Part shown: positions 1-15,371 of the stretch, one piece after another
Numbering within the stretch: position 1 is the first letter of the stretch
How the letters are laid out: the number at the start of each line of letters is the position of its first letter
Virus record (IMG/VR): IMGVR_UViG_2579778778_000003
Reading direction: 5' to 3' (one strand)
Source of the DNA: a virus
Taxonomy: Duplodnaviria; Heunggongvirae; Uroviricota; Caudoviricetes
DNA: 15,371 bases
Program-made: the position numbers and the translations under genes
Notes under the pieces: model-generated
Database searches by the model: none
Told to the model about the DNA's origin: nothing
The model's input: the letters and a program-made list of their open reading frames with translations, nothing else

Positions 1-70
1 GACATAATAAGTCCTCACTATATAAAGATATTCAGTGATGAGATAAATAATCAGTTTATTACGAACGATA

Positions 71-433
71 TTAACGACCTGCTGCGCGGAGTTTTCCGTC
101 AGGTTCACCGGCAAGAGTCAGTAATTGTCCCTGGTCTTCCTGCAGAATAGTCAGGCGACCACCGCGATTGACATACATCGGCGTTTCGGTGGTGTCTTCT
201 TCGGAAATTTTCCCGCGGTTAGTTGGGCGAACATATGAGAGTTTGTGTTTGATTTTCACACGGTTCTCATCAAACGGTTCGATTTCCAGATTGAGTGAGA
301 CCTTCCCTTTGGTTTTCGTGTTCATCACACCGGAAGCGACCTCACTGAGAACTGCGCCGATTTTGGTTTCAAATACGCCGCCGTCCAGCTCCCCGATAAA
401 TGCCTGCACATCAGTACTGCGTTCGCTAGCCAT
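71..433 (-). CDS. hypothetical prophage accessory protein, 120 aa, no family recognised
   Basis: ATG at 433 with GAGGAG Shine-Dalgarno 7 nt upstream (plus-strand ctcctc at 441-446); TAA stop at 71-73. The 175-aa track ORF is a 5' extension into the GC-rich spacer with no RBS. Hydrophilic, no TM segment, no motif recognised by eye. Confidence 0.5.
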   Translation of the reverse strand: MASERSTDVQAFIGELDGGVFETKIGAVLSEVASGVMNTKTKGKVSLNLEIEPFDENRVKIKHKLSYVRPTNRGKISEEDTTETPMYVNRGGRLTILQEDQGQLLTLAGEPDGKLRAAGR

Positions 434-482
434 TTTGCTGCTCCTCATCATATCGACCCTGCAAGGTCGGTTGGTTTCTCCA

Positions 483-569
483 CAAAACAGAGAAGAACAC
501 CTGCGGTGGCAGCCGCCCGGATGGATTGGGTTATGAGCCCGTCGTCCGGTGATGCTCTTCTCTGTTTTG
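483..569. repeat. long-range inverted repeat (caaaacagagaaga / tcttctctgttttg) enclosing a ~50-nt GC-rich loop
   Basis: Arm 483-500 is the reverse complement of arm 551-569 over 14 consecutive bases; it lies in a ~400-bp GC-rich non-coding stretch between divergent genes. Confidence 0.6.
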
Positions 570-840
570 CAAAAAAGGACGGTACCAGCCGGAAGCAAGG
601 GTACAAACTGGTACCGCCAGGACTACACACAGCATAAAGTTGTGGTGCCGGGTGCCTCCCGGTGCCTGGCGAAGGTTGCACACCAGGCGGGTGGGTGTCC
701 ACAGAAGGTCGACTGTCAGCCTCAACCTTAACCCGCGTGCGCTGAGCCGCATTCACCACAACGCTAAGGATTCTCTCTGGTTGAAAATACTTAGCTGTTA
801 TGTGCCTGCTTTTAGCCACATCAGGCGAGGTGGACCTGGT

Positions 841-889
841 TATTCCCCAACAACAAGGATTCGGTTAATCTGGATATCCCCAACAACAA
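841..889. repeat. two direct copies of TCCCCAACAACAA 33 bp apart, just upstream of the 928 ORF; candidate operator or regulatory repeats
   Basis: Exact 13-bp direct repeat at 844-856 and 877-889, each preceded by tat/ata. Confidence 0.55.
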
Positions 890-927
890 TAAGAGTATTC
901 AATGTGATCGCTGAATTAACGGCAGCA

Positions 928-1419
928 ATGACGGCTATTCGTGAAACAGCCCAGATTGCAAAACTAATGAACGAGGCAAAAACTCAAGCTGAAGTAAATG
1001 CGGCTATTGGTGAGCTGAACTCAAAGCTTGCGTCTATTCAGCGCGAATGCGTGTCTCTCGTTGAACTGGTGGGCTCTTATCAAGAAATAAATGCTTCTCT
1101 CAAAGCTAAAATTGCAGAATTCGAAAACTTTGAGGCTCAGACGGAAGGCTATATCCTTAACCAACTTGAGTCGGGTACTTTTGTATACTCGAAGGAGGTA
1201 ATCGTGAACGGTGGCAGCATAACCATGCATCTTTGCCCAAAATGTTTTGGACAAAAGATAGTATCGATACTTCAACCATTCCCGGTTAGCGAAGATGAGC
1301 TTTTTCATAAAAGCAGGTGCCTCCACTGTGAAAATAAGTTTCTGATGAATAAAAATCCGGATTACGTATCGCCTCCATCCATTGAGGAGTTGTCCAGAAA
1401 ACTTAACGGCAATCTGTAG
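928..1419 (+). CDS. hypothetical protein, ~163 aa: N-terminal predicted coiled coil plus C-terminal CxxC...CxxC zinc-ribbon-like domain
   Basis: ATG at 928 (alternative in-frame GTG at 904 with AAGAG 9 nt upstream); TAG stop at 1417-1419. N-terminal half is heptad-like and Ala/Glu/Lys/Gln-rich; C-terminal half has CPKC, 24 residues, CLHC. The upstream part of track ORF 640-1419 starts at TTG and is low-complexity, so is excluded. Confidence 0.5.
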   Translation: MTAIRETAQIAKLMNEAKTQAEVNAAIGELNSKLASIQRECVSLVELVGSYQEINASLKAKIAEFENFEAQTEGYILNQLESGTFVYSKEVIVNGGSITMHLCPKCFGQKIVSILQPFPVSEDELFHKSRCLHCENKFLMNKNPDYVSPPSIEELSRKLNGNL

Positions 1420-1544
1420 ATTACTACTGTTGTGGATACCGTGGCATTTGAAGAGAAGTATGGCTCCCAGCTGGAGCTGATATTTCGTTTTATCGATCGC
1501 GCACTGGCGATTGGTGTGCTGGCCTGATTTTGTGGAGAAAGTTA

Positions 1545-1928
1545 ATGCGTGATATTCAGATGGTTCTTGAACGTTGGGGAGCGTGGGCGGCTAATAATCA
1601 TGAAGATGTGACCTGGTCGTCCATTGCCGCCGGTTTTAAGGGATTAATTCCTTCAAAAGTAAAATCTCGCCCGCAATGTTGTGACGATGACGCGATGATC
1701 ATTTGCGGGTGCATGGCCCGTCTGAAAAAGAACAACAGCGATTTGCACGATTTATTAGTAGATTATTATGTAGTCGGTATGACATTCATGTCACTGGCAG
1801 GTAAGCATTGCTGCTCTGATGGTTATATCGGGAAAAGGTTACAGAAGGCTGAGGGCATAATTGAAGGGATGTTAATGGCATTAGATATCCGGTTAGAGAT
1901 GGATATCGTTGTTAATAACTCTAATTAA
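1545..1928 (+). CDS. quuD: late-gene antiterminator Q (QuuD / phage-82-type Q family)
   Basis: 127-codon ORF from ATG 1545 with GGAG 7 nt upstream; Cys-rich segment ([12 protein letters not shown]); sits where Q is found in DLP12-type prophages, upstream of nmpC and the lysis cassette. Identity recognised from memory of DLP12 QuuD, not verified by search. Confidence 0.75.
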
Positions 1929-1950
1929 TATGCCAATTGTTTACTGAAAG

Positions 1951-1979
1951 TTATTAAAAATGGGGCGTTGCAACGCCCC
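1951..1979 (-). terminator. intrinsic terminator for nmpC / IpeX
   Basis: Perfect palindrome GGGGCGTTG-CAACGCCCC (1962-1979) followed on the minus strand by ATTTTTAATAA. Confidence 0.6.
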
Positions 1980-2117
1980 CAAAAATAAAGGGTAATATAT
2001 AACAGAAGGTTTATATAGTTAGAAGCAAGGTTGTGCTCCTAAAGGAAGTGGCTTGAGGGAGCCACTTATATGTTGGGGAGGCAACGCCTCCCGCAACATA
2101 TCTTTTTCGTAATCAGA
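1951..2117 (-). ncRNA. ipeX: nmpC 3' UTR with three hairpins; candidate IpeX-like sRNA
   Basis: On the minus strand, directly after the nmpC stop: hairpins at 2076-2092 (GGGAGGC/GCCTCCC), 2046-2067 (AAGTGGCT/AGCCACTT) and a perfect 18-bp palindrome at 1962-1979 followed by a U-run. The ~167-nt span matches the reported size and position of IpeX downstream of nmpC in DLP12. Confidence 0.45.
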
Positions 2118-3215
2118 TTAGAACTGGTAAACCAGACCTACAGCAACGATGTCATCAGTGCTTACACCGAGTGCTTTAGTGAAGTCATTTTTGTCAAGCA
2201 GGTTGATTTTGTAATCAACGAAAGTAGACATATTTTTGTTGAAGTAATAGGTTGCACCTACATCAACATATTTGACTAAGTCCTGATCGCCCCATACTCC
2301 AAGATCCTTACCTTTAGATTGCAGGTAAGCAACGGACGGACGCAGACCGAAATCGAACTGATATTGTGCAACAGCTTCGAAGTTTTGAGCTTTATTAGCA
2401 ACGAAGTGATCAGCAAATACAGTCATATTCTGGGTTTCAGAATAGGTAGTGGCCAGGTAAATGTTGTTAGCGTCATATTTCAGACCTGCGGCCCAAACTT
2501 CTGCATTTTTACCGGAAGCAAATACTTCAGGAAGAACTTTCCCTGCATTAACTTGAGTGTCGGTACGATCAGATTTCGCATAAGTTGCACCGATACCGAA
2601 TCCTTCGTATTCATAGGTAGCAGAGAAACCGAAGCCATCACCGTTACCTTCGGTGTAGTTATCGAAATCGCTACGATCGTTTTTGCCTTGGTACTGAGCA
2701 GCAAAGTTCAGACCATCAACCAGACCAAAGAAGTCGTTGTTACGATAGGTTGCAACACCAGTGGTGCGACCAGTCATGAACACATCTGTTTGGGTCCAGG
2801 TATCGCCACCGAATTCTGGCAGAACGTCAGTCCACGCACCGATGTCGTATGCTACACCGTAGTTACGGCCGTAATCGATTGAGCCGTAGTCACCGAATTT
2901 CAGGCCTGCAAATGCAAGACGGGTTTTGTCTTTGGAGGAACCTTGAGATTCAGCGCGGTTGCCTTTGAATTCATATTCCCACTGACCGAAACCAGTCAGC
3001 TGATCGTTGATTTGGGTTTCGCCTTTGAAGCCCAGACGAACATAAGTAGTATCACCATCATCTGCATCGTTAGAGGAAAAGTAGTGCTTGGCATTAACTT
3101 TCCCGTACAGATCCAGCTTGTTACTGTCTTTATTATAAATTTCAGCTGCCTGAGCAGACATCGCCATCAGTACTGATGCAGCTACAGCAGAAATTGCCAC
3201 TGTTAATTTTTTCAT
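2118..3215 (-). CDS. nmpC: outer-membrane general porin NmpC (OmpC/OmpF/PhoE family), full length with signal peptide
   Basis: 365-aa ORF; signal peptide [23 protein letters not shown] then AEIYNKD; C-terminal VYQF; AGGG Shine-Dalgarno upstream of ATG at 3215; matches NmpC as remembered. Confidence 0.93.
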
Positions 3216-3544
3216 CGTGAGCCCTTTTTTTTGAACTATTATTAAAAAATGATGTCACTGCGCGATAAATATTCATCTAATCAATGTGATTATTTCAAGA
3301 TGTAAGTTTTAGTTTCTCATTTAATTTGTGAAGTAGATCTCTATTTTTATCTGAACTTTTTCTATCGAAACCTATTTATGGCTCTTATTTGAACAAAAAT
3401 AAATCTATTAGCTAATTTATATTAATGGCTGTTATTTATGGTGGTTCTATAATTCGTCTGTTTAATTTAAACCGGCTAAAAATAACACTGGAAATTATTT
3501 ATTGGTTATTTGTTGAGGTTTTCTTATGTATTTGTGGTGATGTT

Positions 3545-3573
3545 TTGAACACTCGGTAGCATTCTCATAAATA
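3545..3573 (+). promoter_or_regulatory. candidate sigma70 promoter (TTGAAC, 17-bp spacer, TAAATA), possible pR'-equivalent late promoter for the lysis cassette
   Basis: -35 TTGAAC at 3545-3550, 17-nt spacer, -10 TAAATA at 3568-3573; about 230 bp upstream of the holin start, with a terminator-like structure between. Confidence 0.35.
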
Positions 3574-3692
3574 TCATTCAGTGGTTTACGTACGTAAAAA
3601 ATTGGTTATGCTGTTAAGAGTGGTTACTTCGTCACACAGCTTAAACCCGCCGTCGAGCTGGTTTTTCCATTTTTTGAGTCTCGATATTAGCT

Positions 3693-3750
3693 GATAACTC
3701 AATACCTGAGTTATTCACTGACTCGGAGTCAGTTACGTTTCTGCTTTTTT
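3693..3750 (+). terminator. candidate tR'-like terminator or leader structure ahead of the holin
   Basis: Hairpin GATAACTCA...TGAGTTATT (3693-3715), palindrome CTGACTC-gg-GAGTCAG (3718-3732), then T-run at 3745-3750. The stem-to-T-run spacing of ~12 nt is longer than canonical. Confidence 0.3.
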
Positions 3751-3803
3751 GCGATACGTTGTATTCCCTCAATTTACACCCGCTTTGTCTGCGAGGTGGG
3801 GTT

Positions 3804-4019
3804 ATGAAATTCATGGATAAGTTAACAACTGGAGTCGCCTATGGCACCTCAGCAGGTAGTGCCGGTTACTGGTTTTTACAGCTGCTCGATAAAGTCACTC
3901 CCTCACAGTGGGCAGCAATAGGTGTGCTGGGTAGCCTGGTATTTGGCCTGCTGACGTACCTGACAAACCTTTATTTCAAGATTAAAGAAGATAAGCGCAA
4001 GGCTGCGAGAGGTGAATAA
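3804..4019 (+). CDS. essD: class II holin (pinholin, phage 21 S family) with dual-start motif
   Basis: ATG at 3804 with GAGGTG SD; second in-frame ATG at 3813 (M-K-F-M, the antiholin/holin dual start); product [25 protein letters not shown]... has two TM segments and a charged C-terminus; stop overlaps the endolysin start (TAATG). Confidence 0.9.
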
Positions 4020-4516
4020 TGCCTCCATCATTACGAAAAGCCGTTGCTGCTGCTATTGGTGGCGGAGCAATTGCTATAGCATCAGTGTTAATCACTGGCC
4101 CAAGTGGTAACGATGGTCTGGAAGGTGTCAGCTACATACCATACAAAGATATTGTTGGTGTATGGACTGTATGTCACGGACACACCGGAAAAGACATCAT
4201 GCTCGGTAAAACGTATACCAAAGCAGAATGCAAAGCACTCTTGAATAAAGACCTTGCCACTGTCGCCAGACAAATTAACCCGTATATCAAAGTCGATATA
4301 CCGGAAACAACGCGCGGCGCTCTTTACTCATTCGTTTACAATGTGGGTGCTGGCAATTTTAGAACATCGACGCTTCTTCGCAAAATAAACCAGGGCGATA
4401 TCAAAGGCGCATGTGATCAGCTGCGTCGCTGGACATACGCTGGCGGTAAGCAATGGAAAGGCCTGATGACTCGTCGTGAGATTGAGCGTGAAGTCTGTTT
4501 GTGGGGGCAACAGTGA
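4019..4516 (+). CDS. rrrD: SAR endolysin (signal-anchor-release lysozyme, T4-lysozyme fold, phage 21 R family)
   Basis: 165 aa; N-terminal Gly/Ala-rich weakly hydrophobic SAR segment ([20 protein letters not shown]); E, D and T catalytic residues in [19 protein letters not shown]; translationally coupled to the holin. Confidence 0.92.
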
Positions 4517-4974
4517 GCAGAGTAACCGCGATTATATCCGCTCTGATTATCTGCATCATCGTCAGCCTGTCATGGGCGGTCAATCATTACCGTGATAACG
4601 CAATCGCCTACAAAGCCCAGCGCGACAAAAATGCCAGAGAACTGAAGCTAGCGAACGCGGCAATTACTGACATGCAGATGCGTCAGCGTGATGTTGCTGC
4701 GCTCGATGCAAAATACACGAAGGAGTTAGCTGATGCGAAAGCTGAAAATGATGCTCTGCGTGATGATGTTGCCGCTGGTCGTCGTCGGTTGCACATCAAA
4801 GCAGTCTGTCAGTCAGTGCGTGAAGCCACCACGGCCTCCGGCGTGGATAATGCAGCCTCCCCCCGACTGGCAGACACCGCTGAACGGGATTATTTCACCC
4901 TCAGAGAGAGGCTGATCACTATGCAAAAACAACTGGAAGGAACCCAGAAGTATATTAATGAGCAGTGCAGATAG
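4513..4974 (+). CDS. rzpD: i-spanin Rz
   Basis: GTG start at 4513 overlapping the endolysin stop; N-terminal TM helix then coiled-coil periplasmic domain; product recognised as lambda Rz ([11 protein letters not shown]...EQCR). Confidence 0.85.
4733..4915 (+). CDS. rzoD: o-spanin Rz1 lipoprotein, embedded in the +1 frame of Rz
   Basis: 60-aa ORF wholly inside Rz; lipoprotein signal with lipobox VVGC; proline-rich mature part; matches lambda Rz1. Confidence 0.85.
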
Positions 4975-5005
4975 AGCTGACCATATCGATGGGCAACTCA
5001 TGCAA

Positions 5006-5299
5006 TTATTTTGAGCAATACACACGCGCTTCCAGCGGAGTATAAATGCCTAAAGTAATAAAACCGAGCAATCCATTTACGAATGTTTGCTGGGTTTCTG
5101 TTTTAACAACATTTTCTGCGCCGCCACAAATTTTGGCTGCATCGACAGTTTTCTTCTGCCCAATTCCAGAAACGAAGAAATGATGGGTGATGGTTTCCTT
5201 TGGTGCTACTGCTGTCTGTTTGTTTTGAACAGTAAACGTCTGTTGAGCACATCCTGTAATAAGCAGGGCCAGCGCAGTAGCGAGTAGCATTTTTTTCAT
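5006..5299 (-). CDS. bor: Bor lipoprotein (serum-resistance family)
   Basis: 97 aa, lipobox LITGC, opposite strand immediately after Rz as in lambda; matches lambda Bor. Confidence 0.9.
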   Translation of the reverse strand: MKKMLLATALALLITGCAQQTFTVQNKQTAVAPKETITHHFFVSGIGQKKTVDAAKICGGAENVVKTETQQTFVNGLLGFITLGIYTPLEARVYCSK

Positions 5300-5589
5300 G
5301 GTGTTATTCCCGATGCTTTTTGAAGTTCGCAGAATCGTATGTGTAGAAAATTAAACAAACCCTAAACAATGAGTTGAAATTTCATATTGTTAATATTTAT
5401 TAATGTATGTCAGGTGCGATGAATCGTCATTGTATTCCCGGATTAACTATGTCCACAGCCCTGACGGGGAACTTCTCTGCGGGAGTGTCCGGGAATAATT
5501 AAAAACGATGCACACAGGGTTTAGCGCGTACACGTATTGCATTATGCCAACGCCCCGGTGCTGACACGGAAGAAACCGGACGTTATGAT

Positions 5590-6000
5590 TTAGCGTGGAA
5601 AGATTTGTGTAGTGTTCTGAATGCTCTCAGTAAATAGTAATGAATTATCAAAGGTATAGTAATATCTTTTATGTTCGTGGATATTTGTAACCCATCGGAA
5701 AACTCCTGCTTTAGCAAGATTTTCCCTGTATTGCTGAAATGTGATTTCTCTTGATTTCAACCTATCAAAGGACGTTTCTATAAGATGCGTATTTCTTGAG
5801 AATTTAACATTTACAACCTTTTTAAGTCCTTTTATTAACACAGTGTTATCGTTTTCTAACACAATGTGAATATTATCTGTGGCTAGATAGTAAATATAAT
5901 GTGAGACATTGTGACGTTTTAGTTCAGAATAAAACAATTCACAGTTTAAATCTTTTCGCACTTGATCGAATATTTCTTTAAAAATGGCAACCTGAGCCAT
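5590..6000 (-). CDS. ybcV: YbcV-like protein (DUF1398 family, lambda p78-like)
   Basis: ORF ending at 5590; start chosen at ATG 6000 (GGAAGG upstream, 136 aa). In-frame upstream alternatives at ATG 6042 and TTG 6123 cannot be excluded. Position between bor and cos matches lambda and DLP12. Confidence 0.65.
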
Positions 6001-6285
6001 TGGTAAAACCTTCCATGTGATACGAGGGCGCGTAGTTTGCATTATCGTTTTTATCGTTTCAATCTGGTCTGACCTCTTTGTGTTTTGTTGATGATTTATG
6101 TCAAATATTAGGAATGTTTTCAATTAATAGTATTGGTTGTGTAACAAAGTGCGGTCCTGCTGGCATTCTGGAGGGAAATACAACCGACAGATGTATGTAA
6201 GGCCAACGTGCTCAAATCTTCATACAGAAAGATTTGAAGTAATATTTTAACCGCTAGATGAAGAGCAAGCGCATGGAGCGACAAA

Positions 6286-6492
6286 ATGAATAAAGAACAA
6301 TCTGCTGATGATCCCTCCGTGGATCTGATTCGTGTAAAAAATATGCTTAATAGCACCATTTCTATGAGTTACCCTGATGTTGTAATTGCATGTATAGAAC
6401 ATAAGGTGTCTCTGGAAGCATTCAGGGCAATTGAGGCAGCGTTGGTGAAGCACGATAATAATATGAAGGATTATTCCCTGGTGGTTGACTGA
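6286..6492 (+). CDS. ybcW: YbcW-like small protein (lambda p79-like), 68 aa
   Basis: 68-aa ORF with ATG at 6286 and GGAG upstream; conserved position and size relative to lambda p79 and DLP12 ybcW. Confidence 0.65.
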
Positions 6493-6656
6493 TCACCATA
6501 ACTGCTAATCATTCAAACTACTTAACCTGTGACAGAGCCAACACGCAGTCTGTCACTGTCAGGAAAGTGGTAAAACTGCAACTCAATTACTGCAATGCCC
6601 TCGTAATTAAGTGAATTTACAATATCGTCCTGTTCGGAGGGAAGAACGCGGGATGT

Positions 6657-6851
6657 TCATTCTTCATCACTTTTAATTGATGTATATGCTCTCTTTTCTG
6701 ACGTTAGCCTCCGACGGCAGGCTTCAATGACCCAGGCTGAGAAATTCCCGGACCCTTTTTGATCAAGAGCGATGTTAATTTGTTCAATCATTTGGTTAGG
6801 AAAGCGGATGTTGCGGGTTGTTGTTCTGCGGGTTCTGTTCTTCGTTGACAT
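6657..6851 (-). CDS. ylcI: YlcI-like small protein (DUF3950), probable ribbon-helix-helix DNA-binding fold
   Basis: 64 aa; basic N-terminus (RTRRTTTRNIRFP) followed by two predicted helices; convergent with ybcW and adjacent to cos. Confidence 0.6.
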   Translation of the reverse strand: MSTKNRTRRTTTRNIRFPNQMIEQINIALDQKGSGNFSAWVIEACRRRLTSEKRAYTSIKSDEE

Positions 6852-7009
6852 GAGGTTGCCCCGTATTCAGTGTCGCTGATTTGTATTGTCTGAAGTTGTT
6901 TTTACGTTAAGTTGATGCGGATCAATTAATACGATACCTGCGTCATAATTGATTATTTGACGTGGTTTGATGGCGTAGATGCACGTTGTGACATGTAGAT
7001 GATAATTAT

Positions 7010-7230
7010 TATCATTTTGCGGGTCCTTTCCGGCGATCCGACAGGTTACGGGGCGGCGACCTCGCGGGTTTTCGCTATTTATGAAAATTTTCCGGTTTAA
7101 GGCGTTTCCGTTCTTCTTCGTCATAACTTAATGTTTTTATTTAAAATACCCTCTGAAAAGAAAGGAAACGACAGGTGCTGAAAACGGGCTTTTTGGCCAC
7201 TGTCGTTTCCTTTCTCTGTTTTTGTCCGTG
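7010..7230 (+). other. cos: lambda cos site: cosQ, cosN (12-nt cohesive end GGGCGGCGACCT at 7051-7062) and cosB with R3, R2 and R1 terminase-binding elements
   Basis: ...CGGCGATCCGACAGGTTACG|GGGCGGCGACCTCGCGGGTTTTCGCTATTTATGAAAA... matches the lambda right-end/left-end junction; R3 CGTTTCCGTTCTTCTTCG at 7103-7120, R2 inverted at 7153-7174, R1 CGTTTCCTTTCTCTG at 7204-7218, just upstream of Nu1. Confidence 0.9.
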
Positions 7231-7239
7231 GAATGAACA

Positions 7240-7759
7240 ATGGAAGTCAACAAAAAGCAGCTGGCTGAAATTTTCGGCGCGAGTATCCGTACCATTCAGA
7301 ACTGGCAGGAGCAGGGAATGCCCGTTCTGCGAGGCGGTGGGAAGGGTAATGAGGTGCTTTATGACTCTGCCGCCGTCATAAAATGGTATGCCGAAAGGGA
7401 TGCTGAAATTGAGAACGAAAAGCTGCGCCGGGAGGTTGAAGAACTGCGACAGGCCAGCGAGACAGATCTCCAGCCAGGGACTATTGAGTACGAACGCCAT
7501 CGACTTACGCGTGCGCAGGCCGACGCACAGGAGCTGAAAAATGCCAGAGACTCCGCTGAAGTGGTGGAAACCGCATTCTGTACTTTCGTGCTGTCGCGGA
7601 TCGCAGGTGAAATTGCCAGTATTCTCGACGGGATCCCCCTGTCGGTGCAGCGGCGTTTTCCGGAACTGGAAAACCGACATGTTGATTTCCTGAAACGGGA
7701 TATCATCAAAGCCATGAACAAAGCAGCCGCGCTGGATGAACTGATACCGGGGTTGCTGA

Positions 7760-7785
<26 letters not shown>
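7240..7785 (+). CDS. nu1: terminase small subunit Nu1
   Basis: 181 aa, near-identical to lambda Nu1 as remembered (MEVNKKQLA...EYIEQSG); wHTH N-terminus; overlaps the A start by 26 nt as in lambda. Confidence 0.95.
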
Positions 7786-10244
<2,459 letters not shown>

Positions 10245-10338
10245 AAACAGCCTATGACAATGCCGAGAAACGTCTGCAGAAAGATCAGAACGGTGCGGAT
10301 ATCCCTGGCAAAGACACCTTTACGAAAAATATTGGTGC

Positions 10339-10872
10339 CTGGCCGGAACTAATGAATTTATTGGTGAAGGTGATGCATATATTCCGCCTCATACAGGTCT
10401 GCCAGCAAACAGTACCGATATTGCACCACCAGATATTCCTGCTGGCTTTGTGGCTGTTTTCAACAGTGATGAGGCATCGTGGCATCTCGTTGAAGATCAT
10501 CGGGGTAAAACGGTTTATGACGTGGCTTCCGGCGACGCGTTATTTATTTCTGAACTCGGCTCATTACCGGAAAATGTCACCTGGTTATCCCCGGAAGGGG
10601 AGTTTCAGAAGTGGAACGGCACAGCTTGGGTGAAGGATACGGAAGCAGAAAAACTGTTCCGGATCCGTGAGGCGGAAGAAACAAAAAACAGCCTGATGCA
10701 GGTAGCCAGTGAGCATATAGCGCCGCTTCAGGATGCTGTGGATCTGGAGATCGCAACGGAGGAAGAAACCTTGTTGCTGGAAGCCTGGAAAAAGTATCGG
10801 GTGTTGCTGAACCGTGTTGATACATCAACTGCACCTGATATTGAGTGGCCTACGAACCCTGTCAGGGAGTAA
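10339..10872 (+). pseudogene. tfaD: tail fibre assembly protein Tfa, 5'-truncated (first ~14 codons replaced)
   Basis: Translation from ~10339 ([54 protein letters not shown]...EWPTNPVRE) matches lambda Tfa from residue ~15 onward; no in-frame start upstream; only an internal GTG at 10450. Confidence 0.75.
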
Positions 10873-10926
10873 TCATTGGGATTATGCCGCAGCACGTCTT
10901 AAGCAAGAACGTGCTGCGGTTGGATG

Positions 10927-11595
10927 CTATTTTTTCCCTGAAGCGGAAAACATTACTACAGTACCTTGAACCTTGGTTTTAACATTCTCGAAATGCTCTG
11001 AGAGTATATGTGTTAAGCCTTCTTCGGAATCTTTTGTGTTTGAAAAGATGCCTTTCTGATTGTAAATGCGCATCAGTTTTTGACCGAAGCTATTGTGCAC
11101 AACTCCATCGCCAAGAATTGTGGCTCCGTATAGAGTTCCATCGTCAGTTAAGGCCTGCGCCGCATTGCGTATTACACAGCTTTTTGTAGATATATTTCCA
11201 GGCAGGCAGTGAAGAAGGTAAAACATGGAAATGGAATCAAATTGACCATGTAACGCCGCGGGATAAGGTTCAAAAACATCATGGCTAATTTTATGTTTAA
11301 TTTTTGATTCCCCAGCCCTTGTAGATGCCGCGTTCAGGCTAGCTTCGTTCAAATCCATTAAAGATATCAGACTACTCTCAGGTACGTGAGTAAGGTAAAA
11401 CCCAGTTCCAACACCAATATCCAGATGGTTGTTACCTAAATGTTCCAGAAAGTGTGGAAGAAGGTGTTCCTTTGTAGGACATCCCCATGCAAGCCGATTT
11501 GATACTCCCAAAACCCACCAGTCATAAAGCTTTAGGGTAAGTGGTGTGTAAATTTTAGCCCCATCATCTGTGTTTTTTTTCATTAATTTCACCAT
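10927..11595 (-). CDS. ybcY: class I SAM-dependent methyltransferase (YbcY-like)
   Basis: 222-aa ORF (likely true start at the second ATG, 11583, which has GGTGA upstream); motif I LDIGVGTG; AT-rich relative to flanking phage genes. Confidence 0.75.
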   Translation of the reverse strand: MVKLMKKNTDDGAKIYTPLTLKLYDWWVLGVSNRLAWGCPTKEHLLPHFLEHLGNNHLDIGVGTGFYLTHVPESSLISLMDLNEASLNAASTRAGESKIKHKISHDVFEPYPAALHGQFDSISMFYLLHCLPGNISTKSCVIRNAAQALTDDGTLYGATILGDGVVHNSFGQKLMRIYNQKGIFSNTKDSEEGLTHILSEHFENVKTKVQGTVVMFSASGKK

Positions 11596-11651
11596 GTTAT
11601 AGTTTTATTTGTGAATTAAATCAATTATGGCGATGAATTACAAGGGGTTAA

Positions 11652-11957
11652 ATGCTGCCGCAGCATAGCGATATTGAAATAGCCTGGTATGCTTCGATAC
11701 AACAGGAGCCGAATGGCTGGAAGACCGTCACCACACAGTTCTACATCCAGGAATTCAGTGAGTATATTGCGCCACTGCAGGATGCTGTAGATCTGGAAAT
11801 CGCAACGGAGGAAGAAAGATCGTTGCTGGAGGCATGGAATAAATATCGGGTATTGTTGAATCGAGTTGATACATCAGTAGCTCTGGGTATGAAGCTGTTT
11901 GTAACTCATGTTACAGTAACAGTTATTACTATCTCGAAGGTGCAAAATGTATATTGA
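11652..11957 (+). pseudogene. tfaX: tail fibre assembly protein fragment (C-terminal Tfa homology only)
   Basis: Residues [37 protein letters not shown] duplicate the C-terminal Tfa segment found at 10709-10827; the N-terminal part is unrelated to Tfa. Confidence 0.65.
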
Positions 11958-12084
11958 TTTGATATTTTATAAATTTACTTCGAATCTGGCACGTCAACTT
12001 TTGATTAAAGTAATATCAGTTTTCGGCGAAAAAAGGACCGTGTACATGAGACGATTTCATACAATAATAACAAAAATATGAATA

Positions 12085-12120
12085 TGCTCCCAATGCAATA
12101 TATGTTTTGCATTGGGAGCA
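12085..12120 (-). terminator. perfect 14-bp stem hairpin with downstream U-run on the minus strand; candidate terminator of the vgrG-effector transcript
   Basis: TGCTCCCAATGCAA-tatatgtt-TTGCATTGGGAGCA; on the minus strand followed by TATTCATATTTTTGTTATTATTG; 20 nt downstream of the stop at 12141. Confidence 0.5.
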
Positions 12121-12140
12121 AATAGCGGAATATTTTGAAA

Positions 12141-13016
12141 TTATTGTATTTCTGCTTCAGAATTTCCTGGGCAGTATATATTTTCTATTTTTTGTGGAGT
12201 GATCAGGTGATGTACAACTGCTTTATCTACACATAAATTAACTCCGGTGAGAGCTAATGTATGCCCATCACCATTTATTGTTAGTAACGGGCTGGAAAAT
12301 TTCTCTGCCATCTTACGGGCATTAATCCAGGGCGTTGTTGGGTCGTATTTGTGTGCTACAAACAGTAAACCAGAGGGCAGAACAGTATTTTTCAGGCGAG
12401 TTTTGTTCAGGTCGCTATGTATTGGCCATAATTCACAAAAATCAGGCAAATCGGAACGTCCATTGTCAAAGTTAATAGCCGGGAAGGCATTCGCAAGAGC
12501 GTCTTTTCGGGATTTTCGCTCTTCTGGTGTTAATTGCTCATCCCCCTGATCTACACAGAGGATTACCCCCGAAGCATCGCTTGACTCTTCTGAGGCTATC
12601 GGAGCACTGAGCGCAGTTTCAATTTCATTACTGACAATCCCCTGAGAGAACTGGCGTATGGCAGTTGCAAGGGTTGGCCATGATGAACGCCATAGCAGAA
12701 GGTCTGTTGTTAATGATATGAGTTCATCTGAAGATATATTTTCTCTCTTACTGTCTAATAAAGGTTTGTGATGTAATTTTGATAATAGCTCATGGAACTG
12801 AGTTATTGCCTTATCTCTGTCTGAAGAAAGCGGGCAACTTTTTGTACGCGCACACCAGGATGCAAAGCGATCAAACGTTTCCTGATAACTCTGTGCCTGT
12901 TTGAGTTGCCATGTGAAGTTGTCCTCCAGGTCATCAGAAACTCCGCTCAAAGGATCTATGCTTCCTGCATGAGTGATCGGCCCGTTCGCCGATAGCCGCT
13001 GGCGTGGTACGTCAGT
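12141..13016 (-). pseudogene. C-terminal portion of an alpha/beta-hydrolase of the TAP-like (S33 peptidase) family; 5' part missing
   Basis: C-terminus has the TAP-like signature (CELWP...LLFVAHKYDPTTPWINARKMAEKF...LLTINGDGHTLALTGVNLCVDKAVVHHL) with the Asp and His catalytic region, but no GxSxG nucleophile. The frame is open upstream to 13016 without an ATG; the track ORF begins at a TTG. Confidence 0.5.
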
Positions 13017-13309
13017 TTAAGCCGGATCCCGTCGGTGTGACTGACACCCGTGATCCGGTACTGGCTGTCGCGCTCAAACGTGATGCGGTTGCTGGCGGTG
13101 TCGCTCATCCCGCCCAGCATGTACATCCGGTCATTGGGGCTGTGTGCCAGGCGGTCATCGCTGGTATCGTCAGTCACCGGGTGGCGCAGACGCATTCCCG
13201 GAAAGGCGTCATAAAAGAAGCGGCTGCTCAGTGCATCCCTGTCGAACAGCTCCAGATAATCATCGCGGCGGCGCAGAATGTACTGGGCGTGATACGGGTT
13301 AGCTGGCAT
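12956..13309 (-). pseudogene. possible Rhs / YD-repeat fragment
   Basis: 117-aa ORF with two YD-repeat-like segments (FFYDAFPGMRLRHPVTDD; YRITGVSHTDGIRLKLTYH); a stop lies 2 codons upstream of its ATG; overlaps both neighbouring frames. Assignment is by motif pattern only. Confidence 0.3.
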
Positions 13310-13625
13310 ACATCAGCGCAGGCACCAGAACCAGCGCATAAGGGCCGGTGGCACAGGCGGCCATAATCAGGCAACCTTCTGCGATGGTCACTATCGCCCC
13401 CAGCACGGCCCCTGCCAGCGCCCCCAAAAAACTCTTGTGCTGAATTTCATCGCCCAGCCTGGCGGCGGGGGGGCCGGACTTTTTTGATGCCAACATCTGT
13501 GCAATGGCTTTGTCGTTGGCTGCCCGTTTCATCTGGCTGGCGACCATCGCCTGCTGTGACAGCATTCGCATTGCCAGCGTACCGCCTGCGGTCGCTCCCT
13601 GTGGCCCGCCTGGTCCTTCACTCAT
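13299..13625 (-). CDS. N-terminal prePAAR-TMD fragment of a T6SS effector (class I, Eag-dependent type); PAAR and body missing
   Basis: prePAAR motif AARLGDEIQH (13437-13466) directly followed by a Gly/Ala-rich transmembrane stretch (FLGALAGAVLGAIVTIAEGCLIMAACATGPYALVLVPALM), then a stop; no PAAR repeats follow. The true start may be the internal ATG at 13496. Confidence 0.55.
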   Translation of the reverse strand: MSEGPGGPQGATAGGTLAMRMLSQQAMVASQMKRAANDKAIAQMLASKKSGPPAARLGDEIQHKSFLGALAGAVLGAIVTIAEGCLIMAACATGPYALVLVPALMYAS

Positions 13626-13644
13626 GTGTTATCCCTCGTTTATG

Positions 13645-14106
13645 TCAGCGCGGCTGGTCCTTTTGGATGTCATTCTCCGGTGGCAACGGGGTGAAGCTCT
13701 TTATCACCTCCAGCAGCATCGTCTTTTGACTGTTCTTCAGGGATAAGGAGGTGCTGAAAGTGAAGGTCAGCAGCGTATCTCCACGCCGCTGGAATACGGC
13801 TATCTGGCTAATCCGCCCCTGATTCCCCTCATCTTCCGGACCGTTCCAGGAATAATCCAGCAGCCAGGCCGGGGCCTCTGCCAGAGTGATTTCCCGGCAG
13901 GCATGTTCGGTGTACCCATCAAGTTTGCCCTGGTACAGCGCCAGCGTTTCCTGGTACAGCTCTGGTGTCAGGGTTCCCTGTGGAACGGCTTCGCGGGTAA
14001 TGACCAGGTTGATGCCACTGTTATCTGTGGACACCAGGACCTGCATTGACTGATCCTGCCATTGAGACGGCAGTTGAATGTGGCCTTCATTAAAAGTGAA
14101 CTGCAT
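13645..14106 (-). CDS. Eag-family effector chaperone (DUF1795)
   Basis: 153 aa; N-terminus MQFTFNEGHIQLPSQWQDQS typical of DUF1795/Eag adaptors; lies between vgrG and the prePAAR effector, the canonical arrangement. Confidence 0.75.
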   Translation of the reverse strand: MQFTFNEGHIQLPSQWQDQSMQVLVSTDNSGINLVITREAVPQGTLTPELYQETLALYQGKLDGYTEHACREITLAEAPAWLLDYSWNGPEDEGNQGRISQIAVFQRRGDTLLTFTFSTSLSLKNSQKTMLLEVIKSFTPLPPENDIQKDQPR

Positions 14107-14133
14107 AAAATACTCCCTGATAATCTGAGTGAA

Positions 14134-15371
14134 TTAGTTGATGAAAACAGAACCGCCCACGATGGTGATGCCATCCTTCGACAGCCTGATTACCGTCGAT
14201 TCCCCGACCTGTAGCTGAATGCCATCCGGCGTCAGCGCAATTTTGCTTTCCTCCACGGCCAGCAAAATTTCCTTAATCGCCGTATAAGCCTGTATACCGT
14301 CGCCTTCGCCACCATTGTTTACAGCGTCAACATGCACCGAACCGGCAATCGTGCCTCTGTCCTGAAAGACATCCTCAGATAAAGACCCTTTCAGTACTCC
14401 GGTGATCTTGTGGCCTTTTTCCACCGTAAGAAGGCGGTTACCTTCCTGGATCGTGACCGTCTGGTCATTTTTTACGGTTTCGCGATGATCGTGTTTTACG
14501 GTGGTGGTACGGTCGTTGAGCACTTCGGTATCCATGTTCTTCTGCGCGTGGATGTAGACCTGTTCTCTCCCTGTCGCATCATCAAACTTCAGCTCATTAA
14601 ATCCGCTGCCCATGTACGTTTTGGAGCGGATGGTCATCTGCGTCTTTGTTCCCGGCAGGCTGCCGGGGGTGCGGTTTTCCTGGTGGTAGGTGCGCCCCAT
14701 AATGATCGGCTGGTCCGGATCGCCGTTGAGGAAGTCTACAATCACCTCCTGACCCACACGCGGTATCGCCAGGTGGCCAAAACCGGTGCCTGCCCACGCC
14801 TGTGCCACACGGATCCAGCACGAACTGTCTTGGTCTGCCGGGTTATAACGGTCCCAGTTGAACTTCACCCGCACGCGACCATGTTCGTCGCAGAAGATTT
14901 CCTCGCCTGCCGGTCCTGTCACGACAGCGCTCTGCGGGCCGTCGACCAGCGGTTTCAGCAACGGCTGTGGTCGCCATGTTCTGTCTGCCGGGATCACCGC
15001 AAAATGGTTCTCCAGCGCCGTCCCCGCTCCCTGCCGTCCTGGCACCGCCTGTGGCTGTTCGCCGTGCAGTTCACTTGCCACCACCTGCCATTCCCGGTTC
15101 AGGTTCGCCTGCGGATGCCCCGTCAGCACAATTCGCCGTCCCGGCCATATCTCCGGCGAGCGGCTCATTCCCCGCGCGGTTTCTGCGTTGTTTCGCCAGC
15201 CGTCCATCTGCCAGCGGGCAAAGTTCTGCCCGTGGGCGCTCTTGAAACGTCCGGGGTAGTCATACACTTCATACTGCGTGCGCTGGTAGTCCTGGTGCTG
15301 GCCTTCCTGTTCAAAACGTCCGGCCCAGCCGGGGCGTTTAAAGGTGTAGTCTTTGGTCACCACGGAAGAAG
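14134..15371 (-). CDS. vgrG: VgrG spike protein, C-terminal ~410 residues (gene continues beyond the window edge)
   Basis: Frame open to the window end; gp27/gp5-like region (NWDRYNPADQDSSCWIRVAQAWAGTGFGHLAIPRVGQEVIVDFLNGDPDQPIIMGRTYHQENRTPGSLP) and C-terminal beta-helix/DUF2345-like region ending GSVFIN. Confidence 0.9.
   Translation of the reverse strand, partial: SSVVTKDYTFKRPGWAGRFEQEGQHQDYQRTQYEVYDYPGRFKSAHGQNFARWQMDGWRNNAETARGMSRSPEIWPGRRIVLTGHPQANLNREWQVVASELHGEQPQAVPGRQGAGTALENHFAVIPADRTWRPQPLLKPLVDGPQSAVVTGPAGEEIFCDEHGRVRVKFNWDRYNPADQDSSCWIRVAQAWAGTGFGHLAIPRVGQEVIVDFLNGDPDQPIIMGRTYHQENRTPGSLPGTKTQMTIRSKTYMGSGFNELKFDDATGREQVYIHAQKNMDTEVLNDRTTTVKHDHRETVKNDQTVTIQEGNRLLTVEKGHKITGVLKGSLSEDVFQDRGTIAGSVHVDAVNNGGEGDGIQAYTAIKEILLAVEESKIALTPDGIQLQVGESTVIRLSKDGITIVGGSVFIN

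Follow-up and report, generated by a model that had tools for sequence, protein, structure and literature searches.

The locus at positions 71–1527 of the window (the whole 15,371-nucleotide stretch of Caudoviricetes DNA analysed here) consists of two divergent genes around a GC-rich spacer, directly before the late antiterminator Q gene quuD (1545..1928, plus strand; Pfam Phage_antitermQ E=8.5e-54, also called by RefSeq), which itself lies outside the feature and is given for context. An important question is whether these parts constitute an accessory module beside Q, as was proposed in an earlier note that took them for an undescribed two-gene system, or came together in another way. In all likelihood, the locus is a deletion scar joining three unrelated, mostly known prophage parts: yfdP, an STnc100/KilS-type RNA leader, and a Rip1 homologue. 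The region itself very probably stems from a defective lambdoid prophage of the SfV/e14 type at the argU/DLP12 site, in which it formed the left flank of the immunity region.

A BLAST search of window positions 1380–1600 against an intact relative (L002) returned two collinear matches, whereby 1380–1438 corresponds to 10380–10438 of L002 and 1431–1600 to 16367–16536. Since the two lie far apart in the relative, 5.9 kb has been deleted in the window. The junction (1431..1438), placed by this search and by an annotation comparison of L001 and L002, carries the short microhomology GGATA. Lost with the deletion were pL, cI, cro, the replication genes, rusA, kilA-N, and most of a DUF968 gene, the 3' remnant of which persists at 1432..1527 on the plus strand (Pfam DUF968 positions 145–171 of 171, E=1.4e-7) and is a RefSeq pseudogene with a missing N-terminus; the intact DUF968 gene normally stands directly before quuD. 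Indeed, in the intact relative RM10466, cI, cro, ymfL, replication genes, rusA, kilA-N, and DUF968 lie between the rip1-like gene and quuD. Judged from these alignments, it was the deletion that brought quuD up against the left edge of the immunity region in an SfV/e14-like prophage. The site before Q, which had been explained as cargo in place of nin/rusA-type genes, thus results from the deletion: the intact relative has about 5.9 kb more between the rip1-like gene and quuD, the locus is not native to the interval between the replication genes and Q, and its adjacency to Q occurs in 11 of 5426 complete E. coli genomes. Caution is therefore due in defective prophages, where neighbouring genes may reflect a deletion scar and no functional module. 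The pL promoter of the intact relative (TTGCCA-17-TAGATT) is situated in a 228-bp gap next to cI, deleted here, the operators of which are CTAAG..TTAG repeats recurring at oR; phage LLS is arranged alike.

The description of the spacer as GC-rich and full of repeats proved accurate. The gap spans 470 bp (434–903), with the GC content rising to 0.62–0.67 at 601–750 as opposed to 0.42–0.53 in the flanks; it is rich in inverted repeats, and its computed fold has a free energy of −174.7 kcal/mol (z = −4.67 vs. shuffles). Its RNA elements are read from the minus strand. The first is a conserved 5' hairpin, GCCUG-(AUGUGGCUAAAAG)-CAGGC (804..826), which precedes the core in 68 of 161 instances, whose stem covaries (GCCUG/CAGGC vs. 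GCCCGG/CCGGGC), and which in LLS follows the pL −10 hexamer at a distance of about 20 nt. The STnc100-superfamily structured core (639..762), supported by the Rfam STnc100 match and covariation, contains helix P1 (754–762 with 639–647), an invariant 5' hairpin, P2, P4, and a CCGGG-AGGCA-CCCGG hairpin. Its consensus structure comprises 31 pairs, 14 of them with compensatory changes, and 97.8% of the cells pair; none of 500 shuffles attained the observed values, and slid controls paired at 41.5% or less. A conserved single-stranded stretch, UAUGCUGUGUGUAGUC (621..636), recognized by sequence comparison and presumed to be a base-pairing seed or Hfq site, is common to the window, SfV, phiES15, ST64B (one change), LLS, and K-12 KilS. 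It is followed by an intrinsic terminator (571..618; inverted repeat I3) with the 11-bp stem GGCGGUACCAG/CUGGUACCGUC, a 19-nt loop, and C + U6, which is the 3' hairpin in the STnc100 model alignment and corresponds, when aligned, to the 3' end annotated for KilS in K-12. A riboswitch-like switch, for which the 3' strand of P4 would pair with the 5' arm of the terminator, was rejected: the pairing exists in the window and is missing in ST64B and phiES15. Between the sRNA terminator and yfdP lies a long hairpin with 24-nt arms (483..569; inverted repeat I1, 83% complementary, also in the MFE fold), which is 96–97% conserved in many phages differing upstream and may, as in the lambda N leader, serve for RNase III-type processing or for the control of translation. 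Finally, the stem-loop scan and the fold placed a small hairpin (452..471) just upstream of the yfdP Shine-Dalgarno sequence (GAGGAG, about 440–445).

The Rfam STnc100 model matched the window over its full length (1–206) with 40.2 bits (E=2.6e-7), below the gathering threshold of 47 bits, as were the homologous leaders of five phages (35–40.6 bits); STnc100-like matches were located at the equivalent position in SfV, ST64B, sal3, phiES15, and Kp4882-1. A covariance model built from leader-type core sequences only (R1) scored 93.5 bits in the window and detected the genuine 933W STnc100 with 67 bits (E=2e-19). Each phage had a single R1 match, always upstream of the early-left genes, whether yfdP, kil, or kilR. 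Two other R1 matches were discarded: one of 16.5 bits in the pL-N leader of HK446 was gone with filters off, and one of 16.6 bits in a Hafnia phage fell on a tRNA gene. Identity with PasB (a candidate since IS009 is present in the window) was rejected as well, PasB being located among structural genes. Across 5426 E. coli genomes, the RNA was found in 2112, and a 2-kb query containing yfdP matched 4767. The KilS sRNA has been verified by northern blot and Hfq RIL-seq (Bar et al., 2021). With high probability, these comparisons make the spacer a conserved minus-strand RNA leader with an STnc100-superfamily core, an RNA that would unite three separately named sRNAs (STnc100/PasD and KilS) as one modular family.

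In intact relatives, such a leader would be transcribed from pL adjoining cI as an RNA of about 200–280 nt, comprising the 5' hairpin, the STnc100-type core, the single-stranded seed (UGCUGUGUGUAGUC), and the intrinsic terminator. Most transcripts would presumably stop at the terminator, a putative attenuation yielding an Hfq-type sRNA like KilS, PasD, and STnc100, and the read-through fraction would pass the long hairpin and express yfdP-yfdT, xis, and int. A scan of 380–1560 for sigma-70 consensus promoters found none and pL is deleted, so the RNA may be poorly made in this strain.

Another role for the same RNA, which we regard as unlikely, is that of a cis-acting processive antiterminator. 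The core and 5' hairpin would be the analogue of HK022 put for lambdoid phages devoid of N (SfV, ST64B, LLS, e14, and Rac), letting RNA polymerase pass the leader terminators, with the sRNA as a by-product. LLS is a viable phage for which no N homologue was reported and a put-like RNA has been suspected (PMC12315714). Its core scores 54.9 bits, the stretch from pL to its first early-left gene contains two terminator-like hairpins with U-runs, and the closeness of its conserved 5' hairpin to pL fits this role. Moreover, the invariance of the core sequence suggests recognition by a protein or RNA polymerase, and a search of 128 loci with three N proteins detected a homologue ahead of the core in only 1, a weak test since N proteins are diverse. 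Against this stand the absence of any sequence or structure similarity, by inspection, between putL/putR and the core, and the failure of R1 to match the immunity region of HK022, also when filters were switched off; homology of the core to put was ruled out by sequence and covariance-model searches. No second copy of the core was found downstream of pR, each phage having a single left-side match, as opposed to two put sites in HK022. Phage 933W, which possesses both N and Q, carries the core behind stx2B in the late operon, one locus contains N and the core together, and in Rac-type leaders the core comes after the KilS terminator and not before it. An antiterminator of this kind would have to represent a second, unrelated class of put-like RNA whose terminated fraction doubles as an Hfq sRNA, which we consider doubtful. 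If true, it would explain how N-less lambdoid phages transcribe through the terminators of the early-left leader, and the RNA is a concrete candidate for their unexplained early antitermination.

Far less probable is that the spacer represents a decayed protein-coding gene, a YmfH-like pseudogene according to PGAP, with an incidental structure. This reading agrees with the RefSeq annotation of 448–759 (minus strand) as a frameshifted hypothetical protein, with the K-12 annotation, which places ymfH over the homologous e14 sequence, and with a phrog_33599 match to 36 residues of one reading frame. It is contradicted by the compensatory changes at 14 helix positions and the pairing of 97.8% of cells, by core length differences that are not multiples of three, by the homology to both Rfam STnc100 and KilS, a validated sRNA, and by the intrinsic terminator inside the supposed YmfH-like ORF. 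On the preferred reading of the spacer as a structured leader, K-12 ymfH and the PGAP "frameshifted hypothetical" ORFs would overlie conserved structured RNA.

As for the proteins, both had been regarded as unplaceable in any family, which turned out to be wrong for each. The rightward gene occupies 904..1419 on the plus strand. Its end at 1419 and the CPKC...CLHC motif of the earlier description stand, and the start had to be moved from ATG 928 to GTG 904, so that the product has 171 and not about 163 residues; this start follows from the RefSeq call and the conservation of residues 1–8 (MIAELxAA) among homologues. The AF2 model (pLDDT 90.6) shows two long N-terminal helices (H2-24 and H28-79) and a C-terminal beta/zinc-ribbon domain. 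The hydrophobic moment of the helices reaches 0.44, and the zinc-ribbon cysteines C111, C114, C139, and C142 are invariant in 41 homologues and align to CaqC...CHRC of 9oox and HK446 gp37. The protein is a member of phrog_1244. Profile A1 matched the Rip1 chain 9oox_L in the PDB with E=1e-19 (query 5–156 vs. chain 15–160), phmmer against Rip1 gave E=2.7e-7, and hhalign against HK446 gp37 gave 98.8% over 146 columns. In Foldseek, 9oox_L/M alone reached E ≤ 0.001 (TM up to 0.72). By tblastn, the protein also matched proteins adjoining the terminase genes of JBD30, DMS3, and D3112 (E=2e-11 for the JBD30/DMS3-type). Overall, the architecture is that of Rip1, i.e., N-terminal amphipathic helices and a C-terminal ring-binding domain within about 160–170 aa. 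Neither protein drew an informative match in Pfam, NCBIfam, or PADLOC, the PADLOC version used (2023) being older than Rip1.

From this homology, the product of 904–1419 is assigned to the Rip1 family of anti-phage defence proteins. Since its identity to tested Rip1 proteins is only 25–29%, its trigger specificity and activity, including that in this strain, are predictions. Rip1 is a single-protein, prophage-borne, pore-forming defence that is triggered by phage terminase or portal rings and acts alone in published work (review PMC13434031). By homology, the rip1-like protein would be inert until an infecting phage produces ring-shaped small terminase or portal oligomers; it would then assemble round the ring, and its N-terminal amphipathic helices would form a membrane pore, aborting the infection. 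The gene is stand-alone, with neighbours varying between the window and L002, HK446, vB_EcoM-689R2, and the Pseudomonas phages. Upstream of it, the divergent region contains the 13-nt sequence TCCCCAACAACAA twice, as exact direct repeats 33 bp apart (844..889); one of the copies is conserved in Klebsiella phage Kp4882-1. The gene is present in 650 of 5426 complete E. coli genomes (about 12%), O157:H7 included, so that a common gene, hypothetical in all annotations, gains a concrete testable role in Rip1-type abortive defence. The earlier suggestion of an accessory (moron) anti-phage gene is thereby upheld for the zinc-ribbon protein only.

The leftward ORF of 120 aa (71..433, minus strand) was confirmed by the ORF listing and RefSeq (WP_000135682, "protein YfdP"). 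It is yfdP, the first gene of an early-left operon with the order yfdP-yfdQ-yfdR-yfdS-yfdT-(xis)-int, in which yfdPQRST are widespread. The protein matches phrog_204 (E=1e-49), and PF27127 is precomputed for its clusters at 98–100% identity; the Pfam scan of YfdP was empty with a copy of Pfam that lacked PF27127. Its AF2 model (pLDDT 80.5) consists of one long helix and a three-strand sheet. Profile searches and structure prediction of both proteins resulted in the Rip1 homology of 904–1419, and Foldseek of the YfdP model against the PDB gave no significant fold match. An NTF2-like or CaMKII-hub-like fold was not accepted for YfdP, the matches being weak (E above 0.03; profile vs. PDB and Foldseek).

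Least probable of all is that yfdP, the spacer RNA, and the zinc-ribbon protein make up one new accessory (defence) system: the three are adjacent, divergent around the structured RNA, and recur as a trio in E. coli prophages such as RM10466 and in phages PhiR49_1 and PhiR29_1, but their distributions among the 5426 genomes diverge (650, 2112, and 4767, the last for the yfdP-containing query), SfV, ST64B, and LLS carry yfdP and the RNA but no rip1, some loci have kil/gam or kilR replacing yfdP next to the RNA, and Rip1 works on its own in published work (PMC13434031). The two-gene module fares no better, with yfdP lacking a rip1-like partner in SfV, ST64B, LLS, and K-12 CPS-53 (where the RNA is absent as well) and Rip1 homologues lacking yfdP in HK446 and Pseudomonas Mu-like phages. 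YfdP and the rip1-like protein occur separately elsewhere and are therefore not one system. Neither is the locus undescribed: Rip1 (ring interacting pore 1) was reportedly described by Patel et al. in 2026 (Nature 651:1060), and the spacer most probably falls into the STnc100/KilS class of prophage sRNAs.

Among known RNAs, the leader resembles STnc100 (RF02076)/PasD in its multi-helix core, including the CACCGGGAGGCACCCGGCACC hairpin, the closing helix, and the 3' intrinsic terminator, in being prophage-encoded, and in that the leader and STnc100 models detect each other in both directions. It differs in the sequence of the 5' hairpin (GCGGCUNAGCGCACGCGG) and in the seed, and scores below the Rfam gathering threshold. 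The sites differ as well: the usual place of STnc100 is in the late region, close to the lysis genes and following Q or stx (in 933W, after stx2B), whereas the leader-type core, in the window and at all leader-type loci, has cI on one side and the early-left genes on the other and adjoins the immunity region. With KilS of K-12 Rac, the leader shares a homologous seed (UUGCUGUGUGUAGUCCUGGCGG) and terminator and the location in the 5' UTR of the first early-left gene. In Rac, however, the seed and terminator precede the structured core and KilS is a 98-nt RNA, whereas the core comes first here and the predicted terminated RNA is about 200 nt or longer. HK022 put is comparable as a structured RNA in the pL leader upstream of terminators, with no N homologue found, but it is a two-stem RNA of about 70 nt with copies after pL and pR; the core is single and dissimilar.

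The protein is comparable with the Rip1 proteins (HK446 gp37, 9oox, and the P. aeruginosa JBD/DMS3-type) in its length (171 vs. 164 aa), in its architecture of long helices at the N-terminus and then a beta domain carrying four conserved cysteines, and as a prophage-borne single gene; within the early-left region of HK446, the gene occupies the corresponding antisense slot in the pL operon. As opposed to these, the protein of the window falls within an enterobacterial clade of its own (phrog_1244), annotated as hypothetical everywhere, and its gene has lost its own terminator to the deletion. The slot and the orientation relative to the early-left leader, from which the rip1-like gene diverges, are also those of the SieB/Rex-type exclusion genes by the immunity region, which are unrelated in protein family and mechanism. 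In Rac, the slot is occupied by sieB, and across the 128 core-bearing loci it holds Rip1-like genes in 11 and SieB in 5. The slot opposite the early-left leader is thus a repeated home of exclusion genes such as Rip1 and SieB.

The locus at 71-1527 comes down to a new Rip1-family member, a divergent representative of the STnc100/KilS class of sRNAs, and the known, uncharacterised gene yfdP. The ORF listing and the RefSeq annotation of identical genomes gave yfdP (71-433, minus strand) and a gene (hereafter rip1-like; 904-1419, plus strand) whose 171-aa product, WP_000559922, is listed as "hypothetical protein". These are followed by the C-terminal end of a DUF968 gene (Pfam positions 145-171 of 171; 1432-1527) and, directly after it, quuD (1545-1928). 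The divergent yfdP and rip1-like genes are separated by a 470-bp gap with a GC content of up to 62-67%, as opposed to 42-53% in the surroundings, and with abundant inverted repeats; its minus-strand RNA has a folding energy of -174.7 kcal/mol (z = -4.67). The raw observation of this layout in the earlier note was sound, except that the plus-strand gene starts at GTG 904 rather than ATG 928; homologues conserve the residues ahead of M9. As in DLP12, an intact 365-aa porin gene (NmpC/OmpC-like; 2118-3215, minus strand) separates quuD from the lysis genes.

The earlier note had described the locus as lying upstream of Q; this position is a deletion scar. In the intact relative, E. coli RM10466 (locus L002), cI, cro, ymfL, replication genes, genes for RusA and KilA-N and a complete DUF968 gene lie between the rip1-like gene and quuD. 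Window positions 1380-1438 and 1431-1600 match L002 10380-10438 and 16367-16536, respectively, and the two matches overlap at a GGATA microhomology. Of 5426 complete E. coli genomes, just 11 matched the whole 2-kb stretch; many more were alike over positions 1-1438 and divergent beyond them. The 5.9-kb deletion relative to L002 took out the terminator of the rip1-like gene (L002 10458-10477), pL with its operators (TTGCCA-17-TAGATT; CTAAG..TTAG repeats, found again between cI and cro) and the entire immunity, replication and nin region. The true setting is, therefore, an SfV/e14-like prophage inserted at argU, in which the locus forms the left flank of the immunity region. The integrase gene of this prophage, intD, has an internal stop (RefSeq annotation of the identical genome, L001). 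The rip1-like gene itself is intact, and because its own terminator is gone, its transcripts could run on through the DUF968 stump into the late antiterminator gene quuD (1419-1545). In SfV (L003 6987-7175), ST64B (L004 6732-6920), Ayreon (L006 6584-6772) and 118970_sal3 (L008 7190-7378), isrK RNA and then C4 antisense RNA (the P1-type immI pair) lie to the right of cro, a position corresponding to the part deleted in the window.

The GC-rich spacer is a conserved structured RNA leader. An Rfam search at a permissive setting aligned the full STnc100 model (RF02076), 3' terminator included, with minus-strand positions 792-569 (E=2.6e-7; 40.2 bits, the gathering score being 47). The sole window match above a gathering score was IS009 RNA, full-length at 10631-10829 (plus strand, 221.6 bits). 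Sub-threshold STnc100 matches were present at the equivalent place in SfV, ST64B, 118970_sal3, phiES15 and Klebsiella phage Kp4882-1, between cI and a first early-left gene that varies among these phages, and a motif scan of IMG/VR added 120 further loci. The structural alignment of 32 non-redundant cores (639-762, minus strand, in the window) comprised 31 pairs in five helices, with compensatory changes at 14 pairs and 97.8% of cells pairing. None of 500 shuffles reached the observed value on any of five measures, and sliding the 3' partners lowered the pairing to 41.5% or less. A covariance model built from the leader-type cores (R1) found one copy per phage and also detected the genuine STnc100 of phage 933W (L136 22777-23036, 75 nt past stx2B) at 67 bits, to which Rfam gives 207.7 bits; the leader RNA and STnc100 thus form one superfamily at different operon positions. 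The anti-sRNA gene AsxR immediately adjoins the 933W STnc100 on the opposite strand. Recent work connects STnc100 with PasD, an sRNA of EPEC.

Downstream of the core, UAUGCUGUGUGUAGUCCUGGCGG and the 571-618 terminator can be aligned with KilS; this Rac sRNA, which comes from the 5' UTR of kilR, was found by Hfq RIL-seq and confirmed by northern blotting. The order of modules differs: in the window, the core is upstream of the seed and terminator, whereas in K-12 Rac (L133 7230-7672) these come first and the core, well conserved (132.5 bits), follows directly ahead of the kilR start codon. The annotated KilS is, therefore, part of a longer conserved leader. The window leader has a further hairpin with a covarying stem upstream of the core (804-826), the LLS counterpart of which lies about 20 nt past the pL -10 hexamer, and a hairpin with 24-nt arms downstream of the terminator (483-569), ahead of the yfdP ribosome-binding site. 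In intact relatives, pL transcripts would cross the rip1-like gene in antisense and then enter the leader. Most would stop at the terminator, yielding a stable Hfq-type sRNA, and the remainder would continue past it, expressing yfdP-int. The long hairpin is plausibly an RNase III or translation-control site, judging by the lambda N leader, which is a precedent for such a hairpin. As the window lacks pL and a scan of 380-1560 revealed no consensus promoter, expression of the leader RNA here is uncertain.

The core might, alternatively, supply the antitermination missing from N-less lambdoid phages. LLS is reported to be without N (PMC12315714) and has the core, its leader has two terminators, and in the 128 core-bearing loci hardly any homologue of three N types lies upstream of the core. 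However, this role is improbable: the core has no likeness to the HK022 antiterminator RNA put, no copy occurs on the pR side, 933W has a core though N and Q are present, and in Rac the core comes after the terminator. Moreover, N and the core do occur together in a single one of the 128 loci (L021, from IMG/VR), where a gene recognisable as an N homologue of the 933W type lies on the core's strand, about 1.6 kb upstream. A pseudogene in the spacer was rejected because of the core covariation, and core lengths differing by non-multiples of three argue against the ORF that PGAP calls a frameshifted gene. This call comes from K-12 ymfH, and the e14 ymfH CDS ("putative protein") overlaps a 79-bit R1 match (L137 5255-5392; NC_000913 about 1,201,254-1,201,391, minus strand); the annotated ymfH is probably an ORF call that covers a structured RNA.

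The ~163-aa zinc-ribbon protein that the earlier note could assign to no family is a Rip1 homologue of 171 aa. Its homologues are spread over Enterobacterales, all unnamed and with no Pfam domain in any; in 41 aligned homologues, the N-terminal helical region is conserved and four cysteines are invariant. The profile of this alignment had one convincing match in the PDB, nearly full length, to 9oox, "ring interacting pore 1 (Rip1)" (E=1e-19; E=2.7e-7 with the single sequence), which is HK446 Rip1 in complex with the T6 small terminase. Comparison by hhalign with HK446 gp37 gave 98.8% probability over 146 columns. In the AF2 model (pLDDT 90.6), two long helices lead into a beta domain, and Foldseek gave E at or below 0.001 for 9oox_L and 9oox_M only. 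With tblastn, the matches included HkaP of HK620 and HK630 and the gene adjoining the terminase genes in Pseudomonas phages JBD30, DMS3, MP42 and D3112. Of the 5426 complete E. coli genomes, 650 carry the gene, O157:H7 included, with a hypothetical annotation in every case. A 2026 review of the work of Patel et al. (Nature 651:1060) describes Rip1 as one protein, encoded by a prophage and harmless alone. When a phage infects, twelve copies of Rip1 gather around that phage's 11-mer small-terminase ring or its portal, and the N-terminal amphipathic helices of Rip1 then make a pore, causing premature lysis.

The 120-aa protein, likewise deemed unplaceable, is YfdP (RefSeq name; phrog_204; PF27127 precomputed for its cluster). 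Its gene heads the operon yfdP-yfdQ-yfdR-yfdS-yfdT-xis-int in SfV, ST64B, LLS, Ayreon and K-12 CPS-53, and these genes were described in a recent survey as common in lambdoid early-left operons, without known function (PMC12315714). The AF2 model (pLDDT 80.5) shows a long helix against a three-stranded sheet, and profile and model searches gave no significant match among solved structures. The proposal that YfdP and the zinc-ribbon protein make up one two-gene system was rejected, as the parts occur independently of one another.

Shortly before the rip1-like start codon, TCCCCAACAACAA occurs in two identical copies placed 33 bp apart (844-856 and 877-889), a possible binding site for a regulator. 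One of them is conserved in Klebsiella phage Kp4882-1, where a Rip1-like gene likewise occupies this place. In K-12 e14, the slot of the rip1-like gene is filled by ymfI. Of the 128 loci carrying this leader RNA, 11 have a Rip1-like gene and 5 have SieB on the opposite strand just upstream of the RNA. The HK446 Rip1 gene occupies the same slot as the rip1-like gene of the window, antisense within the pL operon between N and ral, and sieB takes the equivalent slot in Rac and in a Hafnia phage.

What the first reader, a model, noticed from the sequence alone, without database searches (positions are those of the whole stretch)
440..900. GC-rich non-coding segment with long-range inverted repeat, tandem CCCGGTGCCT and direct TCCCCAACAACAA repeats
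ORFs are predicted in several frames here only because the high GC content removes stop codons; none has an RBS. The segment contains a 14-bp inverted repeat (483-500 and 551-569) around a GC-rich loop, a tandem duplication cccggtgcctcccggtgcct (~652-670), and two exact 13-bp direct repeats (844-856, 877-889) just upstream of the 928 ORF. This could be a structured regulatory RNA or long 5' UTR, an operator array for the divergent genes, or the scar of a decayed gene.
Basis: seen in the sequence. Interest (0 to 1): 0.5.

Follow-up and report, generated by a model that had tools for sequence, protein, structure and literature searches.

The report
Structured leader RNA of prophage early-left operon
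The GC-rich "empty" stretch is the non-coding leader of a prophage's early-left operon, read on the minus strand: a diverged copy of the known STnc100/PasD prophage small-RNA fold, then a terminator and a second conserved long hairpin in front of yfdP. It is real and structured, but a variant of a known kind.

Summary
They belong to RNA structures on the minus strand.

- **Main domain (759..642).** A 118-nt pseudoknotted domain matches Rfam STnc100 below threshold (40.2 bits, cut-off 47, E 2.5e-7). A model built only from canonical family members finds it at 53.9 bits (E 1.6e-10).
- **The "tandem CCCGGTGCCT".** It is a hairpin, CCGGG-AGGCA-CCCGG, inside a near-invariant 22-nt core.
- **Structure support.** Helices P1, P2 and P4 covary. 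A loop-to-strand pseudoknot (P3) that I did not find annotated in the Rfam model is supported at z = 16.8.
- **Downstream parts.** That repeat is a ~25-bp hairpin capped by a three-way junction. It is conserved with compensatory changes upstream of yfdP in many Enterobacterales genera.
- **Direct repeats (844-889).** They lie in a conserved divergent control region next to a gene cassette.
- **Most likely mechanism (inferred).** The terminator attenuates the early-left operon and releases an STnc100-type, probably Hfq-binding, small RNA. Read-through transcripts carry the long hairpin as a 5'-UTR processing or translation element.

The function of the conserved domain remains unknown.

The parts
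844..889 (.). Two direct repeats (844-856 and 877-889). On the minus strand they are parts of a ~20-nt unit TTGTTGTTGGGGAnnnnCCAG, 33 nt apart. They lie in the divergent intergenic block between the leader and ORF 928. The right copy overlaps the left arm (868-889) of an inverted repeat that flanks the ORF 928 cassette.
   Evidence: The same repeats and spacing occur in SfIV (L001) and Kosakonia (L191). No sigma70 consensus promoter was found in 350-1000.
764..794 (-). P0: a hairpin immediately 5' of the domain (CUAAGuAUUUUC ... GAGAAUcCUUAG).
   Evidence: Minimum-free-energy fold. ST64B has a hairpin of different sequence (GAUAAGAGUU / AACUCUUAUC) at the same place. Coordinates.
639..762 (-). 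STnc100-type structured domain.
- P1: 762-754 with 647-639.
- J1/2: AAU.
- P2: 750-735 (2 bp, bulged A, 3 bp; pentaloop UCAGC).
- P3a: 729-723, pairing with P3b 678-672 (AAGGUUG / CAACCUU, the pseudoknot).
- P4: 687-681 with 671-665.
- P5: hairpin CCGGG-AGGCA-CCCGG inside the 22-nt core 664-643.
   Evidence: Rfam RF02076: 40.2 bits, E 2.5e-7. Model R1: 74 bits. Leave-out model R2: 53.9 bits, E 1.6e-10. Covariation. Pseudoknot test. Coordinates.
617..638 (-). Single-stranded spacer UUUAUGCUGUGUGUAGUCCUGG. It occupies the position of the seed in PasD. The stretch UGCUGUGUG(U/A)AGUC is conserved in other genera.
   Evidence: L169, L181, L182, L188, L195, L197; ST64B has a one-base variant. PasD1 seed position from PMC8550237 supplement.
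569..616 (-). Intrinsic terminator: stem CGGUACCAG / CUGGUACCG (616-608 with 588-580), then UCCUUUUUUGC (579-569).
   Evidence: ST64B has a terminator of unrelated sequence at the same place. 139 of 155 family copies have a terminator within 160 nt.
The ~25-bp stem has arms 569-546 and 506-483 and extends into the terminator's U-run. It is capped by a three-way junction with the conserved loop GGCUCAUAACCCAAUC.
   Evidence: Fold z = -5.06. In a 12-genus alignment, the 24-pair stem has 8 pairs with compensatory changes. Present upstream of yfdP homologues in most loci examined.
431..469 (-). Small hairpin CGACCUUGCAGGGUCG (469-454), Shine-Dalgarno GAGGAG (446-441) and the yfdP start codon (433-431).
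71..433 (-). yfdP (120 aa, phrog_204, function unknown), the first gene of the early-left operon in intact relatives.
928..1419 (+). Divergent cassette gene (163 aa, phrog_1244; coiled coil plus CxxC...CxxC). The truncated right arm of its flanking inverted repeat is at 1427-1439.

Best explanation
The segment 434-927 is the non-coding control and leader region of the early-left (PL-side) operon of an SfV/SfIV/PhiR49_1-type lambdoid prophage. It is transcribed leftward, on the window's minus strand.

**Order of parts, 5' to 3'**
1. A conserved divergent control block holding the direct repeats.
2. A small hairpin (P0).
3. A 118-nt pseudoknotted domain homologous to the 5' domain of the STnc100/EcOnc27/PasD prophage small RNAs.
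4. A 22-nt single-stranded spacer.
5. A strong intrinsic terminator.
6. A ~25-bp hairpin with a three-way junction.
7. The yfdP ribosome-binding site.

**Shown**
- The anatomy, the strand and the non-coding nature.
- Homology of the domain to the STnc100 family.
- Covariation in P1, P2, P4 and the P3 pseudoknot.
- Conservation of the terminator position and of the long hairpin across genera.

**Inferred**
- The terminator acts as an attenuator. Most leftward transcripts stop there and yield a ~200-230-nt STnc100-type RNA. Its spacer plus terminator U-tail would act through Hfq, as in its characterised relatives.
- Expression of yfdP through int needs read-through. The factor that allows read-through is unknown.
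- On read-through transcripts the long hairpin serves as a processing or translation-control element. This is by analogy with the RNase III hairpin in the lambda N leader.
- The invariant core of the domain probably binds a conserved host factor.

The confidence of 0.6 is for the whole package. The anatomy and the homology alone I would put at about 0.9, and the attenuator / small-RNA mechanism at about 0.45.
For: **Homology**
- Rfam STnc100 aligns over the full model 1-206: 40.2 bits, E 2.5e-7.
- A model built only from canonical members hits window 759..642 at 53.9 bits, E 1.6e-10, full length.
- The 22-mer CACCGGGAGGCACCCGGCACCA is exact in more than 120 viral contigs whose flanks are otherwise unalignable.
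- In copies anchored only on the 5' motif, the 17-mer is exact in 99 of 107.

**Structure**
- 96.2% of cells form pairs. Covariation score is 0.365 against 0.119 for shuffles (0 of 500 reach it) and at most 0.096 when partners are slid.
- The window's P2 (GCGGC/GCaCGC) is a fully compensated version of the canonical CCCCC/GGnGGG.
- Pseudoknot P3: mean helix 6.70 against 4.65 +/- 0.12 in 10,000 permutations, with 58 distinct helices.

**Terminator**
- Seen in the window. 90% of family copies have one, at a median of 26 nt downstream.

**Context**
- The region lies between cI/PL and yfdP in SfIV, PhiR49_1, ST64B and mEp460. ST64B has an 815-nt gap there with no annotated gene; its sequence is.
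- L080 also has a copy downstream of a cI-like repressor.

**Non-coding**
-.

**Relatives are real Hfq-associated small RNAs**
- PasD1/2: northern blots and RIL-seq, with interaction sites in the spacer and terminator part (PMC8550237).
- EcOnc27/sRNA103 overlaps STnc100 (PMC12711010).

**Long hairpin**
-.
Against: - The Rfam gathering score is not reached (40.2 against 47).
- Unlike half of the canonical copies, whose -10 hexamer ends 5-7 nt before P1, the window-type copies have no recognisable sigma70 promoter. A discrete small RNA is therefore not assured, and the source of transcription in this deleted prophage (no cI/PL) is unknown.
- No expression data for this locus were available.
- In Buttiauxella (L174) the domain sits 62 nt from yfdP with no terminator or long hairpin. 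The domain may therefore have a cis role independent of termination.
- In Kosakonia and Mangrovibacter the terminator and hairpin exist without the domain. The parts are separable modules.
- RNase III cleavage, Hfq binding and read-through control are all untested.
Confidence: 0.6

Rival explanations
1. The conserved domain is a cis-acting processive antiterminator, analogous to HK022 put RNA. It would modify the RNA polymerase that transcribes it, so that polymerase reads through the terminator just downstream and later ones. This would replace the N protein that these phages lack.
For: - The domain sits in the PL leader upstream of a terminator, in phages with no annotated gene between PL and yfdP (sequence; L080).
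- Canonical copies start at the transcription start site, as putL does (PMC9378689).
- Near-invariant sequence across phages with very different gene content fits binding to a conserved host machine.
- Spacing to the terminator varies from 1 to 159 nt. That fits a processive mechanism, not a local alternative-pairing one.
Against: - No sequence or structure relation to put: models R1 and R2 find nothing in the HK022 immunity region, and the put sequences read look different.
- Canonical units carry strong constitutive promoters and sit, sometimes in tandem, directly upstream of lysis genes. Their products accumulate as terminated small RNAs in lysogens (PMC8550237). An autonomous antiterminator there would switch on lysis.
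- No second copy lies in the fetched stretches to the right of cro in SfIV, PhiR49_1 or ST64B.
- ST64B has a terminator-like hairpin upstream of the domain too.
Confidence: 0.12
2. The domain is a riboswitch-like or protein-binding sensor. It would tune termination at the adjacent terminator in response to a ligand or a phage or host protein.
For: - The architecture is a multi-helix junction closed by P1, with invariant junction and loop nucleotides, variable peripheral helices and a pseudoknot. In 90% of copies a terminator follows.
Against: - The distance and sequence between P1 and the terminator are not conserved, and no alternative pairing with the terminator was seen.
- Some copies have no terminator.
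- There is no association with any metabolic gene.
Confidence: 0.08
3. The segment is a decayed or unrecognised protein-coding gene: the 123-aa minus-strand ORF 819..448, or the upstream extension of ORF 928.
For: - Open frames exist.
- RefSeq annotates a 'frameshifted hypothetical protein' there.
- Residues 82-117 match phrog_33599, a 62-position family of unknown function.
Against: - Against ST64B, none of 6 gaps is a multiple of 3, substitutions show no third-position excess (25/34/33), and stops occur in all three frames.
- No Pfam hit.
- The conservation pattern follows RNA helices, including G-U pairs that would be mismatches on the other strand.
Confidence: 0.03
4. For 800-927 only: the direct repeats are DNA binding sites (operators or activator sites), or recombination boundaries of the ORF 928 cassette. 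They would control the divergent transcripts and would not be part of an RNA structure.
For: - The ~97-nt block is ~88% identical between E. coli and Kosakonia by my manual count, while the adjacent ORF is only ~50% identical in protein.
- The repeats keep their 33-nt spacing in SfIV, in front of a different gene.
- The right repeat is part of an inverted repeat that brackets the cassette.
- Phage similarity breaks at ~833 and ~887.
Against: - No consensus promoter was found.
- No candidate binding protein was identified.
- In intact phages the block would also be transcribed from PL, so an RNA role is not excluded.
Confidence: 0.35

Closest known systems
STnc100 (Rfam RF02076), equivalent to EcOnc27 / sRNA103 of E. 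coli O157
   Same: - Same helices P1, P2, P4 and P5 and an identical 22-nt core.
- Followed by a spacer and an intrinsic terminator.
- Prophage-borne in Enterobacterales.
- Full-length alignment to the Rfam model. Detected by a model built only from canonical members.
   Different: - Scores below the Rfam cut-off.
- The P2 sequence is fully swapped (GCGGC instead of CCCCC).
- An extra 5' hairpin (P0) is present.
- No promoter abuts P1.
- It lies in the early-left operon leader, in front of yfdP. Canonical copies lie in the late region, after Q or after stx.
PasD1/PasD2 (EcOnc13) of EPEC E2348/69
   Same: - Same overall plan: structured 5' domain including the P3/P4 pseudoknot (AAUGAUCGA / UUGAUCAUU), a single-stranded seed and a terminator.
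- Zhu et al. 2026 already relate PasD to STnc100.
   Different: - PasD has a truncated P5 and core (GCGGGAGGCGC) and scores only 26-27 bits with my models.
- The spacer differs: the window lacks the UGUGAG seed.
- PasD is a stand-alone gene between Q and the holin gene.
Leader-derived small RNAs made by early termination in lambdoid phages (lambda 6S RNA from PR'-tR'; StxS of Stx phages). Cited from my own knowledge, not checked here.
   Same: A phage operon leader ends at an intrinsic terminator, and the short product can itself act as a regulator.
   Different: Those come from the late promoter and are controlled by Q. No conserved pseudoknotted domain is known in them.
HK022 put RNA (PMC9378689)
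   Same: A structured RNA in the leader of early operons of an N-less lambdoid phage, upstream of terminators. The sequence is highly conserved.
   Different: put is a ~70-nt two-stem RNA with no detectable similarity. The activity was not tested here, and the late-region copies argue against autonomous antitermination.
RNase III hairpin in the lambda N leader. Established knowledge, cited from memory.
   Same: A long duplex of about 25 bp lies between the leader's regulatory site and the ribosome-binding site of the first PL gene.
   Different: There is no sequence relation, cleavage is untested, and this hairpin is capped by a conserved three-way junction.

Membership tests
Rfam RF02076 STnc100 | Covariance-model score at or above the curated gathering score (47 bits) | tested here: not met
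   40.2 bits, E 2.5e-7, model positions 1-206. ST64B scores 35.1 bits.
Rfam RF02076 STnc100 | Helices P1, P2, P4 and P5 with the conserved core CACCGGGAGGCACCCGGCACCA | tested here: met
   The exact 22-mer is at 664..643. All helices can form. The leave-out model gives 53.9 bits.
Rfam RF02076 STnc100 | Intrinsic terminator shortly after the domain, giving an RNA of about 200 nt | tested here: met
   Terminator at 616..569, starting 22 nt after P1. The family rate is 139 of 155.
Rfam RF02076 STnc100 | Own sigma70 promoter placing the 5' end at P1 (stand-alone small-RNA gene) | tested here: not met
   No promoter-like site in 350-1000. Window-type copies have none, whereas 65 of 130 copies overall have one.
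Rfam RF02076 STnc100 | Discrete Hfq-associated transcript | not testable with these tools
   Known only for relatives (PMC8550237, PMC12711010).
PasD (EPEC) | Sequence of PasD1/2, including the UGUGAG seed and the short GCGGGAGGCGC hairpin | tested here: not met
   The PasD1 sequence was read. The window keeps the full P5 and has a different spacer.
HK022 put antiterminator RNA | Two-stem ~70-nt put fold and sequence | tested here: not met
   No R1 or R2 hit in L127. The put regions read are unlike the domain.
HK022 put antiterminator RNA | Makes RNA polymerase terminator-resistant in cis | not testable with these tools
   Needs in vitro transcription or reporter assays.
Lambda-type N/nut antitermination | An N gene directly downstream of PL, with boxA/boxB nut sites | tested here: not met
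   ST64B has no annotated gene in the 815 nt between cI and yfdP (sequence). YfdP has no Pfam match.
Transcriptional riboswitch | Expression platform whose terminator competes with the aptamer's closing helix | tested here: inconclusive
   The spacing to the terminator varies from 1 to 159 nt and the sequence is unconserved. No alternative pairing was noticed, but none was searched for exhaustively.
Protein-coding gene | Frame-preserving indels, third-position bias and an intact frame in homologues | tested here: not met
   RefSeq calls a 'frameshifted' pseudogene here.

The most novel reading that the evidence does not exclude
The near-invariant, pseudoknotted four-helix domain shared by STnc100, PasD and this leader may not be a passive small-RNA scaffold. 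It could be a new class of phage RNA that binds a conserved host machine, such as RNA polymerase or a Nus factor, or a global RNA-binding protein. In that case it would control transcription elongation or termination, or deliver a protein to targets chosen by the variable spacer. Its presence in the early-left leader of N-less lambdoid phages would then mark a put-like, RNA-based control of early gene expression.
Probability: 0.12. Interest if true: 0.8.

Novelty: new variant of a known kind. Interest (0 to 1): 0.45.

Why it matters
- **Prevalence.** This leader is matched in 3008 of 5426 complete E. coli genomes, and most of it (at least 80%) is present in 1324 of them. In the records inspected it carries only hypothetical-protein or pseudogene calls, or no annotation.
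- **Family reach.** Placing it in the STnc100/PasD family extends that family from stand-alone late-region small-RNA genes to an operon leader on the early-left side.
- **Unexplained conservation.** The family-wide analysis shows a pseudoknot and a 17-22-nt invariant core, neither of which I found in the Rfam model or the papers read. That degree of conservation is not explained by a simple base-pairing small RNA and gives experimenters precise mutations to test.
- **Second structure.** The yfdP-leader hairpin is a second conserved RNA structure with no Rfam match, found across Enterobacterales prophages.

Tried and rejected
- **Rfam at gathering threshold.** It finds nothing in 440-900; the only hit is IS009, elsewhere in the window. 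ARAGORN finds no tRNA or tmRNA.
- **HK022 put homology.** I fetched the HK022 immunity region, located putL and putR by eye and searched with both models. No hit.
- **King et al. 2011 on put-like RNAs.** The paper is not held in the library.
- **Promoter scan.** No sigma70 consensus site in 350-1000. By eye, a sigma54-like GG-N10-GC in the conserved block does not keep its spacing in other genera, so I dropped it.
- **Cis targets of the spacer.** No complementarity of 9 nt or more that looked meaningful anywhere in the window.
- **First pseudoknot test.** Fixed windows gave only a weak contrast (7.6 against 6.2). It was replaced by the test using the model-delimited P4 loop.
- **MAFFT alignment alone.** It misaligned P4 between subtypes, so a model-based alignment was used instead.
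- **Literature search for the core sequence.** No paper holds it. 'EcOnc13' also returned nothing.
- **ST64B upstream leader.** No Rfam match and a non-significant fold.
- **tRNA-like reading of the four-way junction.** Considered, but not testable here.

Full report
**1. The observation**

The window is a defective lambdoid prophage of E. coli.
- Positions 71-433 (minus strand) encode YfdP.
- 928-1419 (plus) is a small gene of unknown function.
- 1545-1928 (plus) is a Q antiterminator (PF06530).
- A porin gene follows.

Between yfdP and ORF 928, GC rises to 0.587 against about 0.44 on both sides.
- The inverted repeat is at 483-506 and 546-569.
- The 10-nt "tandem" is at 648-667.
- The exact 13-mers are at 844-856 and 877-889.

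Two further features were found: a 9-bp long-range helix (639-647 with 754-762), and a stem (580-588 with 608-616) that is followed on the minus strand by UCCUUUUUUGC.

**2. Strand and identity**

A permissive Rfam scan gives one meaningful match. It is STnc100 (RF02076) on the minus strand, 792..569, aligned over the whole model, at 40.2 bits (cut-off 47) and E 2.5e-7.

The "tandem CCCGGTGCCT" is the reverse complement of CCGGG-AGGCA-CCCGG. This hairpin sits inside the 22-mer CACCGGGAGGCACCCGGCACCA.

That 22-mer is exact in more than 120 IMG/VR viral contigs. These copies fall into about 34 clusters whose flanks share nothing else by blastn.

I also anchored copies on the 5' motif alone. In those, the central 17-mer is exact in 99 of 107 and has at most one change in 106. 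This count has a slight ascertainment bias, because loci from the first scan are included.

**3. Architecture of the domain**

Reading about 45 cluster representatives side by side gives one plan:
- P1 (RUGGUG / CACCAY), followed by AAU.
- P2: 2 bp, a bulged base, 3 bp, and a UNNGC pentaloop.
- A strand, P3a, then a variable insert ending in GCG.
- The P4 hairpin, whose loop (P3b) pairs with P3a.
- The invariant P5 hairpin, then the 3' strand of P1.

The window has all of these (coordinates):
- P1: 762-754 with 647-639.
- P2: 750-735.
- P3: 729-723 with 678-672.
- P4: 687-681 with 671-665.
- Core: 664-643.

Its P2 (GCGGC/GCaCGC) is a fully compensated version of the canonical CCCCC/GGnGGG.

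Support from covariance models:
- A model from 24 representatives finds 85 copies in 60 loci.
- On that alignment 96.2% of cells pair. The covariation score is 0.365 against 0.119 in shuffles (0 of 500 reach it) and at most 0.096 when partners are slid.
- Double changes occur in 4 of 6 P1 pairs, 3 of 5 P2 pairs and 7 of 7 P4 pairs. P5 never varies.

For the pseudoknot I used the P4 loop as delimited by the model, which is independent of P3.
- The longest helix with the 16 nt after P2 averages 6.70.
- In 10,000 permutations of partners it averages 4.65 +/- 0.12 (z = 16.8).
- There are 58 different helices.

Many pairs are G-U, so the structure belongs to this strand as RNA.

A second model built without any window-type sequence still finds the window's copy full length, at 53.9 bits and E 1.6e-10. 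The domain is therefore a true homologue, although it fails Rfam's curated threshold.

**4. What the family is known to be**

STnc100 overlaps EcOnc27/sRNA103, an Hfq-binding small RNA just downstream of stx2B (PMC12711010; PMC12370729).

PasD1 and PasD2 of EPEC are abundant, and their stability was reported to depend on Hfq. They have been linked to STnc100 by structure (PMC8550237; bioRxiv 10.64898/2026.05.13.724894).

I read PasD1 from the genome.
- It has the same plan, including the pseudoknot, but a truncated P5.
- Its RIL-seq contacts and its seed lie in the spacer and terminator part.

The papers read assign the family no function, and I saw no mention of the pseudoknot or the invariant core in the passages read. 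The Rfam consensus line printed shows no pseudoknot.

Across my sample:
- 139 of 155 unique copies have an intrinsic terminator within 160 nt, at a median of 26 nt.
- 65 of 130 have a sigma70-like promoter within 70 nt upstream, against 10% of control segments. In 39 of these the -10 hexamer ends 5-7 nt before P1.
- Some phages carry tandem arrays of such units between a Q-like gene and the lysis genes.

**5. What is different here**

In intact relatives the region lies between the repressor gene/PL and yfdP. These include SfIV, PhiR49_1 (99.8% identical), ST64B and mEp460.

In PhiR49_1, PL can be read as TTGACA-N16-CATAAT with GTACC-type operators.

ST64B has no gene at all in the 815 nt between cI and yfdP.

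L080 repeats the arrangement: a cI-like repressor, the domain, a terminator, then a different first gene. L012 has a copy in front of a cassette gene.

Window-type copies have no promoter at P1 and carry an extra 5' hairpin. They are leader-embedded variants.

The window's own prophage has lost cI and PL. Similarity to intact phages breaks at about 1439 and resumes before Q. What drives transcription in this copy is therefore unknown.

**6. Non-coding**

Against ST64B (76% identity):
- None of 6 gaps is a multiple of three.
- Substitutions are spread 25/34/33 over codon positions.
- All frames have stops.
- The terminators differ completely in sequence but sit at the same place.

RefSeq only manages a "frameshifted hypothetical protein" here. 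Pfam finds nothing, and a PHROG of unknown function matches 36 residues.

**7.

As minus-strand RNA, 580-430 folds into a ~25-bp stem capped by a three-way junction (-60.4 kcal/mol, z = -5.06).

A scan for yfdP relatives returned 31 distinct loci, 30 of which were used, from many Enterobacterales genera and two Moraxella species.
- Most of the Enterobacterales loci examined show the same stem just upstream of the gene, always right after a U-run.
- In a 12-sequence alignment the 24-pair stem has 8 pairs with compensatory changes. The loop GGCUCAUAACCCAAUC is conserved.
- The STnc100-type domain is present upstream in only some of these loci.
- In Buttiauxella the domain abuts yfdP without a terminator or hairpin. 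In Kosakonia and Mangrovibacter the terminator and hairpin are present without the domain.
- The stretch UGCUGUGUG(U/A)AGUC just before the terminator is widely kept.

**8. The direct repeats**

They are parts of a ~20-nt unit, 33 nt apart, in a block that is ~88% identical between E. coli and Kosakonia by my manual count. The neighbouring ORF has diverged to about 50% protein identity.

SfIV keeps the repeats in front of a different gene.

The right repeat overlaps one arm of an inverted repeat, AATCTGGATATCC(C/A)CAACA, that brackets the ORF 928 cassette. The other arm is truncated in the window at 1427-1439.

This fits a divergent control region or a cassette boundary. I could not find a consensus promoter.

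**9. Mechanism**

Best supported:
- The terminator attenuates leftward transcription and releases an STnc100-type RNA. Its spacer and U-tail would act through Hfq, as in PasD and EcOnc27.
- yfdP through int need read-through.
- The long hairpin acts on read-through transcripts. The analogy is the RNase III hairpin of the lambda N leader, which I cite from established knowledge.

These steps are inferred.

The put-like alternative fits the placement, the lack of an N gene and the invariant core. It is weakened by three points:
- There is no similarity to put.
- Promoter-bearing copies sit directly upstream of lysis genes.
- Relatives accumulate as terminated RNAs in lysogens (PMC8550237).

**10. 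Verdict**

This is a real, conserved, structured non-coding leader. Its main element is a leader-embedded variant of a known but functionally unexplained prophage RNA family. It is worth moderate interest, mainly because of the invariant pseudoknotted domain and the second, unmatched leader structure.

Noticed in passing
window 868-889 and 1427-1439; L168 ~3492-3514; L002 ~4972-4994: ORF 928-1419 (phrog_1244; coiled coil plus two CxxC pairs) is bracketed by an inverted repeat AATCTGGATATCC(C/A)CAACA. In the window the right arm is cut at about 1439. Similarity to intact phages ends there and the Q region follows, so this is the deletion junction that removed the immunity and replication genes.
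   Followed up: partly
L126 3385-3672 (minus); L175 ~1060-1290; L002 ~5095-5060 (minus): ST64B and an Enterobacter prophage share a ~230-nt GC-rich leader directly after PL (GAACAGGCAGGACGCCCACGAAGUAGCCGCC ... UUCGGGAGGGG ... CCCCGCCCGAA). Its first ~35 nt also follow PL in PhiR49_1. It has no Rfam match and its fold z is only -1.1. It could be where early antitermination is set up in these N-less phages.
   Followed up: partly
L057 4382-5457 and 8382-8513; also L018, L026, L010: Tandem arrays of up to four canonical promoter-domain-terminator units lie between a Q-like gene and the lysis genes, with a further copy downstream. Several units have a second -10-like TAnnnT hexamer about 6 nt before P1.
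   Followed up: partly
L100, L021, L032, L075 (sequences printed): Some canonical copies lack a terminator. They are followed instead by a conserved sequence CUAUGGUUAA..GUAACGG..CCUGGUAAAUCGGUAGCUCGGACUAUYAGG, possibly another RNA element.
   Followed up: no
L125 3200-3328 (minus), phage mEp460; L181 ~1070-1240: Degenerate relatives keep P1 and the GGUGAAUGCGC hairpin, but the P5 core is replaced by GCACCGGUCACCAC (21.9 and 18.6 bits). They may be decaying copies or a further subtype.
   Followed up: partly
window 10631-10829 (+): Full-length IS009 RNA family match (RF02111): 221.6 bits, E 9.9e-55.
   Followed up: no
window 2118-3215 (-): A 365-aa OmpC/NmpC-like porin gene lies directly downstream of the Q gene, as in DLP12-type prophages. 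This identification is from my own knowledge.
   Followed up: no

Follow-up and report, generated by a model that had tools for sequence, protein, structure and literature searches.

What is the 167-nt stretch that follows the porin gene of a lambdoid-type prophage, and by what route could its RNA lower the porins of the host? The question is raised by a viral DNA of 15,371 nt (IMG/VR record IMGVR_UViG_2579778778_000003), which is referred to below as the window. The initial annotation, made from the letters and their open reading frames, had proposed that the nucleotides after the nmpC stop codon on the minus strand fold into three hairpins and correspond to IpeX, a small RNA of the DLP12 prophage. 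The computational analysis described here examined this assignment, the distribution of the element, and its complementarity to the ompC and ompF mRNAs.

Identity and fold of the porin 3' untranslated region

The window is a DLP12-like defective lambdoid prophage carrying quuD, the porin gene, lysis genes, bor, nohD, terminase, and remnants of tail-fibre assembly genes. The porin gene, of the lc/nmpC type, lies on the minus strand at positions 2118–3215, encodes 365 aa and ends with the TAA codon at 2118–2120; its mRNA is the parent transcript of the element studied here. The product shares 362 of its 365 residues (99%) with Lc, the porin of phage PA-2, and is matched by the NCBIfam OmpC subfamily model with 527.8 bits. 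In the alignment, its residues 24–365 span the full length of the solved chains of the OmpC/OmpF/PhoE family. This bears out the claim that nmpC is intact in the window, whereas the K-12 gene is split by an insertion sequence, IS5B, which interrupts it 58 nt ahead of the stop codon. On the opposite side of the element, the quuD gene for a Q-type antiterminator runs convergently with the porin gene on the plus strand (1545–1928, as annotated in the identical region of RM10466). A distance of 22 nt separates its stop from the end of the element, and its product matches the Q21 structures distantly (E = 7.6e-8). The quuD gene constantly accompanies the module and is outside the RNA. When loci were searched for by the porin protein, only porins with an identity of 99–100% and no distant relatives were retrieved. 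The porin of the Salmonella phage SPF_0923 was considered as a phage porin module and rejected, as it is ompN with the chromosomal neighbours ydbK and uspF.

The element occupies positions 1951–2117 of the minus strand, and its first base follows the porin TAA directly, as had been stated. The alignment with K-12 ipeX that the initial annotation had called for showed a match at 164 of the 167 positions of the DLP12 segment that separates the nmpC stop from quuD. The three differences are one G/A in hairpin 3 and two bases in the terminator loop, and the 3' region of PA-2 lc is the same as that of K-12 over the whole element. The length, the position, the terminator and the convergent quuD are also shared with the K-12 DLP12 and PA-2 regions; the intact porin gene is shared with PA-2, in contrast to the IS5-split K-12 copy. 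The size and position proposed for IpeX agree with the published ones as well, since a review of 2025 describes ipeX as a 167-nt RNA from DLP12 and the terminator is placed about 167 nt past the porin stop. R1, a covariance model derived from variants of the lambdoid type, scored 215.5 bits at the element and had no other match in the window. Meanwhile, no Rfam family matched the region in scans at the gathering thresholds and by E-value, the best sub-threshold hits being terminator look-alikes (E >= 0.4), so that an Rfam model for IpeX appears to be absent. The RefSeq record of MG1655 has no ipeX feature but does contain micF and micC. Taken together, the region is almost certainly IpeX, the structured 3' untranslated region (3' UTR) of a general porin gene of the lc/nmpC type carried by a prophage. 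The identification is correct but not new, because both the element and its origin from the 3' UTR of the porin mRNA have been published; it is a known small RNA in the common context of an intact porin gene.

The published properties of IpeX are as follows. It was discovered as a multicopy suppressor (2013 review), and it lowers both OmpC and OmpF, the effect on ompC being mentioned in the literature as independent of Hfq. According to the 2025 review, the phage porin promoter drives ipeX within the porin transcript and processing is required. The ipeX signal was reported for K-12 as well as for clinical isolates; that of K-12, seen although IS5 interrupts the porin gene, is compatible with a further promoter. 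Regarding the mechanism, the 2013 review describes IpeX as acting without base pairing to the ompC or ompF mRNA, and the 2025 review describes a mechanism that does not rest only on complementarity. A consensus scan detected no sigma-70-like site on the minus strand in or just upstream of the element; it should be noted that the same scan also missed the porin promoter. In the 2006 IpeX study of Castillo-Keller, Vuong and Misra, Hfq was reportedly needed for the effect on ompF and not for that on ompC, and PA-2 lysogens that express the lc transcript are said to have less OmpC at natural copy number.

The RNA of positions 1951–2117 folds with −62.4 kcal/mol, compared with −33.6 ± 3.6 kcal/mol for 200 dinucleotide shuffles (z = −8.0), none of which was as good. 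The fold and an inverted-repeat scan revealed four strong hairpins and one weak hairpin, and the earlier count of three stem-loops is therefore too low. Hairpin 1 (IpeX nt 17–50, window 2068–2101, minus strand) was found by both methods. It has 15 bp with a single bulged base, its arms being ATATGTTG-C-GGGAGGC and GCCTCCC-CAACATAT; in its natural variants, the bulge or the loop is altered, or the bulge is deleted. It is followed by hairpin 2 (nt 51–72, window 2046–2067, minus strand) with 8 bp formed by AAGTGGCT and AGCCACTT. Its loop CCCUCA (2054–2059) is the complement of the Shine-Dalgarno motif UGAGGG. Hairpin 3 (nt 76–99, window 2019–2042, minus strand) was identified from the fold and has 7–9 bp with the core AG(G/A)AGCA / TGCTTCT, in which the G/A polymorphism turns a G·U pair into an A-U pair.

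The weak hairpin at 1996–2017 of the minus strand, detected by the fold and the inverted-repeat scan, consists of A/U pairs only, and we read it as part of a seed region that would be functionally unpaired. It lies within a conserved, mostly unpaired block (nt 99–135, window 1983–2019, minus strand), which is the candidate seed on the basis of its conservation and predicted pairing. In the 167-nt RNA, the calculated probability of being unpaired was 0.89 for nt 108–115 and 0.72 for nt 122–135, while in the fold of a 567-nt precursor the loop part of the seed was mostly paired (unpaired probability 0.18).

The element ends with a Rho-independent terminator (1956–1979, minus strand). The 3' hairpin GGGGCGTTGCAACGCCCC (1962–1979) is, as described before, a perfect palindrome; it comprises 18 nt and is followed by ATTTTT, which in the RNA is AUUUUU at 1956–1961. 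It forms a stem of 7 bp with a 4-nt loop, and terminator prediction for the minus strand classed it as intrinsic. Among the lambdoid copies, only its loop bases vary, and three of its pairs are compensated in one plasmid copy from E. fergusonii. Together with the U-rich stretch just upstream, the terminator looks like an Hfq-binding 3' module, although the Hfq reading is inferred.

Distribution of the element and its homologue in P1/P7-type phages

Of 5426 complete E. coli genomes, 2510 (~46%) carry the element with an identity of 90–100%. The median number of places per genome is one and the maximum is three, and these are always prophage porin loci. Further copies came from 36 phage records and from over 100 viral contigs. 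When a single genome of each species was scanned with a 20-mer from the element, E. coli was the sole carrier: a 442-nt 'Streptomyces' contig that also matched looks like E. coli contamination, and three matches of 20–24 nt were attributed to chance.

All 99 full-length copies begin right after the porin TAA, and the convergent quuD lies 25–26 nt downstream in 98 of them. The open frame upstream has at least 369 codons in 83 of the 87 copies that could be assessed, and the K-12-type truncation was seen in four. Thus, an intact porin gene is the usual state and nothing special to this window. The element accompanies at least two porin alleles, which differ by 12–15% in DNA.

An alignment of 19 distinct variants of the lambdoid type contained 32 variable columns: 4 of the 68 columns in the four strong stems, none of the 25 in the seed, and 28 of the 75 elsewhere. 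This skew was significant by Fisher tests (p = 5e-6 and 7e-5). As part of the variant set had been gathered by a pattern inside the seed, independent samples were also checked. A 34-nt block around the seed was unchanged in 2290 of 2504 E. coli records, and the block was kept in 78 of 79 loci gathered via the porin protein. Three sampled variants with one mismatch carried T104C; this change is located outside the 15-bp core helix predicted for ompC, and it disrupts the weak A/U hairpin. On the target side, 5359 of 5371 genomes have an ompC leader with an identity of at least 99%. The proposal that the 3' UTR as a whole is better conserved than its surroundings was rejected, since its identity of 91–95% is about that of the flanking phage DNA; the porin coding region alone is more diverged than the 3' UTR and the flanks.

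An nmpC gene whose product is about 80% identical in protein was found in phages of the P1/P7 type (P7, AF503408, and JL22) and in 116 PLSDB plasmids. The 3' UTR of this P7-type nmpC is a diverged homologue of IpeX, which the covariance model built from lambdoid copies detects with E = 1e-14 to 1e-17. It contains, in the same order as IpeX, hairpin 1, hairpin 2 with the identical loop CCCUCA, hairpin 3, the unpaired core, and the terminator. The two types differ in that the divergence is far above that among lambdoid copies, about 20 nt are added ahead of the terminator, and ssb is located downstream in place of quuD. The unpaired core common to both types is UGUUAUNUAUUACC, the core of the P7 type reading UGUUAUUUAUUACC, and the seed block is the best-conserved stretch between them. 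No description of the P7-type 3' UTR as a small RNA was found in the accessible literature.

Among the lambdoid copies alone no covariation was seen, as these copies are too similar. When the P7-type homologues were added, 10 of 39 base pairs had changed on both sides and yet remained paired. These include two outer pairs of hairpin 1, two pairs of hairpin 2, the loop of which is unchanged, and three pairs of hairpin 3. In the joint lambdoid and P7 alignment, 98.2% of the cells pair, versus 39–52% when the partners are slid, and the covariation score was matched in 0 of 500 shuffles; it should be noted that the compensatory pairs represent essentially one deep split and that the alignment was fitted to the model.

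Predicted complementarity to the ompC and ompF mRNAs

The K-12 leaders of ompC and ompF were tested as targets, using windowed, accessibility-corrected energies together with null distributions for run length and alignment score. Full-length RNAduplex runs of IpeX against 150-nt targets were discarded, as they returned meaningless 'duplexes' of 140 nt (z about −1.3 to −1.5).

IpeX nt 107–121 (5'-AACCUUCUGUUAUAU, window 2011–1997) can form 15 contiguous predicted base pairs, one of them G·U, with positions −7 to −21 of the ompC mRNA, which include the Shine-Dalgarno sequence GAGGG. A run of this length was reached by 1 of 12,000 random 150-nt background windows, drawn from E. coli prophage DNA with ipeX masked. 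The predicted duplex can be extended to 27 bp over −31 to −3 with a hybridisation energy of −26.7 kcal/mol. In it, IpeX nt 103–105, 107–121 and 127–135 (window 2013–2015, 1997–2011 and 1983–1991) face ompC −3 to −5, −7 to −21 and −23 to −31, respectively. The local alignment of IpeX to the reverse complement of the ompC leader had a score of 32, which was equalled by 16 of 40,000 background windows (~4e-4); A/U-rich sequence inflates chance matches, for which genomic windows served as the control. The accessibility-corrected energy for ompC was −13.5 to −14.3 kcal/mol, compared with −4.4 ± 2.5 kcal/mol for the null, the best of which reached −10.9 kcal/mol. The longest perfect Watson–Crick run with ompC is 10 nt. 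A default search with a word size of 11 misses such a match, which may explain why it was overlooked.

For ompF, IpeX nt 115–130 (window 1988–2003) are complementary to the Shine-Dalgarno sequence and the spacer (−14 to −1) with a score of 23, a value reached by 0.7% of the null windows. The accessibility-corrected energy was −9.4 kcal/mol at the Shine-Dalgarno sequence. The ompF run of 10 bp taken alone is not significant, as 12.5% of random windows reach 10 bp. In the control comparisons, the phage porin's own leader gave just −4.3 kcal/mol with IpeX, and the opposite strand of IpeX scored 14 against ompC and ompF. With ompA, a single site was predicted far upstream (−85 to −65), via the stem of the IpeX terminator.

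The predicted sites were compared with those of the host RNAs MicC and MicF, whose binding sites on ompC and ompF are published. The ompC site overlaps the MicC duplex, in which MicC nt 1–16 pair with ompC −30 to −15. As for ompF, IpeX UUAUAUAUUACC and MicF UUAUUUAUUACC have 11 of 12 nt in common, and these nucleotides belong to the ompF-binding stretch of MicF. The likeness to MicC and MicF thus lies in the overlap of predicted sites, where all three RNAs would block ribosome binding. Meanwhile, there is no overall homology between IpeX and either RNA, the best local matches being 11–12 nt. MicC and MicF are free-standing, Hfq-dependent chromosomal genes with their own promoters and with seeds at the 5' end. 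In contrast, IpeX is a 3' UTR whose candidate seed is internal and directly precedes the terminator, and a single RNA would serve for both porins.

The core of the P7-type homologue is complementary to the same two mRNAs. It could form about 22 bp with ompF −14 to +9 and about 17 bp with ompC −6 to +12, plus the Shine-Dalgarno sequence. The scores were 28–35, and scores of at least 28 occurred in 0.3–0.5% of the null windows. In comparison with the lambdoid type, the P7-type seed is shifted toward the start codons, fits ompF better (22 bp), and uses partly different bases. A drifting seed that keeps complementarity to the same two targets would be as expected of a regulator that acts by base pairing.

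Proposed mechanism and alternative explanations

These results suggest that IpeX probably acts by base pairing at the translation start region of ompC and ompF. The published mechanism for K-12 and PA-2 is one without base pairing, and the sequence argues against that view. As checked, IpeX has two features of the antisense small RNAs that block the ribosome-binding site, namely complementarity beyond chance to the Shine-Dalgarno and start region and a seed that is conserved and, in the 167-nt RNA, accessible. As far as could be checked in the accessible literature, we found no earlier report of IpeX pairing.

According to the proposed mechanism, transcription from the porin promoter, known from the literature, would read past the stop codon, continue across three stable hairpins, and end at the palindromic terminator. 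The 3' part would accumulate as an RNA of about 167 nt, either within the full mRNA or after the cleavage described in the literature, and the three 5' hairpins would most likely protect and shape it. The A/U-rich, largely unpaired and invariant block between hairpin 3 and the terminator would be the antisense seed. In the lambdoid type, this seed would pair over 27 bp with ompC −31 to −3, a region that includes the Shine-Dalgarno sequence and overlaps with the MicC site, and about 15 bp of it would pair with the Shine-Dalgarno sequence and spacer of ompF, which is the MicF site. Such pairing would block 30S binding, so that OmpC and OmpF would fall while the phage porin, whose own leader is not complementary, is being made. 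No chaperone would be required for the long duplex with ompC, and the shorter one with ompF would depend on Hfq; this fits the Hfq pattern reportedly given in the abstract of the 2006 study. The purpose of the system may be the replacement of the host porins by that of the phage. With OmpC as the receptor of PA-2, porin replacement would exclude superinfection too; a search of the literature for this receptor returned nothing.

Several small RNAs, among them RaiZ and NarS, are derived by processing from the 3' UTRs of mRNAs. CpxQ (from cpxP) and SroC (from gltIJKL) are published examples of this class. IpeX resembles such RNAs in sharing the terminator of its parent, in having a conserved candidate seed upstream of it, and in its U-rich, Hfq-type 3' module. 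A promoter of its own was also not detected, in a scan that missed the porin promoter too, and the literature holds that processing is needed. It differs from the CpxQ and SroC type in that the parent gene is phage-borne and the predicted targets are functional competitors of the parent product.

The main alternative is that OmpC and OmpF are repressed without pairing to their mRNAs, through titration of a protein on which translation or stability of the porin mRNAs depends, or indirectly via envelope signalling, and that the complementarity is incidental. The statements in the 2013 and 2025 reviews and the Hfq-independence for ompC favour this explanation, and three very stable hairpins could act as protein-binding decoys. 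We nevertheless regard it as unlikely, because complementarity at the ribosome-binding sites of both known targets would seldom arise by chance (4e-4 and 7e-3), is seen again in a diverged lineage via partly different bases, and coincides with the validated sites of MicC and MicF. In addition, no unpaired part of IpeX varies less than the seed, and a match with a longest perfect run of 10 nt could have escaped searches with a word size of 11. The hairpins might also be the mere 3' end of the porin mRNA, serving as a terminator, an exonuclease block or an insulator from the Q gene, with repression in trans being an effect of multicopy overexpression. The constant position of the element between the convergent porin and quuD genes, its strong terminator, the selective conservation and covariation of its stems, and the origin of IpeX in multicopy suppression are all compatible with this. 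However, such an explanation leaves the invariant unpaired block and the complementarity to ompC and ompF in two lineages unaccounted for, and we consider it somewhat less probable still. The lc transcript, moreover, reportedly lowers OmpC at natural copy number (2006 abstract), and a role at the 3' end can coexist with regulation in trans.

Two further explanations place the function elsewhere. As the late promoter of many lambdoid phages directly follows Q, QuuD is a protein of the Q21 family, and hairpins fold on both strands, the plus strand could be the functional one, as a Q-dependent late promoter or leader or as the quuD terminator, the minus-strand hairpins being its mirror image. This is very improbable, as a plus-strand scan found no promoter-like site in 1929–2117 and the palindrome is followed on that strand by CAAAAAT, with no T run. 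In addition, the element begins exactly at the porin stop in 99 of 99 copies, it is found after nmpC in P7-type phages too, with ssb instead of a Q gene downstream, and the antisense strand is not complementary to ompC or ompF (score 14). Finally, ipeX was flagged as REP-containing by a REP-finding tool, and the hairpins could in principle be REP-like dispersed extragenic palindromes without a locus-specific function. The occurrence of the element at a median of one and a maximum of three places per genome, always at prophage porin loci, makes this hardly credible. Where a 16-mer of hairpin 1 recurred in other viral contigs, its surroundings were unrelated, and these matches were attributed to chance.

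Base pairing with the two porin mRNAs thus remains the explanation that we prefer. Its wider form is that IpeX, far from being an exception among the small RNAs that regulate porins, is an antisense RNA from a phage-borne 3' UTR whose conserved unpaired core unites MicC-like and MicF-like seeds, that it silences both host porins as the phage porin takes their place, and that it belongs to a wider, hitherto undescribed family located after porin genes in two or more unrelated phage types, the lambdoid and the P1/P7 type; to this complete statement we give an even chance of being right. Two leads had no precedent that we found in the accessible literature: the candidate MicC-like and MicF-like antisense seeds in IpeX, and the P7-type homologue that covaries with it. 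For about 20 years, citations of IpeX have presented it as regulating porins without base pairing. Its sequence instead offers a simple antisense mechanism at the positions validated for MicC and MicF, and the diverged second lineage supports this. If true, this would remove an anomaly from the small RNA network of the outer membrane and would show how prophages in nearly half of E. coli strains exchange the host porins for their own. The availability of phage receptors, the permeability to antibiotics, and OmpC-based typing may be altered as a consequence.

Loop of the second IpeX hairpin

The loop of hairpin 2 in IpeX, CCCUCA at 2054-2059 (-), is perfectly complementary to the ompF Shine-Dalgarno motif, UGAGGG, of which the ompC version is GAGGG. 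In the P7-type homologue, the diverged IpeX-like 3' UTR found after nmpC in P1/P7-type phage-plasmids, the same CCCUCA loop is present without any change and the stem below it carries two compensatory changes. The hairpin 2 loop could touch the target mRNAs at a second site, through a kissing-loop interaction.

The porin-IpeX module has repeatedly been struck by insertion sequences, namely in E. coli GF54, in K-12, and in the phage 434B hybrid. At the GF54 locus (L171, NZ_CP172159, 688-1385), IS1 lies within IpeX, just 5' of the seed. At the K-12 locus (L001, 6592-7786) and that of the 434B hybrid (L004, 3726-4920), IS5 follows porin codon 346.

Prophage remnant and neighboring genes

The first part of the window (1-1438) matches the yfdP/yfdQ-side of the prophage in the comparison strain RM10466, with the junction located near 1434-1438. 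In RM10466, this region lies ~5.9 kb further from quuD than it does in the window, and the immunity, replication, and nin-type genes that stand between the yfdP/yfdQ-side and quuD in that strain are absent from the window. The prophage of the window is a deletion derivative that has retained the quuD-porin-IpeX-lysis module.

The sole Rfam match in the window was IS009, which was found at full length at 10631-10829 (+) with a score of 221.6 bits. The match falls within the ORF 10450-10872, the product of which matches the tail-fibre assembly family Caudo_TAP; therefore, this 'RNA family' may be a conserved segment of prophage coding sequence.

Past the prophage remnant, the region 12141-15363 (-) contains type VI secretion-type genes, which encode a VgrG-like spike (14134-15363 (-)), a DcrB-family protein (13645-14106 (-)), a prePAAR-motif protein (13299-13625 (-)), and an alpha/beta hydrolase (12141-12950 (-)).

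IpeX and porin genes in database records

The RefSeq MG1655 record has no ipeX feature at the K-12 locus (NC_000913.3, 574362-574528), and micF and micC are both annotated as ncRNA in the same record. A 2025 paper still counts ipeX among the EcoCyc sRNAs.

The final 190 nt (253-442) of a 442-nt contig assigned to 'Streptomyces alkaliterrae' (L163, NZ_VJYK02000722.1) share 98.9% identity with the last part of E. coli nmpC and the first ~120 nt of IpeX. This match begins at the same position as in the K-12-type, IS5-split copies, and the stretch is very likely assembly contamination. In the record of Salmonella phage SPF_0923 (L258, ON032529), ompN is located between ydbK and uspF (1-2343), as it is in the chromosome of E. 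coli K-12; this arrangement suggests either that the assembly includes host DNA or that the particle was a transducing one.

Flanks of the porin-IpeX module

A putative 69-codon ORF at 2070-2279 (+) runs antisense to the 3' end of the porin gene and starts within hairpin 1. It is the counterpart of 'ORF1' in the 1980s PA-2 record J02580.

On the other flank, inspection by eye of the stretch that separates the start of the porin gene from the holin gene pointed to a possible late promoter and leader at about 3540-3760 (+). The candidate promoter, TTGAAC-17 nt-TAAATA, lies near 3546-3574 (+), and a hairpin, ACTGACTC/GAGTCAGT, lies with the T-rich run behind it near 3717-3751 (+); the consensus scan flagged neither of them. 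If this late promoter is real, the porin-IpeX module would be situated between Q and the target promoter of Q.

Follow-up and report, generated by a model that had tools for sequence, protein, structure and literature searches.

In phage lambda, the late genes are served by pR', an always-active promoter that yields a short terminated leader, the 6S RNA, ending at tR'; read-through of this terminator depends on Q and carries transcription into S, R and Rz. Stx phages of the 933W/H-19B type have their late promoter directly after Q: TTTACG-16-TATCAT is annotated in their records as pR' and CCCGCcgatgGCGGG plus T7 as a rho-independent terminator, and the annotated pR'/terminator sits at the very end of the Q gene. 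The Sakai Stx phages have been mapped by dRNA-seq and Term-seq, which placed the pR' start and the 3' end of its transcript 258 nt apart (Sy et al., PMC7547250). On control of the lysis operon of the E. coli prophage DLP12 by Q and RpoE, PMC7918800 refers to Rueggeberg et al. 2013, 2015; it gives the promoter region as cloned from '-121 to +650'.

Here we compare these systems with a stretch of viral DNA in which Q and the lysis genes are separated by a porin gene. The window (the whole stretch of DNA that was analysed, 15,371 nucleotides of IMG/VR virus record IMGVR_UViG_2579778778_000003) is a lambdoid phage late region. Between positions 1500 and 4100 its identity is 99.9% with phage PhiR29_1 and 96% with the segment of phage 434B that derives from DLP12; both phages carry the region, and 434B is viable and plaque-forming. 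The spacer between nmpC and essD is found, at a coverage of at least 80%, in 2,355 of 5,426 complete E. coli genomes. If the assignment made below is right, the Q-responsive late promoter of this very common prophage region can now be given specific bases.

The probable late promoter module downstream of nmpC

The genes that frame the control region are the following.

1545..1928, + strand: Q antiterminator gene, 127 aa, Q21/933W family (Pfam PF06530, E = 8.5e-54)
2118..3215, - strand: nmpC/ompD-type porin gene (PF00267, E = 1.8e-156), cargo between Q and the late promoter
3804..4019, + strand: S21-type holin/antiholin, the first late gene
4019-4516, + strand: SAR endolysin, downstream of the holin
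4501-4974, + strand: Rz, downstream of the endolysin

Pfam matches across the lysis genes are PF04971, PF00959 and PF03245. The holin has dual starts at 3804 and 3813, as annotated in the homologous 434B record, and the window Q also matches the solved Q21 structures 6jnx and 6p18 (phmmer, E = 7.6e-8). Up to residue 126, the Q of Stx phages is 79% identical to the window Q. DNA homology to the Stx-phage arrangement runs through the Q gene, breaks near 1877-1904 and picks up at 3584, which delimits an inserted block around nmpC from ~1905 to 3583; the equivalent gap in Stx phages is only ~45 nt. At the far side of this block, a sensitive DNA search matched window 3584-3666 to the end-of-Q region of ~290 Stx-phage records with 76-77% identity, and PhiR55_1 is 85.5% identical over the same positions. 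The matched bases are those annotated as pR' and terminator in the Stx-phage records, and they give the features below.

3585-3590, + strand: -35 hexamer TTTACG, aligned to the annotated 933W-type pR'
3585..3598, + strand: 14-bp perfect dyad TTTACGTACGTAAA, overlapping the -35 TTTACG, candidate Q-binding element by its co-variation with Q
3607..3612, + strand: -10 hexamer TATGCT, aligned to TATCAT of the 933W-type pR'
3615..3645, + strand: nearly invariant start-site and initial-transcribed block TAAGAGTGGTTACTTCGTCACACAGCTTAAA, conserved across Enterobacterales
3619, + strand: predicted transcription start, A of TAAGAG, +/-1 nt, transferred by alignment from Sakai Sp5
3643..3666, + strand: conserved promoter-proximal hairpin and T-run at the tR' position, AAACCCGCC-GTC-GAGCTGG-TTTTT in the window allele

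We consider it likely from these alignments that 3585-3666 is the late promoter module pR' of this phage, a copy of the one that the 933W/H-19B-type Stx phages carry immediately behind Q. First, 3584-3666 aligns base for base with the annotated and mapped pR' of the Q21/933W family. Second, a cognate Q of the PF06530 family lies upstream on the same strand. Third, the holin, SAR endolysin and Rz genes (3804-4974) follow the module, also on the same strand. The module belongs to the known 933W/H-19B/DLP12 late-promoter family.

Promoter consensus scans alone were unable to decide between the candidate promoters of the spacer. TTTACG and TATGCT are separated by 16 nt and match the consensus at 8/12 positions, including A2 and T6, a score that by itself is not above chance in the spacer. 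The TAnnnT pattern of the -10 is kept in nearly all of the listed variants, and hardly anything varies between the -10 and the hairpin, whichever type of Q is present; TGTTAAGAGTGGTTACTTCGTCACACAGCTTAAA forms a nearly invariant block in the alignment of the window with Stx phages. Mosaic breakpoints occur just 5' of the -35 and right after the T-run, at which point the sequences part into four or more unrelated continuations, and because they flank the module on both sides, a unit of ~85 bp is what is conserved. Across Enterobacterales, the block 3615-3645 is conserved at 127 loci from viral contigs and 28 from genomes; its positions +1 to +27 are invariant among the loci compared, and its core occurs once in the window, at 3615. 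The module is also present in Yersinia, Serratia, Kosakonia, Trabulsiella, Ewingella, Citrobacter and other Enterobacterales.

Our search of the literature found no transcript mapping for the window locus or for DLP12, and the start is taken from the Sakai phages. Counting 257 nt on from the homologous A of TAAGAG in Sakai Sp5 leads to the final T in the T-run of the second terminator. Since the 258-nt transcript length fits this A, the start is placed there, which by alignment would put the start of the window transcript at A3619, +/-1 nt. Counted from A3619, the first T-run ends after 48 nt and the holin start codon follows after 185 nt. The same transcript length puts the start inside TAAGAG, which rules out TAAGAG as a pause element of the kind formed by TAAGCTG in phage 21. 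The best -10-like stretches in the block, TGGTTACTT and TACTTC, are poor matches, and there is no clear TATAAT-like pause element; TGGTTACTT (3621-3629) is the sole candidate for a sigma-dependent pause element. RNAalifold predicts a 5' RNA hairpin GUGGU/GUCAC (3620-3635), which has no compensatory changes. A search of 1400-4100 against Rfam returned a single chance snoRNA match and nothing else.

The proximal hairpin differs between alleles. The window allele has T3659 where relatives have G, which creates a stem mismatch; the alternative stem CAGCTT/GAGCTG has a folding energy of -6.5 kcal/mol and yields no terminator call. The corresponding sequence of the K-12-type allele, AAACCCGCcgtcgaGCGGGTTT with its T-run, reaches -12.0 kcal/mol and is the only terminator-like site in the spacer. 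T3659 is tolerated, since it is common to 20 loci and the isolated phage PhiR29_1. A hairpin with a T-rich tail lies at +24 to +58 in 71 of 75 unique leaders and is built from at least eight different stem sequences (for example CCTCGC/GCGGGG, CCTCG/CGAGG, CCCTGTCA/TGACGGGG and CCTCA/TGAGG). That so many different stems preserve it across the 75 leaders supports selection for the hairpin structure. Within close relatives, RNAalifold found no compensatory pairs in the hairpins; support came with more distant genera. Transcripts of the window allele may terminate at the proximal hairpin. In Stx phages this hairpin is not the main stop, because the mapped 3' end is the second terminator 258 nt downstream (PMC7547250). 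A homologue of StxS, the last 74 nt of the 258-nt pR' transcript, with its 3' end at the second terminator, is absent from the window, where homology to Stx phages ends at 3666. One further structure precedes the holin.

3777..3798, + strand: hairpin CACCCGC...GCGAGGTG, which in the minimum-free-energy fold would pair with the holin Shine-Dalgarno

This hairpin persists, with wobble pairs and changes on one side of the stem, in leaders placed before another holin.

The dyad over the -35 and the gap between Q and pR'

The dyad TTTACGTACGTAAA occurs once in the window, at 3585. At least ten different palindromes occupy the same centre in the relatives, 15.0-15.5 nt upstream of the -10: by group, they include TTTACGTACGTAAA (window), TTTACGATCGTAAA (933W), GCGTACGC, GCGGTCCGC and TGGAATTCCA, with TGTTATAACA, TGTAATTACA, ATTCGTTACGAAT and TCGGCCCGA as further examples. 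The type of palindrome and the Q cluster, with clusters cut at 70% identity, correspond one to one (Mantel r = 0.88, a value reached by 0 of 2000 permutations), and the correspondence holds at distances from Q between 42 nt and 2.9 kb. Inside each cluster, conservation of the dyad reaches 90% or more, and the flanks on both sides are variable. This behaviour makes the dyad at 3585-3598 a candidate Q-binding element, an assignment that draws on comparative sequence data; linkage, instead of binding, could be a partial cause of the co-variation.

Scanning a viral-contig collection with the core pattern of the module gave 120 further loci. A Q of the PF06530 family, 45-100% identical, lies upstream of the module on the same strand at every locus with enough upstream DNA (103/103); no Q was detected at 24 loci, each of which offers less than 1.6 kb upstream of the module. 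The gap that follows Q is 42-75 nt in 25 loci and 0.6, 0.8, 1.1-1.7, 2.3-2.5 or 2.9 kb in the others. Diverse cargo fills it, mostly on the opposite strand: lipoproteins, the porin, a GIY-YIG nuclease, a KAP NTPase with a match to the candidate defence family PDC-S20, and an HNH protein that matches PDC-M68A. Since many unrelated cargo genes occupy the same gap elsewhere, the order of Q, cargo and pR' is a recurrent arrangement and is not peculiar to nmpC. The first-pass annotation had proposed that nmpC was inserted between Q and its target promoter, rather than downstream of the terminator as are the stx genes, and this is borne out by a module that follows nmpC at 1.66 kb from Q. Cargo can lodge on either side of pR': downstream, like stx, or upstream, where Q has no control over it. 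The side on which it lies would determine whether its expression occurs in the lysogen or awaits induction. Two loci are of separate interest. In a recombinant (L013), a foreign Q and its dyad are joined to a DLP12-type leader. In Lambda_ev087, where a related Q is followed by a lipocalin gene, no copy of the module was seen in the 3 kb examined.

A more general reading seems to us quite possible, and we put it forward tentatively. The Q proteins of the 933W/DLP12 branch would recognise a dyad-symmetric site centred ~27.5 bp upstream of the start, over the -35, unlike the tandem direct repeat recognised by Q21. The site would come in at least ten interchangeable classes, each dyad staying with its own Q, and the stretch from the -10 to the terminator would remain constant. 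The gap between Q and pR' would be a general insertion site, since Q acts in trans, and would accommodate 0.6-2.9 kb of reverse-strand cargo, including porins, lipoproteins and candidate anti-phage defence genes. Such loci form a natural swap series, with many Q variants, their own dyads and one invariant transcribed region, and are usable to decode how Q reads DNA.

Other candidate promoters and terminators

A different position for the Q-responsive promoter follows from the work on DLP12 itself. The forward primer given in PMC7918800 maps to window 3143, and its coordinates would set the +1 of essDp near 3264, ~355 nt upstream of the start predicted here. A sigma-E-like motif, GAACT-N16-TCACT, is present at 3233-3259. 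Were this the promoter on which Q acts, 3585-3666 would be merely a terminator region that its transcripts cross. The cited control by Q and RpoE, the primer-derived +1 and the motif beside it are consistent with such a role, but the position is itself deduced from primers, and the sequence is part of the nmpC block and missing from all other Q/module pairs. Those Q proteins that have been studied load at a binding site beside a sigma-70-dependent pause close to the promoter, and it is 3585-3598, not 3233, that holds the dyad which tracks Q. We regard essDp as an unlikely target of Q. The comparative evidence places the Q-specific site at 3585-3598, which appears to differ from the position that the DLP12 work implies. 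If the dyad is what Q reads, the published sigma-E-dependent essDp would not be the loading site of the DLP12 Q, and it may be a separate, Q-independent input beside the module. The text files of PMC7815308 give no essD start sites or 3' ends in E. coli K-12, and a mention of essD in a riboswitch-screen paper proved irrelevant.

The first-pass annotation had proposed a Q-dependent late promoter, a leader and a tR'-like structure adjoining the holin, and had assigned them to the features listed here.

3545..3573, + strand: TTGAAC-17-TAAATA, the promoter first proposed, unsupported as a Q target
3693..3733, + strand: hairpin B (3693-3715) and hairpin C (3717-3733), the proposed paired hairpins, which are leader features
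3741..3756, + strand: 16-nt block CTGCTTTTTTGCGATA carrying the proposed T-run (3745-3750), deleted in relatives

The general layout stands; the named hexamers, hairpins and T-run do not, as the conserved promoter lies 40 bp downstream of these hexamers and the conserved hairpin and T-run lie ~80 bp upstream of this T-run. All of the letters are present: TTGAAC at 3545-3550, a 17-nt spacer, TAAATA at 3568-3573, the two hairpins and a T6 run at 3745-3750, followed by the holin Shine-Dalgarno and the starts at 3804/3813. What fails is their assignment to promoter and terminator. A late promoter at 3545-3573 would start near 3580, with hairpins 3693-3733 and the T-run at 3745-3750 as tR'. The 17-nt spacing, which had earned this site the description of a well-spaced sigma70 promoter, is real, but its strength is not above chance: TTGAAC matches TTGACA at 4/6 positions and TAAATA matches TATAAT at 3/6, without the final T (-7), a total of 7/12, and the site is absent from the calls of a promoter scan. 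The spacer 3216-3803 has 33% G+C and holds six + strand sites of at least 8/12, compared with 14.5 +/- 3.8 in dinucleotide shuffles; since even these better sites are fewer than expected, a 7/12 site in the spacer is at chance level. The hexamers become TTCAAT and CAAATA in K-12-type relatives and in 434B, and the DNA 5' of 3584 is missing from every relative without nmpC, though those relatives encode related Q proteins.

The structures proposed as tR' compare no better. Hairpins B and C are perfect in the window allele, at -8.2 and -8.4 kcal/mol, the best point in favour of this placement; the common alleles have one mismatch in each and reach -3.4 and -3.8 kcal/mol, and SfII-type leaders have a different sequence at this position. 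The T-run begins 11 nt past hairpin C, and the 16-nt block that carries it is deleted in K-12-type alleles (14 viral-contig loci) and in phage 434B, and hence in viable relatives. A terminator scan of the + strand from 3216 to 3810 called no terminator-like site in the window allele, and the fold of the whole leader is only moderately above shuffles (z = -2.1). As far as sequence comparison can tell, the promoter and terminator first named are not the conserved functional elements, and we hold a late promoter at 3545-3573 with its terminator at 3693-3750 to be very improbable. The hexamers sit at -74 to -46 relative to the predicted start and might, speculatively, be at most AT-rich upstream DNA that helps the actual promoter.

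The interval flagged by the first reading does contain what is probably the late-control element, a functionally important one.

The conserved 85-bp block could also be read as a mere recombination linker between phage modules, with no promoter function here. Mosaic junctions at both of its edges and at least one recombinant (L013) fit this description, but the published 258-nt distance places the start of the Stx-phage pR' within the homologous block (PMC7547250), and conservation is of a promoter-like kind, in the -35 with its dyad, TAnnnT, the start site, the hairpin and the T-run. The roles of linker and promoter are in any case compatible, and a linker devoid of promoter function has very little to recommend it. 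A late promoter directly after Q (1929-2117), from which late transcription would run antisense through nmpC, has next to no probability: this is the usual position in lambda, 21, 82 and 933W, as is well established, but no + strand promoter-like site is called in 1929-2117, where the called terminator belongs to the nmpC strand and so points the opposite way, the dyad and core are single-copy in the window (3585 and 3615), and Stx homology jumps from Q to 3584.

Proposed mechanism and comparison with known systems

With pR' at 3585-3666, late control in this phage can be modelled as follows. A sigma-70 RNA polymerase would start at about A3619 from TTTACG-16-TATGCT, and in the absence of Q its transcripts would stop at the proximal hairpin and U-run, as a leader of ~48 nt, or at some later point of the untranslated leader, which is 185 nt long. 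The early operon, 1.66 kb upstream, would supply Q (1545-1928), which would bind the 14-bp dyad over the -35 and load onto polymerase held at a pause within the invariant stretch of first transcribed bases. Once modified, the polymerase would resist termination, and the whole late operon would be expressed, beginning with holin, endolysin and Rz. The nmpC gene, which lies on the opposite strand and has a promoter and terminators of its own, would occupy the gap between Q and pR'; Q, being a diffusible protein, would still reach a promoter that is not adjacent to its gene. For these steps we draw on homology, the linkage to Q, the pattern of conservation and the co-variation of dyad and Q cluster established here, and the start site and constitutive activity come from the papers on homologues. 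Binding of Q to the dyad and its engagement at a pause site are what this combination would predict.

DLP12 essDp: the published promoter lies in the same nmpC-essD spacer as the window module, and is reported to be sigma-E-dependent, in contrast to the sigma-70-type module at 3585-3666.

Phage 82: only the general mechanism of Q is common to this phage and the window, and the Q82 family differs from the Q21/933W group. The phage 82 pause element has an extended -10, GCC at +15 to +17 and a pause at +25. Elements of this type had been suggested near 3560-3600; the features of 82 are absent from 3560-3645, and the window Q matches only PF06530/Q21, so that a late promoter of the phage 82 type is rejected.

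Lambda: the logic is the same as in the window. Q-lambda is of an unrelated family (PF03589), the leader is ~194 nt and the sequences are dissimilar.

Phage 21: the pR'-QBE-SDPE-tR' region of this phage (6P18, 6JNX) is served by a Q of the same family as that of the window, PF06530, although the two proteins differ in length (162 aa in phage 21, 127 aa in the window) and align over residues 8-87 alone. The layout is alike: in phage 21 the Q site lies in the promoter, a pause element in the first transcribed bases and a terminator at ~+50 (annotated from +3 to +50), and the candidate elements of the window take corresponding positions. An S21-type lysis cassette comes next in both. The two modules have no DNA homology, and the Q sites differ in form. 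The site of Q21 is a tandem direct repeat, ATTGAGCA and AATGAGCA, between the -35 and -10, at -27 to -12; the candidate site of the window is a dyad at -34 to -21, over the -35. Partial matches to the Q21 motif TGAGCA were seen by eye at 3546-3551 (TGAACA) and 3556-3561 (GTAGCA) and were discarded: their spacing is 10 bp, not 8, and they are unconserved.

933W/H-19B Stx phages: the closest likeness is to the pR' annotated in these phages as "putative late promoter PR'", the unit that yields the StxS RNA, with 76-77% identity over 83 bp. Common to both are the -35 TTTACG, the dyad TTTACG(A/T)(T/A)CGTAAA, a TATxxT -10, the TAAGAGTGGTTAC start region, a CCCGCC...GCGGG hairpin with T-run and a homologous Q (79%). 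The differences lie in what surrounds these elements. The module overlaps the 3' end of Q in Stx phages, whereas in the window it is 1.66 kb downstream of Q, past nmpC. The hairpin of the window is mismatched, unlike that of the Stx phages. A second terminator and the 74-nt StxS part follow in Stx phages and neither is found in the window, where homology ends at the T-run. Cargo takes opposite positions as well, with stx downstream of the module and nmpC upstream of it. The control region of the window is an ordinary and widespread one, like that of DLP12 and 434B, of a familiar kind that lies unusually far from its own Q gene.

Predicted RNA hairpins of the late leader

A hairpin is predicted at each end of the late leader.

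3620-3635, + strand: possible RNA hairpin GUGGU-UACUUC-G(C/U)CAC at the extreme 5' end of the late transcript; invariant
3777-3798, + strand: hairpin CACCCGC...GCGAGGTG, whose predicted pairing would sequester the holin Shine-Dalgarno sequence

The sole variation observed in the first is a change from a G-C to a G-U pair. The second is retained in leaders of the SfII type, with wobble and one-sided changes; because it is kept there ahead of another holin, translational control of the holin through this structure is suggested. Between the two lies the conserved terminator hairpin of the pR' module, the window's late promoter (3584-3666). Position 3659, within its 3' arm, is T in the window versus G in most relatives. 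T3659 disrupts the stem, so that the fold drops from -12.0 to -6.5 kcal/mol, and allows CAGCTT to pair with GAGCTG as an alternative stem. Twenty loci and phage PhiR29_1 have this allele in common, and in every case it is accompanied by the perfect form of hairpin B (3693-3715), further along the leader.

Candidate signals flanking nmpC, and cargo in other phages

Two G+C-rich hairpins separate the end of Q from the 3' end of nmpC, and two promoter-like motifs lie on the other side of the porin gene.

1962-1979: first Q-nmpC hairpin, T-run on the - strand
2062-2100: second Q-nmpC hairpin, a long palindrome, ATATGTTG..CAACATAT around GGGAGGCAACGCCTCCC
3232-3265, + strand: sigma-E-like motif TGAACTA-N16-TCACT, immediately 5' of the nmpC start codon
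3425-3453, + strand: ATGGCT-17-TATAAT in the nmpC-essD spacer, its -10 hexamer perfect

The first hairpin, with its T-run, looks like the nmpC terminator. The primer coordinates in PMC7918800 point to a position near 3264, at the sigma-E-like motif, for the +1 of the published DLP12 lysis promoter essDp; the 933W-type promoter lies 355 nt further downstream. Other phages carry diverse cargo between Q and the late promoter, for the most part on the reverse strand (L026 and L103, gap about 1.4 kb; L054, 0.8 kb; L006; L005). A KAP NTPase with a match to candidate defence family PDC-S20 (E = 1e-177) is one example; others are an HNH protein with a match to PDC-M68A, a GIY-YIG nuclease and small lipoproteins.

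Exchange and constraint at the late promoter

Enterobacterial phage module copies in genome contigs labelled Chitinophagaceae, Chryseobacterium, Bacillota and Erysipelotrichaceae (L131, L136, L144, L153) are probably contaminating enterobacterial DNA, and the match in L151, an Actinobacteria MAG, has no promoter upstream and looks like chance. The viral contig L013 is a natural recombinant, with a distantly related Q (46% identical) and its own GCGTACGC dyad. Since it joins this foreign Q and dyad to a DLP12-type leader and holin inside the nearly invariant start-site block (3615-3645), that block evidently acts as a crossover point, the dyad remaining with its Q. In 933W-type phages (L002 1198-1214; L129), the A-rich upstream region, -35 and dyad of pR' encode the last Q codons, and the stop codon lies within CGTAAAAAT. 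The window retains the same dyad as non-coding sequence, so the constraint on it is at the DNA level.

Follow-up and report, generated by a model that had tools for sequence, protein, structure and literature searches.

The stretch of DNA analysed here, 15,371 nucleotides in length and referred to as the window, matches the DLP12 locus that E. coli AMSCJX02 carries at argU (tRNA-Arg) with 100% identity, and all of its parts are annotated there. The arrangement at the center of this study, tfaD–ybcY–tfaX, is not new: it is known from the K-12 DLP12-type prophage, whose gene order is likewise tfaD–ybcY–tfaX, and viable phages carry the order J–lom–stf–tfa–ybcY–tfaX–hydrolase–ompT–int. ybcY is present in 3832 of 5426 complete E. 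coli genomes (~70%), while the tfa/ybcY and ybcY/tfaX junctions occur in at least 3023 and at least 3441 E. coli genomes, respectively. Viable lambdoid phages carry the gene as well; just 15 phage records contain ybcY and 46 contain the same tfa. The K-12 locus, tfaD–ybcY–tfaX(–appY–ompT), shares with the window the argU site, gene order, orientation, and repeats, and the two are 96–97% identical in DNA over tfaD–ybcY–tfaX. They differ in that ybcY is intact in the window and frameshifted in K-12, that the window retains the terminase gene, W, and a portal fragment, that tfaX in the window has no internal stop but has lost its native 3' end, and that the downstream DNA consists of a truncated alpha/beta hydrolase gene and T6SS/Rhs fragments in the window but of appY–ompT–envY in K-12.

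On the left, a 5' fragment of a lambda-family portal gene (9885–10193, plus strand), which matches positions 2–75 of 354 in the Phage_portal_2 profile and is labelled “phage portal protein, missing C-terminus” by PGAP, is the left edge of a large deletion that took out head and tail genes. Fused to it is a 3' fragment of stf, the side tail fibre gene (10193–10338, plus strand, frame-2 translation; “phage tail protein, missing N- and C-terminus” in PGAP). These 146 nucleotides of stf are all that precedes tfaD, and no intact fibre gene lies upstream of it in the window; in intact phages such as PhiR26_1, tfa directly follows an intact tail fibre gene. tfaD itself (10339–10872, plus strand) is a lambda-type tail fibre assembly gene without its first 17 codons. 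Its product is 97% identical to residues 18–194 of the 194-aa Tfa of PhiR26_1 and matches the Caudo_TAP profile (PF02413) over its full length (positions 1–130 of 131; E = 2.3e-45, 154.4 bits against a cut-off of 22.1). Just past the tfaD stop codon, a strong hairpin followed by a U-run (10886–10919, plus strand) looks like the terminator of the late operon; the segment 10866–10935 folds at −28.5 kcal/mol (z = −4.84), and none of 200 shuffled sequences folded as well.

Beyond this hairpin lies ybcY (10927–11595, minus strand), an intact class I SAM-dependent methyltransferase gene with an open reading frame of 222 aa, although the true start codon is probably at 11583, giving a product of 218 aa from a start that would be almost leaderless. 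At 40.8% GC the gene is AT-rich relative to tfaD (49.4%) and the terminase gene (53.9%), which bears out the earlier note's description of an AT-rich, oppositely oriented methyltransferase gene between repeats. The spacer between the divergent ybcY and tfaX contains a sigma-70 promoter-like site directed towards ybcY, TTGATT-17-TATAAC (11596–11624, minus strand), which has one exact match in the window against 0.01 expected by chance. The same hexamers are listed for an RNAP-sigma70 SELEX peak, overlapping H-NS, in the K-12 ybcY/tfaX spacer, where a promoter is also directed towards tfaX (PMC3946193); the support for ybcY expression is thus in vitro SELEX from K-12, a strain other than that of the window. 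No canonical terminator was found 3' of ybcY in the window. ybcY remains intact, with a dN/dS of ~0.1, in minimal prophage remnants of the form int'–'tfa–ybcY–ompT, an estimate of purifying selection within E. coli that comes from just 5–7 synonymous and 2 non-synonymous changes. Other prophages carry different cargo in the slot behind tfa, and in the loci L020 and L021 tfa is followed by other cargo or by none. Orthologues of ybcY stand alone on the chromosomes of Salmonella and Enterobacter, and the family is strongly conserved. The neighborhoods of these orthologues offer no functional clue, and in the literature on ybcY and tfaX we found no functional study; where ybcY is named in papers, its function is not their subject. 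Composition, promoter, and position support the view that ybcY is an AT-rich, moron-like passenger gene with its own putative promoter, 3' of lambdoid tail-fibre genes. Its ancestor was probably a member of a gene family resident on the chromosomes of Enterobacterales.

The profile search for the methyltransferase class that the earlier note had proposed was carried out, and it returned a resemblance to small-molecule enzymes, with generic matches and no specific family. The YbcY open reading frame scores above the cut-offs of Pfam Methyltransf_12, 23, 25, and 11, and its fold is the seven-stranded, Rossmann-like one of class I SAM methyltransferases. The motifs DIGVGTG, MDLN, HDVF, and DSISMFYLLHCLPG are invariant in 26 homologues, comprising the SAM-binding motif I (GxGxG) and the acidic and aromatic motifs. 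In sequence and in fold, YbcY best matches the juvenile-hormone-acid, UbiG/Coq5, phospho(lipid)ethanolamine, and natural-product methyltransferases. Identity of YbcY to the small-molecule class I enzymes (JHAMT, UbiG/Coq5, PmtA/PMT, DhpI, and natural-product C-, O-, and N-methyltransferases) is only 10–21%, and its family-specific invariant motifs YDWWVL, LHCLPG, and YNxKGIFSN have no characterized counterpart among them. Sequence and profile searches of the PDB gave generic methyltransferases only, NCBIfam gave only sub-threshold matches (CpaM and RquA at 17 bits each, with cut-offs of 175–180), and PADLOC gave just a weak mad2 match (E = 0.0033). The 222 residues contain neither a (D/N/S)PP(Y/F/W) nor a PCQ motif, a lone ENV occurring without PCQ, and no target-recognition domain; DNA methyltransferases are absent among the best structural matches listed. 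YbcY thus resembles a small-molecule-type methyltransferase rather than a DNA methyltransferase. No restriction endonuclease or specificity gene lies beside ybcY, its neighbors being tfa relics and the alpha/beta hydrolase gene, just as had been remarked before; the remark is correct but beside the point, because YbcY is without DNA-methyltransferase motifs and resembles small-molecule enzymes.

A repeat search of the window found a single family of direct repeats, at 10696–10827 in tfaD and 11745–11876 in tfaX (both plus strand), 132 nt long, 84% identical, and spaced 1049 nt apart. The ~119-bp repeats of ~85% identity noted earlier hold up within this longer alignment: 10709–10827 and 11758–11876 match at 102 of 119 bases (85.7%), while the best ungapped identity of a 119-nt segment over 400 random window offsets reached at most 0.445 (mean 0.374). 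The assignment of the repeats to the C-terminal coding segment of Tfa is likewise upheld, since both copies are in frame, encoding 44 aa each, and share a motif conserved across the Tfa proteins of lambda, P2, P1, and Mu; the left copy codes for the conserved C-terminal domain of Tfa and the right copy is a relic of it. According to PMC9608196, which cites North et al. 2019, Tfa chaperones combine a variable N-terminal fibre-binding domain with a conserved C-terminal domain, and the repeated segment corresponds to the latter as described there for TfaMu. The two copies differ at 21 sites, 14 of which are third codon positions, and the dN/dS between them is 0.15. This mostly third-position divergence argues that the copies diverged as working genes in different phages. 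As read from these alignments, each repeat is the portion of a tfa gene that codes for the conserved C-terminal (trimerisation) domain, the two genes stem from different phage lineages, and the pair is not the footprint of an insertion.

The right-hand copy sits in tfaX (11652–11957, plus strand), an open reading frame of 101 aa that appears composite along its length. phrog_3893 matches residues 3–37, while the tfa PHROGs and Caudo_TAP match only residues 29–77; in the PF02413 profile, residues 31–77 cover only positions 75–121, and the N-terminal fibre-binding domain is absent. The start codon and the ~33 codons that follow (11652 to ~11750) belong to a small phage ORF of the phrog_3893 type. 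In Citrobacter this ORF is found in full, at 80 aa, adjoining a ybcY homologue, and ORF and spacer are ~92% identical to the window up to ~11750. The module shared with Citrobacter extends from ~10916, at the 3' foot of the terminator-like hairpin in the alignment, to ~11750, and is asymmetric with respect to the repeats, beginning 89 nt beyond the left copy and abutting the right one; in Citrobacter it adjoins DinI and other genes, not tfa. tfaX is, judged by sequence, a chimera in which the promoter and first ~33 codons of the small phage ORF are joined to the 3' third of a tfa gene, and it is better read in this way than as a simple truncated tfa. Its start codon is preceded by an inherited Shine-Dalgarno sequence, AAGGGG, and it has a PHROG of its own, phrog_2341. 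The window, several phages, and strain 2779 all have an uninterrupted frame, but K-12 tfaX contains an in-frame stop, and the native 3' end is decayed or lost in the window. Compared with strain 2779, tfaX of the window carries four differences, three of them non-synonymous. tfaX is absent from UPEC-type remnants that retain ybcY, and PGAP treats it as a pseudogene.

The native 3' end of tfa is replaced by an AT-rich spacer (11877–12140; 32% GC) that contains a terminator-like hairpin (12085–12120, minus strand) 3' of the hydrolase gene. The latter (12141–12950, minus strand) consists of the C-terminal 269 codons of a TAP-like alpha/beta hydrolase gene, with matches to Abhydrolase_4 and Abhydrolase_1, and covers positions 201–464 of 464 in phrog_20134. 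The full protein has 494 aa in ev243 and PhiR26_1, and PGAP labels the gene “missing N-terminus” in the locus identical to the window. In the phage b-region, this hydrolase gene, truncated in the window, follows as the next piece of cargo.

Comparison of alleles showed that tfaX changes partner at nt 85 in K-12 and at nt 132 between the window and strain 2779. In ev243, the conserved segment is where a tfa relic, cut at its 5' side and with the same 1049-nt repeat spacing, meets unrelated tail genes. That alleles switch partners at several points within a segment of ~180 nt supports the idea that this segment acts as a recombination junction. Whether the repeats delete what lies between them, as had been suggested, was examined with a synthetic junction joining 10400–10761 to 11811–12140. 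Among 20,395 E. coli and 50,697 phage records, no product of such a deletion, counted as coverage of at least 80% of the junction, was detected, a result that applies to the hydrolase-type downstream context, since deletions in a downstream setting of K-12 type or potB type would look like plain tfa genes. H22 and H24, which have a full tfa with a tfaX-like 3' end, were considered as deletion alleles and rejected; they are other prophages with other cargo or none.

These features are probably best explained by a defective lambdoid prophage of DLP12 type at argU, whose late region has its right-hand end in this locus and in which a passenger module behind the tail-fibre terminator has been joined to the relic of a second tfa. 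The module would be made up of ybcY, read from the minus strand, its promoter spacer, and ~33 initial codons of the divergent small ORF (ORF-X). It would lie just past the terminator of the tail-fibre operon and run, on its far side, into the 3' third of another, different tfa. We infer that in a resident phage the upstream part of the tail-fibre region gave way to a donor segment (stf–tfa–terminator–ybcY–ORF-X...). The right join would have arisen when ORF-X recombined illegitimately, in a microhomology-type crossover, with the middle of the resident tfa at ~11745–11765, where the shared microhomology is short and read from one alignment, and the 3' end of the resident tfa would have been left behind as the relic tfaX. 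Later exchanges may then have reused the conserved segment, giving rise to alternative upstream tail modules, as in ev243, and to alternative downstream DNA, namely the hydrolase gene in the window, appY in K-12, and the host gene potB in strain 2779. This order of events is drawn from a handful of alleles rather than from a phylogeny, and no donor phage with tfa–ybcY–full ORF-X was found. ybcY, a Rossmann-fold methyltransferase of the small-molecule type, would be expressed on its own from the putative sigma-70 promoter with its reported H-NS overlap and kept intact by selection.

The repeats could instead mark the site at which ybcY was inserted into or behind tfa with duplication of the tfa 3' end, leaving a footprint able to delete the cargo by homologous recombination. 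Direct repeats 1049 nt apart do bracket an AT-rich gene on the opposite strand, and this distance does not vary among ev243, PhiR26_1, and the window. We nevertheless consider this improbable: the 16% divergence between the copies is mostly synonymous, while an in situ duplicate turned relic should decay neutrally; the cargo does not end symmetrically with respect to the repeats; a foreign ORF has contributed the 5' end to which the right copy is fused; no E. coli or phage record covers the deletion junction to the required extent; and the longest exact run common to both repeats is 19 nt, which makes them a poor RecA substrate. The same observations divide the earlier proposal of a cargo gene captured at a tail-fibre recombination hotspot, in that ybcY does appear to be a passenger and the tfa segment does switch partners, but the repeats are not the footprint of the capture. 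In size (~130 nt), direct orientation, and position at the 3' end of a tail-related gene, the repeats also recall the VR/TR pair of a diversity-generating retroelement aimed at a tail-fibre-related gene. This reading was rejected as scarcely credible, given the mismatch spectrum and the lack of any reverse transcriptase gene in the window: the mismatches are not specific to adenine, falling at A in 9 of 21 cases in tfaX and 3 of 21 in tfaD, and the repeated segment is the conserved rather than the variable part of Tfa. Two neighboring tfa-derived segments with a motif shared by the Tfa homologues of Mu, P1, and P2 could also be the degenerate remains of an invertible tail-fibre segment like Mu G, P1 C, or e14 P, in which two tfa genes served as alternatives. 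The copies, however, are direct and not inverted, no Gin/Cin/Pin recombinase gene is found nearby (none between tfaD and the hydrolase gene), and the gene in between encodes a methyltransferase rather than fibre C-termini, so that this origin has almost nothing to recommend it.

Two further alternatives concern the products of the locus rather than its origin. A phage-borne SAM methyltransferase without a partner gene might be an orphan DNA methyltransferase serving anti-restriction or epigenetic control, but this is very unlikely for YbcY in view of its missing catalytic motifs and target-recognition domain, its best matches in sequence and fold to small-molecule methyltransferases, and its stand-alone chromosomal orthologues in Salmonella and Enterobacter. 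tfaX, for its part, might encode a functional mini-protein, the N-terminus of ORF-X on the Tfa trimerisation domain, that hinders or aids fibre assembly; it might, for instance, work as a decoy when other phages superinfect. The inherited Shine-Dalgarno sequence and start codon, the SELEX promoter towards tfaX, the frame kept open in the window, several phages, and strain 2779, the separate PHROG, and the retention of the conserved oligomerisation domain without the fibre-binding domain all speak for such a protein. We give the idea little credence: a stop interrupts the frame in K-12, decay of the 3' end has removed the native C-terminus in the window, and alleles differ mostly at non-synonymous sites, all of which argues that tfaX is a pseudogene, and the ORF is missing from UPEC-type remnants that keep ybcY and is called a pseudogene by PGAP. 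It is equally hard to believe that TfaX expressed from the prophage acts as a dominant-negative decoy that poisons the fibre assembly of superinfecting Tfa-dependent phages, with ybcY alongside as a retained lysogenic-conversion enzyme acting on a small molecule. The Tai tail-assembly-interference systems were considered as a parallel and rejected, being unrelated to Tfa.

The passenger-module reading is in keeping with known features of lambdoid phages. Morons, a concept attributed to Hendrix and Juhala, are said to be additional genes, atypical in composition and transcribed autonomously, that have been inserted among conserved ones; examples are bor and lom of lambda and gp15 of HK97. ybcY is like them in its atypical GC content (41% against 49–54%), its putative promoter, its place beside a terminator, its presence in some related phages and absence from others, and its retention in the lysogen, but, in place of clean intergenic joints, its module has a gene relic on one flank. 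The 132 repeated nucleotides encode exactly the segment common to the Tfa (Caudo_TAP, PF02413) proteins of lambda, P2, P1, and Mu; unlike working Tfa chaperones, tfaD is short of 17 N-terminal codons and has no fibre gene beside it to assist, and tfaX is the conserved domain alone on a foreign N-terminus. Haggård-Ljungquist reportedly described in 1992 how tail-fibre segments are exchanged horizontally among unrelated phages at conserved blocks, and Sandmeier is said to have treated the same theme, exchange at conserved sequence blocks, in 1994. Loci of the window type behave similarly in switching partners at several points in the conserved tfa block, and differ in that a nested relic has been left behind and non-tail cargo brought in.

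The locus is a textbook case of lambdoid mosaicism, with little significance beyond housekeeping. The conserved C-terminal block of tfa would serve as a recurrent recombination junction, at which nested relics record the swaps of modules, and passenger genes would build up behind the tail-fibre operon. Among these, ybcY is kept even in the most eroded DLP12 remnants beside ompT, and its being intact, conserved, and present in about 70% of complete E. coli genomes makes it a reasonable, if unremarkable, candidate for functional study.

E. coli AMSCJX02 carries, at tRNA-Arg (argU), a DLP12-type prophage to which the window is 100% identical; PGAP annotations there comprise nohD, a terminase, a head-tail joining protein, a partial portal, a partial tail protein, a tail fibre assembly protein, a class I SAM-dependent methyltransferase, a partial tail fibre assembly protein and a partial alpha/beta hydrolase. 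The feature is the long-annotated and already known tfaD–ybcY–tfaX arrangement of DLP12, which K-12 carries in the same order at 96-97% identity to the window, although the K-12 ybcY is frameshifted and is followed downstream by appY–ompT–envY. Of 5426 complete E. coli genomes, 3832 contain ybcY, at no more than four places in any one of them; the tfa/ybcY and ybcY/tfaX junctions are present in at least 3023 and at least 3441 E. coli genomes, respectively. Proteins 99-100% identical to YbcY are also encoded by lambdoid phages that are viable, among them ev243, 2G7b, PhiR26_1, Kati and Turner. Two of these phage loci were inspected, those of PhiR26_1 and ev243; both run from lom through tail-fibre genes (in PhiR26_1, stf–tfa) to ybcY(-), tfaX, alpha/beta hydrolase(-) and ompT(-), with int after ompT in ev243.

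Within the window this prophage is a defective one. The 5' part of a portal gene (9885-10193) runs into 146 nt from the 3' part of stf, which continue out of frame into tfaD, a tfa gene (to 10872) without its first 17 codons; every head and tail gene was lost through one or two large deletions. The DLP12 porin gene of the nmpC type (2118-3215, minus strand) is still an intact 365-codon ORF. On the other side, a TAP-like alpha/beta hydrolase (PADLOC candidate C3a206, E = 2e-20) runs from 12141 and is cut at 12950, adjoining Rhs/prePAAR fragments, a DcrB-like gene and vgrG on the minus strand (12141-15363 in all); this T6SS island takes the place of the DLP12 ompT–envY end in this strain. A 45-aa RefSeq "hypothetical protein" ("nucleocapsid protein" in K-12) at 10845-10982 on the plus strand extends across the stop codon of tfaD into the 3' end of ybcY and most likely does not represent a real gene.

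The direct repeats of about 119 bp and 85% identity described in the earlier note are present, 102 of 119 bases matching (85.7%) between 10709-10827 and 11758-11876. A repeat search of the window returned one direct-repeat family, 10696-10827 and 11745-11876, of 132 nt, 84% identical and 1049 nt apart start to start; at 400 random offsets within the window, 119-nt identity did not exceed 44.5%. Both copies are in frame and encode a common Tfa peptide, and their longest shared perfect run is 19 nt. Protein comparison places the repeated stretch in a block conserved in Tfa of lambda-like, P2-like, P1 and Mu-like phages (Caudo_TAP profile positions 75-121). As summarised in PMC9608196 from North et al. 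2019, the N-terminal domain of Tfa is variable and binds the fibre, while the C-terminal helical domain is conserved and thought to mediate trimerisation; the repeated stretch corresponds to the latter.

The earlier note had read the repeats as bracketing cargo captured at a tail-fibre recombination hotspot. Since 14 of the 21 differences between the copies fall at third codon positions and dN/dS is 0.15 (dS = 0.61, dN = 0.088; Nei–Gojobori), the pattern of substitution indicates that each gene was still functional as the two diverged; such synonymous-biased divergence argues against a duplication made at cargo insertion and then left to decay. In K-12 tfaD (3762-3938 of the K-12 locus, against window 10696-10872), several bases equal the tfaX copy where the window tfaD differs, and repeat identity is 87% in PhiR26_1 against 84% in the window; conversion of one copy by the other, or no more than allelic variation, could be the cause.

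The structure of tfaX also argues against capture through the repeats. Matches of its 101-aa ORF to the tfa family are confined to residues ~29-77, and residues 3-37 match phrog_3893, a 79-aa family without assigned function. Contigs of Citrobacter freundii have a homologue of ybcY (90% identical in amino acids) divergent from a complete 80-aa ORF of the phrog_3893 type, which is followed by a Peptidase_S24/UmuD-like fragment (L015 4307-4941, L017 399-1033); on its opposite side, ybcY is flanked in these contigs by DinI and CdiI-like genes. A related ORF of 79 aa occurs in a Klebsiella phage. In DNA alignment, the window from 11596 to ~11750 is ~92% identical to the Citrobacter module, covering the spacer, Shine-Dalgarno sequence, start codon and ~33 codons, and from ~11745 on it follows tfa, with a short similar stretch at the join (..CAGGAA.T.AG.. 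vs ..CAGGTAGCCAG..). By these alignments, tfaX is a chimera of the 5' part of a small phage ORF (ORF-X) and the 3' part of a tfa. At the other end, Citrobacter homology stops at ~10916, ~10 nt beyond the ybcY stop codon and at the foot of a strong hairpin 3' of the tfaD stop (-28.5 kcal/mol, z = -4.8). Because homology ends at both points, the passenger module is put at ~10916-11750; it starts 89 nt past the left repeat and abuts the right one. Target duplication does not fit these asymmetric edges.

Nor did loss of the cargo through the repeats, also proposed, find support. A synthetic deletion junction had no match covering at least 80% of it in 20,395 E. coli and 50,697 phage records, a test that covers loci with hydrolase-type downstream sequence. 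UPEC-type argU loci (L012, L013) are minimal DLP12 remnants, argU–int'–'tfa–ybcY–ompT, which retain part of int, 375 nt of tfa, ybcY in intact form and ompT, and have lost tfaX and the hydrolase. ybcY survives there where nearly all else of DLP12 is lost, so the deletions seen take the neighbours and not the cargo.

The AT-rich SAM methyltransferase reported in opposite orientation between the repeats is confirmed as a 222-codon ORF (10927-11595, minus strand) above Pfam thresholds for Methyltransf_12/23/25/11; its GC content of 40.8% lies below that of tfaD (49.4%) and of the terminase gene (53.9%). None of the residues that are invariant across 26 homologues (at 56-90% identity) is altered in YbcY; they include SAM motif I (DIGVGTG) and the family-specific YDWWVL, LHCLPG and YNxKGIFSN. 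A confident AlphaFold2 model (pLDDT 89.6, pTM 0.87) has as Foldseek neighbours juvenile-hormone-acid, phosphatidylethanolamine, phosphoethanolamine and natural-product methyltransferases (E down to 2.6e-11), with no DNA methyltransferase among the best structural matches listed; PDB sequence and profile searches gave only JHAMT and UbiG, at weak E-values. YbcY contains no (D/N/S)PP(Y/F/W) or PCQ motif, no specific NCBIfam or PADLOC family fits it, and a literature search returned no paper addressing its function. Sequence and model together indicate that YbcY most likely methylates a small molecule, and the expectation of a restriction partner was misplaced given the missing motifs and the type of structural neighbours.

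In Salmonella (near cybB and hrpA) and Enterobacter, orthologues with 56-65% identity occur on the chromosome as stand-alone genes, which suggests that a phage picked up ybcY from a chromosomal Enterobacterales gene. Against UPEC-type alleles within E. coli, dN/dS is ~0.1 on small counts. A promoter-like motif match, TTGATT-17-TATAAC, lies at 11624-11596 on the minus strand; for the spacer between ybcY and tfaX in K-12, identical hexamers are given for an RNAP-sigma70 SELEX peak with H-NS overlap (PMC3946193). Because the -10 element of the window motif directly adjoins the first ATG (11595; region 11581-11624) and every homologue begins at M5, the fifth codon, translation probably starts at 11583, giving 218 aa and a very short leader. 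With its atypical composition, predicted promoter of its own and presence/absence polymorphism, ybcY would behave as a moron, an autonomous phage passenger gene.

We propose that a resident tail-fibre region had its upstream part exchanged for a segment from a donor, with the order stf–tfa–terminator–ybcY–ORF-X. The first crossover would have fallen within homologous tail genes and the second, illegitimate, between ORF-X and the resident tfa, whose 3' third would have been left behind as tfaX. Later exchanges on both sides would have reused the conserved block. In ev243, unrelated tail genes precede the last ~130 nt of a tfa, kept at exactly 1049-nt spacing, and their join to this relic is inside the block. 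The tfaX alleles of the window, K-12 and strain 2779 are identical over the first 85 nt, past which the K-12 allele is of a third tfa type, 76% identical to the window tfaX, with an in-frame stop. Strain 2779 remains tfaX-type up to nt 132 and then retains a native tfa 3' end ahead of host potB; the window switches at nt 132 (11876) to AT-rich DNA toward the hydrolase gene.

The observation in the earlier note was correct and its interpretation partly so: cargo at a recombination-prone tail-fibre end stands, given these allele switches and the varied cargo after tfa, but the role assigned to the repeats and the restriction partner do not. The idea of a recombination hotspot is thus supported in general terms, with the conserved tfa block as a recurrent junction. 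In other prophages the slot after tfa holds other cargo (AAA ATPase and McrC) or none. In E. coli TB4019 (L020 4395-7468), the AAA ATPase and McrC, a McrBC-like restriction system, lie directly after tfa, pointing to the slot as a general cargo or defence position.

What the first reader, a model, noticed from the sequence alone, without database searches (positions are those of the whole stretch)
12141..13625. Decayed Rhs-type T6SS effector: prePAAR-TMD N-terminus retained, PAAR and Rhs core lost, remnant abutting a truncated TAP-like hydrolase
Downstream of the Eag chaperone there is a clean prePAAR motif plus TM segment, as in class I Eag-dependent effectors, but the ORF stops 8 codons after the TM region. 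The next 354 bp encode only a YD-repeat-like fragment in another frame, and then a third frame encodes the C-terminal two-thirds of a TAP-family alpha/beta hydrolase that lacks its nucleophile region and start codon. A ~4-kb effector has therefore collapsed to under 0.7 kb, and no immunity gene follows. Either the hydrolase fragment is an unrelated chromosomal gene truncated by insertion, or it is the remnant of a hydrolase toxin domain.
Basis: partly seen in the sequence, partly recalled or inferred. Interest (0 to 1): 0.55.

Follow-up and report, generated by a model that had tools for sequence, protein, structure and literature searches.

The report
Deletion scar of an Rhs toxin gene
This is the leftover of an E. 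coli type VI secretion toxin gene (rhs): three deletions removed 15.7 kb and joined its stump to an unrelated, now truncated hydrolase gene, which is ordinary genome decay, although the break points are oddly reused in other strains.

Summary
The window is E. coli chromosome, identical in 12 of 5,426 complete genomes. On the minus strand, vgrG and eag (DcrB family) are followed by rhs nt 1-326. These encode the prePAAR motif AARLGDEIQH plus the hydrophobic region, 108 aa. Next come rhs nt 1425-1735 (aa 476-578, 100% identical to an intact 1620-aa Rhs) and 62 bp of the ybcH-envY intergenic region. Last come codons 231-494 of a 494-aa signal-peptide-bearing alpha/beta hydrolase gene. In intact genomes that gene lies about 15 kb downstream.

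Three deletions (1,100, 11,506 and 3,123 bp; microhomologies TA, TATC, GAT) removed:
- the PAAR domain and the Rhs cage;
- the metallopeptidase toxin and the small ORF in the immunity-gene position;
- ISEc1, nfrB, nfrA, ybcH, envY and ompT;
- the hydrolase 5' half.

The hydrolase is therefore a neighbour truncated by deletion. It is neither a toxin remnant nor cut by an insertion.

Minor corrections: the hydrolase ORF is in the same frame as the prePAAR ORF, and it is 53% of the gene, not two-thirds.

The finding is ordinary and is already annotated as pseudogenes. The unexpected part is that the window's rhs break points (and a third site) recur, nucleotide-precise and TA-centred, in independent lineages with different partners. 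This is unexplained.

The parts
14134..15371 (-). vgrG, 3' part (the gene runs off the window; it is intact at 1902 bp in the matching genome)
   Evidence: Pfam Phage_GPD, Phage_base_V and Gp5_trimer_C. Annotated as an intact 'type VI secretion system tip protein VgrG' in NZ_CP019256.1.
13645..14106 (-). eag (DcrB/DUF1795-family T6SS chaperone gene), intact, 153 aa
   Evidence: PF08786 DcrB, E 1.4e-27. It has the same protein accession, WP_001160804.1, as in genomes with an intact rhs.
13299..13625 (-). rhs remnant 1: rhs nt 1-326, read as a 108-aa ORF with the prePAAR motif AARLGDEIQH (aa 54-63) and a hydrophobic region (aa 64-107). The stop codon TAA is created by junction 1.
   Evidence: 100% identical to aa 1-108 of the 1620-aa Rhs of L003. 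PF25799 hit. Hydropathy and motif.
13300..13301 (.). Junction 1: a 1,100-bp deletion inside rhs (L003 6139 joined to 7238; removes aa 109-475, including PAAR and DUF6531). Microhomology TA; shifts the frame.
   Evidence: Found only in the same 12 genomes.
12991..13301 (-). rhs remnant 2 ('module'): rhs nt 1425-1735, aa 476-578, the first YD-repeat strands. It lies within ORF 12956-13309.
   Evidence: 311 bp, 100% identical to L003 7238-7548. The protein alignment is identical over 103 aa.
12991..12994 (.). Junction 2: an 11,506-bp deletion (L003 7548 joined to 19051) that removes the rest of rhs, the small ORF after it (immunity-gene position), the orphan fragment, ISEc1, nfrB, nfrA and ybcH. 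Microhomology TATC.
   Evidence: Found only in the same 12 genomes and in metagenome contigs L009, L010 and L013.
12933..12994 (-). A retained 62-bp island from the ybcH-envY intergenic region
   Evidence: 100% identical to L003 19051-19112.
12933..12935 (.). Junction 3: a 3,123-bp deletion (L003 19112 joined to 22233) that removes envY, ompT and codons 1-230 of the hydrolase gene. Microhomology GAT.
   Evidence: Found only in the same 12 genomes.
12141..12935 (-). 3' 53% (codons 231-494) of a TAP-like alpha/beta hydrolase gene. The signal peptide, start codon and AYSYG nucleophile are missing.
   Evidence: PGAP annotates it as 'alpha/beta fold hydrolase, incomplete, missing N-terminus'.
12086..12118 (.). 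A 13-bp-stem hairpin (GCTCCCAATGCAA...TTGCATTGGGAGC) just downstream of the hydrolase stop; terminator-like and retained
   Evidence: Read directly from the sequence. Not tested further.

Best explanation
The region is a non-functional deletion scar of the E. coli vgrG1-eagR-rhs island, named rhsF in EDL933.

Shown: relative to intact genomes, three collinear deletions of 1,100, 11,506 and 3,123 bp were sealed at 2-4-nt microhomologies (TA, TATC, GAT). They left two small islands, 311 bp of rhs and 62 bp of intergenic DNA, between the rhs 5' end and the 3' half of a neighbouring secreted alpha/beta hydrolase gene. The lost DNA holds the PAAR domain, the Rhs cage, the metallopeptidase toxin, the downstream small ORF, ISEc1, nfrB, nfrA, ybcH, envY, ompT and the hydrolase 5' half. 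All three junctions occur together, and only together, in one set of 12 complete genomes, so the scar has a single origin.

Inferred:
- Without PAAR the 108-aa prePAAR-TMD peptide cannot mount on VgrG, so no effector is delivered from this locus. vgrG and eag are left as orphans.
- The strain has probably lost the N4 phage adsorption genes and the OmpT protease.
- I favour one compound, replication-based event with serial forward template switches at microhomologies over three separate deletions. No intermediate exists in 5,426 genomes, and the same patchwork style recurs in other lineages. This last step is not shown.
For: - Identity and context.
- Segment map and junction sequences.
- Protein identity of both rhs pieces and of the hydrolase piece to the intact proteins.
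- Domain content of the intact Rhs (prePAAR, PAAR 255-296, DUF6531 393-459, RHS repeats, Tox-MPTase4) and of the hydrolase.
- Co-occurrence of the three junctions in the same 12 genomes. Contig L009 carries all three junctions; L010 and L013 were read across junctions 2 and 3.
- PGAP marks both pieces as pseudogenes.
- prePAAR is needed for the PAAR-VgrG interaction, and class I effectors are defined as Rhs proteins with one TMD region: PMC7773334.
- Collinear multi-junction remnants in other lineages: BE2-5, D2, L017, L018.
Against: - The order and number of events cannot be read from the sequence; three successive deletions in one lineage would give the same end state.
- The true ancestor of this lineage may have differed from the reference used (toxin type, ISEc1 presence), so the deleted lengths are relative to L003.
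- Expression of the 108-aa ORF and its binding to Eag were not tested, so a residual role is not excluded.
- I did not verify that the carrier genomes keep a T6SS core cluster. I saw only that they hold two further vgrG-like matches.
Confidence: 0.9

Rival explanations
1. Three independent, successive deletions accumulated in one lineage. For example, a large deletion came first, and later a smaller one removed the PAAR region, possibly selected because a truncated TMD-PAAR-Rhs stump is harmful.
For: Single-junction states exist and are stable elsewhere: the Rhs(1-578)::NfrB fusion is in 25 complete genomes. The locus is clearly deletion-prone in many lineages.
Against: No genome among 5,426 carries a subset of the three junctions. 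Five of the six decayed lineages examined carry two or more collinear junctions within a few kb, which is unexpected for rare independent events.
Confidence: 0.35
2. The junctions are footprints of insertion-sequence excision with flanking deletion. This is the IEE-type route: transposase-made breaks are repaired by microhomology-mediated end joining. One end of each deletion would then mark a former IS insertion site.
For: IEE is reported in more than 30% of E. coli assemblies and gives deletions from a few nt to more than 40 kb next to the excised IS, joined at microhomologies (PMC9943667). ISEc1 lies inside the deleted interval. One recurrent rhs break site (aa 101-102) coincides with a tail, recognised from memory as an IS629-like end, in other strains (P0005 and P0006).
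Against: No IS or IS end is present at any of the three window junctions. None of the 36 short ORFs that contain the 311-bp module shows an IS tail at its two boundaries. The TA bias of the junctions is not a known property of IS3-family targets (my own knowledge).
Confidence: 0.12
3. The retained vgrG-eag-prePAAR/TMD trio still does something, for example the 108-aa peptide bound to Eag acting as a membrane peptide or a decoy. That would explain why deletions in several lineages stop just after the TMD.
For: The native start, upstream genes and 108 codons are intact and end at a clean stop. Independent truncations end at aa 101-102 and aa 108-109 in other strains.
Against: Other truncations end inside the TMD or the motif (aa 54-94). 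D2 lost vgrG, eag and the N-terminus altogether. prePAAR-TMD without PAAR has no described activity (PMC7773334). Many of the short ORFs are homopolymer frameshifts.
Confidence: 0.07
4. The hydrolase fragment is the remnant of a hydrolase-type Rhs toxin domain, or the three ORFs are one gene broken by sequencing frameshifts.
For: Only adjacency and the alpha/beta-hydrolase fold, which some T6SS lipase effectors share (my own knowledge).
Against: The full gene is a free-standing 494-aa ORF with a signal peptide. It lies between ompT and the prophage end, about 11 kb downstream of the rhs stop, and is present in about 1,240 genomes. A 62-bp intergenic piece lies between it and rhs. 15.7 kb is absent in 12 assemblies.
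Confidence: 0.01

Closest known systems
E. coli vgrG1-eagR-rhsF island (EDL933 z0707/z0706 and downstream rhs; class I prePAAR Rhs effectors such as Salmonella Rhs1/SciW and P. protegens RhsA/EagR1)
   Same: It occupies the same chromosomal site next to cusS, with the same vgrG and eag. The first 108 aa and aa 476-578 are identical to an intact Rhs, and the prePAAR motif is an exact match.
   Different: PAAR, DUF6531, nearly all YD repeats, the toxin and the downstream small ORF are deleted. It is a pseudogene remnant, not an effector.
TAP-like alpha/beta hydrolases (Pfam PF08386 / PF00561)
   Same: The C-terminal 264 aa are near-identical to those of the full E. coli protein and carry the TAP-like C-terminal domain.
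   Different: It lacks the start codon, the signal peptide and the AYSYG nucleophile motif, so no enzyme can be made.
Rhs(1-578)::NfrB in-frame fusion allele (annotated 'NrfB', 1268 aa, e.g. ECONIH4)
   Same: An independent deletion begins at the same rhs nucleotide (L003 7546) as the window's junction 2.
   Different: It has a single junction, keeps the rhs N-terminus with PAAR intact, and ends in nfrB codon 54 rather than in the ybcH-envY spacer. It occurs in 25 complete genomes.
IEE/IS-excision-associated deletions and microhomology-mediated template switching (MMBIR-type) events
   Same: Junctions have 2-4-nt microhomology, deletion sizes run from 0.6 to 11.5 kb, and the small retained islands are collinear.
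   Different: No IS is left at the junctions. Neither process is known to me to prefer TA-centred sites or to reuse the same nucleotide in independent events.

Membership tests
Class I prePAAR (Eag-dependent Rhs) T6SS effector | prePAAR motif AARxxDxxxH | tested here: met
   AARLGDEIQH at aa 54-63. PF25799 hit, 29.1 bits against a cutoff of 25. Motif definition from PMC7773334.
Class I prePAAR (Eag-dependent Rhs) T6SS effector | Single N-terminal TMD region and an adjacent eag gene, downstream of vgrG | tested here: met
   Hydrophobic stretch at aa 64-107. The DcrB-family gene is 19 bp upstream, and vgrG is upstream of that.
Class I prePAAR (Eag-dependent Rhs) T6SS effector | PAAR domain after the TMD | tested here: not met
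   PAAR lies at aa 255-296 of the intact protein, inside the 1,100-bp deletion that removes aa 109-475.
Class I prePAAR (Eag-dependent Rhs) T6SS effector | Rhs/YD-repeat cage, C-terminal toxin and cognate immunity gene | tested here: not met
   Only aa 476-578 of 1620 remain. Tox-MPTase4 (aa 1485-1613) and the downstream small ORF are inside the 11.5-kb deletion.
TAP-like alpha/beta hydrolase (PF08386/PF00561) | Complete alpha/beta fold with the nucleophile elbow (G/A-x-S-x-G) | tested here: not met
   AYSYG is at aa 200-204 of the full protein, and the fragment starts at codon 231.
TAP-like alpha/beta hydrolase (PF08386/PF00561) | C-terminal TAP-like domain | tested here: met
   PF08386, E 1.6e-14, residues 161-254 of the fragment.
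Rhs C-terminal toxin domain (hydrolase as toxin) | Toxin fused to the Rhs core in one ORF, followed by an immunity gene | tested here: not met
   In intact genomes the hydrolase is a separate signal-peptide ORF about 11 kb downstream of the rhs stop, beyond nfrBA, ybcH, envY and ompT.
IS-excision (IEE-type) deletion | A former IS insertion at one end of each deletion, in an iee-positive background | not testable with these tools
   No IS sequence is present at the junctions. The iee status of the carriers and their ancestral IS positions could not be queried.

The most novel reading that the evidence does not exclude
rhs genes of this family do not decay at random. A few TA-centred sites, mostly of the form G-N-T-A-N-C, are reused nucleotide-precisely as deletion end points in independent E. 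coli lineages and one Salmonella lineage, each time with a different partner sequence. Two of them are the window's own break points, GGTTA^ACC (L003 7238) and GGCTA^TC (L003 7546); the third is GGTA^ACGG (L003 8456). The products are collinear patchworks of small retained islands. This would point to a sequence-specific break or template-switch process not yet described for bacterial gene decay. One candidate is a dimeric nuclease or a type II topoisomerase-like cut leaving overhangs of 4 nt or less.
Probability: 0.3. Interest if true: 0.55.

Novelty: already known. Interest (0 to 1): 0.25.

Why it matters
As a gene, it does not matter much. It is one more decayed accessory T6SS effector, already flagged as pseudogenes by the annotation pipeline.

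It is useful in three small ways:
1. It gives a fully resolved example of how a vgrG-eag pair becomes an orphan. It also shows why a 'prePAAR' hit next to eag need not mean an effector.
2. The same event removed the small ORF in the immunity-gene position, the N4 phage adsorption genes nfrA and nfrB, and ompT. The lineage should therefore differ in toxin sensitivity, phage susceptibility and surface proteolysis. These phenotypes are inferred, not tested.
3. The recurrent, TA-centred break points would be a testable lead on how illegitimate deletions are sited in enterobacterial genomes, provided they hold up in a population-wide breakpoint catalogue.

Tried and rejected
- **Hairpins at the hot spots.** The left boundary lies in the loop of an 8-bp-stem hairpin (GTGATACG...CGTATCAC). 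Folding energies are not unusual (z -0.2 to -1.6), and the right boundary has no structure.
- **A break point shared between K-12's cusS-nfrB scar and strain D2.** I withdrew this after re-reading the coordinates: K-12 keeps L003 3346 to about 3360, D2 ends at 3355.
- **DNA gyrase cleavage preference as the source of the G-N-T-A-N-C pattern.** The Topo-Seq paper describes quinolone scission before G and gives the central logo only as a figure, so nothing could be checked.
- **IS insertions at the boundaries of the 311-bp module.** None appears among the 36 short ORFs. ISEc1 ends and an IS2-like tail (recognised from memory) occur at other positions.
- **The metagenome scan for new partners of the right boundary** found only the two known types: 3 window-type and 5 Rhs::NfrB contigs.
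- **The short N-terminal ORF variants.** Most are homopolymer frameshifts, probably sequencing errors, and I did not count them as deletions.
- **A prophage deletion junction in the same window** has microhomology CTG, not TA, so the TA bias is not universal.
- **Literature searches** for rhs/vgrG/nfrB and for deletion end-point hot spots gave nothing relevant.

Full report
**What is there**

All genes of interest lie on the minus strand. From high to low coordinates they are:
- the 3' part of vgrG (14134-15371);
- an intact DcrB/Eag-family gene (13645-14106);
- a 108-aa ORF (13299-13625);
- a 117-aa ORF (12956-13309);
- a 269-aa ORF (12141-12950).

Pfam gives prePAAR_I for the first ORF (E 1.2e-6). 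It gives only a weak RHS_repeat hit for the second (E 0.077). The third hits TAP-like Abhydrolase_4 (E 1.6e-14) and Abhydrolase_1. The 108-aa peptide contains AARLGDEIQH. This is an exact match to the AARxxDxxxH prePAAR motif defined by Ahmad et al. (PMC7773334). A continuous hydrophobic stretch follows at aa 64-107.

**Where it comes from**

The window is E. coli chromosome. A 2.3-kb query across the finding is 100% identical (to one decimal) in 12 of 5,426 complete genomes, which come from humans, pigs, chickens, a giant panda and wastewater. In strain 13TMH22 the annotation pipeline already marks two pieces as pseudogenes:
- window 12992-13625 as a frameshifted, incomplete 'hypothetical protein';
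- window 12141-12935 as an 'alpha/beta fold hydrolase, missing N-terminus'.

More than 4,000 other genomes match only parts of the query.

**The intact state**

Strain Z0117EC0116 (locus L003) has the gene order: cusS, vgrG, eag, rhs, a small ORF, an orphan rhs fragment, ISEc1, nfrB, nfrA, ybcH, envY, ompT, the alpha/beta hydrolase, and then the end of a lambdoid prophage.

Its rhs is 4,863 bp and encodes 1620 aa. The protein carries prePAAR, PAAR at aa 255-296, DUF6531 at aa 393-459, ten RHS-repeat hits and a Tox-MPTase4 toxin at aa 1485-1613. The hydrolase is 494 aa, begins with a signal-peptide-like sequence and has its AYSYG nucleophile motif at aa 200-204. The full-length hydrolase gene is present in about 1,240 genomes. 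In EDL933 this island is known as vgrG1 (z0707), eagR (z0706) and rhsF (PMC7216683).

**The map of the scar**

Alignment of the window to L003 gives four collinear blocks:

| Window | L003 | Content |
|---|---|---|
| 15371-13300 | 4068-6139 | vgrG, eag, rhs nt 1-326 |
| 13301-12991 | 7238-7548 | rhs nt 1425-1735, 100% identical |
| 12994-12933 | 19051-19112 | ybcH-envY intergenic region, 100% identical |
| 12935-10339 | 22233-24829 | hydrolase codons 231-494 and onward into the prophage |

The three gaps are 1,100, 11,506 and 3,123 bp. Their junction microhomologies are TA, TATC and GAT.

At protein level the 108-aa ORF equals Rhs aa 1-108. Residues 4-106 of the 117-aa ORF equal Rhs aa 476-578 in the native frame. 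The 269-aa ORF equals hydrolase aa 231-494 with one substitution. The 1,100-bp deletion shifts the frame, and the TA at the junction completes a TAA stop directly after codon 108.

The open alternative is settled. The hydrolase is a neighbouring chromosomal gene cut by deletion. It is not a toxin remnant, and it was not cut by an insertion.

Small corrections:
- The hydrolase ORF shares the frame of the prePAAR ORF.
- It is 53% of the gene.
- A 62-bp intergenic island sits between the rhs piece and the hydrolase piece.

Resequencing cannot restore an ORF, because 15.7 kb is missing.

**One origin**

Short queries across each junction find full-length matches in the same 12 genomes and in no others. 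The exception is two genomes that match the first query through a different deletion. A pattern scan of metagenome contigs found three human-gut contigs of the window type. One of them, L009, carries all three junctions; the other two were read across junctions 2 and 3. No intermediate with one or two junctions was seen.

**How it works now**

This part is inference. prePAAR acts together with PAAR to load the effector on VgrG (PMC7773334). With PAAR gone, the peptide cannot be mounted, so the locus delivers nothing. vgrG and eag remain intact. The eag product has the same accession as in intact loci. The carrier genomes hold two further vgrG-like matches, so they may still have a T6SS elsewhere; I did not verify that. 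The deletion also took nfrA and nfrB (phage N4 adsorption genes), envY and ompT.

**An unexpected pattern**

While looking for intermediates I found that the window's rhs break points recur in unrelated decayed alleles, each time with a different partner.

The right end of the 311-bp rhs island (a break after L003 7546, GGCTA^TC) is joined to six different partners:

| Source | Partner |
|---|---|
| This window | L003 19051 |
| Strain D2 | L003 8136 |
| Strain BE2-5 | L003 8456 |
| 25 genomes with an in-frame Rhs(1-578)::NfrB fusion annotated as NrfB | nfrB codon 54 |
| Draft genome L017 | nfrA |
| P0062 | an orphan rhs copy |

The left end of the island (L003 7238, GGTTA^ACC) is joined to five different partners:

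| Source | Partner |
|---|---|
| This window | rhs nt 326 |
| Strain D2 | the spacer upstream of vgrG |
| L018 | vgrG nt about 749 |
| P0064 | eag codon 36 |
| Widespread orphan copy | an AT-rich leader |

A third site, L003 8456 (GGTA^ACGG), was never part of a query. It is nevertheless the partner in six events, one of them in Salmonella.

Eight of 13 junctions resolved at DNA level have TA inside their 2-4-nt microhomology. A simulation of random junctions in the same DNA expects 3.9%. TA makes up 3.2% of dinucleotides in the rhs core. The three main sites are among only 20 G-N-T-A-N-C sites in the core. Five of the six decayed lineages examined carry two or more collinear junctions with small retained islands, like this window.

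**Limits of that pattern**

- My sampling was anchored on this window's break points, so the counts are not a census.
- Several end points come from protein tails, which resolve only to within about 3 nt.
- Most short N-terminal ORF variants are homopolymer frameshifts, which I excluded.
- A prophage junction in the same window uses CTG.
- Hairpin folding, a gyrase motif and IS footprints did not give a convincing cause.
- One secondary site (rhs aa 101-102) does coincide with what looks, from memory, like an IS629-type insertion in other strains. IS excision with flanking deletion may therefore contribute.

I report the pattern as unexplained.

**Scores**

The finding itself is a real, well-read, ordinary pseudogene scar of a known island. 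It is already known in kind and low in interest (0.25). The most novel reading not excluded is a site-specific process behind rhs decay. I give that a probability of 0.3 and an interest of 0.55 if true.

Noticed in passing
window 12991-12994 and 13300-13301; loci L003 7238, 7546 and 8456; L004, L005, L007, L017, L018: The window's two rhs break points and a third site (L003 8456) are reused nucleotide-precisely in independent lineages, each with 5-6 different partner sequences. Eight of 13 junctions have TA in the microhomology, against 3.9% expected. The cause is unknown.
   Followed up: partly
L005 4935-8741 (NZ_CP026399.1, strain ECONIH4): An in-frame fusion of Rhs aa 1-578 (prePAAR, TMD, PAAR, DUF6531, first YD repeats) to NfrB from codon 54. 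It is annotated simply as 'NrfB' (1268 aa) and occurs in 25 complete genomes and 5 metagenome contigs. Whether it is made, or affects phage N4 adsorption, is unknown.
   Followed up: partly
L003 10925-11310: Between the small ORF downstream of rhs and ISEc1 lies an older patchwork: a roughly 65-nt diverged rhs piece, about 95 nt of AT-rich DNA and a 184-bp copy (91-92% identical) of the same 311-bp module. The module copy starts at the same nucleotide as in the window and reads as an ORF beginning MEIVIYITISILILDIALIKQRMLANIETS-NPYHAQY. It is truncated by ISEc1.
   Followed up: partly
window 9885-10341: The DLP12-like prophage next to the finding is itself a patchwork: a portal fragment, a 147-bp tail-fibre fragment, then the tail-fibre assembly gene. 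The junction at 10339-10341 has microhomology CTG.
   Followed up: partly
window 12086-12118: A perfect 13-bp-stem hairpin directly downstream of the hydrolase stop codon, probably the gene's terminator, kept in the scar.
   Followed up: no
L008 8594-8616 (K-12 MG1655): K-12 has no vgrG island. Between cusS and nfrB it carries a 23-nt filler that includes about 15 nt (TATCACATTACCCGC) resembling the spacer upstream of vgrG in island-bearing strains. This suggests that K-12 lost the island rather than never having had it.
   Followed up: partly
window 1-1700 and 2118-3215: The prophage combines CPS-53-like early genes (yfdP, yfdQ, yfdR, yfdT) with DLP12-like late genes. It carries an intact porin gene (365 aa) between quuD and essD.
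   Followed up: no
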